The position numbers and the translations under genes are program-made. A stretch of 64,000 nucleotides of DNA, taken from contig CAXXOA010000001.1 in the NCBI GenBank assembly GCA_963666275.2, positions 1,248,001 through 1,312,000 of the forward strand. The letters are read 5' to 3'. The notes under the pieces are model-generated. The model was not told where the DNA came from. It did not search any database and saw only the letters and a list, made by a program, of their open reading frames with translations. How positions within the stretch are numbered: position 1 is the first letter of the stretch; every line of letters starts with the position of its first letter. Shown one piece after another: positions 1 through 64,000 of this stretch. This stretch comes from Oceanispirochaeta sp. Lineage in GTDB: Bacteria; Spirochaetota; Spirochaetia; DSM-2461.

Positions 1-96
1 GTAACGGGGATTTTCCCCTGCGTCAAGACCGGGACAGGCCAGTTCTGTCATCACCGGACTTCCCGGCCGGAGCCGTTTGAATTATACTGAAGATCT

Positions 97-564
97 ATGG
101 CAAAACTTAAAATACTATTTGTTTGTATGGGTAACATTTGCCGGTCCCCTCTGGCTCATGCGGTCTTCGAAGATATGGCTGCCCGGGAGGGATTGGATGT
201 CTTTGTGGAATCCTGCGGAATGGATGCCTGGCATGTGGGTGAACCTGCTGATTCCAGGATGAGAGAAACCGCAGGAAGGCATGGTGTGAGAATCAATCAC
301 TATGCCAGGCGCTTTCAACCCTCCGATCTGGATGATTATGATCTGATCATTCCCATGGATCAGGGGAACCTGAGGGATCTGAAACGGCATATGCGGCCCG
401 AACATGAGGATAAAGTGATTCTTATGCGTCACTGGGATCCGAAGGGGCCGGGAGAGGTTCCCGATCCCTGGTACGGCGGACCAGAAGGGTTTGAAACGGT
501 GTATACTATTGTGGAAAGAACCAGCAGAGCCCTGCTGGAGGATGTGAAAAAAAGGTTGGCCTGA
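97..564 (+). CDS. Low-molecular-weight protein tyrosine phosphatase
   Basis: P-loop CMGNICRS and DPWYG motif; stop overlaps next start (TGATG). Confidence 0.93.
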   Translation: MAKLKILFVCMGNICRSPLAHAVFEDMAAREGLDVFVESCGMDAWHVGEPADSRMRETAGRHGVRINHYARRFQPSDLDDYDLIIPMDQGNLRDLKRHMRPEHEDKVILMRHWDPKGPGEVPDPWYGGPEGFETVYTIVERTSRALLEDVKKRLA

Positions 565-1454
565 TGGATTCAGTCTATAAAAGTCCCGAAGAAGTCATTC
601 ATGAGCATTTCGGCAGCTCAGTTTCCATAAGCGGAGAACGCGGTGTCGGGGGAGGCTGTATCAATGATACGGGAATCCTCAACCTCAGCGACGGAAGCAG
701 GGCTTTTATCAAAAGGAACGGCAGGAATCAGGAGAATCTCTTTCTTCGGGAAGCCGAGGGGCTCCGTGCCCTGGCTGCTGTGGAGGGCGCTCCGGCGGTT
801 CCGCAGGTGCTGGGGGCAGGGAAGGACAGCCGCTTTGCCTTTCTTGTGATGGAGTATCTGGAACCGTCGCCCCGGAGGCAGGACTTCTGGGAGATCTTCG
901 GCAGAGAGATGGCGGCTCTCCACAGGAACGGGAGATCCGGTGAGTGCGGTTTCTTTCATGACAATCACATAGGAGCTACGGCGCAGCCAAACGGTTCCCA
1001 GAGCTCATGGATCGCTTTCTTCCGGGAAAAGAGGCTGGAGTTTCAGCTGAAACTTGCCCGGGAGAGAGGACTGGCCGACAGCTCCATGACCCGCCTTGTC
1101 TCCCGGGTGATGGACCGGCTGGATACTCTTCTGATTGAACCGGATGATCACAGGCCCTCTCTGCTGCACGGGGATCTATGGGGCGGAAACTTTATAGACG
1201 GCCCCGAAGGGAAGGCCTGCATCATTGATCCTGCCGCCTACTACGGCCACAGAGAGGCTGATCTGGCTATGACATCCCTGTTCGGAGGGTTCAGTTCCGC
1301 CTTTTACAGCGCCTATGATGAGGCCTGGCCTCTGGAGTCCGGCTTCAGCGAACGGAGAGATCTCTACAATCTGTATCATATGCTCAATCATCTGAATCTT
1401 TTCGGCGGCGGCTATGCGGGGAGTGTTCTCTCCATCGCCTCCCGCTATGCCTGA
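564..1454 (+). CDS. Fructosamine kinase family protein
   Basis: GGCIN N-terminal motif, LLHGDLWGGN, IIDPAAYYGHREADLAM. Confidence 0.92.
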   Translation: MDSVYKSPEEVIHEHFGSSVSISGERGVGGGCINDTGILNLSDGSRAFIKRNGRNQENLFLREAEGLRALAAVEGAPAVPQVLGAGKDSRFAFLVMEYLEPSPRRQDFWEIFGREMAALHRNGRSGECGFFHDNHIGATAQPNGSQSSWIAFFREKRLEFQLKLARERGLADSSMTRLVSRVMDRLDTLLIEPDDHRPSLLHGDLWGGNFIDGPEGKACIIDPAAYYGHREADLAMTSLFGGFSSAFYSAYDEAWPLESGFSERRDLYNLYHMLNHLNLFGGGYAGSVLSIASRYA

Positions 1455-1480
1455 TTCATAATTTGGAAAGGAAATAATTA

Positions 1481-2227
1481 ATGCTACCAGAATTTTTAAC
1501 AACTACTGACTGGATCCTTCTGGCTTCGGGAGCCCTGCTGATGGGTATGGCCAAATCCGGACTCAATGGCGTGAATATCATTGCCGTACCTGTCTATGCG
1601 GCTCTGTTCGGAGGAAAAGTCTCCTCGTCTATTGTCCTGCCCCTGCTGCTGTGCGGTGATATTGTGGCTATTGTGGCCTATCATAAAAAAATCAGCTGGA
1701 AACACTATCTCCGCCTGCTGCCGGCGGCTCTAGTGGGCCTTGTGGCCGGGATGCTGCTGGGACAGTCCATTCCGGATGCCTCCTTCAGGCTCATTATGGC
1801 TGTGATTATCCTTGTCTGCCTGATCCTTATGATCATCAAAGAGTTCGGAAAAAGGACTCTTGCCTTTCCTGATCACTGGGCCGCCCACAGTATGGGTGGA
1901 TTCGCCAGCGGATTCACAACCATGGTGGGAAACGCTGCCGGCCCCATCATGTCCATGTATCTCCTCTCCATGAACCTGCCCAAAAAGGTGTTCATCGGAA
2001 CGGGAGCCGTTTTCTTCCTGACCGTGAATATTCTCAAAGTTCCGGTTCACCTGTTTGCCTGGAAAACCATGACCCCCGATACCCTGATGATCGATGCAGT
2101 TCTGGCTATTTTTGTGTTTGCCGGTTTCTTCGCCGGGTTGAAGATTGTGAAGAAAATCCCGGAAAAACCGTTCCGGATGCTGATCATCGCTGCCACATTC
2201 CTGGGAACTTTGAAGATGTTTTTCTGA
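1481..2227 (+). CDS. TauE/SafE (TSUP) family membrane exporter
   Basis: Very hydrophobic 248 aa; GFTTMVGNAAGP motif. Confidence 0.8.
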   Translation: MLPEFLTTTDWILLASGALLMGMAKSGLNGVNIIAVPVYAALFGGKVSSSIVLPLLLCGDIVAIVAYHKKISWKHYLRLLPAALVGLVAGMLLGQSIPDASFRLIMAVIILVCLILMIIKEFGKRTLAFPDHWAAHSMGGFASGFTTMVGNAAGPIMSMYLLSMNLPKKVFIGTGAVFFLTVNILKVPVHLFAWKTMTPDTLMIDAVLAIFVFAGFFAGLKIVKKIPEKPFRMLIIAATFLGTLKMFF

Positions 2228-2240
2228 TTATTCCGGGATA

Positions 2241-2341
2241 TCCGGGGAGTCCGGGGAATTTGGGGTGGCCAGGGTCCGGGGTTCCGGGGAGTCCAGGGAA
2301 TTTGGGGTGGCCAGGGTCCGGGGTGTATTGCCATACACCCC
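2241..2341. repeat. Two tandem 42-bp G-rich repeats followed by a REP-like hairpin
   Basis: TCCGGGGAGTCCRGGGAATTTGGGGTGGCCAGGGTCCGGGGT at 2241-2282 and 2283-2324 (1 mismatch); GGGGTGTAT-tgcc-ATACACCCC at 2320-2341; lies between convergent genes. Confidence 0.85.
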
Positions 2342-2375
2342 ATACTCCCCGGAAACCCCGACAACGGAGAGAAAT

Positions 2376-3833
2376 CTATTGCCGTTTCCAGAACCAGGGA
2401 GTCAGGACAACCAGAACCGTGTAGATTTCCAGCCTTCCCATCATCATGGCCAGGCTGAGATACCATTTGATCCCGTCCTGAAAAAAGGCGTAGTTCATGG
2501 TAGGTCCGACTTTACTGAAACCGGGACCGATATTGCCCACCGTAACCAGAGCGGTCGAAAAAGAGGTGAGGATATCATAGCCTCCCCCGGATACTACGAC
2601 TGTGGTGAACAGCAGGGCGAAGACGTAGAGAAAGACAAATCCCGTGATCACGCTGATGATATCTTTGCGCACCACCATCTGATTCAGACGCAGACGGAAA
2701 ACTCCTCTGGGGTGAATCAGGCGCCTCAGCTCCCGCAGGGCCAGCTTGAAAAGAGTGACGATCCGCACCACTTTCATACCGCCGCCGGTGGAGCCGGCAC
2801 ATCCGCCGATGAACATCATCAGAAAGAGGATGACCTTGCTGAACTCGGGCCACAGATCATAGTCGGTGGTGGCGTACCCGGTGGTAGTCAGGATCGATGC
2901 CACCTGAAAGGCGGCAAACCTGAGGCCCTTGCCGAAACTTTCATACACATGATTGTTCAGCAGGGAAAAAGTAATGGCCAGGGAGGCCACTGCAAAAATT
3001 CCCAGATAGGCCTTCATCTCCGTATCGATGATGAGCTCTCTGATCCTTCCTGTGAGAAGCTTGAAATAGAGGGCGAAGTTCAAACCCGCCATAACCATGA
3101 AGATGGTTATCACCCAGTCGATCCAGCCGGAGTTGTAATACCCCACGCTCGTGTTCTTGGGAGAGAACCCTCCTGTTGCCATGGTGCCGAAGGTATGGGT
3201 GAGCGAATCGAAAAGGTTCATTCCCCCCAGCATCAGCAGGATGGTTTCCAGAATGGTCAGTCCCAGATAGATAAACCAGAGGTATTTTGCGGTATGGGTG
3301 ATTTTCGGTGTGATCTTGTCTACCGAAGGCCCCGGCGCTTCCGCTTTGAGAAGCTGCATTCCCCCGATTCCCAGAAGAGGGAATATAGCCACGGTGAGCA
3401 CCACGATTCCCATACCGCCCAGCCAGTGGGTCAGGCTCCTCCAGAACAGGATCGAGTAGGGAAGCCCCTCGATGGCTGTCAGTATGGAGGCTCCGGTGGT
3501 TGTAAAACCCGACATGGTCTCAAAATAGGCATCCGTATAGGAGGGAATGGCACCGGACAGATAAAAAGGAAGGGCTCCAAGGGCGGACGCTGCTATCCAG
3601 CTGAGGGTAACAAGCATAAAACCGTCCCGGGGTGTCAGAACCTTGTTTCTGTTTTTTCTGGTGGCTACATAGATGACCGCCGAAAGGGGAATCAGGACTA
3701 TTATGGGATACACGAAAGCCTTGAAACTCTGCCATTCGCCGTAAAAAAGGGCAATCCCCGCCGGTATCAGCATAAAAGCCGCAATGATCACAAGCAGTAT
3801 GGTCAGTACATGTATTATAAGTTTAAATTTCAT
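2376..3833 (-). CDS. trkH: Trk potassium uptake membrane subunit
   Basis: FETMSGFTTTGA, TMATGGF, TTTGY and GNIGPG pore motifs; GGCAGSTGGGMK. Confidence 0.95.
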   Translation of the reverse strand: MKFKLIIHVLTILLVIIAAFMLIPAGIALFYGEWQSFKAFVYPIIVLIPLSAVIYVATRKNRNKVLTPRDGFMLVTLSWIAASALGALPFYLSGAIPSYTDAYFETMSGFTTTGASILTAIEGLPYSILFWRSLTHWLGGMGIVVLTVAIFPLLGIGGMQLLKAEAPGPSVDKITPKITHTAKYLWFIYLGLTILETILLMLGGMNLFDSLTHTFGTMATGGFSPKNTSVGYYNSGWIDWVITIFMVMAGLNFALYFKLLTGRIRELIIDTEMKAYLGIFAVASLAITFSLLNNHVYESFGKGLRFAAFQVASILTTTGYATTDYDLWPEFSKVILFLMMFIGGCAGSTGGGMKVVRIVTLFKLALRELRRLIHPRGVFRLRLNQMVVRKDIISVITGFVFLYVFALLFTTVVVSGGGYDILTSFSTALVTVGNIGPGFSKVGPTMNYAFFQDGIKWYLSLAMMMGRLEIYTVLVVLTPWFWKRQ

Positions 3834-3838
3834 AGGTT

Positions 3839-5242
3839 CTAACCGCTGATGATCGATTCGATACGGCTGATGGAATTGCGTTCAAGGATCATCACAAGAT
3901 GGTCTCCCTGTTCAATGACCGTATCTCCCGTAGGAATAATATCCTCTCCCTGATGGGATATGAAAATGATCAGACTGTTGGCGGGCAGACGGATGTCGCT
4001 GATTTTTTTTCCTTCTATGGGAGAGTCCCGGCTGATAAGGAATTCGATGACTTCCAGTTTTCCCCCCGAAAGGGCGTGAACATTTTTGATATTTCCTTTG
4101 CGGATAATCTTCAGGATGGAATTGACCACCGTGTCGTTCAGGCAGACAGTCATATCCACATTCAGATTGTGGGCCATGGTCCTGTAGCTGCTTCTTGTCA
4201 CAAGGGCCAGTGACTTGGGTACCCCCAGAGTCTTGGCATAGATACTTGTGATCATGTTCAGTTCCTGATTATTCGTGGCTGTGATAAAGAGGTCCAGATC
4301 CTTGAGAAAGTCCTCCTCCTGGAAGTGATCTTCCGTCACATCCGCATGGGTGATAAGAGCCTGGGGATATCTCTCGGAGAGCTCCTTGCATCTCTCATAA
4401 TCCTTTTCCACAATATGAAGCTGTTTTTTGCCCTTTTTGATCATCCTGGACAGCCGCGACAGTCCGGGAATGGGAGAGCTGCTTCCGTCGTGATGAAGGA
4501 TCTCATCGGCGACATAGGTTGTGATATGACCGCCCCCGACAATCAGGATTTTATTGATCTCTTTTCTCTCCTGGTACTCCAGTTTGAAAATGGTTTCAAA
4601 TCCTTTCTCTGTGGATAGTATGTAAAGCTGATCGCCCTCGAGGATCCTTGTGTCTCCCGAGGGAATGATAAAGCTGTCATCTCTCATAACAGCTGCGACA
4701 AGGAAGGCGAAATTCAGATCCTGACGGATGGATTTCAGATCCTTGTTTAAAAAAGCAGAATCCTTGCGGATCGTCAGATTCCGCATCTGAAGGCTCGTAT
4801 TGTCAAAAAGCATGATATCGCTGCGGGCACCATGGCTGATGGCGTAATTAATGATACGGGCGGCTTCAATCTCGGGGTTAATGACATGGTCGATGCCGAG
4901 GAAAGAGTTTGAAATCATTTTTGTCCGTGAATAGTCCAGGTTCCTAACCCTGGCAATTGTTTTGACTTTCTCAAACTCAGCGGAGACCAGGCCGCAGGCA
5001 ATGAGGTTGGTTTCATCTGAAGCGGTGACACTGACAAAGAGATCGGCTTTCTGAATACCGGCTTTTGTCAGGCTTTCAATGTTATTTCCCTTGCCGTTGA
5101 TGACCAGACAATCCAGTCGGTTAGCGGCATCCCGCGCTTTGTCGGGATCCTGTTCAATAAGGGCTACGTCTTTGTTTTCGGCAATTAATTGCCGTGCCAG
5201 CTGCGTTCCTACGCGGCCGGCACCTAATATTACAACGTACAT
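3839..5242 (-). CDS. trkA: Trk potassium uptake NAD-binding subunit
   Basis: Two RCK units, GAGRVG Rossmann motif, adjacent to trkH; start placed at MYVVILG. Confidence 0.93.
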   Translation of the reverse strand: MYVVILGAGRVGTQLARQLIAENKDVALIEQDPDKARDAANRLDCLVINGKGNNIESLTKAGIQKADLFVSVTASDETNLIACGLVSAEFEKVKTIARVRNLDYSRTKMISNSFLGIDHVINPEIEAARIINYAISHGARSDIMLFDNTSLQMRNLTIRKDSAFLNKDLKSIRQDLNFAFLVAAVMRDDSFIIPSGDTRILEGDQLYILSTEKGFETIFKLEYQERKEINKILIVGGGHITTYVADEILHHDGSSSPIPGLSRLSRMIKKGKKQLHIVEKDYERCKELSERYPQALITHADVTEDHFQEEDFLKDLDLFITATNNQELNMITSIYAKTLGVPKSLALVTRSSYRTMAHNLNVDMTVCLNDTVVNSILKIIRKGNIKNVHALSGGKLEVIEFLISRDSPIEGKKISDIRLPANSLIIFISHQGEDIIPTGDTVIEQGDHLVMILERNSISRIESIISG

Positions 5243-5457
5243 AATGGCAAAAATCATAATCGGAAAATTCCCATCTTGTCAATTTGTCGAGGGAGAAATA
5301 GGAAATATGTTACATTCTGAAGGAATTGACTTTAAAATAAATTTCATAATACCCGGCAGGAAGTGAAACAGTTTTCATTGGGAATCTCCTGTTCTTGCGG
5401 TATACTCTCATTCAAATTATAATAGGTAGTATGTAACAACCCGGGAGCAGCCGTCGT

Positions 5458-6768
5458 ATGAAAGAAAGAGCCAAAACATTTGTCATAGACACAAATGTGC
5501 TTATCCACAGACCTGATGCCATTATGTCTTTCCGAAACAGTGAAATTGTTATACCCATCTGGGTTCTGGAAGAACTGGATAAACTGAAAACAGAGCATGA
5601 AGGACGCGGCAGGAGTGCCCGGGCTGCCATCCGTTTTATCAATGAACTGAGCCGGCACGGGAATCTGCAGCGGGGTGTGAATCTGGAGAACGGCGGTCTT
5701 TTGAGGGTCATCCTTGATTTTGACAAGTCCGTGGAGGATTCTCTCTCCTCAGCCAAAATGGACAATAAGATTATTCTCTGTGCCCGGTTTCTGCAAAAGC
5801 ACAATAAAAATGTCTTTTTTGTTTCCAAGGATATTAATGCCCGTATAAAGGCCATATCCATCGGGATAAAAGCGGTGGACTATGAAAAGCATAAAGTCAA
5901 TATCCAGTCCCTCTACGAGGGAACAAGAGAACTGGATGGAGAGCGGAAGATCATTGACTCTCTTCTGCAGGAGGGGAGTGCGGAAGCTCCTGAAGCCAGT
6001 CTTTTCCCCAATCAGTATCTATTCCTGAAAGAAGGGGGAGATTCCAAAGCCTTCCATCTGGCAAGGTATAATCAGAGCGATAAAAGGGTTGTTCATATTC
6101 CCTCCTCCCTGGAGGAGCCGATCATGGGGATCTGGCCTCTGAACCCCCAGCAGAGGATTGCCTTCGATCTTTTAATGAATGACGATATCAAACTGGTCAC
6201 CCTTGTGGGAAAGGCCGGAACGGGAAAAACCCTTCTGTCTCTGGCCGCGGGACTCCAGAAAACCATGGAAGACAAGAAATACACACGGGTTCTGCTGAGC
6301 CGGCCCGTCATTCCCATGGGAAAGGACATCGGTTACCTGCCCGGGGCAAAAAACCAGAAGATGAGCCACTGGATGCAGCCCCTTTTTGACAACCTTGAAT
6401 ACATCATTGAAGTGGCCCACAGACAGAATCTCAAAAGCATAGACCAGGTTATGAACAACAAGGTCATTGAAATAGAAGCGCTCACCTATATCAGAGGACG
6501 TTCTCTTCCCAAACAGTACATCATCATCGATGAAGCCCAGAATCTGAGTCCCCACGAGGTGAAAACCATTGTCAGCCGGGCCGGAGAGGGGACCAAAGTG
6601 GTTCTGACCGGTGATCCCTATCAGATCGACAATCCCTACCTGGATGCCGAGTCCAACGGACTGACCTGCCTTGTGGAAGCCTTCAGGGATGTGGAGCTGG
6701 CCGGGCATATCACTCTGGGGCATTCTGAAAGAAGTCCTCTGGCCGAACTGGCATCGGAGCTGCTTTAA
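5458..6768 (+). CDS. PIN domain + PhoH-family ATPase
   Basis: N-terminal IDTNVL PIN motif; Walker A GKAGTGKT; YIRGRS, IIDEAQN, TGDPYQID. Confidence 0.92.
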   Translation: MKERAKTFVIDTNVLIHRPDAIMSFRNSEIVIPIWVLEELDKLKTEHEGRGRSARAAIRFINELSRHGNLQRGVNLENGGLLRVILDFDKSVEDSLSSAKMDNKIILCARFLQKHNKNVFFVSKDINARIKAISIGIKAVDYEKHKVNIQSLYEGTRELDGERKIIDSLLQEGSAEAPEASLFPNQYLFLKEGGDSKAFHLARYNQSDKRVVHIPSSLEEPIMGIWPLNPQQRIAFDLLMNDDIKLVTLVGKAGTGKTLLSLAAGLQKTMEDKKYTRVLLSRPVIPMGKDIGYLPGAKNQKMSHWMQPLFDNLEYIIEVAHRQNLKSIDQVMNNKVIEIEALTYIRGRSLPKQYIIIDEAQNLSPHEVKTIVSRAGEGTKVVLTGDPYQIDNPYLDAESNGLTCLVEAFRDVELAGHITLGHSERSPLAELASELL

Positions 6769-6771
6769 AAA

Positions 6772-7098
6772 ATGGCCCAGTACAGCAGTAAAGTAGAAGC
6801 GGAACTGATAAAACTGAAGAAAAAGTCCTTCAAGGTAGCCCAGGAGCAGGCTCTGAACGAACTGTCGGGAGAATTTGACAGGTGGAAGAAGAAGAGGATC
6901 GGGGCGGATACTCTGGAAGTGGCCATCGAAAAGCACAAATCCTTCCGGAAGGATATGCTCGAGAGGTTCTATATGAACGATGGAGATCCGGGCGTTCCTG
7001 TTGCCGAAGCCCTCAACAAAGGGTATCTCCAAAAAGAAGATTTATCGCCGGAAGCGCTGAATTCTATTGAGATTTTGATTGATTTGGTTAATATTTAA
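6772..7098 (+). CDS. Hypothetical protein
   Basis: 108-aa ORF starting 3 bp after the PhoH gene. Confidence 0.7.
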   Translation: MAQYSSKVEAELIKLKKKSFKVAQEQALNELSGEFDRWKKKRIGADTLEVAIEKHKSFRKDMLERFYMNDGDPGVPVAEALNKGYLQKEDLSPEALNSIEILIDLVNI

Positions 7099-7133
7099 AG
7101 TAGAGATTAATTCTGAAGAACAAGGAGCAGTCT

Positions 7134-7376
7134 ATGGAAGAAGTAAAATTTTGCTCATATTGCGGAAAGCTGACAAGCTCCTGCTATTCCTTCTGCCCCT
7201 GGTGCGGCAAGAGCCTTGAGAATAAAACAGAACTTCAGGATGTTCTCGAAAAACCCTTCAGTAAACTGGAAAAGATTCAGGTTGAAGAAAAACTGGAGGT
7301 TCTGGATAAACTCCAGTCCTGCCTTGACAGCCTGGAAGAGGAACTGGAAGCTTTTTTAGCCAAGTCTCATCATTAA
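7134..7376 (+). CDS. Small zinc-ribbon / coiled-coil protein
   Basis: CSYCG...CPWCG; AGGAG RBS. Confidence 0.75.
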   Translation: MEEVKFCSYCGKLTSSCYSFCPWCGKSLENKTELQDVLEKPFSKLEKIQVEEKLEVLDKLQSCLDSLEEELEAFLAKSHH

Positions 7377-7401
7377 GCCCTCTTTTTCCGATAAGACATT
7401 A

Positions 7402-9663
7402 ATGAGCCCTTTGAAAAAAATTCTTTTACTCCTCTGTATCCTTGCGGGAAGCTCTGTGTTTTCCCAGACCCGTCAGGTCCTCCTTTCCGGTCCCGATATA
7501 AGCAGCGACAGTCAGATCGCTGTGATCATGACCAGTCCCGTCACAGAGGGATATGAATACTCCACAGCTGTCCTGGGGGCAGCGGACAAGCCTGCTTCTC
7601 AGGCTGTTACAGTCTATCCGGAAGAGAGTGCCTATTTTTCCCAGAGAAAAGAGCTGAGGCTCTATAATCACTACGGCCTGTATCACTATGAACAGGAAAA
7701 ACAGAGCTGGTATACCGCAGACTATCTCCCTTCCTTCGCAGAGGGCCGGGCGGTCACCCCTCTGAGGCTCCTTCCTGTCTATCACTCCCCCGACGGGAGG
7801 TATACCGTTTTTGCCAGAGAAGAGGAGGATTTTACAGTCTCTCTCCATCTCTATGATCATGACAGAAGAGTCTCTGTGTCCATCACAGCCTTCCTGCCCA
7901 GGGAATTCACCACGGACCTTGTGAAATGGTCCCCCGATTCCCGGTATTTTATCTATCGCCGGAGCCGGGAGCTCTATTACTTTTCGATTGATCAGTATCT
8001 GAGCAGCCGTATCCCCGCCGAAGAGTTCAGAACTCTGGGGCATTCCTATATGAATTCCGCCGCCTGGGGGCTCGGAAACTACCTCTATCTTTTCAGTGGA
8101 AAGCTCCTTTACAGGCTTCACAGTTCCGAATTCTTTACCCGTTCCTTTTATGCGGATCCCTTTCAGAAAGGATCCGTCTGGGGCAGGATCCCCCTGGCTT
8201 TTGATCCTCAGTTCGATCAGTTTTCGGTCAGTCCCCGGGGGGACGCCGTATTTCTGTACCGGGATGAAAAGGACGGATTTGTCTTTTCCCTGGAGAGCGC
8301 CGCCACCGCAGGAGACCCTGTTACCCAGGCCGCCAGTATGGCTGTTCCCGAGGGGTACAGGATCTCTCACCCCGCCTGGATTGACAACACCTCCCTGCTG
8401 CTGCAGGTTTCCGGTCCTGCGGAGGAACACAGCCGGGTCTATCTGCTGGACCGGAGAGAGGACAGCCGGTTCCGCCTTCTTGCGGATAAAGATATCTCCG
8501 GTTTTGCCATCGGTCCGGAGGGAAAAGAGATCGCCCTGCTTGAAAAAGAGAAAATTACAATACTGAACAGTTCGGATAAAGAGGTTTCCAGGACTCTGAC
8601 AATAGATGCGCCTCTTCAGATCTTCTGGACGGAAAAGGGATATATCCTGCTGGGCCGTACCCTCCAGAAGGAAGTCAGCGGCAGTGAAACCCGAACGATC
8701 GGTCTCAGTCAGGCGGAGAGAGTCAGTTTTACAGCGGAGAACGGGCTTCTGGCAGCTGTAGGGAGTGACACTTTCCTGTACCGGGGAAACCTTCAATGGG
8801 AACCCGCAGGAGACGAGGAGATCAGACAGGGCCGGCTCAGTAACGATAATTACAGGATCTACCTGGAGGACAGGCCCGGGAGCTGGTACGCCCAGTCTCT
8901 GAAAATCCGAAAAGCCGACAGCTATACCACAAGCGAATTCCTGCGTCCTTTCCGGAAAAACCAGATTTCCGCCGCTGTGCCTGTTTACAGGCAGAACCGG
9001 CGGGATGTTCCCTGGTATGTAACAAAAGGGAACAGCTTCGGAAGAAAAGAGGTCTCTCTTGTTTTCAATGTGAGCCAGTCAGCCGAAGGGCTGGGACGGC
9101 TGCTGCAGGAACTGGAAGGTTATGGCATCAAAGCCGCCTTTTTTCTGAACGGGGATTTTATCAATAACTATCCCGACGGCGCCAGGCTTCTTGCCGCCTC
9201 GTCCCATACGGTGGGATCTCTTTTCTATACCTACTTTGATATGTCCGATCCCCAGTATCAGATAAACAGGGATTTTCTCAAAAAAGGTCTGGCCCGGAAC
9301 GAAGATGACTATTTTATTGCCACCGGCCGGGAGATGGCTATGATCTGGCATGCGCCCTACTACTATCTGAACAATGAAATTCTTGATACCACGGGATTAT
9401 TGAACTATATCTATATTGGAAAGGAACTGAATGTTCCCGATGCGGTGGGGGAGGGGGAATCTCCCCTCTACAGGGATTCGGATGCTCTTATTGAGGATCT
9501 TCTGGGTCATGTGACCCCCGGCGCCATCATTCCTGTCACACTGGGACGGACTTCCCGGAGAGAGGATTATCTTTACAGGCATGTTTCTCAGCTCATTGAG
9601 GGACTGATTCTGGAGGGATACGATTTTGTTCCGCTGGAAAATTTTACGGATACTCCCTTCTAG
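7402..9663 (+). CDS. Secreted protein with propeller-like repeats and a C-terminal polysaccharide deacetylase-like domain
   Basis: Signal peptide; SPDG/WSPDS repeats; C-terminal AAFFLNG and WHAPYY NodB-like motifs. Confidence 0.7.
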   Translation: MSPLKKILLLLCILAGSSVFSQTRQVLLSGPDISSDSQIAVIMTSPVTEGYEYSTAVLGAADKPASQAVTVYPEESAYFSQRKELRLYNHYGLYHYEQEKQSWYTADYLPSFAEGRAVTPLRLLPVYHSPDGRYTVFAREEEDFTVSLHLYDHDRRVSVSITAFLPREFTTDLVKWSPDSRYFIYRRSRELYYFSIDQYLSSRIPAEEFRTLGHSYMNSAAWGLGNYLYLFSGKLLYRLHSSEFFTRSFYADPFQKGSVWGRIPLAFDPQFDQFSVSPRGDAVFLYRDEKDGFVFSLESAATAGDPVTQAASMAVPEGYRISHPAWIDNTSLLLQVSGPAEEHSRVYLLDRREDSRFRLLADKDISGFAIGPEGKEIALLEKEKITILNSSDKEVSRTLTIDAPLQIFWTEKGYILLGRTLQKEVSGSETRTIGLSQAERVSFTAENGLLAAVGSDTFLYRGNLQWEPAGDEEIRQGRLSNDNYRIYLEDRPGSWYAQSLKIRKADSYTTSEFLRPFRKNQISAAVPVYRQNRRDVPWYVTKGNSFGRKEVSLVFNVSQSAEGLGRLLQELEGYGIKAAFFLNGDFINNYPDGARLLAASSHTVGSLFYTYFDMSDPQYQINRDFLKKGLARNEDDYFIATGREMAMIWHAPYYYLNNEILDTTGLLNYIYIGKELNVPDAVGEGESPLYRDSDALIEDLLGHVTPGAIIPVTLGRTSRREDYLYRHVSQLIEGLILEGYDFVPLENFTDTPF

Positions 9664-9751
9664 GGGATCCGGAGCAAGAAGATTTGGCGGAATAGGAAAA
9701 ACAGGGTTGAATAAAGTGAAGAGGAGTTATAGATTTTTTACCAATTCACTC

Positions 9752-9779
9752 TAAAGCTTTAAAAATACATTGCCGAAAA
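9752..9779 (+). promoter_or_regulatory. Sigma-28 (FliA)-type promoter
   Basis: TAAA-N16-GCCGAAAA ending 33 bp upstream of fliS. Confidence 0.65.
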
Positions 9780-9812
9780 TATAGTGAAGAATCAGGGGAG
9801 GGCTGCTTTTAC

Positions 9813-10235
9813 ATGAATAAAAATCCTTTAAATGCTTACCATCAGACAAAAGTTAAAACTGCTGGACAGGGACGGCTTATTGTTATGCTCTATGATGAAG
9901 CGATTAAGCAGCTGGATAAAGCCGAAGCCGAAATGACAAGTCCTTCCAGGAAACTGGATATTGTTCATAATTCCATTGTAAAAGCTCAGGATGTTATTAC
10001 AGAACTGATGGCATCCCTGGATTTTGATAAAGGCGGAGATATCGCCCGGAACCTCTACAGCCTCTATACTTTTTTCAATCAGCAGCTGATGGAAGCGAAT
10101 ATTCAGAAGAAACCGGGAAATCTCAAAGACATCCGGAATATGCTTGTGGAACTGAGAGATGCCTGGGCTGCGATCGAGGGGAAAACCCAGCAGTCCGGAA
10201 ACGGCAGTCCCATGGGTGTGAATATCGCCGGCTAG
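9813..10235 (+). CDS. fliS: Flagellin export chaperone FliS
   Basis: AY...TA...LIVMLYDEAI; LDFDKGGDIARNLYSLY; LRDAW. Confidence 0.95.
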   Translation: MNKNPLNAYHQTKVKTAGQGRLIVMLYDEAIKQLDKAEAEMTSPSRKLDIVHNSIVKAQDVITELMASLDFDKGGDIARNLYSLYTFFNQQLMEANIQKKPGNLKDIRNMLVELRDAWAAIEGKTQQSGNGSPMGVNIAG

Positions 10236-10247
10236 GAGAGTTGCCGG

Positions 10248-10664
10248 ATGCCCCGGGGCAATCCTGAAACCTATCTGACTTCCCTGTTGACAGAACTGGA
10301 CGTCCTTTATGCGGAGTATTCCGCCTTTCTGGAATCCTACAATCTGAAAAACGGCAGGGGAAAGCTCATTTCCTACTACAATTTTCTCACCATTCAGAAT
10401 GACATGTTCAGAAAAATCGAAGCAAGGGAGAAGGTCTTCCGCTCCCTGCGGAAAGATTTTTCCGCTGTTTCCGATGCTCTTGGTTCCCTGCGGCAGCAGG
10501 TGGATCAAAGGAGATCAGAGGCGGTGAACAGAAGCCGTCACTTGATGAATGAGATCCGTTCTGTTATGAATACAAACAAAGAGGAACGGAGAACTCTCTC
10601 TATTCCCCGCAGCCAACCAAGAAAAAAGGAATCAGTTCCGTCGCTGATAGATATCAAATTATGA
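10248..10664 (+). CDS. Hypothetical helical protein, possibly a flagellar chaperone
   Basis: Lies between fliS and polA; GGAG RBS; overlaps polA start. Confidence 0.6.
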   Translation: MPRGNPETYLTSLLTELDVLYAEYSAFLESYNLKNGRGKLISYYNFLTIQNDMFRKIEAREKVFRSLRKDFSAVSDALGSLRQQVDQRRSEAVNRSRHLMNEIRSVMNTNKEERRTLSIPRSQPRKKESVPSLIDIKL

Positions 10665-13348
10665 AAGAACCCGTATATTTACTGGATGGATACAGTGTTA
10701 TCTATCGATCCTATTTTGCTTTTATAAGACAGCCCATGAGAAATGCCGAAGGCAGGAATATTTCTGCGGTTTTCGGTTTTTTCCGCACCCTTTTCAGTAT
10801 CCGGCAGAAACGGGGTACCGATCATCTCGTGGTGCTAATGGATTCGAAAACAAAAACCTTCAGACACGAGATGTATCCGGAGTACAAAGCCACAAGGGAT
10901 AAAACCCCCGATGATCTGCATGAACAGATCCCTTTGATCGAGGAACTCCTGGGCCTTTTGGGGGTCCCCACGCTGAGAGCCGACGGTTTTGAAGCGGATG
11001 ACCTTATGGGAACCCTAGCCGTGAAAGCCCGGGAGGAAGGGCGCCGGGCCTACATTATTTCGGGAGACAAAGACCTCCTGCAGTTTGCCGGGGATTCCAT
11101 ATCCATTCTGAAACCCGACAAGGGCGATCTTGTGGAGATGAACCGGGATGAAGTTTTTGAAGACCGGGGCGTCTGGCCCGAACAGATCGTGGACTATCTG
11201 GCCCTGGTGGGTGATACGGCGGATAATGTCCCCGGAGTTGCCGGTATAGGGCCGAAAACAGCGGCCAAACTCCTTCAGACCTATGGGACCCTGGAGGGTA
11301 TCTATGAACATCTGGATGAAATAAAAAGTAAAAGCCAGAAACAGAAACTGGAAGAGAACAGGGACAATGCTTTTTTCAGCAAAGAGCTAGTTCAGATCAG
11401 AATCGATGTCCCTGTGGACTATACCCCGGAAAGCCTCAAAATCTCCGGGGGGGACAATTCTGAAGCGGCCCGGGTATTTCTCCGGGAGGGAATCACCTCT
11501 CTGGCCCGGGAGCTGGATCCGGATGCGGAAGTCCCCGAAGAGGAGAAGGTGGAGAAAAATAACGGAAAGGGCCGGTATGAAGCGGTTCTGACCGAAGAAG
11601 CTCTCCAGACCTGGATCGGGAGGATACGCGGTAAGGGGATTGTGAGCCTGGATACGGAAACCGATTCACTCAACCCCATGGAGGCCAATCCCGTGGGAAT
11701 CTGTCTCTCTGTGGGAGACAACGAAGCCTGTTATGTTCCACTGGCGGCAGCCGGAGCGGAGTGTCTGGATGCGGAGCTTGTGAAGAAGGCTCTGAAGCCC
11801 CTTCTGGAAGATCCGGAAATCAAAATCATTGGTCAGAATATCAAATACGACTGGAAAGTGCTCAAGCGCTGGGGAATCGATCTGGGAGATGCCTATTTCG
11901 ATACCATGGTGGCAGCCTGGATGATCGATGCGGGGACTCCCGTGAATATGGATTTTCTGGCCGAACGCTATCTGGACTATAAAACTGTTCATTTTGCGGA
12001 TATCGTCCCCAAAGGGAGCATCTTTTCGGATATCCCTCTGGATCAGGCGGTGGACTATGCCGCGGAAGATGCGGACATTACCTGGCGGCTCTATGAGGTG
12101 CTCTCCTCTCTACTGGAGGAGAAGGGGCTGAAAGATCTCTTTCAGACTCTGGAAATGCCTCTGGTCAGGATCCTGGCCAGGATGGAGTACAGGGGAATCC
12201 TGTTCAATCAGATTGAGATGGACATCTATGCCCATGAGCTCAACGATGCCCTGGACCTTCTGAAAAAAGAGATCTATACCCTCTGCGGTAAGAAATTCAA
12301 CATAAACAGTACGAAACAGCTGCAGGAGGTTCTGTTTACAGACAGAAAACTCCAGCCTCTGAAGAAGACAAAAAGCGGCTTCTCCACGGACAACGGGGTA
12401 CTGCAGCAGCTGGCCGAGGAGGATCCGGTTCCCGAGAAGATTCTTATCTACCGGGGCCTGGCCAAGCTGAAATCCACCTATGTGGATACCCTGCCAACCA
12501 TGATTAATCCCCGGACCGGCCGGATTCATACCTCCTATATTCAGACCGGAGCCGCCACGGGCCGTCTGGCAAGCAAGGATCCCAATCTGCAGAATATCCC
12601 TGTGAGGGACGAAAACGGCAGACGGATCCGGAAAGCCTTTCATCCCGAAAAGGGGAGTCTCTTCCTGTCGGCCGACTACTCGCAGATCGAGCTTGTGGTG
12701 CTGGCCCATCTGTCGGAAGACCCCGGTCTGATCGAGGCTTTTACGACGGGTCAGGATGTGCACAGAAAAACAGCATCCCTCATATTTAAAACTGAAGCGG
12801 AAGAGGTGACAGACTCTCAGAGACGGATAGCCAAGACAATCAACTTCGGTGTTATGTACGGCATGTCCGCCTTCCGGCTCTCCAATGAGCTGAAAATTTC
12901 CCGGGCCGATGCCAAACAGTTCATCGATACCTATTTTGAAGAGTACTCGGGCATAAAGAGGTTTGTAGACGAAACCGTAAAGCAGGCGGAGCTGGACCTG
13001 GGCGTCTATACAGTGATGGGCCGGTTCCGGCCGATACCCAGTATCACAAGTAAAAACAAGATGGAAAAAAGCGGAGCCGAAAGGGCGGCTGTGAATACGC
13101 GGATTCAGGGAACCGCCGCGGATATCGTGAAAAAAGCCATGCTGGCCATGGATAAGGCTCTCACAGAGAAAAATCTGAAAGCCCGGGTTCTGCTGCAGGT
13201 ACACGATGAGATTATTCTGGAAGTCCCCGAAGAGGAAGTCGATGTGTGCCGTGACCTTCTGAAAGAGGTGATGGAGAGTGTGATGACCCTGAAGGTTCCT
13301 CTGGTTGCCAATGTGGAAACCGGAAAGAGCTGGGGGGACATTCACTGA
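10661..13348 (+). CDS. polA: DNA polymerase I
   Basis: 5'-3' exonuclease (LLDGYS, GDTADNVPGV), DTET 3'-5' exonuclease, polymerase motifs ADYSQIEL, AKTINFGVMYG, LQVHDE. Confidence 0.98.
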   Translation: MKEPVYLLDGYSVIYRSYFAFIRQPMRNAEGRNISAVFGFFRTLFSIRQKRGTDHLVVLMDSKTKTFRHEMYPEYKATRDKTPDDLHEQIPLIEELLGLLGVPTLRADGFEADDLMGTLAVKAREEGRRAYIISGDKDLLQFAGDSISILKPDKGDLVEMNRDEVFEDRGVWPEQIVDYLALVGDTADNVPGVAGIGPKTAAKLLQTYGTLEGIYEHLDEIKSKSQKQKLEENRDNAFFSKELVQIRIDVPVDYTPESLKISGGDNSEAARVFLREGITSLARELDPDAEVPEEEKVEKNNGKGRYEAVLTEEALQTWIGRIRGKGIVSLDTETDSLNPMEANPVGICLSVGDNEACYVPLAAAGAECLDAELVKKALKPLLEDPEIKIIGQNIKYDWKVLKRWGIDLGDAYFDTMVAAWMIDAGTPVNMDFLAERYLDYKTVHFADIVPKGSIFSDIPLDQAVDYAAEDADITWRLYEVLSSLLEEKGLKDLFQTLEMPLVRILARMEYRGILFNQIEMDIYAHELNDALDLLKKEIYTLCGKKFNINSTKQLQEVLFTDRKLQPLKKTKSGFSTDNGVLQQLAEEDPVPEKILIYRGLAKLKSTYVDTLPTMINPRTGRIHTSYIQTGAATGRLASKDPNLQNIPVRDENGRRIRKAFHPEKGSLFLSADYSQIELVVLAHLSEDPGLIEAFTTGQDVHRKTASLIFKTEAEEVTDSQRRIAKTINFGVMYGMSAFRLSNELKISRADAKQFIDTYFEEYSGIKRFVDETVKQAELDLGVYTVMGRFRPIPSITSKNKMEKSGAERAAVNTRIQGTAADIVKKAMLAMDKALTEKNLKARVLLQVHDEIILEVPEEEVDVCRDLLKEVMESVMTLKVPLVANVETGKSWGDIH

Positions 13349-13350
13349 GT

Positions 13351-13941
13351 ATGATTGTCGGTCTGGCCGGCAGAAGCTGCGCGGGGAAAAACCAGGTAGC
13401 CCGTCTCCTGGAGGAGAAAGGCTGGGTCTCCTATGATATGGACCTTATGGCCCATGAAATCCTGGACGAACTCTCCCCCCGGGCGGCCGTGCTCTTCGGG
13501 CGGGAGATCCTGGACTCCCGGGGCAGGGTGGACCGGAAAAAGCTGGGTCCCCTGGTCTTTGCGGATCCGGATCAGCTCAAAAAGCTGGAGGATCTTCTCT
13601 ATCCGGAACTTCAGAAAAAACTGGAATCCCTTCTGAGGGCAAGAGAGGACGGGGATCCCCCGGTGATCCTCAACGCGGCGGCCCTGGAGAAAAGCTCTTT
13701 CTGGGAAAACTGCGATGCCCTTATCTGGGTTCACTCCTGCTGGATCAGAAGGCTCTACCGGGCCTGGAAAAGGGACAGGAAACCTCTGAAAGAACTATTG
13801 AGACGATTTCATGCACAAAGGCAACTTAAGCCTCAATATTTTTTTCACAAGGTCGATACTTATATTATAAAGAATGATGGAACAAGGAAGGCCCTGAATA
13901 ACCGTATCAACAGATGGTTGGCCAGTCTTCCTCCGGAGTGA
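13351..13941 (+). CDS. coaE: Dephospho-CoA kinase
   Basis: GLAGRSCAGKN P-loop, DRKKLGPLVF; follows polA. Confidence 0.88.
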   Translation: MIVGLAGRSCAGKNQVARLLEEKGWVSYDMDLMAHEILDELSPRAAVLFGREILDSRGRVDRKKLGPLVFADPDQLKKLEDLLYPELQKKLESLLRAREDGDPPVILNAAALEKSSFWENCDALIWVHSCWIRRLYRAWKRDRKPLKELLRRFHAQRQLKPQYFFHKVDTYIIKNDGTRKALNNRINRWLASLPPE

Positions 13942-13951
13942 GACGGAACAT

Positions 13952-14608
13952 ATGGAAATGGAAAAGAAAAAAAACAGTCTGGAAGATAATTCTATAAAAA
14001 CTCTCTGGGTGCTGTTATCCGCCCTGGGTCTCCTGATCATAGTGGGGGTAGCGGGGGTTTTCTTCTTCTCTCCCGATAAAAGTCAGGGCGAGATTAAACC
14101 TGCTCTGGCCGCCACCACGGCCCTTCCCGCGGAATCACCGGAAGAGTTTGATCCCATAGAATGGGCCAGAAAGTCCGAAGAGTATCCGGTGCTGCAGGAA
14201 GAGAATACCCTGGAAGAGGACTTCATCGTGGAACTTGTGGCCGAAGATGAGGCACCTCCTGAGACGCCCGCAGCCGCAGCTGCTCCCATGGAGAAACCCG
14301 CTCCCGTGGTAACCGCGCCCGAGCCTGTGTATAAAGATGTGAAAGTCACGGTTTACTGGATTCAGGTCGGTTCCTACACCACCATGACCAAGGCCGAAAC
14401 TGTCAGCTCTTTTCTGAAAGACAAAGGGGTCAACAGCACCATTCAGGTCAAAGCCGTAGACGGCTCCACCCGCTACAGGGTCAGGATCGGAGCGTTCAAC
14501 TCCAAGGCCGAAGCGGAAAAGTTCAATACCCAGGTCAGATCTCTGGACGGGTATGAACAGAGTTATGTGGTTCAGTCCACCATAACAAGACAGATAGAAG
14601 CAAACTGA
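13952..14608 (+). CDS. SPOR-domain membrane-anchored protein
   Basis: N-terminal TM, acidic/Pro linker, YWIQVGSY...YRVRIGAF SPOR motifs. Confidence 0.88.
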   Translation: MEMEKKKNSLEDNSIKTLWVLLSALGLLIIVGVAGVFFFSPDKSQGEIKPALAATTALPAESPEEFDPIEWARKSEEYPVLQEENTLEEDFIVELVAEDEAPPETPAAAAAPMEKPAPVVTAPEPVYKDVKVTVYWIQVGSYTTMTKAETVSSFLKDKGVNSTIQVKAVDGSTRYRVRIGAFNSKAEAEKFNTQVRSLDGYEQSYVVQSTITRQIEAN

Positions 14609-14630
14609 TATTCAGATAAGTCCCATAGAG

Positions 14631-14660
14631 AAAACGGTACCGATTTGGTACCGTTTTTTT
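14631..14660 (+). terminator. Intrinsic terminator
   Basis: AAAACGGTACC-gattt-GGTACCGTTTT followed by T-run. Confidence 0.8.
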
Positions 14661-14708
14661 ATGGAGAAGTTTCTCATTCCTTTTTGAGATGGTATATACT
14701 TTCTAAGT

Positions 14709-16433
14709 ATGAAGACCAAAGAACAATTGTTGAAAGATATCTACGGCAGCCGGAAAGATGATATTCTGAAAAGGCTGAATCTGCTTCTTGATCAGTGGAA
14801 ACCGGACATCCCCGGCAGGGGAGGCTCGGCTGGAAAACTGCCCCTTACAGAAGACGATGTGATCATGATCACCTACGGGGATTCCATCAGGAACGAGGGG
14901 GATCCCCCTCTGCAGGTTATGAAGGATTTTGCCGACAGACGGCTCCGGGATATGGTTTCGGGGATTCATATCCTCCCTTTTTCACCCTACTCCTCGGATG
15001 ACGGATTTTCCGTTATCGACTACAGGGAGATCGATCCCGATCTGGGCAGCTGGAAGGACATGAAAAAACTGGGGGACCATTTCAATCTTATGTTCGACCT
15101 GGTTCTGAATCACTGCAGTGTTCAGAGCGACTGGTTCAAAGGGTACCTCAGGGGAGAGAAAAAATACCAGGGCTATTTTCACGAGGTGGATCCGGATACG
15201 GATCTTTCCGCTGTTTTCCGCCCCAGAGCCCTGCCGCTGCTGACGGAGTTTGAAACCTCCCGGGGCAGAAAACATCTGTGGACGACCTTCAGCGCCGACC
15301 AGGTGGATCTGAACTTTTCCAATCCCGATGTGTTCCTTGAATTCGTGGATATCATCCTGTTCTATATCTCCCAGGGAGCCCAGATCATCCGGCTCGATGC
15401 GATCGGTTTTCTCTGGAAGGAGATCGGCACCAGCTGTATGCACCATCCCCTGACCCATGCCATGGTTCAGCTCTTCCGGGCGATCCTGCAGGAGGTTTCT
15501 CCCCATGTGATCGTTCTGACCGAAACCAATGTTCCCCACGAAGAGAACATCTCCTACTTCGGCGACGGCAGCAACGAGGCCCATATGGTCTATCAGTTTA
15601 CCCTGCCTCCTCTGACCCTGGATGCCTTTATCCGGGAAAACGCGGCGCACCTTACCGAGTGGGCCTCTTCTCTGCCCCCGGTGAGCGATGATCACAGCTA
15701 CTTCAATTTCATGTCCTCCCACGACGGCATCGGCGTCCTGGGCGCCCGGGGCTATCTGAATGACAAAGAGATCGACAATATGATCCATGTGGTACAGGAC
15801 CGGGGAGGGCGGGTCTCCTACAAAGCCACTCCCCAGGGGGATATCCCCTATGAGCTGAATATCAATTACAGGGATGCTGTGACCCATCCCGATCTGCCGG
15901 ATAATCTCCGGGCCGCCCAGTTCCTCTCCTCCCAGGCTGTTATGCTCTGTATGGCCGGTGTCCCGGGCATCTATATCCACAGCCTTCTGGGATCGGGAAA
16001 CTGGTACAAGGGAGTGGAGGATTCGGGAATAAACCGGAGGATCAACAGGGAGAAAATGGAGCTGGACGCACTGGACGCGGAACTGGATGCGGAAGAGTCT
16101 CTGAGGCAGCTGATTTTTACGGGTTTCCGGGATCTTCTGAAAATCCGGCGGGCCCATAAAGCCTTTGATCCTGTTTCGCCCCAGGTTGTTCTGAAACTGG
16201 ACCCCGAGGTGTTTGCCCTGATCAGAACCGCCCATGACGGCAGTGAGAATATCCTTTGTATACAGAACACCTCCCGACGGAGACTGTATATGACACTGGA
16301 CGGAAGAAACTGCCCGGTTCCCCTGGACGATGATTACGACTGCCTCACCGACGGTGGCAGTTCCATTCAGGCCGAAGGGGGCTCCTGGACGATCACCATG
16401 GAACCCTATGAGGTTCTCTGGGTTAGATTCTAG
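14709..16433 (+). CDS. GH13 sugar phosphorylase (sucrose/glucosylglycerate phosphorylase family)
   Basis: SSDDGFSVIDY, WTTFSADQVDLNF, RLDAIGF, TETN, SHDGIG, YELN. Confidence 0.88.
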   Translation: MKTKEQLLKDIYGSRKDDILKRLNLLLDQWKPDIPGRGGSAGKLPLTEDDVIMITYGDSIRNEGDPPLQVMKDFADRRLRDMVSGIHILPFSPYSSDDGFSVIDYREIDPDLGSWKDMKKLGDHFNLMFDLVLNHCSVQSDWFKGYLRGEKKYQGYFHEVDPDTDLSAVFRPRALPLLTEFETSRGRKHLWTTFSADQVDLNFSNPDVFLEFVDIILFYISQGAQIIRLDAIGFLWKEIGTSCMHHPLTHAMVQLFRAILQEVSPHVIVLTETNVPHEENISYFGDGSNEAHMVYQFTLPPLTLDAFIRENAAHLTEWASSLPPVSDDHSYFNFMSSHDGIGVLGARGYLNDKEIDNMIHVVQDRGGRVSYKATPQGDIPYELNINYRDAVTHPDLPDNLRAAQFLSSQAVMLCMAGVPGIYIHSLLGSGNWYKGVEDSGINRRINREKMELDALDAELDAEESLRQLIFTGFRDLLKIRRAHKAFDPVSPQVVLKLDPEVFALIRTAHDGSENILCIQNTSRRRLYMTLDGRNCPVPLDDDYDCLTDGGSSIQAEGGSWTITMEPYEVLWVRF

Positions 16434-16453
16434 CCGTTTCCGGTAAGGAGTCA

Positions 16454-16488
16454 GGGCCGGAAATTCTCTCTCCGGCCCAGTTTTTTTT
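16454..16488 (+). terminator. Intrinsic terminator
   Basis: GGGCCGGA...TCCGGCCC followed by T8. Confidence 0.7.
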
Positions 16489-16669
16489 CCCTCTTTTCAG
16501 GTTTTTCTACCGCTGCTTATTCCCTGAAGAATTTTTTCTCCGGCAGAAATAGTGTTGAAATGTTTTGTCATCTCCTCTGTTCAGACCAGAGTGAAATGAA
16601 TATAATAGGAGCAATTTAAGCAAATGAACCTGCCATCGGCAGGGAAAAAATAATCCGGAGAAACAGCAG

Positions 16670-18091
16670 ATGAAATTTTTTGAGAAGTTGGAAAAAGTAT
16701 GTCAGGAGAAAGAGAGCCTCCTCTGCGTGGGACTCGATCCCCGTGTGGATTTCAAGAGTCCCGGAGACGCCCTCAGATCTATTGTTGACCAGAACCGTAA
16801 AATCATAGAGGCCACTCTTCCCTATACGGTTTGCTACAAGCCTAATATTGCTTTTTACGAAGTCTTCGGACCGGAAGGTCTCCAGGCCCTTCAGGAAACC
16901 CTGACCTACATTCCCAGAGAAGTTCCCCTGCTGATTGATGCCAAAAGAAATGATATCGGATCTACCGCCCAGGCCTATGCGGATTCGCTTTTTGATTTTT
17001 ACAAAGCCGATGCTGTTACCCTCTCTCCCTACATGGGACGCGATGCGGTTGATCCCTTTCTGGAGAAGGGGGATGAACACGGTGTTTTCCTCCTCTGCCG
17101 GACCACCAATCCCGGGGCCCATGCCATCCAGGATCTGCAGGTGAAACTGCCGGGTAACCTCAGCGAGGATCTGTATATCACTACCGCCAGAGAGTGCGTT
17201 TCCTGGGGAAGTCAGATCGGCCTTGTGGTAGCCGGGAATGACACCGAAGCCCTTCAGAAAGTCCGCCATGAGTGTCCCGACACCTGGTTCCTGACACCGG
17301 GAATCGGAACCCAGGGAGGAGATATGCTGGAAGCTGTTTCCGCGGGATGCCGGAAAGACGGCATGGGTATCCTTCCCAATGTATCCCGGGGTATCGCCGG
17401 CGCTGCTGATCCCGGCCTGGCTGCCAGAGAGTATCGGGATAAACTGAATGAAGCACGGAAACAGGTGAGTTCTTCCGAAGCCTACTCTGTGAAGGATTTT
17501 AGAAAACAGAACATCATGAAGGGCCTGATCAGAACAGAGTGTTTCCGGGTAGGGGAGTTCACCCTGAAATCCGGCAAGAAGTCTCCCTTCTATATCGATC
17601 TGAGACGGGTTTCTTCAGACGCGGCTCTTCTGGCTCAGGTGGCCAAAGGATACGCGGAACTGATAAAAGACATGGATTGCGACAGGATCGCCGGGATTCC
17701 CGTAGCGGCTCTGCCTCTGGCAACGGCTGTCTCTCTGGAAACAGGCATTCCCCTGATCTATCCCCGGATGACCATGAAAGCCCATGGAACCGGGAACAGG
17801 ATTGAAGGGGAGTATAAAGAGGGAGAAAAAGTCCTCCTTCTGGACGACCTGATTACCACAGGCAAGAGCAAAGTCGAAGCTATTGAGATCCTCAGAGAGG
17901 CCGGACTGGTTGTGACGGAGCTGGCTGTTCTTCTGGAACGGGGTGTTCAGGGAAGAAAGGATATGGAAGCCGAAGGGATCAACCTTCACAGCTACGCCCA
18001 TGTCCGGGAGCTTCTGAATCCCTGTCATGAACTGGGACTGATCGATGAAAAACAGCTTGAGGAAATGCTGGAATACGCTGCTCAGGAATAA
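16670..18091 (+). CDS. Fused OMP decarboxylase / orotate phosphoribosyltransferase (PyrF-PyrE)
   Basis: N-terminal LCVGLDP, DAKRNDIGST, PGIGTQGG; C-terminal FTLKSGKKSPFYIDLR, LLDDLITTGKS. Confidence 0.92.
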   Translation: MKFFEKLEKVCQEKESLLCVGLDPRVDFKSPGDALRSIVDQNRKIIEATLPYTVCYKPNIAFYEVFGPEGLQALQETLTYIPREVPLLIDAKRNDIGSTAQAYADSLFDFYKADAVTLSPYMGRDAVDPFLEKGDEHGVFLLCRTTNPGAHAIQDLQVKLPGNLSEDLYITTARECVSWGSQIGLVVAGNDTEALQKVRHECPDTWFLTPGIGTQGGDMLEAVSAGCRKDGMGILPNVSRGIAGAADPGLAAREYRDKLNEARKQVSSSEAYSVKDFRKQNIMKGLIRTECFRVGEFTLKSGKKSPFYIDLRRVSSDAALLAQVAKGYAELIKDMDCDRIAGIPVAALPLATAVSLETGIPLIYPRMTMKAHGTGNRIEGEYKEGEKVLLLDDLITTGKSKVEAIEILREAGLVVTELAVLLERGVQGRKDMEAEGINLHSYAHVRELLNPCHELGLIDEKQLEEMLEYAAQE

Positions 18092-18094
18092 ATT

Positions 18095-19294
18095 ATGAAG
18101 TTTTTTCAAACTCTTCTGGAGATTCTGACAACTCCGATCACTCTGGGGAAAATCGAACTTACCTTCAGTCTGCTGGAGATGATCACCAAAGTCGGGCTTC
18201 CCTTTATCGGGATGATTATTCTCTACTTCATTCTGATGTGGCTTATCCGCAAACTGGTGGGTATGTCCCGTCTTATAGAAGAGACAAGGGTCAAGACAGT
18301 CCAGTACATCCGGCTGGGTTTGAAAATACTGATCATTGCGGGATTCCTCATGACTGTGGGGAATCTTCTGGGAAGCCGGGTCAATTATTATATCAGCCGG
18401 TTTCTCAATATTCTCAATTCACCTTTCTTTGTATCCGGGAATACACAGATTTCTGTTGTCACCCTTCTGATGCTGATACCGGTTTTCTATCTGGCCACAT
18501 GGTCGGGAAAAGCTTCCCGGAGGCTCCTGGAAAAGTCCATATTCGATCAGCTGGGAATCGATGAGGCCAGACGGTTCTCCTTCGGCAGCATCACCCGTTA
18601 TGTGGTTATGTCTCTGGTGTTCCTTTTCGGGCTCTCCATCGTGGGGCTGGACCTTTCCGCACTGGGCGTTCTTCTGGGAGTCCTGGGTATAGGACTTGGA
18701 TTCGGTCTCCAGGGGATCGTGGCCAACTTTTTTGCCGGTCTGATCATTATCTCCTCCCGGCCCATCAAAGAGGGCGACCGGGTCCTTGTGAACGGCTATG
18801 ACGGGATTGTCCATAATATCCGGCTGATCAGTACGGATATCAAAACACTGGAAAATGAAAATATCATCATCCCCAACTCCCACTTTGTGGACCAGGCGGT
18901 GCATAACTACTCCTATCTGGACCGGAAGGTGGTTGTTGTGAATAAAGTACAGGTCTCCTACAACTCCGATCTGGATCAGGCCCTGGCAATCCTCGACAGC
19001 ATCGGGAAACGGAATCCCTACAGGATCAATGGTCCTGACAATGTGGTCCGGGTCCTTTCCTTTGACGATTCGGGCATCACAGTGAGCCTGAGGACTTTTA
19101 TCCGGGATGTATCGCTGAAACCCATGGCCCACTCCTGGTCGAATCTTGAAATCTGGCGGGAGTTCAAAAAGAACGGTATCGAAATACCCTTTCCCCAGAT
19201 GGATGTGCATGTTAAATCACTGCCTGAAAAAGGCGAGGTGCAGGAGGAGGGTTCTGAAGAACCGGAGGATCCGGCTCTTCCAGACTCTCAGTAG
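18095..19294 (+). CDS. Small-conductance mechanosensitive channel (MscS family)
   Basis: GIGLGFGLQGIVANF, IIIPNS, GIEIPFPQMDVH. Confidence 0.92.
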   Translation: MKFFQTLLEILTTPITLGKIELTFSLLEMITKVGLPFIGMIILYFILMWLIRKLVGMSRLIEETRVKTVQYIRLGLKILIIAGFLMTVGNLLGSRVNYYISRFLNILNSPFFVSGNTQISVVTLLMLIPVFYLATWSGKASRRLLEKSIFDQLGIDEARRFSFGSITRYVVMSLVFLFGLSIVGLDLSALGVLLGVLGIGLGFGLQGIVANFFAGLIIISSRPIKEGDRVLVNGYDGIVHNIRLISTDIKTLENENIIIPNSHFVDQAVHNYSYLDRKVVVVNKVQVSYNSDLDQALAILDSIGKRNPYRINGPDNVVRVLSFDDSGITVSLRTFIRDVSLKPMAHSWSNLEIWREFKKNGIEIPFPQMDVHVKSLPEKGEVQEEGSEEPEDPALPDSQ

Positions 19295-19300
19295 ATCTTC

Positions 19301-20506
19301 CTACTTTTTCTGAAGGAGGATGCCCCTGTTCCCTTTGAAACGGTTGTCCTCTCTGAAATGAAATCCCTGCAGGTGTTTGACAAGAAGAGACAGATCGGAA
19401 CTTCTGCCGTTGATATAGCAGTATTTTCCTTTCTGCAGGATGGCGTTAATGGTTTCCGCAAAACTCTGATGCCACTTTACCTTGGTGATGGGATCCAGGG
19501 AAAAATAGAGAAACTGGAATTTCTCCTCTTCCGCCTGGTCTTTGAGCCAGGGTTCTCCGGGGAGCTGATGGGATACCACTTTTCCCTCGTAGCCGGCTTT
19601 GTTCAGGTTGTGCAGGGTTATTCTGTTCTGCAGGATATCTCTGGAAGCCAGGTGTATCTCTTTCAGATGATTCGACGGCCTTTGAGACATCCAGACGGGA
19701 ATGTGTCCCTGTCCGGCGTTCCAGAAGAGGGCTTTTCCTGAAAAGGATGTATGTCTGAGAAGCTCTCCGGCAATCCGGGTGGCATAGCTCAGCTGATCAA
19801 AATCTGGAAGATTGTAAACAGTTTCCAGAAAATAGGTCTCTTCGGCCAGGTCAAACTCATCGGAGTTTCTTATATACCGGCTAAAGTCCTCTCCCGGAAA
19901 GGGCAGTCCTCCGTCAAAGTGGAAGACCGTATGCATTTTGGTGCTCTCTTTATGGAGAATCCGGCATCCCGCCGCCTCCAGGGCTTTCCGGGCTGTGTCT
20001 TTAAGAGGATCCACGATGACCACAGCCACCCGTCCGCCTTCCCTGAGGAAGCTTCCCGCATAGCTGAAAAAATCCTTCAGAACCTTGTCTCCCGCCTTTG
20101 CGGGGATGTTGGAAACAATAAGATCCCGGCTGGCGGGCTTCAGACCCTCCAGAAGAAGGGCTTCCTCCACCCTGTCGGGAACTATGCTGTTGAGACGGCA
20201 GTTTTCCCTTGTGTAGGCCGTAGCCAGAGCATCCCTGTCCTGAAAAAGCATATCCATAGAAGGGTATTTCTTTTTCAGGCTGATGCCGATGACCCCTGTC
20301 CCGCACCCTGTATCCACCGCGGAGGCAACCCTGGAAAGGTCGACCTCTTTGGCAAGGGTTTTAAGTAGCAGCCGGGTTCCCGCGTCGATGTCAAAGCTGC
20401 TGAAGAGACCCATGGAGAGATGGAATGTCATCTTTTCTCCATGGAACTGAAAGGGAACCTGTTTATTGGAATACACTGCGAGAGAGGGGTCAAACTGCTT
20501 TTTCAT
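19301..20506 (-). CDS. RsmC/MTS-like SAM-dependent methyltransferase
   Basis: GLFSSFDIDAGTRLLL, DTGCGTG, SNIP motif IV. Confidence 0.75.
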   Translation of the reverse strand: MKKQFDPSLAVYSNKQVPFQFHGEKMTFHLSMGLFSSFDIDAGTRLLLKTLAKEVDLSRVASAVDTGCGTGVIGISLKKKYPSMDMLFQDRDALATAYTRENCRLNSIVPDRVEEALLLEGLKPASRDLIVSNIPAKAGDKVLKDFFSYAGSFLREGGRVAVVIVDPLKDTARKALEAAGCRILHKESTKMHTVFHFDGGLPFPGEDFSRYIRNSDEFDLAEETYFLETVYNLPDFDQLSYATRIAGELLRHTSFSGKALFWNAGQGHIPVWMSQRPSNHLKEIHLASRDILQNRITLHNLNKAGYEGKVVSHQLPGEPWLKDQAEEEKFQFLYFSLDPITKVKWHQSFAETINAILQKGKYCYINGRSSDLSLLVKHLQGFHFREDNRFKGNRGILLQKK

Positions 20507-20509
20507 GAT

Positions 20510-21079
20510 TTAGCTGTTAATCCGTTCCTGGTACTCTTTTGTTTCCACGTTGATCCGGATCTTTTCGCCCTGTTTGATAAAGATGGGAACCTTGACTGTC
20601 AGTCCGGTTTCCACTTTGACGTACTTGGTGGCGCCTGTCACAGTGTCGCCTTTCACAGCATCCTCTGCTTCGGTAACGATCAGGTCCATTTTGGGAGGAA
20701 GTTTGATATCCAGGGATTCTTCGCCCCAGCGGACAACTTTGTAGGTATCTCCCTCTCTGAGGAAGTACTGCATATCCTCCATGGCGGCCATGGGAATCTC
20801 ATACTGTTCAAAGGTATCAGAATTCATAAAGAAGAAGTTCTCACCGTCTGAATAGAGAAACTGTGAAGCCACGTCCTGTACATCGATCTCTTCAACAATG
20901 TCCTGAGATTTGTGGGTTACCTTCAGTACGGCTCCGCTTCTGAGGTTTTTCAGTTTCAGTCGTACAAAGGCTGAACCTTTTCCGGGGTTTACAAACTCCC
21001 TTTCGGTTACGATAAAGGGAATATCCTTTTCCAGAAGAAAAGTCCCTTTGGCAATAGAGCCGGCTTTAATTTGTCCCAT
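20510..21079 (-). CDS. efp: Elongation factor P
   Basis: VNPGKGSAF, VKGDT, ETGLTVKVPIFI. Confidence 0.97.
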   Translation of the reverse strand: MGQIKAGSIAKGTFLLEKDIPFIVTEREFVNPGKGSAFVRLKLKNLRSGAVLKVTHKSQDIVEEIDVQDVASQFLYSDGENFFFMNSDTFEQYEIPMAAMEDMQYFLREGDTYKVVRWGEESLDIKLPPKMDLIVTEAEDAVKGDTVTGATKYVKVETGLTVKVPIFIKQGEKIRINVETKEYQERINS

Positions 21080-21149
21080 ATTATTTCCTTTTATATTGAG
21101 GCTGGTTCATATAACTGACCAGCCATACTGAATTTGAGATATATTTTGC

Positions 21150-22118
21150 TCACGGGAGTATAGCATTAAGGGGAAATAAAATCACCCCCTCAATCTCACT
21201 CTTGTCCAATATCTGGGCAATCAGCCTGTCCACGCCCACCGCAGTGCCTGAACAGGCGGGAAAAGAAGTGAAAATATCCGCATAGGAGGGATCACAGACC
21301 ACAGGAACAAGGGCTTTCTGCTCTTTTTCCGCCTCTTCGATTCTGTAATAGCGCCGGATCCTTTCCGGATCGGTTTCCTCGGTGTAGCAGTTAGCCACTT
21401 CCACACCCCGAATGTAGAGTTCCCAGCGGTCCGACCAGGGGGTGCCGGGAACCTCTGCCGCCAGGGTTTCCAGTGCGGAAGGGTAGCGGTCCAGCACCAG
21501 AGGGCGGTCCTGGGGAAGGGAGGGTTCCACAAGGGTCAGGAAGAGCTTGTGAAAGAGCACTTCCCACTCCTCCGATTCCTCTGCGGGGATACTGTGCCGT
21601 CTGTTCTGCTCCAGCAGGGCCTCTGCAGACAGGTTCTCCTCCAGGGAAAATCCGGCAAACTCCCGGAAGGCCTCTTCCATGGTCATGACTCTGAAGGGCG
21701 CTCTGACCTCCCGGGGGGTCTCCCGGCGGCACAGGGACTGAATCAGTTCGCAGGTGATCTCAATGTTTTTCCGGGAATCGATGCCTGTCTTGTACCATTC
21801 CAGCATTGTGAATTCGGGATTGTGAATCCTGCTGATCTGCTCGCTGTTCCGGAAGCTCCGGGCAATCTGGAATATATCGCCCGATCCCCGGCTGAGGAGG
21901 ACCTTCATCCAGATTTCCGGAGAGGGGGTCAGAAACAGGGGCTTTGCCGGACCGTAGGGGGAGACAAGGTCGGCTCTGAAATTTTCAATGGACGATTCCG
22001 GAATCAGATGGGGGCTCAGGAGAGGGGTTTCCACTTCCAGGAAATTCCTTTCCCTGAAGAAGGTTCTGATTCCCTGTGTGATCTCCGAGCGCTTCCGGAT
22101 AATATCTGTGTCTATCAT
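21150..22118 (-). CDS. epmA: EF-P lysine aminoacylase (LysRS paralog)
   Basis: FLEVETP, LTPSPEIWMK, HNPEFTMLEWY, GVDRL; no anticodon domain; adjacent to efp. Confidence 0.9.
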   Translation of the reverse strand: MIDTDIIRKRSEITQGIRTFFRERNFLEVETPLLSPHLIPESSIENFRADLVSPYGPAKPLFLTPSPEIWMKVLLSRGSGDIFQIARSFRNSEQISRIHNPEFTMLEWYKTGIDSRKNIEITCELIQSLCRRETPREVRAPFRVMTMEEAFREFAGFSLEENLSAEALLEQNRRHSIPAEESEEWEVLFHKLFLTLVEPSLPQDRPLVLDRYPSALETLAAEVPGTPWSDRWELYIRGVEVANCYTEETDPERIRRYYRIEEAEKEQKALVPVVCDPSYADIFTSFPACSGTAVGVDRLIAQILDKSEIEGVILFPLNAILP

Positions 22119-22136
22119 GAGAAACAGTTATAACAT

Positions 22137-22166
22137 AAAAAAGCCGTCTGATAACAGACGGCTTTC
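22137..22166 (-). terminator. Intrinsic terminator downstream of the ferredoxin gene
   Basis: AAAGCCGTCTG-ataa-CAGACGGCTTT with an A-run on its left side. Confidence 0.75.
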
Positions 22167-22183
22167 CTATACATTTAAGAGTC

Positions 22184-22357
22184 TCAGCCTTCTTTGATAC
22201 ACTCGGTGGGGCATACATCGGCACAAGCTCCGCAGCTGGTGCACAGATCGGCGTCAATTACTCTTGCGTCGTCTTTTTCGCTGATTGCTTCAACGGGACA
22301 TTCACCTTCACAGGCTCCGCAGTTTACACAATCTTCTGCAATAATTACATAAGCCAT
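22184..22357 (-). CDS. 2[4Fe-4S] clostridial-type ferredoxin (57 aa, absent from the ORF track)
   Basis: Hand translation MAYVIIAEDCVNCGACEGECPVEAISEKDDARVIDADLCTSCGACADVCPTECIKEG; two CxxCxxCxxxCP motifs; GGAGG RBS. Confidence 0.95.
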   Translation of the reverse strand: MAYVIIAEDCVNCGACEGECPVEAISEKDDARVIDADLCTSCGACADVCPTECIKEG

Positions 22358-22582
22358 GACATTCCTCCATATAACAGTTATTGTTCAAAAATACCTGAAA
22401 GGCCCTTCTGAATCAAGATATAAAGATCAAAAAAACTTCCTTTTTATTTAACTCATAAAGAATTAGCCTATCCTACCTTTGGGAGGCAGTCTTTAAATCC
22501 TGACAGGATAATAATATCCTCAATCAGAGTTTCGGGCAAAGGAAAGCGCCGGTGGAGAAAAAAAATGGAGAGAAAGAAAATA

Positions 22583-22639
22583 TTGACCCCTCAGATGGCT
22601 GCGGGATATAGTGTGAACAGACTATTCCCTATAGGGAAT
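22583..22639 (+). promoter_or_regulatory. Sigma-70-like promoter plus 16-bp palindromic operator
   Basis: TTGACC-N18-TATAGT; perfect palindrome ATTCCCTATAGGGAAT at 22624-22639. Confidence 0.5.
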
Positions 22640-22706
22640 TAGTACTATAAAGGGTCAAACCGTAACTGAAAAGTTCATTTTTGATTAATCAATCAGGGGA
22701 GTATAA

Positions 22707-24611
22707 ATGGAACAAACTGTATTGAAGCAGTTTCAGAAAATTGTAAGTCAGCATCCTGACGCCGTCGCTCAGCAGAGTAAAAATGAGAAGGGTGAGTTCT
22801 ATCCGACCACCTTTAAAACACTTTATGAAGAGATTCAGCAGGCCGCCGCGGGGTTCCTGTCTCTGGGGGTTGCCCGGGGGGAAACTGTAGGGATCATAGC
22901 CGACAACAGGAAAGAGTGGCTGATCTGCGATATGGCACTGCTCGCGCTGGGAGCCAATGATGCCCCCAGAGGCACGGATACGACCACAAAAGTTCTTGCA
23001 CATATCCTGGGTATCCCCGAATGTACCATAGCTGTTCTTGAAAACTCCCATCAGCTGGAGAAGGTTCTTGAAATTGAGAAGGATCTGCCCCATCTGAAGC
23101 AGATTATTATGCTGGATCCTGCGGATGACGCTGTGGCAGCGAAAGCCCAGCGGTTCAGTCTGATCGATTTTTCCGCATTTATGGAAGCAGGAAAGGCGGA
23201 GCTTGAAAAGGATCCTTCCAGAATAGAGGAGGAGATCGCCAAAGGAACACCCGATGACATCGCCACCATTATCTTTACATCCGGTACAACTGGTGTCCCC
23301 AAAGGGGTCATGCTGACTGACCGGGTCTACACCTATCAGGCAAAGGGTATTCTGGATTTCATCCAGGTGGACGTGGGGGATATATGGCTCACCATTCTGC
23401 CTGTATGGCACTCCTTCGAGAGGGTTATCCAGTATGTATCCGTTCTCAACGGTTCCTGTCTTGCCTATTCAAAGCCAGTGGGAAAAACCCTGCTGATGGA
23501 CCTGCAGACCATACAGCCCACGCTGATGACAGCGGTACCCCGGATCTGGGACGCCCTCTACCAGGGGATCCTCCGGAATATCAAAGCCAAGGGCGAGAAA
23601 GCGGAAAAAATGTTCCGGTTCTTTGTGAAAGTCGCCGCCCGGGACGAACACTTCTGCCGGATCCTGGAAGACAGGTATCCCGACTATTCAGGGAAACCCA
23701 TGGGCTTTGAAAAACTGAAAGCCCGTCTGGGCAGACTCCGGACCGCACCCCTGAGAGCTCTGGGGAACAAGCTGCTTTTCAGCAAAATCATTGAGAAGAT
23801 GCTCCCCCGGCTCCGGGCGGGCGTGTCCGGCGGCGGGGCTCTCCAAAAAATGGTGGATGAGTTCTATGCGGCCGTGGGAATCAAAGTTCTGGAAGGCTAC
23901 GGTCTGACAGAATCAGGCCCGGTCATAGGCGTAAGGGATGAGAATCATCCTGTAGCCGGGACAGTGGGCCCTCCCTTCATCGGTACGGAGGTAAAGGTAC
24001 TGGATCAGGACGGGAAGGAGCTTTCGCCCGGTGAAAGAGGGGTTCTTTATGTGAAAGGGCCTCAGATCATGAAAGGGTATTACAAAAACGACGAGCTGAC
24101 TAAAACAGTGCTTTCCGAAGACGGATGGCTCAACACGGGAGATATTGCGGTTCTGTCCCGTAACAATGATATCACCCTGGTGGGACGGGCCAAGGATACG
24201 ATCGTCCTTCTGGGAGGAGAAAATGTAGAGCCGGTTCCTCTGGAATCCAAGCTCAGAGAGTCTTCCTATATTGATAATGCCGTTGTTCTGGGTCAGGACC
24301 GGAAATACCTTTCCGCCCTGATAGTTCCGGATTTTGATGCTCTGGAGGAGTATGCGAAAGAGAACAATATCATTTATGAAAACAGGACTCTCATAGGGGA
24401 AGCCCCCGAAATCAGGGAACTTCTGAATCAGGAAGTTGCCGATCTTGTTTCTCCTTCCAATGGATTCTCCAGTTTTGAGAGGATCTATCAGTTTACGATT
24501 CTGCAGAACCATTTTGAAGTGGGCCGGGAACTTTCCGGTAAAATGGAGCTGTTGAGACCCACCATCTACGAACTCTATAAAAAAGAGATCGACGACCTTC
24601 TGAGCCGCTAA
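22707..24611 (+). CDS. Long-chain fatty acid-CoA ligase (AMP-binding)
   Basis: IFTSGTTGVPKGV, EGYGLTE, GWLNTGD, GRAKD. Confidence 0.92.
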   Translation: MEQTVLKQFQKIVSQHPDAVAQQSKNEKGEFYPTTFKTLYEEIQQAAAGFLSLGVARGETVGIIADNRKEWLICDMALLALGANDAPRGTDTTTKVLAHILGIPECTIAVLENSHQLEKVLEIEKDLPHLKQIIMLDPADDAVAAKAQRFSLIDFSAFMEAGKAELEKDPSRIEEEIAKGTPDDIATIIFTSGTTGVPKGVMLTDRVYTYQAKGILDFIQVDVGDIWLTILPVWHSFERVIQYVSVLNGSCLAYSKPVGKTLLMDLQTIQPTLMTAVPRIWDALYQGILRNIKAKGEKAEKMFRFFVKVAARDEHFCRILEDRYPDYSGKPMGFEKLKARLGRLRTAPLRALGNKLLFSKIIEKMLPRLRAGVSGGGALQKMVDEFYAAVGIKVLEGYGLTESGPVIGVRDENHPVAGTVGPPFIGTEVKVLDQDGKELSPGERGVLYVKGPQIMKGYYKNDELTKTVLSEDGWLNTGDIAVLSRNNDITLVGRAKDTIVLLGGENVEPVPLESKLRESSYIDNAVVLGQDRKYLSALIVPDFDALEEYAKENNIIYENRTLIGEAPEIRELLNQEVADLVSPSNGFSSFERIYQFTILQNHFEVGRELSGKMELLRPTIYELYKKEIDDLLSR

Positions 24612-24678
24612 AAGGAAGGGCGGTGAACCTGGAAAGATTTTTCCCGATTCACCATAATAGAGGGTGGAGGTATTTCAA

Positions 24679-25233
24679 ATGAGTAAAGTTGCCGTAATAC
24701 TGGCCGACGGAATGGAGGAAGTGGAGGCTGTGACCCCCATAGACTTTCTCAGACGGGCCGGAATCGATGTTGTCACCGTGGGACTGACAGGTACGAAAAT
24801 TACAGGATCCCACAATATCCCCGTTCTTGCCGATGTGGATCTGAAAGATTTTTCCTTTGATGTGGACGGTCTTGTCATTCCCGGGGGGATGCCCGGATCG
24901 GCCCATATAGCCGCAGACAGCCGTGTCAGAGAGCTGATCGTGAAGTTTGACAGGGAAAAGAAACTCGTCGCCGCCATCTGCGCCGCTCCGGCTCTGGTTC
25001 TGGGGGGCGCAGGGGTTCTGGAAGGACGGCGCTATACCTGTTTTCCCGGCATGGAGTCCCAGGCGGGCCCGGGGGGAGAGTATACTGCGGGCCGTCTGGA
25101 AGTGGACGGTCACATCATTACAGGGATCGGCGCCGGGGGCGCTGCGGAATTCGCGGCAGGAATTATCGGCTACTTCCTGGGACAGGAAGCGGCGGATAAG
25201 ATTATGCAAACCACCGTACAGCCGGGGGCCTGA
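24679..25233 (+). CDS. DJ-1/PfpI (YajL-like) protein
   Basis: GMEEVEA, IPGGMPG, AAICAAP. Confidence 0.9.
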   Translation: MSKVAVILADGMEEVEAVTPIDFLRRAGIDVVTVGLTGTKITGSHNIPVLADVDLKDFSFDVDGLVIPGGMPGSAHIAADSRVRELIVKFDREKKLVAAICAAPALVLGGAGVLEGRRYTCFPGMESQAGPGGEYTAGRLEVDGHIITGIGAGGAAEFAAGIIGYFLGQEAADKIMQTTVQPGA

Positions 25234-25337
25234 AGGATTTTCCCCTGCGGGGGAATTCCCTGAAAAAACTGTTCCTGTCTTGTCAGATCCGGCTGGAAAA
25301 AATATCCTTAGGGAGAGATTGAAGTAAGGTTGGAATC

Positions 25338-26261
25338 ATGGACGATGACAGATCGCTGACACCACAGGAAGTTGCGGACCTGCTGAAAATAACAAAAAAC
25401 ACTGTTTATGAGCTTATCAAGAGGGGAGAGCTGGCATCCTATAAGGTCGGAAGAAAAATCCGCGTGGATGCAGCGGCCGTGGAAGCTCTGAAGAGGGGAA
25501 AAGAGACGCACAAGACGCCGGAGGCGCCTCTTCCCGGCAATTCTCCCCGTCCCCGGTCTTCCGGTCCCGGCAGTTTTGTAATCTGCGGCCAGGACAGCAT
25601 TCTGGACATCCTGGCCCGGTATATGGAGCTGGAGGGGATCAGAACCTATCGCTCCCATCAGGGCAGCTATAACGGCCTCTATTCCCTTTATAACAGGGAA
25701 GTACAGGTTGCCACCTGCCATCTCTGGGACGGCGACTCCAATCTCTACAACATTCCCTTTGTCAGAAGGATGCTTCCGGGAACACCCGTCCGGATCGTTC
25801 ACATTGTGAAAAGGATGCAGGGCTTTTACGTGGCTCCTGGCAATCCCCTGGGCATTCACTCCTGGGAGGATCTCCTGCGGGAGGATGTGTCTCTGATCAA
25901 CAGGGAGAGGGGCAGCGGAACCCGGGTTCTTCTGGATGAAAAGCTCATGGCCATGGGGGCATCCGGTGCCCGGGTCAAAGGATACGACCGGGAGGTAACC
26001 TCTCATCTGGCCGCCGCCAGTGCGGTCTGCCGGGGAAAGGCCGATGTGGCTATCGGAACCGAAAAAGGGGCCCTCCAGGTACGGGATGTGGAATTTGTCC
26101 CGGTTCAGAAGGAGCGGTACGAAATGGTAATTCCCCTGGACGATCTGGAACTCTTTCCCTTTTCCACAATCCTGAAAATCCTGAACTCTCCGGATTTCCG
26201 GGATGAAATCGACGGCCTGGGAGGCTACGATACCACCGAGATGGGAAAAGCTATTCTCTAA
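25338..26261 (+). CDS. Excisionase-type HTH + PBP substrate-binding regulator (molybdate-related family)
   Basis: LTPQEVADLLKITKNTVYELIKRGEL; NRERGSGTRVLLD. Confidence 0.82.
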   Translation: MDDDRSLTPQEVADLLKITKNTVYELIKRGELASYKVGRKIRVDAAAVEALKRGKETHKTPEAPLPGNSPRPRSSGPGSFVICGQDSILDILARYMELEGIRTYRSHQGSYNGLYSLYNREVQVATCHLWDGDSNLYNIPFVRRMLPGTPVRIVHIVKRMQGFYVAPGNPLGIHSWEDLLREDVSLINRERGSGTRVLLDEKLMAMGASGARVKGYDREVTSHLAAASAVCRGKADVAIGTEKGALQVRDVEFVPVQKERYEMVIPLDDLELFPFSTILKILNSPDFRDEIDGLGGYDTTEMGKAIL

Positions 26262-26278
26262 GCTCCTCCATTCCCCCC

Positions 26279-26409
26279 GTACAGACGCGATTTATCGCGT
26301 CTCTTTTCAAGGCTCCCGCATCTTCTCCAGGCATGAGAATCCTTCTCTCTTCCGGCCCCCCTTCGGCTTCCACCCTCACCCCCGGCTCCCCCTTCGGCTC
26401 CGCTCAGGG
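26279..26409. repeat. REP-like palindromic elements
   Basis: GTACAGACGCGATTTATCGCGTCTC (26279-26303) and CCCTTCGGCTCCGCTCAGGG (26390-26409) in a convergent intergenic region. Confidence 0.5.
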
Positions 26410-26440
26410 AGCGAGAGGGCGAGGGGAGAAATGTATTTAT

Positions 26441-26487
26441 AAAAAAAGGGCTTCCGTGAGATCATCACGGAAGCCCTGATTTTTTTT
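26441..26487. terminator. Bidirectional terminator
   Basis: A-run, GGGCTTCCGTGA...TCACGGAAGCCC, T-run. Confidence 0.8.
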
Positions 26488-26506
26488 ATGGAAAAATTAC
26501 CGGTGC

Positions 26507-27844
26507 TTATTTAGGCTCGGCAATGACCGCTTTGAGGGCGGGATTTTTTTCGAGGTTTCCGGGAAGGGCTCTTTCCCTGGCCTTGTTTATATACTCTTTA
26601 CTCTGGAAGTAGTAGGTATAGTTGGTGTGAACGTCGTAGGTTCCGTTCATCAGTGCGTAGGTGTCTTCGGTCATTACCAGTTCTTCATCGGTGGGAATAA
26701 CAAACACTTTTACAGCGGAATCATCGGCGGAAACACAGGTTTCGGCGTTTCTTGTGATACTGGCGGCATTCTTTTCGCTGTCCAGTTTGACTCCCATGGT
26801 TTCCAGGTTTTCCAGGGCTTTGGCTCTGTAAACGGGATTCATTTCACCTACACCGGCAGTGAAGACAATGGCGTCTACCTTACCGATGGCGGCGGAGTAG
26901 GCACCGATGTACTTTCTGATCTTGTAGCACTCCATCTCAAGAGCCAGGGTACAGCGTTCGTCCCCTTTCTGGTAACCTGCATACACATCCCGGCGGTCGA
27001 TGAATTCTTCGGTAATTCCCAGAACACCGCTCTTTTTGTTCATGATGCTGTCCATCTCTTTGGGAGAGAGGTTTTCGTTTTCCATAATGAAAGGAACAAT
27101 GGCGGGATCGATGTCACCGCAGCGGGTTCCCATCATCAGACCTTCCAGAGGAGTCAGACCCATGGAGGTGTCGATACATTTTCCATCTTTAACCGCACAG
27201 ATACTGGCGCCGTTACCGATATGACAGATAATGACATTGGTTTTATGAGGATCCTTGCCCAGAAGGACAGAGGCTCTTTTCGCTGTGTAGACATAGCTGG
27301 TTCCGTGGAAACCGTAGCGTCTTACATTGTGTTTTTTGTACCAGTCGTAGGGAAGGGCATACATGAAAGCGTAATTGGGCATGGTCTGATGCCATGCTGT
27401 ATCCATGACCGCACAGTGGGGAACATCGGGAAGAACGAGTTTTGCCGCTTCCACACCCATGATGTTGGCGGGCATGTGGAGAGGTCCCAGGTGATAGAGA
27501 CCTTTGAAGGTTTCCAGAACTTCGTCATCGATGATCACAGACTGTTTGAAGGCTTCTCCGCCGTGGAGAACTCTGTGTCCTACAGCTTTGATTTCGGACA
27601 TATCTTCGATACAGCCGGCTTCTTTATCAAGGATGGTTTCAATGATCCATTCGATCGCTTCTTTGTGGGTGGGACAGGCTCTGTCCGCTTCAAATTCGGG
27701 TTTCCCCAGGGGTTTATGTTCGATATTTGACATGTCCTGGCCGATCCTTTCGACCATGCCCACACCCAGGACTTCTTTTTTGTCCCAGTCATAAACCTGA
27801 AATTTTGCAGAAGAACTTCCGCAGTTCAGAGTTAAAATAACCAT
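26507..27844 (-). CDS. ackA: Acetate kinase
   Basis: LNCGSSSAK, GHRVLHGG, RRYGFHGTS, DTSMGLTPLEG, IPTDEE. Confidence 0.97.
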   Translation of the reverse strand: MVILTLNCGSSSAKFQVYDWDKKEVLGVGMVERIGQDMSNIEHKPLGKPEFEADRACPTHKEAIEWIIETILDKEAGCIEDMSEIKAVGHRVLHGGEAFKQSVIIDDEVLETFKGLYHLGPLHMPANIMGVEAAKLVLPDVPHCAVMDTAWHQTMPNYAFMYALPYDWYKKHNVRRYGFHGTSYVYTAKRASVLLGKDPHKTNVIICHIGNGASICAVKDGKCIDTSMGLTPLEGLMMGTRCGDIDPAIVPFIMENENLSPKEMDSIMNKKSGVLGITEEFIDRRDVYAGYQKGDERCTLALEMECYKIRKYIGAYSAAIGKVDAIVFTAGVGEMNPVYRAKALENLETMGVKLDSEKNAASITRNAETCVSADDSAVKVFVIPTDEELVMTEDTYALMNGTYDVHTNYTYYFQSKEYINKARERALPGNLEKNPALKAVIAEPK

Positions 27845-28093
27845 TTAATTCCTCCAGAGTATTCTTAATTCCTATGTATATCCGAGATTTCTATTCGAAA
27901 AGGGTAATTTTATTCGGATTTTTATTATTTTACCTTAGGAAGAATAAAATTCAAGTAAAACAGCTCCCATATAGTTGTTAATAGGGAATTTTCTTCCGCA
28001 GACATATCGCTATTTTTTCACTGTTATCTTGCAGTTCTCACATTTACCAAGAATTTATTTGTCATATACTGAAAGCTGTACTATACTGATCCA

Positions 28094-29059
28094 GTGATTT
28101 CGGAAATTGAAAACTCTGATACATGCAGCGGTGAAGCGTTTACATTCCTTGCAATCGACGAAACTGAGATTCATGGATACCGCTGGATACCAAGAACAAA
28201 AAGTATAAAGGCAATCCTCATTATCAATCATGGTATGGCTGAACATGTGGCCCGTTACGACAGGTTTGCCTCGTATCTTCAGGAGAAAGGCATCGCCGTT
28301 TTCGGAGAGGACCACAGGGGCCATGGAAGGACCGCCGGAGACACTGACAATCTGGGCTATTTTGCCGACGACTTCGGCTGGCGTATGGTTGTTCAGGATA
28401 TCCGGGACCTTCACCTTCTGATTAAGGAGGAGTATCCCGGGATTCCCGTGATCATGATGGGGCACAGCATGGGCTCATTTCTGACAAGGGACTATCTGAA
28501 AGAGTTCGGAGACGATCTTTCCGGCGTGATCCTTTCCGGGACAGGGTACACCCCGGGGTTTATAACAGCTCTAGGCAGTTTTATCGCCTCTCTTGAGATC
28601 AGACTGAAAGGGAAAAGGCACAGGAGCCGTCTTCTGGATGCCATGAGCTTCGGTTCTTTCAACAAACCTTTTTCTGACGACGGCGATACGGGGTTTGAAT
28701 GGCTCAGCCGGGACAGGGAGCAGGTAAAGCTCTATCATGAAGATCCCTACTGCGGTTTTATCTGTACATCCAGCCATTTCAGGGATCTGTTTTCCGGGCT
28801 GCGTGTCATCAACCGCATCAATGCATTTATGAAAACACCGAAAGATCTGCCCCTTCTTCTCATTTCGGGAGAACAGGATCCTGTGGGAGACCGGGGACGG
28901 GGCGTGAAAAAGGTGTATTGGGCCTATAAAAAGAGCGGCGTCGAGGACGTCACTATGAATCTGATACCCGAAGGCCGTCATGAGAGCCTGAATGAAATCA
29001 ATAAAGATGAAATTTACACTTACTTGACTGATTGGATGGAAAAGAAAGTGATCAGCTAG
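28094..29059 (+). CDS. Alpha/beta hydrolase (lysophospholipase-like)
   Basis: HGMAEH, DHRGHG, GHSMG nucleophile, GRHESLNE. Confidence 0.9.
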   Translation: MISEIENSDTCSGEAFTFLAIDETEIHGYRWIPRTKSIKAILIINHGMAEHVARYDRFASYLQEKGIAVFGEDHRGHGRTAGDTDNLGYFADDFGWRMVVQDIRDLHLLIKEEYPGIPVIMMGHSMGSFLTRDYLKEFGDDLSGVILSGTGYTPGFITALGSFIASLEIRLKGKRHRSRLLDAMSFGSFNKPFSDDGDTGFEWLSRDREQVKLYHEDPYCGFICTSSHFRDLFSGLRVINRINAFMKTPKDLPLLLISGEQDPVGDRGRGVKKVYWAYKKSGVEDVTMNLIPEGRHESLNEINKDEIYTYLTDWMEKKVIS

Positions 29060-29133
29060 GTTTTTTTGTAAACCTGAGCGGAAAAAAAGGGGAAACACTT
29101 CAAGCCATTGCGGTTTGAGGTAAAAAAGGAGTT

Positions 29134-29173
29134 AGAGGCTGTCTCTTGCATGCAGGGGCAGCCTCTTTTTTTT
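29134..29173 (+). terminator. Intrinsic terminator
   Basis: AGAGGCTG...CAGCCTCT followed by T-run. Confidence 0.65.
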
Positions 29174-29199
29174 CTCTTTTTTGAATTTTTACTGCCGAA

Positions 29200-30510
29200 T
29201 TGCCTGTTCCTTTCTATATGCGGAATCTATTTTTACATCTCATCTTCCTCCTTTGTCTGATCCCCGGCGCGGCCGGCGAAACCGGGGGGATATTCCGGTA
29301 CGGTCAGGTCAGTTCGGGGCCGGCAGATCTTCTGTTCCGGGCATCCGAAGGGAGTGACGGAGCGGAGCTTTTCCTCGGTTCAGATACGGGGAGGGAGTGG
29401 GAGCTGAAGCGGCTGATCTTCGAATCCTCCCGGTTCCTGGCGGGGAATATGAAGCCCCGCGGACTCTTTGCCCGGATGGCCATGGAGTCCCTACCGCCCG
29501 GCGGAGAGAGCCCGGGGGAGACAGGATGGGCCCCCGACAGGGGAGAGACAAACCTGAACAATCCGGGAGGAGCCTTTTTCTTTCCCCGGAGGGGAGGGAT
29601 CTTTCTGGAGGGAACAGATTCCTCCTCCCTGAGGAGCGGCCTCTGGTATTCCCTTCCTCTGGGACGTTATATGAATCTGGAAGGGGCCGGACACTCCTGC
29701 CGGCTGGACCCGGCAAAGGCGCCGGAAGAGTGGTTCCCCCGGGAAGAGCCGGGCCCTGCAGGAACCCTGTGGCATACAGCGGGGGATCTGAACTTCCAGG
29801 GCCCCTGGTACGCAGGGAGCCTGAAGGGATTTTTTTCCGGAGGAGAGCACTATCTGCCGGGGAGCGCTCTCCTCTGCGAGCTGACCCTCTACGGAGAGCG
29901 GAGTGTTCTGACGGGCCTGTACTGGGAGCCTTCGGATGTCTACAGGAACCGCGAGGGGCAGCTGATCCCCTGGGAGAGGCAGTTTCACTTCCGCTTGACC
30001 CGGGGCTTTCCGGATTTTCAGCTGGATGCGGGCGCTCTGGTCGGAAAATCTTCGCTAAGCTCTCTGCAGGAGGTGGTCCTCTCTCAGGACTACCGCTGTT
30101 CCCTGGAGGGAAGCCTGCGCCGCTGGACCTGGCGGCTGAGGGGGCAGGGCCTGATAGATCCGGAGGAAGAGGTGCTGCTGTCCTGGATACCCCGGGCAAA
30201 ACTGGGATACCGCCTGAAACACTGGGATTTTACGGCTTCCGCCGGGGGGACCTGGGAGGAGTTCTTTCCGGATCCCGCCGAAGTGTCAGGAGAAGTGGCT
30301 GTCAGAAGGAAGGGCTCTCCCGGGTTTGCCCAGAGCCTTTCGGCCGGGTACAGGGCCGAAAGGGATGCAGGGGATATTTCCATCAGAGGAGAGGCCCGGG
30401 GCGGGGTGAAAAACTGGACTCTCAAGGGGAGATTTCTCTACCCCTTCCTCCTCTACGGGGAAGAGGAAAGGGCTTTTGAAATCGGCTGGGATCTGGAGTG
30501 GGCTTTTTAG
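29200..30510 (+). CDS. Hypothetical secreted, probably outer-membrane, protein
   Basis: Signal-peptide-like N-terminus; Gly/aromatic-rich strands; C-terminal WAF. Confidence 0.55.
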   Translation: MPVPFYMRNLFLHLIFLLCLIPGAAGETGGIFRYGQVSSGPADLLFRASEGSDGAELFLGSDTGREWELKRLIFESSRFLAGNMKPRGLFARMAMESLPPGGESPGETGWAPDRGETNLNNPGGAFFFPRRGGIFLEGTDSSSLRSGLWYSLPLGRYMNLEGAGHSCRLDPAKAPEEWFPREEPGPAGTLWHTAGDLNFQGPWYAGSLKGFFSGGEHYLPGSALLCELTLYGERSVLTGLYWEPSDVYRNREGQLIPWERQFHFRLTRGFPDFQLDAGALVGKSSLSSLQEVVLSQDYRCSLEGSLRRWTWRLRGQGLIDPEEEVLLSWIPRAKLGYRLKHWDFTASAGGTWEEFFPDPAEVSGEVAVRRKGSPGFAQSLSAGYRAERDAGDISIRGEARGGVKNWTLKGRFLYPFLLYGEEERAFEIGWDLEWAF

Positions 30511-31979
30511 CTCTTTTTTTCCGCTGTATTGAGTTCGGGAGCCTCTTCGGCAAAGGCTGCGACTTTTTTGCGGGAGATCGAAGGCTGGCAGATGGTTCCC
30601 GGTCCGGCAACGCAGCCTCCCTCGCAGGCCATGACTTCCAGAAAGTTTCCTGGAGTGTTGCCTTTGGCATAGAGTTTCAGGAGTTTTATCTGCTTTCTGT
30701 CCAGCCCTTCCATACAGAAGGGGATCACTTCAGGTGGATTCTGCAGGTATGCGGCCACAGAGTTGGAAACACCCCGGCTGACGGCAAAGCTCCGTCCCGC
30801 CTTGTGGGCTCCCGGCAAAAGGTCCGTGGCGGGAACTCCCTCTGTGCTCATTTCGGCCACATCGATGTCCGCCGCTGTCAGAAGGGCTCCCAGTTCCTCA
30901 AAGGTCATCACATAATCCACCGCTTCGGACCGGAAGGCTTCTTCCTTTTTGGCCGTACAGGGCCCGATGAAGACCGTTTTTACCCCGGAGTCCTGTTTTT
31001 TGATCATCCGGCCGGTGAGCTCCATGGGGGAGGGGGTATCGGACACCATGGGAAGCAGTTCGGGAACATGCTTTCTCACGGCCTCCACATAGGCGGGGCA
31101 GCAGGAGGTTGTCATAAGGGTTTCTCCCTTTTCCAGCCGTTCCAGAAGCTCCGCTCCTTCCTGACGGACTGTTTCGTCCGCTCCGGTGGCCACTTCGTAG
31201 ACCGCGCTGAACCCCAGCTGCAGAAGGGCTTCGTTGATCTGATTCAGAGAGCCCGGCAGCTGCCCCGCAATGGAAGGGGCGTACATGGCGGCGATTTTAT
31301 CGCCCTTTTTCATCTTATTCAGGACCTGCACAATGTGGGATCTTCCCATGATCGCCCCGAAGGGACAGGAGGTCATGCACTTGCCGCAGGAGATACATTT
31401 GGTATAGTCGATGTTTTCCCTGTCGTTTTTGTCCTTCGAGATGGCTCCCACCGGGCAGGCTTCCTCGCAGGGAACGGGGATTCTCAGGATGGCACCGTAG
31501 GGGCAGACTTTGGCGCATTTTCCGCATTTGATGCAGTTTTCCCCGTCGATCACAGACCGGCCGTTTTTGATGGATACAGCCTCTTTGGGGCAGATGCCCA
31601 CACAGGGGCGGGCCACGCAGCCCCGGCAGATGTCCGAAACGTAGTAGCGCGCACCGGGACAGGAGGAACAGGCTTCGCTGATAACAGTCAGCGTGGTTTC
31701 GGGAACCTGATCCTTTTCAATGGCTTCCCCGTAGTATTCCGCCAGGGGTTTCAGTTCATCCTGCTCGTCTTCTACCGCAAAGCCCATGGCGGCCATCATC
31801 CTGTATTTGAGGATGGCTCTGTCCTTGTATTTGCAGCAGCGGTAGGACTGGTCCATTTCATCCACCATGGTATAGGGGATACGGTCCAGATCTTTGACAG
31901 GTCTGTCATTGAGTATGTGATTGGAAAGTTTATTCAGAACCTTCCATTTCAGGTTATAGGTACTGTTAGGATTAATCAT
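30507..31979 (-). CDS. Monomeric [FeFe]-hydrogenase (HfsD-like)
   Basis: H-cluster motifs TTSCCPAY, GPCTAKKEE, EVMACEGGCVAG; several 4Fe-4S motifs. Confidence 0.9.
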   Translation of the reverse strand: MINPNSTYNLKWKVLNKLSNHILNDRPVKDLDRIPYTMVDEMDQSYRCCKYKDRAILKYRMMAAMGFAVEDEQDELKPLAEYYGEAIEKDQVPETTLTVISEACSSCPGARYYVSDICRGCVARPCVGICPKEAVSIKNGRSVIDGENCIKCGKCAKVCPYGAILRIPVPCEEACPVGAISKDKNDRENIDYTKCISCGKCMTSCPFGAIMGRSHIVQVLNKMKKGDKIAAMYAPSIAGQLPGSLNQINEALLQLGFSAVYEVATGADETVRQEGAELLERLEKGETLMTTSCCPAYVEAVRKHVPELLPMVSDTPSPMELTGRMIKKQDSGVKTVFIGPCTAKKEEAFRSEAVDYVMTFEELGALLTAADIDVAEMSTEGVPATDLLPGAHKAGRSFAVSRGVSNSVAAYLQNPPEVIPFCMEGLDRKQIKLLKLYAKGNTPGNFLEVMACEGGCVAGPGTICQPSISRKKVAAFAEEAPELNTAEKKS

Positions 31980-31992
31980 AAATTCCTCGGTT

Positions 31993-32256
31993 TTAAATTG
32001 TGTTATAGATTTCTTTGATAATGGCCACGGCTTCGTCCAGGGCCAGGCCGAAGTGTGCTGTCCCGTTGATGACCATGCAGGGGAATTTCCCTTCCCTGCT
32101 TTTTTTGCAGTGCCCCAGGCAGGTGACCCCCCGGATGTCCAGGCTGGCCATGATCTGTTCGCTCAGGTTCTCTTCCAGAAGGAAGTAGTTGCTTCCCCCT
32201 GTGACATAGCACATGGTTCCTGTACAAAGGGTGATTTCGATTTTTTTCATTTCCAT
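31993..32256 (-). CDS. Thioredoxin-like [2Fe-2S] protein (NuoE-like)
   Basis: CTGTMC...CLGHC. Confidence 0.8.
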   Translation of the reverse strand: MEMKKIEITLCTGTMCYVTGGSNYFLLEENLSEQIMASLDIRGVTCLGHCKKSREGKFPCMVINGTAHFGLALDEAVAIIKEIYNTI

Positions 32257-32274
32257 TTTTCTATCCGTTTTTTC

Positions 32275-33456
32275 CTAGATATAGCTCATAATAATCTGTT
32301 TCAGGAATTTATCCTTCATCAGATCCGCGATTTTCTTGACAATATTCCGCCGGATTTCCAGTTCCATGGGAATGTTGGGGTCCTGATGGGCCTCGTTAAT
32401 CCTGGTGCCCACCACAAAATGGATGATATCCGAATCCATCATGGCCTCTACAATCTTCTGGGCGGGGTTCCCCGAAGTGACAGGTTCCTGCTGGTTCCTC
32501 GTGAGATACTCGGACACCTTTCCCAGGGTGATGATCCCTTCTGTTATGAGGGTGACTCCTTCCATCCGGGAGGAGGGGGGAATCTCGTCGGTCATGGAGG
32601 ACATATCCACTTCGATGTCCCGTTCCAGTTCCCGGGCGACGATATTGGCGGTGGTGCCGCCGCTGATAATGGACTTCCCTTCAAAGTCCCGGATCATCTC
32701 GGCCAGCCCCCTGTCCCTGTCGGGGTTGTAGGGAGGCCCTGTGGCAATGATAAGTTTCCGGGGGTTCCGGAAGTAGATGGATCCGCAGGTAATATCGTCC
32801 TTGGCTTTGAACACATCGTTTTTCAGGCTCTCTTTGACAACCTTCCTGGCCAGTTCGTTGGAGGAGATTTCCGGATCCCGCGCCAGGGTTTTCCGGATAA
32901 ACAGGCGCACATTGTCATCGCCCCATCCCAGAGGCCAGAGCCTGGTTCCCAGGCCCGACTGGGTCACCCCGTCGGAGAAGAAGATAAGCCTGTCGCCCGG
33001 CCGGGCAGTAAAATTGCAGCTTGTGATTTCGTTTCGGTTGACCGTACCGGGATTGAAGGTGATGGTGCTGCCCTCCAGGGGGGTGATCTCCCCGTCCCGG
33101 ATCAGGATAAAACGGGGATTGTCGTATTCCAGTATCTGAACCTTTCCCTTTTCGTCTATGTCCACGATGGTAAAGGTGGCGTAGCTGATCTGCCTTTCGC
33201 TGCACACCGGCAGGGTCCGGGAGATCAGTTCCGCCGTCTGCAGGGCGGGCAGGTTCTTTTCGATGGCCCGCATGGCCATGGTGGCTGTCAGGGAAGAGAG
33301 CACGCTGGCCCGGATCCCGCTGCCCAGTCCGTCGGAAAGGATGGAGATCATCCTTTGCCGGCCTTCGGCCTTGCGGGAGAGGAAGGCGTCCCCCGGAGCG
33401 GATTCGCCCTCCTTTTTAACCTGATAGTAGCCCACATCCAGAAAGGTATCTTTCAT
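32275..33456 (-). CDS. SpoIIE/PP2C-type serine phosphatase (HfsC-like)
   Basis: LSDGLGSG, FSDGVTQ, KDDIT. Confidence 0.88.
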   Translation of the reverse strand: MKDTFLDVGYYQVKKEGESAPGDAFLSRKAEGRQRMISILSDGLGSGIRASVLSSLTATMAMRAIEKNLPALQTAELISRTLPVCSERQISYATFTIVDIDEKGKVQILEYDNPRFILIRDGEITPLEGSTITFNPGTVNRNEITSCNFTARPGDRLIFFSDGVTQSGLGTRLWPLGWGDDNVRLFIRKTLARDPEISSNELARKVVKESLKNDVFKAKDDITCGSIYFRNPRKLIIATGPPYNPDRDRGLAEMIRDFEGKSIISGGTTANIVARELERDIEVDMSSMTDEIPPSSRMEGVTLITEGIITLGKVSEYLTRNQQEPVTSGNPAQKIVEAMMDSDIIHFVVGTRINEAHQDPNIPMELEIRRNIVKKIADLMKDKFLKQIIMSYI

Positions 33457-35171
33457 GATTTATTGTCCGCACTGAAGGACTCAATGATGGTGTTGAGCAT
33501 CACTTCGCTTTCGGCGGCATTCTCTCCCAGCAGAAACGCGATCTGCTGAACCGCTTCCACATTCTTTTCCATCACCTGTTTGGCCTGGCGGATAATCCTC
33601 TCTTTCTGCACCTGAGGGCTCGTGACATCCTGGAAGATGCCCCCCACCGCCTGGTTGGGTTCAATGCAGAAAACCGATCCCTCCAGGATTCTGTCCCCCA
33701 CCTGGAAGGTCTGCCTTGTCATGTGCTCTTCCACCGCCAGGGCTCCCTGGAAAACAGCCGAATAGGGCAGGATCTTTTCGAGGACAGCCCCTTTGAGACC
33801 GGGACGGGCCGAATAGGCTGCCTCTGTTTCCATGCCCATCAGTTTGGCAAAGGCTTTGTTGCACTCTATGATTTTCATGTCCTGATCCACAATGACCACT
33901 CCCGAAGGCATGGTCTTGATCAGGGCGTTGGATTTTTTCTCGCTCAGTTTTTTCAGATAGGTGATGCACATATCCTTTTCGGCCCGTTTTTCAAGAAAGG
34001 CCCGGGCGTAGTCCCGGCAGGTCATGTAACCACAGGCGCCGCAGTTCTTCTCATCTTCCCTGTCGTATTTACCGATTTTCCGCAGAGCCGACTGGAGCTG
34101 TTCCTCGCTGAACGCCGCCGGAACAGCCGGCTGGATCTGCCTGACTGCGGTGATATCTTCGATCTGGAACTCTTTCTGCTCCACCGTATCGGGGAGTTTC
34201 CGGGCGTAGTCGGTGACCATGCACTGTTTGATGGCCGAGCCTACCTTTCTTGTAGCCACAGGGCCGTTGATGCAGCCCCCCTTGCAGGCCAGAAGCTCCA
34301 GAAACAGGGGCCCCTCGGTTATGATATTCTCCAGTCCGTTCAGGATCTCTCCCATGGAGTGGATGTCGGAGAAGCTCAGCATCTGACCCTTCGGCATCTC
34401 TTCGGTCTGATGGCGCATGCTGGCGATCATTCCCCCTTCCGAGGGGTAGAGGGCTCCGTCCCGGGAGGTGGAGGGGACAAATACATCTTCCTCGTCCGCT
34501 ACTTCCCCGGCGGGATCTATATTGCTCTCGTCGAGCCATTTATGCAGATCGTCGAAGGAGATCGCCAGGTTCAGAAGGTCCGGGCGGAGATCGGCTTCGC
34601 GTTTTTTGGAGATACAGGGGCCCGCAAAGATAATGGAGATATCCTCGCCGTAGTATTTTTTCAGCAGCCGGCAGTGGGTCTGCAGGGGAGAGAGGGACTC
34701 GGTCATACAGTCGCTCAGACCGCTCTGGTATTTTTTAATGTACTCCACAATGGTGGGGCAGGCGGTGGAGATAAAAATACCGCTGCTGTTTTTATTCAGG
34801 ATCTCTATGGTATGCCGGGATACCTCATGGGCTCCCAGAGCGGTTTCGGAGATCCCGTGGAATCCCAGTTTTTTCAGGGCTTTGATGAGCTGCGCGGGAG
34901 TGGCTCCGGGAAACTCGCTGACAAAAGAGGGCGCCAGAGAGAGGAACACCTTCTCTTCCGTGGCAATGAGCCTTTTGGCCCGGGAAAGGTCATTCCGGAT
35001 TTTTTTGGCTCCCACCGGGCAGACCTGAACACAGTTTCCGCAGAGGATGCAGTGGTCGGTCATAATACGGGCATGGCCGTCCTGAACTTCTATGGTTTTA
35101 ACCGGGCAGTGACGGACGCATTTATAGCAGTCCTGGCACTCGGTTTCTTCGGTATAGATTGGATTGAGCAT
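33453..35171 (-). CDS. Sensory [FeFe]-hydrogenase with FeS and PAS domains (HfsB/HydS-like)
   Basis: Variant H-cluster motifs STACP, GPCISKKRE, ELLACKGGCING; CGACGYMTC; C-terminal PAS and coiled coil. Confidence 0.88.
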   Translation of the reverse strand: MLNPIYTEETECQDCYKCVRHCPVKTIEVQDGHARIMTDHCILCGNCVQVCPVGAKKIRNDLSRAKRLIATEEKVFLSLAPSFVSEFPGATPAQLIKALKKLGFHGISETALGAHEVSRHTIEILNKNSSGIFISTACPTIVEYIKKYQSGLSDCMTESLSPLQTHCRLLKKYYGEDISIIFAGPCISKKREADLRPDLLNLAISFDDLHKWLDESNIDPAGEVADEEDVFVPSTSRDGALYPSEGGMIASMRHQTEEMPKGQMLSFSDIHSMGEILNGLENIITEGPLFLELLACKGGCINGPVATRKVGSAIKQCMVTDYARKLPDTVEQKEFQIEDITAVRQIQPAVPAAFSEEQLQSALRKIGKYDREDEKNCGACGYMTCRDYARAFLEKRAEKDMCITYLKKLSEKKSNALIKTMPSGVVIVDQDMKIIECNKAFAKLMGMETEAAYSARPGLKGAVLEKILPYSAVFQGALAVEEHMTRQTFQVGDRILEGSVFCIEPNQAVGGIFQDVTSPQVQKERIIRQAKQVMEKNVEAVQQIAFLLGENAAESEVMLNTIIESFSADNKS

Positions 35172-35180
35172 ATAGCCTCT

Positions 35181-35432
35181 TTACTTCTGACAAAAGTTAT
35201 CCAGCAGATCCGGCAGATCAGATTCGGTTACATTGGTATGGATCTCATCGTTCAAATAGATCACCGGACCTTTCCGGCATTTTTCCTGGCACAGGGCACC
35301 GGTCAGGTGAACAGCGGCCTCAATCCCGTTATCAGACAGGTATTTCTGGATGATTTTGAGATTACCGTTGTTTCCCCTGGTAAAACAAGAGCTGCCCATG
35401 CAGATTGTTATGGTTTTTTTATTCACAGCCAT
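35181..35432 (-). CDS. [2Fe-2S] ferredoxin (HfsA-like)
   Basis: ICMGSSCFTRGN...LCQEKCRKGP. Confidence 0.85.
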   Translation of the reverse strand: MAVNKKTITICMGSSCFTRGNNGNLKIIQKYLSDNGIEAAVHLTGALCQEKCRKGPVIYLNDEIHTNVTESDLPDLLDNFCQK

Positions 35433-35489
35433 AAAAACCTCCCCATGACCCTGATTATAGTTATAATACAGATTTAGTCAATAATTAAT

Positions 35490-35575
35490 TATCGATATAA
35501 ATATATTTAATATTTCCAAAAAAGGGTTGACAAAAAACCCTATACGTAAAAATATATCGATATAAATATACTTAA
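35490..35575. promoter_or_regulatory. 21-bp direct repeat pair flanking a TTGACA box in the divergent hfs/adhE intergenic region
   Basis: TATCGATATAAATATAYTTAA at 35490-35510 and 35555-35575 (20/21 identical); TTGACA at 35527-35532. Confidence 0.65.
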
Positions 35576-35590
35576 ACACGGGAGATTCAA

Positions 35591-38239
35591 ATGGCTAAAG
35601 ACGAAAATACAGTCCTTAAGTTGAAAAAAGATCTGGATGAGACTATTCAGAAAGTAAAAGATGCACAGAAGATCTATGCCTCGTTTTCACAGGAGCAGGT
35701 GGACGAGATTTTCAGACAGTCGGCCATTGCCGCCAACGATGCCAGAATCTCTCTTGCCAAAATGGCCGTGGAAGAGACAGGGATGGGAATTGTGGAAGAC
35801 AAGGTGATCAAAAACCACTTTGCTTCGGAGTTCATTTTCAATAAATACAAAGATACAAAAACCTGCGGGATCCTGGAGGACGACGGTACCTACGGGATCA
35901 AGAAAGTGGCCGAACCTATCGGAGTGCTCTGCGGTATCGTTCCCACCACCAACCCCACGTCCACAGCGATTTTCAAGGCCCTGATAGCTTTGAAAACACG
36001 GAATGCCATTATATTCTCTCCCCATCCCCGGGCGGCGAAGTGCACAGTCAAAGCCGCTCAGATCGTTCTGGATGCAGCGGTAAAAGCCGGAGCCCCCATA
36101 GATATCATAGGCTGGGTGGCCGAGCCCTCCCTGGAGCTCTCCCAGCATCTGCTGGCCCACAGGGATATCAATATGATCCTGGCCACAGGGGGCCCCGGAA
36201 TGGTCAAGGCCGCCTACTCGTCGGGAAAACCCGCCGTGGGAGTAGGGGCGGGAAACACCCCGGCCCTGATGGACGAATCCGCAGATATCAAAATGGCCGT
36301 CAGCTCTGTTCTGATGAGCAAAACCTTTGACAACGGCGTGATCTGCGCCTCCGAGCAGTCCATTATTGTTCATAAGAGCCTTTACAGCGATGTGAAGAAA
36401 GAGCTCCTGGCAAGGGGCGCCCTGATCCTGACGGAAGATCAGAAAAAGAAGGTGGCCGGCCTGATCATTGACCCCGACAGAGGCACCATCAACCCCAAAA
36501 TTGTGGGACAGAAGGCGGCGGACATAGCCAAAATGGCAGGATTCGATGTGGATCCGGATACAAAAGTCCTGATCGGCGAAGTCACGGATATTACAGAGGC
36601 AGAGCCCTTTGCCCATGAAAAACTGAGCCCCTGTCTGGCCATGTACAAGTGCAATGACTTTGAAGACGGCCTGATGAAAGCCAAGGCCCTGGTGGAACTG
36701 GGCGGTATCGGCCACACATCGGTGCTTTACACAAACGATAAAAACGACGACAGGATCAAACGGTTCGGCGATGTGATCAAAACCGGTCGGGTCCTTGTGA
36801 ATATGCCTTCCTCCCACGGCGCCATCGGCGACCTTTACAACTTCCGCCTGGAACCCTCACTGACCCTGGGCTGCGGCAGCTGGGGAGGCAACTCGGTGAG
36901 TGAGAACGTAGGGGTCAAACATCTATTGAATGTGAAAACTGTGGCAGAAAGGAGAGAAAACATGCTCTGGTTCCGGATTCCCCCGAAAGTCTACAACAAG
37001 TACGGATGCCTCCCCATCGCTCTGAAGGAGCTGCAGGGCAAAAAACGGGCCTTCATCGTGACCGACTCCTATCTGTACGACAGCGGCTGCGTGGACAGGG
37101 TGACAAGGATCCTCAAACCCCTGGGTGTGGAGGTGGAGTGCTTTCACCATGTAAAACCGGACCCCACGCTGAGTACCATCAACGAAGGCCTGGCTGTGAT
37201 GAACACTTTCAACCCCGATGTGATCATCGGCCTGGGAGGGGGTTCCCCCATGGATGCGGCCAAGATCATGTGGCTCCTCTACGAACACCCTGAAGTCCAC
37301 TTCGAAGGCCTGGCCATGCGCTTTATGGACATAGAAAAGAGGATCTACAGCTTTCCCGATATGGGCAAAAAGGCCGAGATGGTGGCTATACCCACCACCT
37401 CCGGAACAGGAAGCGAGGTGACTCCCTTCTCAGTTGTGACAGACGACAGAACAGGCCTGAAATACCCCATTGCCGACTACGCTCTGACCCCCAATATGGC
37501 CATTGTGGACCCCGAACTTGTAATGACCATGCCCAAGGGCCTGACCGCCGCCAGCGGTATCGACGCCATTACCCACTCACTGGAGGCCTTCGTGAGCATC
37601 ATGGCCAGCGACTACACCAACGGTCTGGCTCTTGAGTCTCTGAGGATCCTCTTTAAATATCTGCCCCTGTCCTACAAAAACGGTCCGGTAGATAAAAAAG
37701 CCAAAGAGAAGGTCCACAACGCCAGCTGTATAGCCGGTATGGCCTTTGCCAACGCCTTTTTAGGGGTTTGCCACTCTATGGCCCACAAACTGGGAGCGGC
37801 CTTCCATATTCCCCACGGTGTGGCCAATGCCCTGATGATCAACGAGGTGATCCGTTTCAACGCCACGGACAACCCCACAAAACAGACAGCCTTTCCCCAG
37901 TACGAGTATCCCACAGCGATCTCCCGGTACGCCCGGGTGGCCGACTACCTGGGACTGGGAGGAAAAGAAGATATGGATAAGGTGGAAAACCTTATCAGCA
38001 AACTGGACGAGCTCAAAAAAGAGCTGAATATCCCTGCTACCATCAAAGAATACGGCATCGACGAAAAAGAGTTCCTGGCTCAGGTCGATGAGCTGGCCGA
38101 ACAGGCCTTTGATGATCAGTGTACCGGAGGTAATCCGCGGTATCCTCTGATACGCGAAATAAAGCAGATGTATCTGAATGCCTTTTACGGCAAGATGTAC
38201 GCTGTCAATTCCAGTAAAAAAGCGGCCAAAGCCGGCTGA
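35591..38239 (+). CDS. adhE: Bifunctional acetaldehyde-CoA/alcohol dehydrogenase
   Basis: PTTNPTST, ATGGPGMV, TFDNGVICASEQ, GGGSPMDAAK, HSMAHKLG. Confidence 0.97.
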   Translation: MAKDENTVLKLKKDLDETIQKVKDAQKIYASFSQEQVDEIFRQSAIAANDARISLAKMAVEETGMGIVEDKVIKNHFASEFIFNKYKDTKTCGILEDDGTYGIKKVAEPIGVLCGIVPTTNPTSTAIFKALIALKTRNAIIFSPHPRAAKCTVKAAQIVLDAAVKAGAPIDIIGWVAEPSLELSQHLLAHRDINMILATGGPGMVKAAYSSGKPAVGVGAGNTPALMDESADIKMAVSSVLMSKTFDNGVICASEQSIIVHKSLYSDVKKELLARGALILTEDQKKKVAGLIIDPDRGTINPKIVGQKAADIAKMAGFDVDPDTKVLIGEVTDITEAEPFAHEKLSPCLAMYKCNDFEDGLMKAKALVELGGIGHTSVLYTNDKNDDRIKRFGDVIKTGRVLVNMPSSHGAIGDLYNFRLEPSLTLGCGSWGGNSVSENVGVKHLLNVKTVAERRENMLWFRIPPKVYNKYGCLPIALKELQGKKRAFIVTDSYLYDSGCVDRVTRILKPLGVEVECFHHVKPDPTLSTINEGLAVMNTFNPDVIIGLGGGSPMDAAKIMWLLYEHPEVHFEGLAMRFMDIEKRIYSFPDMGKKAEMVAIPTTSGTGSEVTPFSVVTDDRTGLKYPIADYALTPNMAIVDPELVMTMPKGLTAASGIDAITHSLEAFVSIMASDYTNGLALESLRILFKYLPLSYKNGPVDKKAKEKVHNASCIAGMAFANAFLGVCHSMAHKLGAAFHIPHGVANALMINEVIRFNATDNPTKQTAFPQYEYPTAISRYARVADYLGLGGKEDMDKVENLISKLDELKKELNIPATIKEYGIDEKEFLAQVDELAEQAFDDQCTGGNPRYPLIREIKQMYLNAFYGKMYAVNSSKKAAKAG

Positions 38240-38324
38240 TTTACCGGTAACTCCGCCTGACCGGGTTTCCTCCTTTATTCCCGGCGGGCGGGTGCTTTTT
38301 TTAGAATAGAATTCCTCACCGCGG

Positions 38325-38355
38325 CCGCCCCTTGTTAAGGGGCGGTTTTTTTTCT
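38325..38355 (+). terminator. Intrinsic terminator
   Basis: CCGCCCCTT-gtt-AAGGGGCGG followed by T-run. Confidence 0.8.
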
Positions 38356-38473
38356 TTCATCAAAAAATATACCCTGTGTACGAGTTTCTAGAATTAAGTG
38401 AAATAAAACGAAATATTTGCGGTCAACTGAAAAAGATGTTGCCTAAAATAAGAGGGAGAAATAGAATAAGGTT

Positions 38474-38767
38474 ATGAATATTACTGTCCCGAAGGAATAT
38501 GAATCAGACATTCAGCTTGCGTACGAATATTTATCAAAAGCAGGGTGTACTGAAATCTTTCTCTTCGGTTCATTAGCTGATGATACATGTAACTCCGAAT
38601 CGGATATTGATATTGCCGTTAAAGGGTTAGAGAAGAATAAGTTTTTTCATGTTTATGGAGAGTTATTCAGGATACTGGAACACCCTTTTGATCTCATCGG
38701 GCTGGACTATGATAATGATTTTTCCAAAGAGATCCTGAGAAGCGGTACATTGAAACGTGTCTCCTGA
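38474..38767 (+). CDS. Minimal nucleotidyltransferase (MNT) antitoxin
   Basis: FGS-x10-DID motif. Confidence 0.85.
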   Translation: MNITVPKEYESDIQLAYEYLSKAGCTEIFLFGSLADDTCNSESDIDIAVKGLEKNKFFHVYGELFRILEHPFDLIGLDYDNDFSKEILRSGTLKRVS

Positions 38768-39188
38768 TAAAATCCCATCAGAAAAAATTGAATATGAACT
38801 TTCTCAAATAAATAAAGAGAGTGAAATCATAGAGTTGCTTGCCAGAAAACTAAGTGTTTCCCAATTGGATGAAATAGAATTGCGAGCAGCTGCAGCATCA
38901 ATGCAATCTGTCTATAATGGATATGAAAAGATTCTCATATTAATTTTAAAAAGTTTAAAATACGTTCTTCCTACTACCCAATCCTGGCATTCAGATCTGT
39001 TAGTCATTTCAAAGGATAATAATATCATATCAGAAAGGTTAGAGTCACAGTTAAGGGATTTAATGGCTTTCAGGCATTTTATCCGTCATTCATATAGCTT
39101 TATGCTAGATAGTGAGCAATTGGAACCTTTGTTAAAGAACATGGAGTATTTGCTCAAGGATTTTAAGAGGGAAATCTTAAGTTTTTAA
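38757..39188 (+). CDS. HEPN-domain RNase toxin (HepT-like)
   Basis: RHFIRHSY fits Rx4HxY; overlaps the MNT gene. Confidence 0.82.
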   Translation: MSPDKIPSEKIEYELSQINKESEIIELLARKLSVSQLDEIELRAAAASMQSVYNGYEKILILILKSLKYVLPTTQSWHSDLLVISKDNNIISERLESQLRDLMAFRHFIRHSYSFMLDSEQLEPLLKNMEYLLKDFKREILSF

Positions 39189-39334
39189 TTCTTAAAAAGT
39201 CTCAGTATCTTTACTTTTATAGTTAATAGACTTCTCCTTACATCTATAAAGGGTGAAATTCTCTATAGTTTATGTCTGTCGTGGAAAAATCCATTAACCA
39301 GAAGTAGACTGTAGAGTTATATGGAAAAATCTTA

Positions 39335-39802
39335 ATGACTTCAGCTGTTGGATTTATAATTATCAGTGTAACTTTTCTTATTCTCTGGTTCTGGCTCTTT
39401 CTGGCCATGATTGTAAAAGTTATCCAGGTCTCCCGGCTGCGCCGGTCCGCTGTCAGGGATGAAACTTTGATGAACGATCCGGTTCCCGCTCATTTGGAAG
39501 AGTGCCGGGTGGTGTTTCACCGCTGCCGGGTGTACCCGGGGCGGCATAATTCGTTTTATGCGGCTGTGACGGCTGATGGAGATACCATATATATGGAAGC
39601 CCGGCTGGAGAATACTTTCATTGCTCTCCCCAAAAAAGATATTCGGGATATTTCAGTGAAAATGAACCGGATTTGTCCATTTTTGTCTTTCCTTGTTCTG
39701 GAACATGACAGGGCAGGGCTGGTTTCGCCTTTACTGCTGGAGCCTGATATGGTGTGGGGGTGGAAGAAGAGGCTCAGCCTGTTGGAAACTGAAAAAATAT
39801 AA
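39335..39802 (+). CDS. Hypothetical protein with N-terminal TM helix
   Basis: 155-aa ORF with hydrophobic N-terminus. Confidence 0.6.
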   Translation: MTSAVGFIIISVTFLILWFWLFLAMIVKVIQVSRLRRSAVRDETLMNDPVPAHLEECRVVFHRCRVYPGRHNSFYAAVTADGDTIYMEARLENTFIALPKKDIRDISVKMNRICPFLSFLVLEHDRAGLVSPLLLEPDMVWGWKKRLSLLETEKI

Positions 39803-39953
39803 AAATGTAAGGCAGAGAGGAGAAATCGGGTTTACAATTCCTATGACTCCCATCTGAATACCGGAGTATATCATTCCTATTCCATTCCTCCTGGATATAG
39901 CATCCGATGGAGGATTTTTTTGGGTTAAAGGTTCAGATAGCCATAATTATATA

Positions 39954-40089
39954 GACGTCTAGATAACTATATTCTGGAGAGAATTATACTGCGTGGATGT
40001 CTAGATAACTGTGTTTTTTTTGTTATCTGAGGTGGGGTTGGATGGTAAGATGGGAATTATACTGAACAGTATAATAAGTTATGTTATGC
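39954..40089 (+). other. attI-like site at the head of the cassette array
   Basis: Core GTTATGC at 40083 complements R'' GCATAAC at 42216; no attC stem upstream; repeats GAYGTCTAGATAACT (39954, 39996), inverted GTTATCT (40022), palindrome ATTATACTG-aa-CAGTATAAT (40056-40075). Confidence 0.6.
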
Positions 40090-40118
40090 AGAGCCTAAAA
40101 ATATATTTATAGGAAATA

Positions 40119-41054
40119 ATGATGAGAACATTTGTTGGTATGATAAAGAATAATTTTTCAAATCTATTTTCAATAATAGGCATTTTACTGACGATTTATT
40201 TTTCAGTATTCTACATTCCAAACTATACAGAAGAAATAATTTACAAAAGAATAGAGAATGTGAATAAAGAATTGATTAGCTCCATTCAGGAACTGATATA
40301 TAATAATCAAGATATATCTATTAACAATATTGAAACACTAATTAAAGGAAAAGAACTCAGGGATAATATTGAGTATCCATATTCCGTTGAAGAACTGTTA
40401 ATTCAAGTTCAAGAGACATTCATGTCTAACAACTTTATTCCTCTAGAAGATAGAAAAGTATTTTTTGATAAAACTGATAAGATTAGAAAAGAAATTGTAC
40501 ATATTCAAACTTCGCAGTTAGAGGGAAACAAAACAATAAATTTATTAGGTCTTATTGTATCAATTTTAGGCGTAGCTGTATCCACTATTGGTGGAATAAG
40601 TTTATTTCAGTCAATAAAGATGCAAAAGGAGACTGAAATAAATAAGGAAGTAGATAATAGGAAAGATGATTTTACAAATATTGTCATGAAAGCTATTAGT
40701 TTTGAAGAAAATGTTTACGATAAACTTAAATCTATTTTTGGAGAAAAATCTATTAAAAAAGCCGATCAAGAAAATTCAGGTGTGGATTTTATATTTCAAA
40801 GAGAAGATAAAAAAATCCTTATTGAAGTTAAGTATTCAGAGAGAGGTATATTGAATTCTCAATCTATAATGAAAATTGCATCAATTGCTAAAAGAGAAAA
40901 ATTACCAGTTATTATTATTACTAATTATGATATTAACGACAGTATATTGAATAGAATAAATAAGATTAACACTGAGTTCAATGAACCAATTTTGAAGATA
41001 ATATCAATAAAAAATATAAATAAAATTGAAAATATTATATCGGAGGTACTTTGA
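40119..41054 (+). CDS. Cassette 1 gene A: 2-TM protein with C-terminal restriction-endonuclease-like (PD-D/ExK) domain
   Basis: Two hydrophobic segments; FEENV...GVDFIF...ILIEVKY. Confidence 0.65.
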   Translation: MMRTFVGMIKNNFSNLFSIIGILLTIYFSVFYIPNYTEEIIYKRIENVNKELISSIQELIYNNQDISINNIETLIKGKELRDNIEYPYSVEELLIQVQETFMSNNFIPLEDRKVFFDKTDKIRKEIVHIQTSQLEGNKTINLLGLIVSILGVAVSTIGGISLFQSIKMQKETEINKEVDNRKDDFTNIVMKAISFEENVYDKLKSIFGEKSIKKADQENSGVDFIFQREDKKILIEVKYSERGILNSQSIMKIASIAKREKLPVIIITNYDINDSILNRINKINTEFNEPILKIISIKNINKIENIISEVL

Positions 41055-42208
41055 ATAAAAGGCTCAAATATGTAGAAGATAAAATTAGTAATTGGAAAAA
41101 AAATCTCGAGACATTTTTAAGGGAAAACGATTTATTTGATGATTCATTTTTCCACAGTTATTATGAATATTTTGATTGTGAGCCAAGTAGTTTTCCAGTT
41201 GTATTTGTATTAACAACTGAAGGTTCATTATGGACTGGTTTAAATTATGGATATTCACCGACTGAAAATTGTTTCAATGAGTATATTGAGAAGCAAGAGT
41301 TTTATTATGAAATCCATAGTAGTTGTGTATTACTTTTTTATCTTAGAGAGGATTCAGAACAAGAATTATTTGTGGATTATTTTAAATATCTTTGGGGGAG
41401 AGAAATATTAAAAGAGAACTATTCTCTATTACATAATGATCTATTGAAGGCTATTCAATCTAAAAAAATTGAATTTCATGATTTTAGTCCAAGAGAATTT
41501 GAATATTATATTAATAAGCTCTTTAATGATCTTGGTTACGACACAATTCTTGGTCCTGGTACAAATGATAAAGGAATTGATATTAGAATTATTTCAAATG
41601 ATACAAAAAACTATATTTTAGTTCAAATAAAAAGATATACTGATTCAAACCCAATACATCTCGAAGCAGTAAAAGCTTTATGTTGGGATGTTTACCATGA
41701 AGATAAAAAAGCAATTTCTGGATTATTTGTCACTACGTCAAGATATTTACCAGGAGTAAAGAAGTTTTCGGAAAATAAAAAAATAAAATTAGCAGGTAAG
41801 AGTGATATATACAATTGGAATAATGAAGCCATTAAAAGAAATAATCAAATTTTAGAAAATGTAAATGGTGAAGTTGCAAATTTTTTTTTGTCATATGATT
41901 ACACTAAAGATGTAATTGAAATTAAAAATTCAATTTTTGTTGAGACTTGGGGACATAATATGGTTCGGAATGATTTCTATTTAATTATTTACGAAATAAA
42001 TAATGTCAGTCTTATAATAAAAATTGATAATGAAAAGTTCACAGATCAATTTGGTCAAATCGGTTATGAACGACCCAAAATACCTAATGATTGGAAAAAT
42101 CATAAGATTGAGTTTGCAAGACGAAAAGATAATGATTGGCTTTCCGTTGGTGAGAAGTTCTTAATCCCATGGAATGGAGAGAATATGTATTTTAACTACA
42201 TGGATTGA
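41051..42208 (+). CDS. Cassette 1 gene B: Mrr-like restriction endonuclease domain protein
   Basis: SPREFEYY...LGY...DKGIDI...LVQIKRY...GLFVTTS. Confidence 0.8.
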   Translation: MNKRLKYVEDKISNWKKNLETFLRENDLFDDSFFHSYYEYFDCEPSSFPVVFVLTTEGSLWTGLNYGYSPTENCFNEYIEKQEFYYEIHSSCVLLFYLREDSEQELFVDYFKYLWGREILKENYSLLHNDLLKAIQSKKIEFHDFSPREFEYYINKLFNDLGYDTILGPGTNDKGIDIRIISNDTKNYILVQIKRYTDSNPIHLEAVKALCWDVYHEDKKAISGLFVTTSRYLPGVKKFSENKKIKLAGKSDIYNWNNEAIKRNNQILENVNGEVANFFLSYDYTKDVIEIKNSIFVETWGHNMVRNDFYLIIYEINNVSLIIKIDNEKFTDQFGQIGYERPKIPNDWKNHKIEFARRKDNDWLSVGEKFLIPWNGENMYFNYMD

Positions 42209-42215
42209 ATGCCAT

Positions 42216-42316
42216 GCATAACAAGCTTTTGATACTGTCTGCTCTATTGTCATGCTAATTGCAATGCGCAATAAGCACGCCAACTTAACGAACAGCAGCA
42301 TAAAAGAGTGTTATGT
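42216..42316 (+). other. attC site (cassette 1), 101 bp
   Basis: R'' GCATAAC, R' GTTATGT, internal dyad symmetry. Confidence 0.88.
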
Positions 42317-42386
42317 TGAAAAAATATAGATAAGTTATTATTGATTTTAAAATGACTGATTATATAATTAACTGAAGGAGTAAGAA

Positions 42387-42614
42387 ATGAAAAAGACTCA
42401 ACACGAATATGAAGAAATAATGATTAAAATACTAGATGATAAATCAAGTATAACAATCACTGAATTTATTGATTTTCTTGAAAAGAGGAATGATAACTGG
42501 AATGATCAACAAATTGTTAAAAATATAGTGTCCAATAGGTTTAATTCTCCTTCTCCATTTGTTAATGGGATATTAAAATATAACGAAACTACTGGTGAAA
42601 TAACAAAGGTTTAA
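42387..42614 (+). CDS. Cassette 2 gene A: small hypothetical protein
   Basis: AAGGAG RBS; 75 aa; ends 2 bp before gene B. Confidence 0.65.
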   Translation: MKKTQHEYEEIMIKILDDKSSITITEFIDFLEKRNDNWNDQQIVKNIVSNRFNSPSPFVNGILKYNETTGEITKV

Positions 42615-42616
42615 AT

Positions 42617-44473
42617 ATGGGAAGGATTCCAGGAGATAAAAAGGAAAAACAAAAGATATTAACTAAACTTGACTGTAAAACGTTAGCAGATATTACAGGA
42701 GATATATTATATTTTAATTACAATCATAATAATGTGAAAATTATGGATGGTCCTGGAGATGGAAAAAGAGATATATATTCAGAAGATGAATATGGAATAC
42801 CATGTATAACACAGTGCAAATATCATGAAGATCTTACCAAAACAGTCAGTTCTGATGAAACAGATCAATTAATTCTTGCTTTAGAAAAATTTAAAACAAA
42901 AAAAGGTTATTTTTCCACTACTTCATTTATTTCGCCCCAAGCGAAAAGGGAATATAAAGATAATTATCCAGGTTATTCATTAGATTTTTTTGAAGGATCA
43001 AATATAGTTGATGAGGTTTATTCAAGTCCAATATTAAAAAAAATATGGGTAGATGATATTCATTTTACAAAGCTAGATTTTAGCCTTAATATAGCTTTTG
43101 TTATTATTGATTTAAATAATTCTAAGATAATTAATGATATATTTGTGGAAGATGAATCAATTAAGTTCAACTTTATTAAACAAGCCTATTTTAATTCGAT
43201 TGTTTTTGATAAAAAATTTGATAATATTTTATCAAACGAATTCATTCATTGCTATGTTTCAACAATAAATAATTGCAATATTCATGATACAGATTCATTA
43301 ATAAATAAAATTCTAAGAGATATAATATCCACAAAACATAATAACAATGCTTTCTCAGTTGTTTTTTCATCACCTTATATTACAAATCATGATAATGAAA
43401 ATAAATACTTTTTGTTGGAAGATATTAAACCAATAATTTTTAATATTGATGCTAAAACAAATATAATAGATCACTTTGATTTTATTGTTCCAAAATCTAC
43501 AATAGACTGGGCTTTTCCTGAGAATTTATCTGTTGCTCAAGCACCTTGGGCTTGTTGGTATAATGAAAATATTGATTCTATGATGCAACTTTTTATTGAA
43601 AAAGAATTACCTTTACACTATTTGTCATATGAAACTCCATTTTTTGATTCTTTAAAGCTATATTTAAACAAATCGTTATTTGTGTCTGGTTCAATAAGAA
43701 ATATGAAAAGATTTATTAAAAAAATGAAAATAAATAATCCTGATTGGGAATGTAATTATGGATATAAATCAAAACTTTATGCATGGATGCATCCAATGAT
43801 AGAAATCTTACAGAATAGAAAATATTCAATGCAACAGAATAAAAGCAATTTAGAATGGAATATAATTCCAAATGAAAAGGTTGATTTAAATAAATATAAA
43901 GAATTTAAAGAAAATGTAGAATCATTTCTATATAAATATCATCTTGAACAAATAGATCTAGAAAAAGCTAATTTTATTTCAAAAGCAGAAAAAAAAGATC
44001 TTATAATAGATAAAATAATATACCAATTTGGTAGTGCTGAATTATTTCATGATTTCAATAAACTTCCATTGCCTTTAGATCAGGGAACAAGATTTACTAA
44101 TATTATTAAAATGTGGAAAGTTGAAGGAGATATTAAAAAAATAAGAAAAAGATTAGAAACTATTAATTTTTCTGATGATACTCTTCATGATTTATTAGTT
44201 GAAGTTAAATATGGGCCTTCTACAATGAAACTATTTATAAAAGTAACATTAACATTCGAAATAAAAAATTATCAGTCCTTTACTGTTTTTTTAGAAAATA
44301 ATAGTAGTAAAATCAATACAATCTTAAAAAATATAGATCATGATATAAAAAGCAAATTCTCTGAAGCTAGTGAAGGAACAAAAGAATTTCTGGTGGATGA
44401 ATTAGACTTTAAATTTGATAATAATAAATTTCAAGGAAGACCTTGGATTGCAACTGTACCTAATTCAACATAA
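42617..44473 (+). CDS. Cassette 2 gene B: N-terminal restriction-endonuclease-like domain, large unknown C-terminus
   Basis: DGPGDGKRDI...ITQCKYH...FSTTS; stop codon lies inside R''. Confidence 0.7.
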   Translation: MGRIPGDKKEKQKILTKLDCKTLADITGDILYFNYNHNNVKIMDGPGDGKRDIYSEDEYGIPCITQCKYHEDLTKTVSSDETDQLILALEKFKTKKGYFSTTSFISPQAKREYKDNYPGYSLDFFEGSNIVDEVYSSPILKKIWVDDIHFTKLDFSLNIAFVIIDLNNSKIINDIFVEDESIKFNFIKQAYFNSIVFDKKFDNILSNEFIHCYVSTINNCNIHDTDSLINKILRDIISTKHNNNAFSVVFSSPYITNHDNENKYFLLEDIKPIIFNIDAKTNIIDHFDFIVPKSTIDWAFPENLSVAQAPWACWYNENIDSMMQLFIEKELPLHYLSYETPFFDSLKLYLNKSLFVSGSIRNMKRFIKKMKINNPDWECNYGYKSKLYAWMHPMIEILQNRKYSMQQNKSNLEWNIIPNEKVDLNKYKEFKENVESFLYKYHLEQIDLEKANFISKAEKKDLIIDKIIYQFGSAELFHDFNKLPLPLDQGTRFTNIIKMWKVEGDIKKIRKRLETINFSDDTLHDLLVEVKYGPSTMKLFIKVTLTFEIKNYQSFTVFLENNSSKINTILKNIDHDIKSKFSEASEGTKEFLVDELDFKFDNNKFQGRPWIATVPNST

Positions 44474-44573
44474 CAAGCATTTGCTACTGTCAATTTTTCT
44501 GGCACGTATTTTGTGGTCACAAAATAAGCGCCAGCCCTTCGGGACAAAATTGCAGCAGAAATGGGCGTTACAT
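44468..44573 (+). other. attC site (cassette 2), 106 bp
   Basis: R'' ACATAAC, R' GTTACAT; inner stem TATTTTGTG...CACAAAATA; side hairpin CCCTTCGGG. Confidence 0.88.
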
Positions 44574-44586
44574 CGAAGAAGGATAT

Positions 44587-45777
44587 ATGATTGAAATAAA
44601 TTCTATTTTAAGAAAAAAATTACTGAAAGAAGATATCAAATATTACTCAGCAACACAAATAGATGAACTTTTTAAAAGAATAGATGAGCTACGAGCTATT
44701 TTTCCAGATGGGAATATTCTTGAGAAAATTTATTGCCGAATCCGCTGGTATGGTTCTGCAGGAATTGCAATAAGAAATAAAATTATAAAATTAACAATTG
44801 AGTATAATAAAAGATCTCATGATCAGATTATGGTTAACCCAACTATTGATACAGTATTAGATTTCAAAACAGTTCGAGTAAATTATAAAGGTAGAAACCA
44901 GCTAATTAATGATATTTGGAAAAATGAACATAAAAAGAATAACTTTGGTATTGCAGATTTAAGAGGGATTAATCTTAATAACGTACAGTTCAACTGGTTG
45001 TTTATTAAAAATGTCAATTTTATGTATTCAGACTTTGATTCTATATTAATAAATTACTGTAAATTTGAAAATACTCACTTTAGTTATAGTAATTTTTTTA
45101 AATGTTCAATTTTACAAAGTAAGATAATAAATAACACCAGTTTTAATAATTCAAGTTTTAAAAAAACTTACTTTGCAGGAATATCATTTAAGCACTTTTA
45201 TAATTCAAAAATTGATTATGCAAATACCTTTGTATTTATATATTATATTTTAAAAAATAGAATAAGAAAGAGAAGTTTTAATCCATTTTATGGATTACCA
45301 TTTACTATTATTGAAAATATACTTGATACAGGAGAAATTAAATCAAGGCAAATTGGATTGGAACGCTTTTCCAGAATAATTGACAGGATAGAACTCTCTG
45401 AATCGATTACTATGTATGAATCATATTCAAATTTTAGAGTAGTTATATACATATTAAATATTCTCATGACTAAGAACTGGACATCTTACATAAATATGTT
45501 TTTTTCATTTTTAGTATCCAACTTATTCTTTTCTTATCTCTATAGTCAAAGTATTAATGGCTTTATAACGGATTCAAAAGAAGTAACTCTTAGTCTACTC
45601 GATTCATTCTATTTCAGTATAATAACAATTACAACATTAGGTTATGGGGATATTTCTCCACATTCTATAACTGTAAAAATAATGGTGATTTGTGAAGTTA
45701 TATTTGGTGTAATTATATTAGGATTATTTGTTAATACTATTAGTGGAAAGATATCTACAAAGAAGTATTTACAATAA
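44587..45777 (+). CDS. Cassette 3: pentapeptide-repeat + 2-TM K+ channel domain protein
   Basis: ADLRGINLNNVQF-type repeats; YFSIITITTLGYGDI selectivity filter. Confidence 0.8.
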   Translation: MIEINSILRKKLLKEDIKYYSATQIDELFKRIDELRAIFPDGNILEKIYCRIRWYGSAGIAIRNKIIKLTIEYNKRSHDQIMVNPTIDTVLDFKTVRVNYKGRNQLINDIWKNEHKKNNFGIADLRGINLNNVQFNWLFIKNVNFMYSDFDSILINYCKFENTHFSYSNFFKCSILQSKIINNTSFNNSSFKKTYFAGISFKHFYNSKIDYANTFVFIYYILKNRIRKRSFNPFYGLPFTIIENILDTGEIKSRQIGLERFSRIIDRIELSESITMYESYSNFRVVIYILNILMTKNWTSYINMFFSFLVSNLFFSYLYSQSINGFITDSKEVTLSLLDSFYFSIITITTLGYGDISPHSITVKIMVICEVIFGVIILGLFVNTISGKISTKKYLQ

Positions 45778-45809
45778 TTCGATGTAACACATATAAGGGC
45801 TCCAGTTGT

Positions 45810-46250
45810 CAAGGAATAAAACAGCCCCTGAACTGAATTTTACTCCTTTCAGCTCCATAAAAAATTAAACATATGCCGTTATGCGATATAAATTATATCC
45901 TGTCTTGTTTCTATCAATGGGCTGCAGAAGATTCTGCTCCAAACACATATTGATGGTTACTCATAGAAATACATCCGTACCCAAAACTGTCACAATCAAA
46001 AAAGGAATTCACAGCAAGTGTGTTCCAGTTACTTACCGTGATCAGCCTGGTGCAGAATACTCTTTACTTCACATATTGGTCCTTTATAAGGGCCATTACA
46101 GAGGTCTAATCAAACAATTCTACTTCTCAAAGTTATTGAAGCAATCTGATCGTAGCGGGTTTTCTTCCCCAAAAAAATGACCGGAATTGCTTCTTCCTTA
46201 TGCTGGAATAGTTATATCGCAGGCTCCTCTGTAACGCCCAATCTCAGATC
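45810..46250 (-). ncRNA. Candidate bridge/seek RNA of the IS1111-type element (boundaries approximate)
   Basis: Position 3' of the transposase as in IS1111; short matches to attC cores and to the element junctions. Confidence 0.5.
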
Positions 46251-47288
46251 TGAATAAAATATCGTATAATCGAATGGTTCCCTCCTTTTTAGTATGTAAT
46301 ACACAGAACGAGCCAACTTATGAGAGATGATAGATAGGGCTTTCCCTCTGCCATATCGATTCATCAGTTTATTATGATAAAGTTTCGATCTGTCATTATC
46401 TTTGATAAAAAGTACTGCGGCCTCTGAAAATGCCCATTTAAGATGTGCATTACCAATCTTGGTATTTTTTGATCCCATACGCTTCCCTGACGATTCACGT
46501 GGGCATTTGACAAGCCGGCAGTAAGAGACGAAGTTTTGTACTCTAGGAAATCTTTTAATATCTTCAATCTCATAAAGTATGGTCAAACCAAGGATTTTCC
46601 CTATTCCGGGGACAGTTTTCAATAGTGAAAATGCAACCGGATCGTGAAATCTTGCTCCTTTGAGTATAATTGAATCCAGATTCCGAATCTGCTTTTCTAG
46701 GGTTGTTATTACAGCTAGGTCTGTCTGGATATTAATATTTACCAATGGAATAGTGAAATGCTCTGCTAAATCGTCACGGTTTATTTTGTAGGTGATCTTT
46801 TTCCCGATGGGAGGAAGATTATATTGATAATTTGTATTCTGAATATGGGAGAGAAAATCACTCTTTTTCTTAACAAGGTATTGTCTTCTTCTGAGAAGAT
46901 CCCTGGTTGCTCGCATCCGTGCTGGGTAAACATATGCCATGGGAATCATGCCGCCTCGCAACAGGGATGCTATTTTCATTGAATCGATCTTATCATTTTT
47001 AGTTTTCCCATTGCTGATTGCTTTCATATAAAGAGCATGCCCTAGCACGAAGGGGATGCTTTCTTTGGCACAAATATCTGCAATCCAGTACCAGGTAAAC
47101 ATACACTCAACGCAAACAACCAGGTCTTCTCGATAAGGATTTATAGCTTTAAGAAATACATCAGCATCAGTTTGTATATTTTTGTGATAGAGTATTTCAC
47201 CTGTTTGGTCCATAATACAGAGATACATCACTTTGGTATGGAGATCTATTCCGCAGTAATACTTATGCTGCTTGGTATAGAATGTCAT
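46212..47288 (-). CDS. IS110-family DEDD transposase/recombinase
   Basis: GIDLH, VEC, KNDKIDS, VPGIG, RESSGK; start placed at MTFYTKQ after AGGAGGTG RBS. Confidence 0.95.
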   Translation of the reverse strand: MTFYTKQHKYYCGIDLHTKVMYLCIMDQTGEILYHKNIQTDADVFLKAINPYREDLVVCVECMFTWYWIADICAKESIPFVLGHALYMKAISNGKTKNDKIDSMKIASLLRGGMIPMAYVYPARMRATRDLLRRRQYLVKKKSDFLSHIQNTNYQYNLPPIGKKITYKINRDDLAEHFTIPLVNINIQTDLAVITTLEKQIRNLDSIILKGARFHDPVAFSLLKTVPGIGKILGLTILYEIEDIKRFPRVQNFVSYCRLVKCPRESSGKRMGSKNTKIGNAHLKWAFSEAAVLFIKDNDRSKLYHNKLMNRYGRGKALSIISHKLARSVYYILKRREPFDYTIFYSDLRLGVTEEPAI

Positions 47289-47581
47289 AGGACACCTCCT
47301 TGATGGTAAATGACTCTTATATTTTATCATTCTCCGGGGAGCCCTTAATAAGTATCAAACAAATGATGCAGTCGAAGCTATAGATCACATTTCTTGCAGA
47401 AATTGCTTCGACAATGGAATTGTTCTTTTCAAATAACGAATTGGTGTTTAGAGTATAGATGCAAGAAAAGCGCCTATACCTGCCCTTCGGACAGGCCGCT
47501 CCGCAGCATATTTGGGCGTTATATAGCGTACAAATTGTATAATCAATTGACAATATGTACATGTGTGATAAAATTCAAAAT

Positions 47582-48748
47582 ATGATAAATAGGCAAATGG
47601 AGCAGGAATTACAGCTCCTAAAGAATGAATTCCCAATAATTGCGATACTTGGTCCAAGACAATCTGGAAAAACAACATTATCCAAAATAGTTTTTCCAGA
47701 ATATCAATATATTTCCCTCGAGGATATTGATCACCGAGAATTTGCGACTAATGATCCCCGCGGCTTTCTAAACAAATACTCAAAAAATATTATATTTGAT
47801 GAAATTCAACGTGTTCCACAGCTTATGTCTTATCTCCAATCCCATGTGGATAGTTTGAACGAGAATGGAAAAATAATTATAACCGGTTCCCATAACTTTT
47901 TCTTGATGGAGCAAATAAGCCAGTCTCTGGCAGGACGTGTAGGGATTACAAAATTATTACCATTTTCAATCTATGAGTTAACCAATGAACAGAAATCATT
48001 AAACGATCATATTTTTACAGGGGCCTATCCAAGAATTTATGATCAGAATATCAGGCCCGAAGTATTTTATAAAAACTATATTTCTACTTACATTGAAAAA
48101 GATATCAGGCAGATAAAACAGGTTACAAAACTCGATTTTTTTATGAAATTCATGCGATTATTGGCAGGAAGAACTGGCCAGGAACTGAATTTATCGACAA
48201 TTAGTGAAGAATGTGGTGTATCACATAATACTATAAGTGAATGGATCTCCATATTAGAAGCCAGTTTTTTAATCTATAAATTAAAGCCCTACCATAAAAA
48301 CTATAATAAACGTTTAGTTAAGAACTCAAAAATTTATTTCACCGATACAGGTCTAGTCTGTAGCCTGCTAGGGATACGAAAACCAGAGGAATTGGATTAC
48401 CACTTTTTAAAAGGAAATATTTTTGAAACATTTGTAATCTCTGAATTCATTAAAGGATGTTACAATACAGGTGAAAAATTCGATATGTACTTCTGGAGAG
48501 ATAACCATAAAAAAGAAATTGATTTGATTATTGATTATGGAATCGACAAATTCGGAATTGAGATTAAAAGAAGTGAAACCATCCAGGAGAAGTATTTTTC
48601 AGGATTAACATATTGGATGAATTTATCAGAGACAAAATCTGAGAATATGTTCCTTATCTATGGAGGAGAAGACTCCTATATTAGGAACAATATGAATATA
48701 AATGGTTGGAACAAAATCTTTAATGGTATAATCCAACGCGCTATATAA
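47582..48748 (+). CDS. Cassette 4: AAA ATPase with DUF4143-type C-terminus
   Basis: GPRQSGKTT, FDEIQ, ITGS, SLAGR, KIYFTDTG, EIDLI...IEIK. Confidence 0.88.
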   Translation: MINRQMEQELQLLKNEFPIIAILGPRQSGKTTLSKIVFPEYQYISLEDIDHREFATNDPRGFLNKYSKNIIFDEIQRVPQLMSYLQSHVDSLNENGKIIITGSHNFFLMEQISQSLAGRVGITKLLPFSIYELTNEQKSLNDHIFTGAYPRIYDQNIRPEVFYKNYISTYIEKDIRQIKQVTKLDFFMKFMRLLAGRTGQELNLSTISEECGVSHNTISEWISILEASFLIYKLKPYHKNYNKRLVKNSKIYFTDTGLVCSLLGIRKPEELDYHFLKGNIFETFVISEFIKGCYNTGEKFDMYFWRDNHKKEIDLIIDYGIDKFGIEIKRSETIQEKYFSGLTYWMNLSETKSENMFLIYGGEDSYIRNNMNINGWNKIFNGIIQRAI

Positions 48749-48906
48749 CATAAAAATGCACGAGACGTTCCTATTGTCACTTTTCTTGCAGAAAATCTTC
48801 AGTTAACCATAAAATTATTTCCAAATAAGAAATAGTTGTTTAAAATAATGCAAGAAAACCGCCAATGCCTGGCAAGCCAGGCCGTCACGCTGGTGATTTT
48901 GGCGTT
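48743..48906 (+). other. attC site (cassette 4, long type), cut after GTT by the IS1182-family element
   Basis: R'' ATATAAC (CGCTATATAAC complements GTTATATAGCG at 47518); R' GTT at 48904-48906. Confidence 0.85.
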
Positions 48907-50695
48907 GAGACTGTAGAAAAAGTCACCTTTTCTACAGCTCTCCCCCAAATCATGGTAAAATTTTCAAAAAGGGAGGTTTTCAATAATGGCTAGATATAAA
49001 GACTATTCTTATGACCAGACAATGATGATCCCCGTAAGTTTTGAAAAACAGATTTTACCAGGAACTTTTGAATACACCCTATGCCATCTAATTGATGATA
49101 AAATCGATATGTCTGTCTTTGAAAACCATTACGAAAATGAAGAAACAGGTGCTCCCGCCTACGATCCTGCCATCCTTTTAAAGATTGTACTTTTCGCCTA
49201 TTCAAAAGGGATAAACAGCAGCAGAAAAATTGAACAATTATGCAGGGAGAATATAGTCTGTATGGCCCTGGCAGCCGATGCACGGCCCCATTTTACAACC
49301 ATTGCCGACTTCATATCCTCATGCCATCAGGAATGCCAATCCCTTTTTACAATGATTATCTCAGTATGTTACTCCCAAGGATTGATTGGAAAAAACATGT
49401 TTGCCATAGATGGCTGCAAGATATCCTCCAACTGCTCAAAAGAGTGGAGTGGAACAAAAACAGAGCTTTTTGCCAAGGCAAAGAAAATTGAAAAATCCGT
49501 TAACTACCTTATAGAAAAGCATAAGAAAACTGATATCAAATGGGATGACAAAGAACAGCGATTAAAAGAAAAAAAAGCCATTAAAAAACTCAAAGCCAAA
49601 TCTGACAGAATTTATAAATGGCTTGATACGCACTATGAACGACTTGGCAGCCAGGACCAACCCATTAAAAGCAATATAATCGATAATGAGAGCGCTAAAA
49701 TGTCCACCGGACACGGTGTCATTCAGGGCTATAATGGTATTGCAGCTGTGGATGACAAGCATCAGCTTATTATATTCGCCGATGCTTACGGCGATGTAAA
49801 CGAATCAGGACACCTTACAGAGATTCTCAGCGGGATTGATAAAAGCTGTAAAGATTCCCACATCGATGATGATATCTACAAACACGTGACAGTTACAGCT
49901 GATACAGGATTCCATAACAAAAGAAATATGGTGATGATCAGCGAGCAGAAAATAGATGCTTATATCCCGGATAATCAGTTCAGAAAAAGGCAAGTGGCCT
50001 TTCAGGATGCAGGTAGATATAAGAAGAAAGTCGCCAACTGGAAACCGGAAAAAGGTAAGCACTACTTCAGACCGGAAGATTTCTATTTTGATACAGTTTC
50101 GAACAAACTGATATGTCCCGCCGGACATGCTATGTGGCTGAAATCTCCCAACTTCAGGAGCAATGACGGTCGGTATATTGGTAAGTCCTACCAGGGTTAC
50201 ATCCGGAACTGCAGGGATTGCAAACTTCGTTCAAAATGCATCCGTAAAGAAACAACCAAAGCCCGTCAGGTTGCCCTGCTGAAAGAAGTCACGGATGCAA
50301 AGGGTACTAATCCTATGAATGCAATGAAGGATAAAATTGATACGCCCTATGGCAGGTCTGTTTATGCCAAAAGGATGAGTACAGTAGAGCCGGTATTTGG
50401 GCATATTGCCGGGATAAAAAAGCTGAATCGCTTTACCTTACGGGGAACAGAGAAAGTCAGAACGCAGTGGTTGCTATATTGCATGGTGCATAATATCGGT
50501 AAAATTCAGCGGTATAGTGTGTAGGAATGCGATAGAACCAATGAGATTGGAAGTTTTAAGGGATATATTCAATTGTAAAGGAATATATGCGGGTTTAATC
50601 GGATAGAAATTAGTAAATGGAGAGATGAATAATTCTCTGAATAATTCTATTTAGAGAAGAGGAAAAATTCTTAAATTGAGTTTTTTTACAATCTC
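48907..50695 (+). mobile_element. IS1182-family insertion sequence with GTT target duplication
   Basis: IRL GAGACTGTAGAAAAAGTC, IRR GAGTTTTTTTACAATCTC; GTT on both sides. Confidence 0.88.
48986..50524 (+). CDS. IS1182-family transposase (DUF772 + DDE)
   Basis: GAPAYDP, SSRKIE, PHFTTIADF, AIDGCKI, QGYN, ADTGF, VEPVFGHI, RFTLRG. Confidence 0.92.
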   Translation: MARYKDYSYDQTMMIPVSFEKQILPGTFEYTLCHLIDDKIDMSVFENHYENEETGAPAYDPAILLKIVLFAYSKGINSSRKIEQLCRENIVCMALAADARPHFTTIADFISSCHQECQSLFTMIISVCYSQGLIGKNMFAIDGCKISSNCSKEWSGTKTELFAKAKKIEKSVNYLIEKHKKTDIKWDDKEQRLKEKKAIKKLKAKSDRIYKWLDTHYERLGSQDQPIKSNIIDNESAKMSTGHGVIQGYNGIAAVDDKHQLIIFADAYGDVNESGHLTEILSGIDKSCKDSHIDDDIYKHVTVTADTGFHNKRNMVMISEQKIDAYIPDNQFRKRQVAFQDAGRYKKKVANWKPEKGKHYFRPEDFYFDTVSNKLICPAGHAMWLKSPNFRSNDGRYIGKSYQGYIRNCRDCKLRSKCIRKETTKARQVALLKEVTDAKGTNPMNAMKDKIDTPYGRSVYAKRMSTVEPVFGHIAGIKKLNRFTLRGTEKVRTQWLLYCMVHNIGKIQRYSV

Positions 50696-50800
50696 GTTAT
50701 TCAGAAATAGGGTACGAACCCGTATATACAGGATGTAAGAAGCTGAAAATTGATACAATAATGTGATTCAATAATCAGAATCACACAAAAGGAGACAAAA

Positions 50801-52162
50801 ATGGGACTAAAGCGAGACTCAATTCTGGACATGGATATTACGGATTTCTATTCAGAAATAAAATCCAAAGAAAGATTCAACGGCCAAAGAGCCAAACTCA
50901 TCCCAACCTACAAACTCGGCGATGAAATGGCCTTAACCTCCACATTTTTAGCCTCCTTAAAACTGATTAAAGAATTCAGGAAATTCATACATTCCGCAGT
51001 AAACCTCACCAACTCAGGCAAAGTCCACGTTTTTACTGAGTTTGTATTCATAGAGGAAAATAAACGGGTTGACGGTCTTATCATCATAGAACGGGGAAGC
51101 AAAATAGTTGATGCTGCTTTACTGGAAATGAAGAACGGAAAATCCGAATTGGATTCTCAGCAGATCACTGACTACATGGATATTGCCGGCAAATATTCCA
51201 TTCCCAGACTAATTACAGTTTCCAATCAATTTGTCTCTCACCCAACCCAGAGTCCCCTTGTAGGAATAAAGCAGAAAAAATGTGTAGACCTCTATCACCT
51301 GTCCTGGTCCTATATCCTCACATTAGCTTATGTGCTGCTCACTGATAATGAAACAAACATAGCAGATCCAGATCAGGTTGAAATCATGAAGGAAGTGGTC
51401 GATTATTTTGAAAATACCAAATCCGGCGTTCTCGGTTTTTCTGAAATGAAGCCTGGCTGGTCGAATGTTTCCGAAAGGATGGTGAAAGGGGAGAAGCTCA
51501 AAAAAGATGACAATGATGTTATTGAAGCAGTAGAAAGCTGGCTTCAGGAAGAAAGAGATATGTCACTTAAACTAAGCAGACAGTTGGGGTCTCTTGTTAT
51601 TTCCGGACAGAATAAATATAAAAATGATTTGAAAGGCAGACTTGATGAGGACAGGAAAAAACTCTGTACAGAAGGTAAACTGGATTCAATGTTGAGGATA
51701 AACGGAGCCGCTTCTCCCATCACTATAACCAGTGATTTTCAGAAAAAATCCTTTGAGTTTAAATCCTCCTTAACTGCTCCCCAGGACAGTAAAACTCTGA
51801 AAGGTCAGGTCGGGTGGCTGAAAAAACAGATTAAAAAGATGGATGACAGGAATGAAGAGTCCTTCTTCACTTTAAAATCAAACCTTATGATTGATATCAA
51901 AATCAAGAATAAACAATCCCAGAGAAAAACAATCGATGAGCTGGACCAGTTCTGCAACGACTATAAGAATGATTACCTGAAGGAATTTGAAATTGTTCTT
52001 ATCTGTGATCTGGGAAGCCGGTTCCTGCAGAAACGGAAAGTTATCGATGAGCTGGAAGACACTCTTTCCGAGTACTATAAAAATGTGGTTAAACACCTGA
52101 CTAAATGGGTCAAACCGGCTCCGGAAATTAGAAATCTTGCAATGGATCTTCAGGAAGCCTGA
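50801..52162 (+). CDS. Cassette 5 gene A: hypothetical protein with PD-(D/E)xK-like motif
   Basis: TEF...RVDGLI...ALLEMKNG...QITDY; AAGGAG RBS; cassette core GTTATTC at 50696. Confidence 0.6.
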   Translation: MGLKRDSILDMDITDFYSEIKSKERFNGQRAKLIPTYKLGDEMALTSTFLASLKLIKEFRKFIHSAVNLTNSGKVHVFTEFVFIEENKRVDGLIIIERGSKIVDAALLEMKNGKSELDSQQITDYMDIAGKYSIPRLITVSNQFVSHPTQSPLVGIKQKKCVDLYHLSWSYILTLAYVLLTDNETNIADPDQVEIMKEVVDYFENTKSGVLGFSEMKPGWSNVSERMVKGEKLKKDDNDVIEAVESWLQEERDMSLKLSRQLGSLVISGQNKYKNDLKGRLDEDRKKLCTEGKLDSMLRINGAASPITITSDFQKKSFEFKSSLTAPQDSKTLKGQVGWLKKQIKKMDDRNEESFFTLKSNLMIDIKIKNKQSQRKTIDELDQFCNDYKNDYLKEFEIVLICDLGSRFLQKRKVIDELEDTLSEYYKNVVKHLTKWVKPAPEIRNLAMDLQEA

Positions 52163-52184
52163 GAATTTATAGGTAAATAGAAAA

Positions 52185-53012
52185 TTGCGCTTAAAACGTG
52201 TATATCAGATAATCGAACCAGCAAAGACTGGAGACAAAGCCAGCAAAATATTTGATTTATGTATCATAAGTTTAATCATTATAAATATATTCGCTGTCAT
52301 TATCAGTTCATTCTCCAATCTGCCAAGGGGCATATACCCATTGTTGGATACAGTAGAAATATTTTCTATAGTGATTTTTACAGTTGAATATTTACTGAGG
52401 CTTATTACAGCCCCCTATAAATATCCCCATAGAAAAATCTGGGTTCCATATATCCTGTATATATTCTCTTCTATGGCGATCATAGATTTGATGGCAATTC
52501 TGCCATTCTATCTGCCTTTTATCATAAAAATTGATCTCAGATCTTTAAGAATACTCCGGTTGGTACGTCTGCTCCGAATCCTTAAATTGAACAGATACAC
52601 CAAATCTATGAAAGTACTGGGCCGTGTCATAAAGCGGAAAAAGGAAGAACTGATCGTTACGGTATTTATAACAGGAATCCTGATGCTTCTGGCTGCTTCT
52701 ATCATGTTTTATATAGAAAATGAAACTCAACCCGAAGCATTTCCCAATATCATAGCGTCATTCTGGTGGGCTATTGCGACATTAACAACCGTTGGATACG
52801 GAGATATATATCCGGTGACCTTTCTGGGGAAATTCCTGGCAGGAATTATTGCCTTCCTGGGAATCGGATTGGTTGCACTGCCTACCGGGATTATCAGTTC
52901 CGGATTTATTGAAGAAGTGGAAAGCCGTAAAATAATTAAGAAGGGGAGATCCCGGGTAAAAATCAAGAGGAGGAAGAGAAAGAGGAAGGGGCAGAGGAAT
53001 AGACTGGCATAA
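52185..53012 (+). CDS. Cassette 5 gene B: 6-TM voltage-gated K+ channel (ion transporter)
   Basis: S4 RSLRILRLVRLLRILK; WWAIATLTTVGYGDIYP. Confidence 0.9.
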   Translation: MRLKRVYQIIEPAKTGDKASKIFDLCIISLIIINIFAVIISSFSNLPRGIYPLLDTVEIFSIVIFTVEYLLRLITAPYKYPHRKIWVPYILYIFSSMAIIDLMAILPFYLPFIIKIDLRSLRILRLVRLLRILKLNRYTKSMKVLGRVIKRKKEELIVTVFITGILMLLAASIMFYIENETQPEAFPNIIASFWWAIATLTTVGYGDIYPVTFLGKFLAGIIAFLGIGLVALPTGIISSGFIEEVESRKIIKKGRSRVKIKRRKRKRKGQRNRLA

Positions 53013-53126
53013 TAAAAGTAATAATATAAATTTAAATGTTTTTTTCTCAACATGATATTAAAAAAGGTTACTCTAATTATAGTAAGTTCCTTAAATGTAT
53101 GGTGGCATTTCAATATGAATTTTTAT

Positions 53127-53419
53127 ATATTGCTGGGATAAAAAAGCTGAATCGCTTTACCTTACGGGGAACAGAGAAAGTCAGAACGCAGTGGTTGCTA
53201 TATTGCATGGTGCATAATATCGGTAAAATTCAGCGGTATAGTGTGTAGGAAAGCGATAGAACCAATGAGATTGGAAGTATTAAGAAATATATTCAATTGT
53301 AATGGAATATATGCGGGTTTAATCGGATAGAAATTAGTAAATGGAGAGATGAATAATTCTCTGAATAATTCTATTTAGAGAAGAGGAAAAATTCTTAAAT
53401 CGAGTTTTTCTACAGTCTC
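53127..53419 (+). mobile_element. Truncated IS1182-family copy (3' 293 bp with IRR)
   Basis: Near-identical to 50403-50695; IRR GAGTTTTTCTACAGTCTC directly followed by cassette core GTTATAT. Confidence 0.92.
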
Positions 53420-53426
53420 GTTATAT

Positions 53427-54431
53427 GTGGAAGGCTCAAAAAAGGACTTGCTATATATGCAGAATAGAGGACTATTTAAAGATATTTTTAAAAATTCTCA
53501 AATAACAACCACAAGAGAATTAAAAATTACTTTATTAAAGTCATTAGATATTTGGGTTTTTACTGCTTTATCAAATGAAATAAATGATAACACTAATATT
53601 AAATCTTCGATTCAAAAACAAATAAATGATTTTTGCTTCCCTCAAGACGATTTTAAAAGACTTCCTGTTTACTATATTTCTATTCGACCAAAAGTACGAA
53701 TTATAAAATGTAAAAAAATGAATTATTGTGATAATTCTTCAATGAGCTTTACGATAACAGAAGGCACAAAAAAATATAAAATTAAAACAAAAATTCAATC
53801 AATTGCCAATTTCCTGAATGTTGATGTAAAAGAAATAACGGAAGTACTTTTTCAAGATAAATATATATTTTGTAAATATAAGAATGACCACGGAATGATA
53901 ATTACTGTTTATGATCTTTTAAATCTATCAGAGTTTCGCCTTCAGGAAAAAAATGAAATATATTATATCGGTTATACTAAGAATCCATCGAAGAGACCAT
54001 TTGATGGCAATCATTCGGGTCTTAATACTGTTTTATATAATTATTATGACAAAAGAGAGCATGATATATTTATCAGCTATCAGCAATTTCATGTCAATTC
54101 ACTAATAGAAGTCCCAAATATGGTTTTTCAAGCTAGCAATACAATGCTTGATGAGATAGCAATAACAACAGAAGCAAAGATAATTGAGTCATCTCTAATA
54201 GAAAGATATATTCCAAATTTAAGGAAAAATTATTTATCAGAATCAGGATATTTAAAGAATGTTTTTATCCAAGAACTAAATGATGCCAAAATAGAAACCC
54301 TAAACTTCTTATTAGATTATTCAATTTCGGGTTCACTATTTAGGTATAGAAATAACTATAATTCTATTGATAATTTTAGGATTGCTGTAAAAGAAAATAA
54401 ACTAGAAATACAACATATAACAAAGCCATGA
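53427..54431 (+). CDS. Cassette 6: hypothetical protein, possibly with a GIY-YIG-like domain
   Basis: EIYYIGYTKNPSKRPF...H...IIESSLI...P. Confidence 0.55.
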   Translation: MEGSKKDLLYMQNRGLFKDIFKNSQITTTRELKITLLKSLDIWVFTALSNEINDNTNIKSSIQKQINDFCFPQDDFKRLPVYYISIRPKVRIIKCKKMNYCDNSSMSFTITEGTKKYKIKTKIQSIANFLNVDVKEITEVLFQDKYIFCKYKNDHGMIITVYDLLNLSEFRLQEKNEIYYIGYTKNPSKRPFDGNHSGLNTVLYNYYDKREHDIFISYQQFHVNSLIEVPNMVFQASNTMLDEIAITTEAKIIESSLIERYIPNLRKNYLSESGYLKNVFIQELNDAKIETLNFLLDYSISGSLFRYRNNYNSIDNFRIAVKENKLEIQHITKP

Positions 54432-54511
54432 AACTGTTATGGCAAACTGTCACAGAAAATGCATGGCATTTTTTGCGCCAATTCACCATGCAGCTTATGG
54501 CGATGTTGTAT
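54415..54511 (+). other. attC site (cassette 6), 97 bp
   Basis: ACATATAAC complements GTTATATGT at 53420; R' GTTGTAT; TGTCAC...GCGCCA inner motif. Confidence 0.85.
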
Positions 54512-54565
54512 TTCAGAAAGGAGTAAATTATTAAAAGAATATCAGGAAATCTGATCTCATATGTT

Positions 54566-54979
54566 ATGTCAGTATCGTTTCCACTTGGTTTTTATTTCTC
54601 TCTTTTCATATATTTTGTTATCTGTTTATCGAATGAAAAGATTGAAAATCCAGTTTACATAGTTTTATTTCTATTGATCTTCTTCTTTGCAAGTCTATAC
54701 GATGGATTTATCACTTTAAGGAAGTTAAAAAAATTAAAAGAAATTAGCATAAGTAATATTTATGTATCAACTAATCAGAGTCTCATCATTAATAATAAAG
54801 AATATTTCAACTTCACAATAACACCCATACGGGTCAATATGCCAATGAATTTGAAAATGCGATTATATACAATTAGATGTAATGATCAGGAGTTTTATTG
54901 CCTCGATCATTTCCGGTTTCTATTTTTTCTCAGCATGGGATTTAAATATTGGGACAGTCAGGAATATGATCTGTTTTAA
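54566..54979 (+). CDS. Cassette 7: small membrane protein
   Basis: Two TM segments; RBS suggests an original start at 54530 (now ATT). Confidence 0.6.
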   Translation: MSVSFPLGFYFSLFIYFVICLSNEKIENPVYIVLFLLIFFFASLYDGFITLRKLKKLKEISISNIYVSTNQSLIINNKEYFNFTITPIRVNMPMNLKMRLYTIRCNDQEFYCLDHFRFLFFLSMGFKYWDSQEYDLF

Positions 54980-55231
54980 ATTACAAAACTGTTTCAGTAT
55001 TCTATCCTTGGCGTTTTAGAAATTAGAATAAATTCATCGATCTCATCTCTAAACAAAAAATATTCGCTCTATTCAGCCCCAGGCTTCGGCAAATTTATCT
55101 TTTTGTGATAAACTAATGTATATTTCTGAACAGCTAAGTGAAAAGGATAACTATTGTGGAATGAAGAACTTTAACACCCGTGCCTCAGTTGATATCTGAT
55201 TTTAAACTATTAAAACGGAGTTCATTATAAA

Positions 55232-55840
55232 ATGAATATTTTAGATAATATAAAAAATGGATTATTAACCTTTGTTGGGTATCTAGAGGCAATCGGATGC
55301 GATAGATTCTTAATTTTGTATAATGATACTTTTATTTACATTTCAATATTTATTGCACTCTTCATCTTTACCTTTTTGGGATCAAAAATCTTTGGTAAAC
55401 AGATAAATTTAAGCAATAACTTTAGACCTCATTTTTTTATTATTGGAGTGGCAAGCACTCTAAATACAATAATTGCTCATTTTCTAAATGTATTATTTAA
55501 TAGTAAGTATTATTGGAAAGACATAATTGATAATTATTTTCTCATTCAGCTATTATTATTAATTTTAACACTTGCTGTTTTTATAGCTTACACATGTAAA
55601 AACGTAAAGTTCTTGAAGATTTTAATTGGAGCTTCATTCACTTGGTTTTCAATATATCATTTTTTTAATGGAACCTTTATCTACTTATCTCTTGCATTTT
55701 ATTTTTCAGTTGCAAAGAAATGGGAGAATCCAATAGGTAAAAAAAAATTATTGAAGAAATCATTAATTCCATTGTCCATAATAAATGCAATTCTGATTAT
55801 TATTTTGGTGCCAATATATAAAATGGTATTTATATTCTAA
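55232..55840 (+). CDS. Cassette 8: multi-TM membrane protein
   Basis: About 5 hydrophobic segments; GGAG RBS. Confidence 0.65.
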   Translation: MNILDNIKNGLLTFVGYLEAIGCDRFLILYNDTFIYISIFIALFIFTFLGSKIFGKQINLSNNFRPHFFIIGVASTLNTIIAHFLNVLFNSKYYWKDIIDNYFLIQLLLLILTLAVFIAYTCKNVKFLKILIGASFTWFSIYHFFNGTFIYLSLAFYFSVAKKWENPIGKKKLLKKSLIPLSIINAILIIILVPIYKMVFIF

Positions 55841-55953
55841 AAATATAATCCGGATTTGCTGCAGACGACTTTTTTATCGAGCCAGCTCCATTCTCACTTG
55901 AAGCGCCAACCCACGGGAACAAAGTGGGAGTTGATTAAGGCTTTCCGTTGAAA
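55835..55953 (+). other. Degenerate attC (cassette 8)
   Basis: TTCTAAAAA vs expected TTCTAAAAC; ATTTGCT... and AAGCGCCAACCCACGGGAACAAA resemble the attC at 44468. Confidence 0.6.
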
Positions 55954-56046
55954 ATTAATTTACCCATCTTTTTGAAGTAAAGATGAAATCCATGAAGTCA
56001 ATAATATTAACCTCCCCTGGAATATTATCCATCAGAGGAATCAATA

Positions 56047-56075
56047 TTGATGAGGGTTAACAAATATGTTAACAT
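56047..56075 (+). promoter_or_regulatory. TA promoter with overlapping palindromic operator
   Basis: TTGATG-N17-TAACAT; GTTAACA-aata-TGTTAAC at 56056-56073. Confidence 0.6.
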
Positions 56076-56081
56076 TGAATT

Positions 56082-56432
56082 ATGCATGAGATTTCATTTT
56101 ATATAGAAGAAAATGGCAAATCTCCTGTTGAAGAATTTCTTGATGCTTTGAAGGCTAAGGATGCTCAAAAGGTCGTTTGGGTACTCCAACTGATAGAACA
56201 GCACGATATTATCCCAAAGGCCTATTTCAAGAAACTGACAAACACTGATGGCATCTGGGAAGTAAGAGCTCAATCAGGAAATAATATTTACCGGCTACTC
56301 TGTTTTGTAGAAGGACAAAAAGTCATTATTTTGACCAATGGTTTTCAGAAGAAGACACCAAAGACTCCAAAGAAAGAAATCCAACAGGCAGAGAAAAGAA
56401 AAATGGATTGGATAAGGAGAAATAAGAAATGA
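56082..56432 (+). CDS. RelE/HigB-like (Gp49-like) toxin
   Basis: [36 protein letters not shown]. Confidence 0.88.
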
Positions 56433-56704
56433 GCGATTTACAAAAATATATATCTAAAAGAAAAAAGGATGATCCCGAGTTCGAGAAAGACTTTGACAAG
56501 GGATATGACAACTTCCGGATTGGTGCAGTTTTAAGGCAGGCCAGACTCGAAAAAGGGATAACCCAGGAAGAACTGGCAAATCTGGTAAATACGAAGAAAA
56601 CAGCCATATCACGAATTGAAAATCATGCAGAAGATATCAGACTTTCAACACTTGAGAAAATTGCCCATGCTCTTGATAAAGAGATACGGGTGGAGATACT
56701 CTAA
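56429..56704 (+). CDS. HigA-like HTH antitoxin
   Basis: [13 protein letters not shown]...AISRIEN; overlaps toxin stop. Confidence 0.88.
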
Positions 56705-56748
56705 AGAATAGAAGAATTGCTGTATTGGTGCATTATTGAAAAAATGCG

Positions 56749-56916
56749 GTATAACAAACTAATGCACCAGACTTTCCTATTGTCACATTTCTTGCTGCAT
56801 TGATCTCTCCTACAATTATTCCTTACAAATAAGAAAATACAATTTACAATAAATCGCAAGAAAAGCGTCTATACCTGGCAAGCCAGGCCGCTGCGCAGCA
56901 TATTTTGGTGTTATAA
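56749..56916 (+). other. attC site (cassette 9, long type), 168 bp
   Basis: R'' GTATAAC, R' GTTATAA; shares TATTGTCAC.TTTCTTGC...GCAAGAAAA and CCTGGCAAGCCAGG with the attC at 48743. Confidence 0.88.
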
Positions 56917-57057
56917 AGCCCTTCGTTCGCAATTAAAAAATAATTACATACCAGTTAGATATTAATGATCATAGTATTTTATTGCTTAGAAGAGTAATTG
57001 TGAAATTGATTCACAAGGCTTTATATGGTACAATAAAAAGACTACTGGAGGTAGGAT

Positions 57058-57339
57058 ATGAATTTTGCAGAAGACATTAAACCAATTTCGTATATAAAAA
57101 CAAATGCGGCTGAAATGTTAAAACGCGTAAATGATACACATAATCCAATCATCATCACTCAGAACGGAGAAGCAAAGGCAGTGTTGCTCGATACAGAAAC
57201 ATATCAAGATATGAGGAATAGTCTTGGAATACTAAAAATCTTATCTGAGAGTGAAAAGGATATTCAAAAAGGTCTTGTTCATAAGAATGAAGATGTTTTC
57301 TCGCAATTAGAATCTAAAATATTTTCACAAGACAAATAG
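57058..57339 (+). CDS. Phd/YefM antitoxin
   Basis: IKPISYIK...PIIITQNGEAKAVL. Confidence 0.9.
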   Translation: MNFAEDIKPISYIKTNAAEMLKRVNDTHNPIIITQNGEAKAVLLDTETYQDMRNSLGILKILSESEKDIQKGLVHKNEDVFSQLESKIFSQDK

Positions 57340-57348
57340 TGTATTCCA

Positions 57349-57672
57349 ATGACATATGAAATTTTATGGACAGATTCAGCAAAGCAAGATCTAACAGAAA
57401 TTATTGAATATATTGCTTTCAATGAAATAGAAATAGCAAAGAAACAATTTCTTAGAATTAAAGAATCGGCAGAAAAATTAGAATCTTTTCCTGATCAAGG
57501 TAGAATTATACCTGAGTTATTAAACCAAAATATTAATAAATACCGTGAATTGATAATCTCCCCATGGAGAATAATGTATAAAATAGAAGGAAATACTGTC
57601 TACATATTAGCAGTAATTGATGGCAGAAGAAATATAGAAGATGTACTGATGAAAAGGCAAATAAGGAAATAG
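57349..57672 (+). CDS. RelE/ParE toxin
   Basis: WTDSAKQDL..I..YI, FPDQGRIIPE, RIMYKI, ILAVIDGRR. Confidence 0.9.
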   Translation: MTYEILWTDSAKQDLTEIIEYIAFNEIEIAKKQFLRIKESAEKLESFPDQGRIIPELLNQNINKYRELIISPWRIMYKIEGNTVYILAVIDGRRNIEDVLMKRQIRK

Positions 57673-57678
57673 ATTTCA

Positions 57679-57713
57679 TTACAAGCTTTTGATACTATCA
57701 GCTCTACTTTCAT
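57679..57713 (+). other. attC remnant (left arm only) marking the array end
   Basis: ACAAGCTTTTGATACTATCAGCTCTACTTTCAT vs ACAAGCTTTTGATACTGTCTGCTCTATTGTCAT at 42221-42253. Confidence 0.75.
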
Positions 57714-58248
57714 TAAACATTATGGATCGGTTTTGAAGAAATTCAGATAGAATTGTTCCTGGGAGAACCGTATATTCCAAAGATTCGGACACTGCCCGGC
57801 GGTTCATAATACGAAATACCAGAGAGTGGCGATAATCCATAACAGCTTGAGCTGTCTCGAACTGATACATTCCCTGCCATGTGCCGTCCGACTTATCAAC
57901 ACTCCACATTTTTTCCTGAAAACCCGAAGTCCCGGCAATTAATGGAATGGGAATCAGTGAAGCCCAGCGGTTAAAATTAAAGGAATGGCGCTTAAACCTG
58001 AATCGAACAATAAAAACAGTTTCTTCTCCAGTAGATTCAGTCAATTTTTTTGTTCTCAGATATCGGAATTCTGTAAATTTTTTTCCATCATTCATCTCCC
58101 AAACCTGCTCGGAATTTTGGCGGGAAAAATATTGGGATCTTTTTGCAATTCGGATAAAAGACCGCCCTAAATTCATGGGCGGAAAGTTTTTCCATGTCCC
58201 TTTATGATGTTCCATCCCTTTCTCCTTTGATACAGTATGACGCTTCAT
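57679..58248 (-). CDS. YdhR-like dimeric alpha/beta-barrel protein (putative monooxygenase)
   Basis: GFQEKMW...WQGMYQFET..A..DY. Confidence 0.55.
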   Translation of the reverse strand: MKRHTVSKEKGMEHHKGTWKNFPPMNLGRSFIRIAKRSQYFSRQNSEQVWEMNDGKKFTEFRYLRTKKLTESTGEETVFIVRFRFKRHSFNFNRWASLIPIPLIAGTSGFQEKMWSVDKSDGTWQGMYQFETAQAVMDYRHSLVFRIMNRRAVSESLEYTVLPGTILSEFLQNRSIMFNESRADSIKSL

Positions 58249-58274
58249 TTTTCACCGGGTCCTCAATTAACTGT

Positions 58275-59150
58275 CTATTCATTACCAATCCAGTTTATAG
58301 ATTGCAACGGACGGGATATGGATCTTCTGTACTTGTATTTCGGGAATCCCAGGACGAGTGACATATTCACTTCGTGGTCTTGGGGAATCTGAAATAAAGA
58401 TTTCAGTTCTTTCACTTGATTGATAGCCGAAGGGACTATTTCTACCAATGTTGATCCCAGCCCCAGGGCGTGGGCCTGAAGCATGGCATAGGTGGCATTC
58501 AACAGCGCATTTGCTGTGCGGGCTTCTGCTGTCTTTTCAGAGTGAAACAGTATCATCAAGGGTGCTCCCCGGGAAATACGGTCTCCCTTATCCAGTTTAA
58601 AGGTGCCCTGCCTGGCTATGGGGTATAGGTGGTTCTTCACCGTGTTGTATACTTCTGCAGAACTGGATCTTCTGAAAAAGAACGATATCATTGGATTCTC
58701 GATAATATGGACTACTAGATCCAGAAATCGTGAGATCAAGGGAAGAGACAGCTCTATGGTCTCCCGATTATTTACTACAGTGATGGCACTCTTTTCGGGA
58801 TGACATCCAAAAGGAGCATACTGAACCGCATGGAGAACTTTCTGGATCATTTCTTTCGGAACCTCCCTTCCATCAAAATTCCGTACCGATCTGCGTGATG
58901 CAAGAAAATGAGAAAAATCTTCCTCCTTAAAGCCTATGGGTTGGATATCTGCCAGATTTTCCCCGTAGGATAATCCATCCACCTGGATAAATCGGGTAGG
59001 GCACACCGCCATACACTGACCGCAGGTAAGGCAGAGCTGTTTTTTTTCGGACTGCAGTATCGCCCCTTTTTCTTCGGTAACATCTATAACCTTGAAGGGA
59101 CAAACCTCCCGGCAGAGTCCGCAGCGGCTGCATTGTTTTAAAATAGCCAT
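58275..59150 (-). CDS. Nitroreductase with N-terminal 2[4Fe-4S] domain
   Basis: CSRCGLCREVCP, CLTCGQCMAVCP, RRSVRNF, AHALGLGS. Confidence 0.9.
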   Translation of the reverse strand: MAILKQCSRCGLCREVCPFKVIDVTEEKGAILQSEKKQLCLTCGQCMAVCPTRFIQVDGLSYGENLADIQPIGFKEEDFSHFLASRRSVRNFDGREVPKEMIQKVLHAVQYAPFGCHPEKSAITVVNNRETIELSLPLISRFLDLVVHIIENPMISFFFRRSSSAEVYNTVKNHLYPIARQGTFKLDKGDRISRGAPLMILFHSEKTAEARTANALLNATYAMLQAHALGLGSTLVEIVPSAINQVKELKSLFQIPQDHEVNMSLVLGFPKYKYRRSISRPLQSINWIGNE

Positions 59151-59151
59151 A

Positions 59152-59385
59152 TTACTTTCCCCCCTGACTCTTGCGTGCTTTATTCATGGCAAGAATCACG
59201 TGAAATATTAGCAACGAAACCAATATCAATGTGCTGTAGGGGGTAAAACTGCAAAGTGCCTTGTAACCCAGTCGGCATTCCTTACTTATGGTTTCACAGG
59301 GTATAACCGTTAACAGGGCACTCACCAGATAGATAGTGACAAAGATCCTGTGGACCTTGTTTGTTTTACTGATTTGCTTTTTCAT
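59152..59385 (-). CDS. Small membrane protein
   Basis: Two hydrophobic segments; C..GY.ALCSFTP. Confidence 0.6.
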   Translation of the reverse strand: MKKQISKTNKVHRIFVTIYLVSALLTVIPCETISKECRLGYKALCSFTPYSTLILVSLLIFHVILAMNKARKSQGGK

Positions 59386-60616
59386 AGATTACCTCCTGAA
59401 GCACCTTAACGGCATTGGCCGGTCCATCCCAGGCTTCCAGCTGCTGCCGGAACTGGTTGATCCTGGATTTAGCTTCCTGGTTACTCAGCAGAGATTCAAT
59501 GGATTCTATAATCTGGGATGGGGTGACTCTCTTTTTGGATAGCCTGATGGCAAAACCCTTTCGGACACAGGCATCCAGATTCGCCTGCTGCTCCACATGC
59601 ATTCCGATTCCTACCATAGGCGTCCCTGACAGACAGGCGTTCATCACTGTATTCTGACCGCCGTGAATAACTGCCACATCGGCCATTTTATTCACAATAT
59701 GAGCAGGCAGAAATTCAGTTACAATCACATTTTCCGGAACAACAATATCTAAACCCTCAATCAGGGATTTTATGGGAGCTATGACTCTATAGGGTTTTCC
59801 TTTAAAACCCGCAAGAATATTACCGATCAACTCCTTTTTTCCCGAACTGCCCATGGCGAAGTAGACAATCGGAGTATCTCCCTTCAAGTTTTTCAGCTCT
59901 TCAGGAACGGGAATGTTCAACCTGGCAGGTAAGGGACCGATATGCCTCAGATTATTTCTGAGAGTTCTATGATTTACCCATTCCGGAATATCCGCCAGTA
60001 GCGTCGTATCACCTTCGATGAACTCTACGAAATTCCTGAATCCCGCCAATTCGTAATCTTTAAGAACCTTATTGTATGGTTTCATAGGAATGGAGGCATT
60101 TAATACCCGCTTATTGAACAGGGCCGTCCGTTTTTCAGGAGGCATTAGCTTGTCCAGCAGCCAGTTATCCAAATTATCGGGGTAGCTTTGAAGGCCTGCT
60201 TCATAGTACTCCCGAACCGAAGTGGAGTGGAGAACATTAACATAGTGAACACCAACGTATCGGGCCGATATGCCTACGGTAAGGTTCCATCCTGTTATCA
60301 CAGCTGCAGGTTCGGCTTCCATAAAATAGGCAATCTCCGATTTGACCCGGGTACGTATCTCTTTTTCATTAAAATAGGCGACAGGATTCAACGCATCACC
60401 GTTCAACATTTTCCCTATATGAGTAAGCTGCCTTTCTGTAAGAGCCGGCTCCATAGGGAATACCTTAAAGCCTTCCTCTTTGATGATGTATTCATACTTC
60501 CCGCCATAATGGATGAACTCAACGTCGAATACTTCTCTTGCTTTTTTGGCGATTTCCACCATTCGGCTGACTTCAGCCAGATTATATGCTGCTACAGCGA
60601 AACAAATTTTAGTCAT
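59366..60616 (-). CDS. GT-B glycosyltransferase (MGT/GT1-like)
   Basis: VYFAMGSSG, IHGGQNT, GTPMVGIG..EQQAN. Confidence 0.85.
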   Translation of the reverse strand: MTKICFAVAAYNLAEVSRMVEIAKKAREVFDVEFIHYGGKYEYIIKEEGFKVFPMEPALTERQLTHIGKMLNGDALNPVAYFNEKEIRTRVKSEIAYFMEAEPAAVITGWNLTVGISARYVGVHYVNVLHSTSVREYYEAGLQSYPDNLDNWLLDKLMPPEKRTALFNKRVLNASIPMKPYNKVLKDYELAGFRNFVEFIEGDTTLLADIPEWVNHRTLRNNLRHIGPLPARLNIPVPEELKNLKGDTPIVYFAMGSSGKKELIGNILAGFKGKPYRVIAPIKSLIEGLDIVVPENVIVTEFLPAHIVNKMADVAVIHGGQNTVMNACLSGTPMVGIGMHVEQQANLDACVRKGFAIRLSKKRVTPSQIIESIESLLSNQEAKSRINQFRQQLEAWDGPANAVKVLQEVIYEKANQ

Positions 60617-60684
60617 AATGATTTTTCTCCTTTGATAAACTCAAACTCGGTATTTAAGAAGGATAGGGCTATGATTCAAATTGC

Positions 60685-60718
60685 GCATACCTCCCTCGGG
60701 GTATTCGGGGTAGTATTC
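60685..60718. promoter_or_regulatory. Conserved 34-bp motif, copy 1
   Basis: GCATACCTCCCTCGGGGTATTCGGGGTAGTATTC upstream of the glycosyltransferase gene. Confidence 0.6.
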
Positions 60719-60928
60719 TTTCTGTTTCATTGATCAGTGCTTTTTGGAATAAAGATCGATAGCCAATTATGAGCTATGCTTCATTACCTTGCTCTCCGGT
60801 TTTTCTTTCAACCTTCATCAAAGAAAATCGACTGGTGACCTTGAGCACTACTGCCACAGTCCAGAATGACAGCATTCTTATCAGCGGTATAAAGAGCTTG
60901 TGACTTTTCGATAGGTTTTCATGATGAC

Positions 60929-61714
60929 TCATTTTTTTCTCCGGATACTGAAGGATTGGGAATCTGCACTGCCAAAAATTTTACTCAGCTCTTTTTGCAC
61001 CACCTTTTTAGTGATCCATTTTGTATGAAAGGGCAGTTTTACATCATAGAAGTAATCCGTTTTACTTTTATAGTATTCAAAATCTGCCGGCATTGCTTCT
61101 TTTGCCTTCGTGGAAATGGCTTTAAAAATCCCAAAGGGAACCAGCTTGTTCAGAGTCGGTTTATCTTTTTCTCCTGATCGGATTCTGTTCAGAAAAACCT
61201 CAAAGGCTTCTATGGATTTCCGGATATTCTCCTGTTGAAGGGATTCCGTATTACCGCCTGGCCTGTATTGCAGTGCCAGGGAAGGTACGATATTAAAACC
61301 GAACACACTTAATCCCTTGCTCATATATTCCAGAGCCGGTTCCGCACCGTACCCGGAATAGGTCACCAGGGACATGGCAAACTGGTTAAAAAAACGGGGG
61401 CGGTGCCCGATGTACCCCAGGCGGTCGAAAAAGTTCTTCATCAGCGCCGGGACCATTTGGGAGTAAACCGGCGAGGCCACTATCAAACCGTCAGCTTCAT
61501 CAATTTTCTCAAGAATCCTGTCTCTGTCATCGTTGATAGGGCATTTACATGAGCCATGGGTGACACAGGCGTAGCATCCCCGGCAGAACTCGAAGTCGAG
61601 ATCTTTAAGCAATAGGATTTCAATGTGGATATCAGAAAAGATATCTTTAATGTTCTGAAGGGCTGCGTAGGTATTTCCCTTTCTGGGGCTGCCGCATATA
61701 GCCAGAATTTTCAT
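60929..61714 (-). CDS. Flavodoxin family / NADPH-dependent FMN reductase with Fe-S motif
   Basis: GSPRKGNT, CRGCYAC...C, ASPVY...MKNFFDR. Confidence 0.88.
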   Translation of the reverse strand: MKILAICGSPRKGNTYAALQNIKDIFSDIHIEILLLKDLDFEFCRGCYACVTHGSCKCPINDDRDRILEKIDEADGLIVASPVYSQMVPALMKNFFDRLGYIGHRPRFFNQFAMSLVTYSGYGAEPALEYMSKGLSVFGFNIVPSLALQYRPGGNTESLQQENIRKSIEAFEVFLNRIRSGEKDKPTLNKLVPFGIFKAISTKAKEAMPADFEYYKSKTDYFYDVKLPFHTKWITKKVVQKELSKIFGSADSQSFSIRRKK

Positions 61715-61715
61715 A

Positions 61716-61901
61716 TCAAACACCTCCTCCTTTCTCTGTCAAAAAAGAATGGCTGCTGAATCCCAGCCATGCTATTAATCCATGTAAATAGATTTGATCC
61801 ATCGAGCCGGTTGTATGGTTTACCGGTTCGGGTTCTATTCCGCAATCCTTTCTCAGATCCTCTGGTAAAGGCTCAATTTTTTTCTTATCAAACTTTCTCA
61901 T
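61716..61901 (-). CDS. Small hypothetical protein
   Basis: AGGAGG RBS before MRKFDKK; abuts the flavodoxin gene. Confidence 0.4.
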   Translation of the reverse strand: MRKFDKKKIEPLPEDLRKDCGIEPEPVNHTTGSMDQIYLHGLIAWLGFSSHSFLTEKGGGV

Positions 61902-61951
61902 GACTGCCTCCTTCATGTTGATTGAACTTTAATTCCTGAAGGGTATTGTCC

Positions 61952-61985
61952 GCGTACCACGGGGGTAGTAATCCTGGTAGTATTC
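61952..61985. promoter_or_regulatory. Conserved 34-bp motif, copy 2
   Basis: GCGTACCACGGGGGTAGTAATCCTGGTAGTATTC. Confidence 0.6.
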
Positions 61986-62032
61986 TGTACCTCCATTAAC
62001 GGGAACGGACCTGTTCCCTGATTTTCCCTCCC

Positions 62033-62845
62033 TCAGTTTTCCTCCCAGAAATCTCCGGGAGTAAGCACAATACAACTGGAACCTAGCTTTTCGATTCCTG
62101 CTCTAAATTCCTGAGCATCGGCGGGGCAGTATTTATTTGTAAACAAAGCTCGCAGGTTATAGTGCATGGGAATAACCACCCCGGGTTTCATCAACCTGAC
62201 AGCTTCTATCGCCTCTTCAACTCCCATGGTATTCCCTGCGTCTTTCCCACCGATGGGAAGCATCAGAACATCCGGTTCAACGATGGATGACCAGGCTTCC
62301 TCTTCCAGAAGAGTATCGCCCAGGTTTACCAGGGTGCGGCCATTCCAGGTCATTATAAACCCTAGGGAGCCCCATCCGACACGTTCTTTTGGTCCGGGAT
62401 ATTCCACTTTTACAAAAGGGCCCATTCTCAAAGAAAGAGGCCCATGGGTAGTTTTTACGGCGGTAAATCTTATGCCATCCACATTTCGGGTTTCTCCAGG
62501 GGCGAAGAGTTCAGGGGAGGCCAGATTCCAATCGAATTTCAGACCCCTCGAACGGGGCCCCAGTGCTTTAGGACCTTTGGGAGTCTCTTTCATCATGGTT
62601 CTGTTCATTATGACCGGGGCGCCCGATACTTTCGCCATTTTATGGGCAAACCAGTAATGATCGGGGTCTCCATGGGTAATCACGATGTGACTTACAGCAG
62701 GCCAGATGGATTTGGGTATAACTGAATGAAACTGAAAGTAATAGGCGAAGGTGGCTCCTGGATCGATGGCGACCCTCTTTCCGCCGTATTCGATGATAAA
62801 GGCGTTATACTCGTAATAGGAAATTCTGAGGCCAGTTTTGTGCAT
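62033..62845 (-). CDS. Metallo-beta-lactamase fold hydrolase
   Basis: ITHGDPDH, GDT, IPMHY. Confidence 0.85.
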   Translation of the reverse strand: MHKTGLRISYYEYNAFIIEYGGKRVAIDPGATFAYYFQFHSVIPKSIWPAVSHIVITHGDPDHYWFAHKMAKVSGAPVIMNRTMMKETPKGPKALGPRSRGLKFDWNLASPELFAPGETRNVDGIRFTAVKTTHGPLSLRMGPFVKVEYPGPKERVGWGSLGFIMTWNGRTLVNLGDTLLEEEAWSSIVEPDVLMLPIGGKDAGNTMGVEEAIEAVRLMKPGVVIPMHYNLRALFTNKYCPADAQEFRAGIEKLGSSCIVLTPGDFWEEN

Positions 62846-62846
62846 T

Positions 62847-63596
62847 CTAATCTCCTTTCTGAATAGGATTCATACCGAAATCAAACTGAATTGCTTTTTT
62901 GGGGCAGTTGTCGACACAGGCTCCGCAGAGGATGCAGTCCTGGGTTTCCAGCTTGTCATTTAGAACAAGCTGATCTACCTCTATGCCCATGCTGCAGGAA
63001 CGATTACAGCGTTTACAGGAGATGCATTGTGATGAATTGACCTTTAAGCCCAAACGGGGAATCCGAAGAGCCAGACTGATTTTCCTTCCGATGATCATAA
63101 AAGGGGACATCCAGCAAAAACTATGACAGGCTCCCCGTTTACCGATGAACAGGGCCGAAAGAAAGAATATCAGGACGATTCCCATATAGATGATTAAACC
63201 CCTGAGATCGGTTACGGAAACTCCGTGTTCAATATGATAGAGGGGCTCCACTGACTGTACTCCCCCTGCCCGAATCAGGAGCAGAATGAAACCCATGAGC
63301 CAGGGACCCCAGATAATAAATTTAATCCAACCGAGACGCTTAGGGTTTACCGGTCGGTCACGGAATCCGGAAACCACATCCTGAATCGCACCGGCTGGAC
63401 AAACCCATCCGCAGAAGGCCCTTCCGGAGATTAACGATGTGATAAGAAACACCGAAAAAGTAAAGGCACTTCCCACAATGATTCCCTTCTCAGCGCCTCT
63501 GATGAACAAATAGGGCGAGAAATAAAAGGCACTAACCGGAAACAGAAACATGGATGCCGCTGATATTCCTTTGCGGATGTTTTGTCTTCTTTTCAT
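62847..63596 (-). CDS. Membrane 4Fe-4S binding protein (NapH/MauN-like)
   Basis: GRAFCGWVCPAG, CHSFCW, two C-terminal CxxCxxCxxxC motifs. Confidence 0.85.
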   Translation of the reverse strand: MKRRQNIRKGISAASMFLFPVSAFYFSPYLFIRGAEKGIIVGSAFTFSVFLITSLISGRAFCGWVCPAGAIQDVVSGFRDRPVNPKRLGWIKFIIWGPWLMGFILLLIRAGGVQSVEPLYHIEHGVSVTDLRGLIIYMGIVLIFFLSALFIGKRGACHSFCWMSPFMIIGRKISLALRIPRLGLKVNSSQCISCKRCNRSCSMGIEVDQLVLNDKLETQDCILCGACVDNCPKKAIQFDFGMNPIQKGD

Positions 63597-63691
63597 AAGG
63601 AACTCCTTTGAAATTGATTTGCTGAATAAAAATTCCCAACAAACCCATACGATTAAGATGGGTATAGTCTACTTCCGGCTATGCCATGGCC

Positions 63692-63725
63692 GCATACCAC
63701 AGCAGTAGTATTTCAGGAGGTATTT
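63692..63725. promoter_or_regulatory. Conserved 34-bp motif, copy 3
   Basis: GCATACCACAGCAGTAGTATTTCAGGAGGTATTT. Confidence 0.6.
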
Positions 63726-63761
63726 GGAGATGAAATATTTAGTTATGGGATAATATGGGGC

Positions 63762-64000
63762 TCAATCCAGATTCAGGATACCGAATCTTCTGGCTCGTGC
63801 TACGGCTTCCGTACGGTTATGGCAGTTCAGTTTGGCGTAGATATTCCGTGTATGAACCTTAACTGTATGGACGGAGATAAAAAGTTTTTCACCCAACTGC
63901 TCGTTGGATAAGCCTTCTGCGATAAGCTGCAATACATCAATTTCCCGTTCACTATGAGGTTCCATTAGTCCTTTCTGCTTTGCTTCTGCTTTTTTGTCTG
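63762..64000 (-). CDS. C-terminal LuxR-type HTH of a regulator (5' part outside window)
   Basis: SEREIDVLQLIAEGLSNEQLGEKLFISVHTVKVHTRNIYAKL...RTEAV. Confidence 0.85.
   Translation of the reverse strand, partial: DKKAEAKQKGLMEPHSEREIDVLQLIAEGLSNEQLGEKLFISVHTVKVHTRNIYAKLNCHNRTEAVARARRFGILNLD

Follow-up and report, generated by a model that had tools for sequence, protein, structure and literature searches.

An IS1182-family insertion sequence with a preference for the GTT crossover end of integron attC sites

The element and its surroundings in the cassette array

The window, a 64,000-nucleotide stretch of the genome of Oceanispirochaeta sp. (the source genome, G000), contains an array of integron gene cassettes that begins at an attI-like site near 40085 and ends at about 57700. 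The attI-like start of the array (40060..40090, forward strand) lacks an adjacent integrase gene and is near-identical to a site beside intI at G000:C1:1063340. The sole integron integrase over the cut-off in the source genome lies ~224 kb from this array, and group IIC-attC introns are present in arrays of the same genome. A complete cassette at 47518..48906 (forward strand) carries an ORF (47555-48748) for a 397-aa ATPase with AAA_14 and DUF4143 domains (Pfam). Its attC occupies 48741..48906 on the same strand: the R'' core CTATATAAC (48741-48749) overlaps the stop codon of the gene and mirrors the start of the cassette, GTTATATAG, at 47518, while the L' box TGA and the R' GTT lie at 48894-48896 and 48904-48906. 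The bottom strand of the site folds (z = -3.4) with an L-box stem that is imperfect in the minimum-energy fold, and the core is the same as that of IS-free attC sites. With R'' and R' cores, an L''/L' stem and a place at the end of a cassette gene, this is a real attC.

Directly after the R' GTT lies a full-length IS1182-family element (48907..50695, 1,789 bp, forward strand), recognized by its ends and by a transposase model match. It is bounded by 15-bp terminal inverted repeats, of which the right one (50681..50695) has two changes compared with the lineage consensus of its relatives, and it is followed by a second GTT (50696..50698), a 3-bp target-site duplication by junction comparison. 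The left repeat (48907-48921) and an internal inverted copy form a hairpin (48907..48942; fold z = -5.95). Between the repeats is a single 512-aa ORF (48986..50524, forward strand), which together with the 3-bp duplication gives the layout of an IS1182-type element. Insertion of an IS1182-family copy at the crossover core of an attC, duplication of the R' GTT and the left-end hairpin had all been proposed in a preliminary description of this DNA, and each was borne out.

The transposase passed the cut-off of the IS1182 model NF033551 (275.7 bits against 270, over residues 11-508) and contains the Pfam domains DUF772 and DDE_Tnp_1_6. Among its homologues, D142, D233, D306, E468, Y460/R463 and the cysteines C377/C409/C412/C418 are invariant (33/33 aligned sequences); by analogy, we take D142, D306 and E468 to be the DDE catalytic residues. 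A cysteine-rich insertion spans about residues 360-435. No solved structure matching the protein by sequence was found. The nearest structure to its AlphaFold model (pLDDT 73.6) was Tn5 transposase, a weak match (E 5e-4) with a low TM-score of 0.34, in keeping with DDE residues set in an RNase H-like fold. The analysis confirmed that the transposase is an intact IS1182-family DDE enzyme. A promoter scan returned 11 weak sites, compared with 5.9 in shuffled sequences.

To the right of the full copy, we found no matching R'' (no GAATAAC before 59665), so the DNA there is a cassette by position only. Its attC was probably lost along with the left 1.5 kb of a second copy. The element had been described as separating an attC from the next cassette; the attC half of that statement holds, whereas the next cassette is identified by its place in the array. 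The second copy consists of the right 293 bp only (53127..53419, forward strand), which are 96.9% identical to the full copy over 293 nt in alignment; its left part and its attC are deleted. It is followed by GTTATATGT, which mirrors the R'' ACATATAAC at 54413, and the attC at 54413-54507 folds canonically (z = -2.9). This core match and fold delimit the cassette that copy 2 entered (53420..54507, forward strand; 334-aa ORF), and copy 2 is therefore also positioned at a cassette core, as previously claimed. A third remnant (89% identity) lacks its left end and ends at GTC in the array of the source genome's integron integrase, beside a putative group IIC intron end, so assigned from its motif. 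Both truncated copies in the source genome are without an adjoining attC. We sought an empty site for the full copy through homologues of a 453-aa ORF; 3 of 37 relatives had such a homologue, at 29-47% identity, which was too distant.

Insertion sites across the lineage

Homologues of the transposase number at least 7,986, and one was present in 10 of 38 family genomes. More broadly, homologous loci with ~40-97% identity occurred in spirochaetes, Proteobacteria, Desulfobacterota, Nitrospirota, Fibrobacterota and Elusimicrobia. To characterize insertion sites, we sampled the best 80 of 423 genome loci and 34 metagenome loci, chosen by protein similarity; several of the sampled loci share genomes. 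Among the best 80, the closest were in Oceanispirochaeta MAGs, with transposase identities of 97% and 90%. Element ends were located by one pattern, and loci without the pattern or without a flank were omitted. The left junction was GTT in 78 of 84 rows; one site is counted twice among these rows, and six of them are additional end matches that lie outside the main elements. The right junction was GTT in 54 of 64 rows, followed by A in 50 of them, and in six more it was AAC, which is GTT on the other strand. One Nitrospirota genome had GTT at 18/18 junctions. As a control, we examined the source genome's other IS1182-like element (~25% identity), which had GTT in 0/3 copies and A/T tracts in 3/3.

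By our own count, 47 of the 49 elements with both ends had the same triplet on both sides. The exceptions were L013 (GAT/GTT) and L073b, which has mirror-image flanks. Duplications of other triplets also occurred (AAT/AAT at L054 and CAT/CAT at L068). For two insertions inside genes (L056 and L076), an open frame was restored with a single GTT. Furthermore, one genome with 21 copies (G038) contained 35 empty hairpins with one GTT, compared with 1 in the control. The non-GTT duplications and single-GTT empty sites rule out GTT as part of the element ends. Together, these observations show that staggered insertion genuinely duplicates 3 bp of the target.

Next, we computed bottom-strand folds for the DNA upstream of the left junctions, covering 77 of the 84 and omitting three AAC rows, three short flanks and one duplicate. 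A flank was called attC by eye when it read AAC, spacer, L'/L'' stem, spacer, GTT, by a caller who knew which flank adjoined the IS. On this manual call, 49 of the 77 flanks were clear attC sites, 10 were partial and 18 were not attC. A mechanical check gave z <= -2.5 in 31/77 flanks, with none of these among the 18 non-attC flanks; the fixed 140-nt fold windows dilute short attC sites. Clear cases came from spirochaetes, Gammaproteobacteria, Desulfoluna and other deltaproteobacteria, Nitrospirota, Fibrobacterota and Elusimicrobia, and one, from Pseudoalteromonas piscicida, was found at 40% identity. In one genome (G009), five of six copies were at attC. A plasmid collection yielded two matches, both on large Pseudoalteromonas replicons (40-41%, nothing annotated): one at an attC with GTT/GTT, the other with only its right end at GTT. 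A subgroup with 43-48% identity (L147-L150) inserted at the same attC GTT but with the gene in reverse orientation. Some of the 18 non-attC insertions were inside genes. Aligning 22 attC sites with MAFFT did not give an alignment good enough to build a covariance model. The single model built was sequence-only, included the IS end and was trained on IS-adjacent flanks; we therefore used it solely for finding further attC sites.

These counts bear on an alternative raised at the outset, that other copies insert at random GTT triplets. Clear and partial attC sites made up most of the folded flanks, and only a small fraction of GTT-bearing motifs are attC sites, so random insertion does not describe the lineage. 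The targeting of attC is a strong preference, not absolute, and the attC share of insertions is inflated to some extent by selection against in-gene insertions.

At E <= 1e-40, the integrase IntI was not found in G038, G039 or G042 and was broken or partial in G040 and G041, all of them MAGs in which incompleteness is possible. Hosts without detectable IntI nevertheless carried many copies (21 in G038, several in G039), located at attC-like sequences or in REP-like hairpins. This shows that insertion needs no IntI and that, where attC is scarce, the element falls back on attC-like sequences or hairpins. The survey also showed that orientation is fixed within a lineage.

Public contigs from three other samples of two studies, available as contigs only, contained further junctions. 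The left end of the element adjoined other attC sites in two of them (X7 and X8), and its right end preceded the cassette that starts IS-free at 47518 in two (X4 and X8). In X7, the window's attC end was directly followed by another cassette, which makes it a further empty site with one GTT. We saw no circle junction or excision product in these contigs, which cannot exclude either, and no RNA data set was present among the listed sequencing runs with the element.

Sequence, structure and alternative explanations

The 18 non-attC flanks provided information on what the transposase may read. Thirteen retain T-N-A at positions -10..-8 or -11..-9 relative to the GTT, compared with ~2-3 expected, and this offset is the position of the attC L' box. 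Some of these sites may be decayed attC or attI, which would weaken the point. The loose T-N-A..GTT motif occurred at 57 + 50 = 107 sites in the window, which is chance level, compared with ~7 attC sites. In the source genome, GGRCGTTA occurred at 102 sites and a 16-letter consensus at 38, three of which were recognized as attC. The T-N-A..GTT motif is therefore far too common to account for the preference, and a further factor favors attC, whether the hairpin, a longer diffuse preference or selection against insertions elsewhere. In G038, 18/18 near-identical aligned copies had entered the loop of short hairpins that all belong to a single family, lie within a repeat and lack T-N-A; one further copy was outside the hairpin family. 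This pattern points to hairpin-forming DNA with GTT as the target, or to retargeting in that lineage. Because G038 targets a hairpin loop without T-N-A, no single sequence or structure rule fits all lineages. The hairpin at the left end of the element is not a targeting feature, since it is absent from many attC-inserted relatives and present in the non-GTT IS1182-like control of the source genome.

It could be argued that the enzyme prefers only a short sequence, (G/A)C-GTT-A or T-N-A..GTT, and that purging of insertions elsewhere creates a pile-up at attC. Off-target sites do keep GTT and mostly T-N-A, and dropping the coding sites from the 38 16-letter matches in the source genome would lift the three attC sites to a large share of the rest. 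We nevertheless consider this unlikely. Many attC targets in use match the tight consensus only poorly (L052, L131, L133 and L146), the loose motif is at chance level and far outnumbers attC, the aligned copies in G038 stay within one hairpin family, and the in-gene insertions at L056 and L076 survive. An explanation to which we give considerably less weight is that the element circularizes with GTT at the junction and is then integrated by IntI, so that the duplication is a recombination product or, in a weaker form, that bound IntI recruits the transposase. The insertion point coincides with the IntI crossover and orientation is fixed, as would be predicted; IntI was detected in 9/10 family genomes with the transposase versus 15/28 without it, although these are kin and not independent, and L013 has unequal triplets, while L149 has a tandem junction with a 3-bp spacer. 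However, AAT/AAT and CAT/CAT duplications are a DDE signature, and the DDE residues are intact. The duplications, the single-GTT empty sites and the copies in hosts without detected IntI (G038 and G039) make IntI integration of an IS circle very unlikely.

Even less probable is that the second copy arose by local duplication of the first, which would leave one event in the window. The copies are only 2.7 kb apart and 97% identical, but their flanks diverge after GTTAT, about the fifth base past the end, and copy 2 keeps the consensus right repeat common to the G011 and G009 elements, whereas copy 1 has changed at 2 positions. The lineage-wide attC pattern is also independent of this pair. Judged from these sequences, copy 2 is an independent, decayed insertion, and the concern that local duplication had produced it can be set aside. 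Least credible of all is RNA-guided targeting by way of the 170 bp of non-coding DNA that follow the transposase gene. Such an RNA is used by IS1111 elements that target attC, according to the parts of that report available to us (PMC11187229), and the region in the window holds a short stretch resembling an attC arm. The relatives at 97% and 90% identity carry an altered form of that stretch, and an alignment of 16 such regions gave 0 predicted pairs and no conserved sequence other than the inverted repeat. The absence of conserved structure in these 16 sequences makes an IS1111-type guide RNA unlikely. In addition, the 512-aa ORF did not match the IS110-type (DEDD) transposase model and has no similarity to the window's IS110 protein.

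We regard attC-directed insertion, by a DDE transposase of a broad IS1182 lineage that prefers the right-hand end of attC, as the likely explanation. The preliminary description had proposed such sequence- or structure-guided targeting; it is supported as a preference, with 18/77 flanks non-attC and one host using REP-like hairpins.

Relation to known elements and a proposed mechanism

The element resembles other IS1182-family members in passing the NF033551 cut-off, in its DUF772 and DDE_Tnp_1_6 domains, in its length of ~1.8 kb and in its short terminal inverted repeats. It differs in its 3-bp GTT duplication with attC preference, which we did not find in the literature searched for the family. 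In the portions of the sources consulted, target habits within the family are described as heterogeneous, with some palindromic targets (PMC5678879 and PMC4923244, citing Siguier 2015). IS1272/TnSha1 of staphylococci, from the same family, is described there as inserting at hairpin-forming DNA (PMC4923244). It does so in either orientation and without a sequence consensus, and it removes part of the stem-loop and creates no duplication (PMC4923244, PMC5678879). In contrast, the present element duplicates 3 bp, preserves the entire target hairpin, shows GTT as its target consensus and keeps to one orientation; stem-loop replacement of the IS1272 type was not observed.

Among attC specialists, excerpts of two reports describe the IS1111-attC group (ISPa21, ISPst6 and ISKpn4; PMC11187229, PMC3001079), which is RNA-guided (PMC11187229). 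Insertion near the 5' end of attC, in antisense to the array, characterizes both these elements and group IIC-attC introns, and the introns are retroelements that enter the bottom strand and separate a gene from its attC (PMC3001079, in part). The present element shares with the introns its specialization on attC but not their chemistry or position. Unlike the IS1111-attC elements, it encodes a DDE transposase, inserts after the R' GTT at the 3' crossover, lies mostly in the sense orientation and has no conserved guide RNA. Unlike either group, it leaves the site nearly intact. For attC targeting, the IS1111 group is the only one cited in the passages available from two recent integron surveys (PMC12444791, PMC11089894), and a paper on Treponema integrons notes that cassettes contain transposases but gives no detail (PMC3607928). 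Literature searches returned no title or abstract beginning that describes an IS1182 element targeting attC, in agreement with the initial description, which named no such example. The element is apparently an undescribed member of a known IS family with a new target habit.

We propose that the transposase reads a double-stranded L'-spacer-R' signature (T-N-A, 7-8 bases, GTT, purine), which would be the same half-site that is bound by IntI, and that hairpin-forming DNA beside the GTT would raise the preference. Since the element starts with GA(G/A), a filled attC still presents GTT plus purines, as in the filled site GTTGAGA, with its stem kept, and should stay recombinogenic. IntI crosses over between G and TT, so the element would become the 5' part, or head, of the next cassette. 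Landing between genes would be harmless, and IntI could carry the element along. As a broader and more tentative possibility, the lineage may represent a third, cross-phylum class of integron parasite, in which a protein-only DDE transposase converged on the IntI half-site, reads attC hairpin and sequence, leaves the site working and travels at the head of the next cassette, with IntI spreading it.

The attC specialists otherwise cited, IS1111-attC elements and IIC-attC introns, each locate their sites by means of RNA, as far as the available parts of those papers describe. A DDE transposase that acts at the crossover without destroying the site would be a new route for the colonization, fragmentation and possibly mobilization of arrays. 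The lineage also offers a clean system for asking how IS1182 enzymes choose structured targets, with users of attC, one REP user and a subgroup of flipped orientation to compare. Finally, filled sites end in GTTGA(G/A), and attC annotation tools would therefore be affected.

An attI-headed array and its genes

The cassette array in the window starts at an attI-like region (39940-40090) that is near-identical to the region beside the integron integrase gene, intI, on contig C1 of the same genome (G000:C1:1063340-1063480). Unlike this counterpart, the attI-like region in the window lacks an integrase gene. The window array is probably a second attI-headed array that is served in trans.

Using Pfam, we identified toxin-antitoxin pairs (MNT-HepT, RelE/HTH, and Phd-ParE) and two genes for Mrr-like nucleases within or next to the array (38474-39188, 41051-44473, and 56082-57672), as well as two potassium-channel-like genes (44587 and 52185). 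A 453-aa ORF (50801-52162) had no Pfam match, and its homologues were found in 3 of 37 relatives. Along with one channel gene, this ORF is placed between the two IS1182-family copies, and it lacks its own attC. Outside the array, the window carries two 42-bp G-rich repeats in tandem (2241-2324) that are 98% identical.

Coexisting parasites of attC

The same array holds an IS110-family element (45785-47356) with an ORF on the minus strand (46212-47330) that matched NF033542 over the cut-off. The element is inserted in antisense, immediately past the R'' AAC of another attC, and this position and orientation follow the known IS1111-attC pattern. Beyond the insertion, the attC sequence is matched by a site without an IS in the C1 integron array. 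This genome hosts three kinds of attC parasite: group IIC-like introns, the IS110 element, and IS1182 elements. The introns and their remnants are numerous in its arrays (L035, L160, L161, and L163; contigs C1, C2, and C3).

Variants among relatives

In one subgroup of relatives (L147-L150 and L069), the transposase gene is oriented opposite to attC. At L149, two element ends form a tandem junction with a 3-bp spacer between them. Short non-autonomous derivatives of about 147 bp (L072:758-904), 96 bp (L076:407-502), and 440 bp (L044:8341-8780) share both their ends and the duplicated triplet with the full elements. In one attC-borne copy, the left inverted repeat is interrupted by an IS66-like element (L038:6547-6563), whose start was recognised by its terminal letters.

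A relative at REP-like hairpins

A Nitrospirota MAG (G038; L081-L100) contains 21 copies of a relative at 50% identity. All of the aligned copies (18/18) sit at a GTT in the loop of a REP-like hairpin. These targets are often located inside a repeat of approximately 190 bp with terminal inverted repeats, and 35 hairpins in the genome are still empty.
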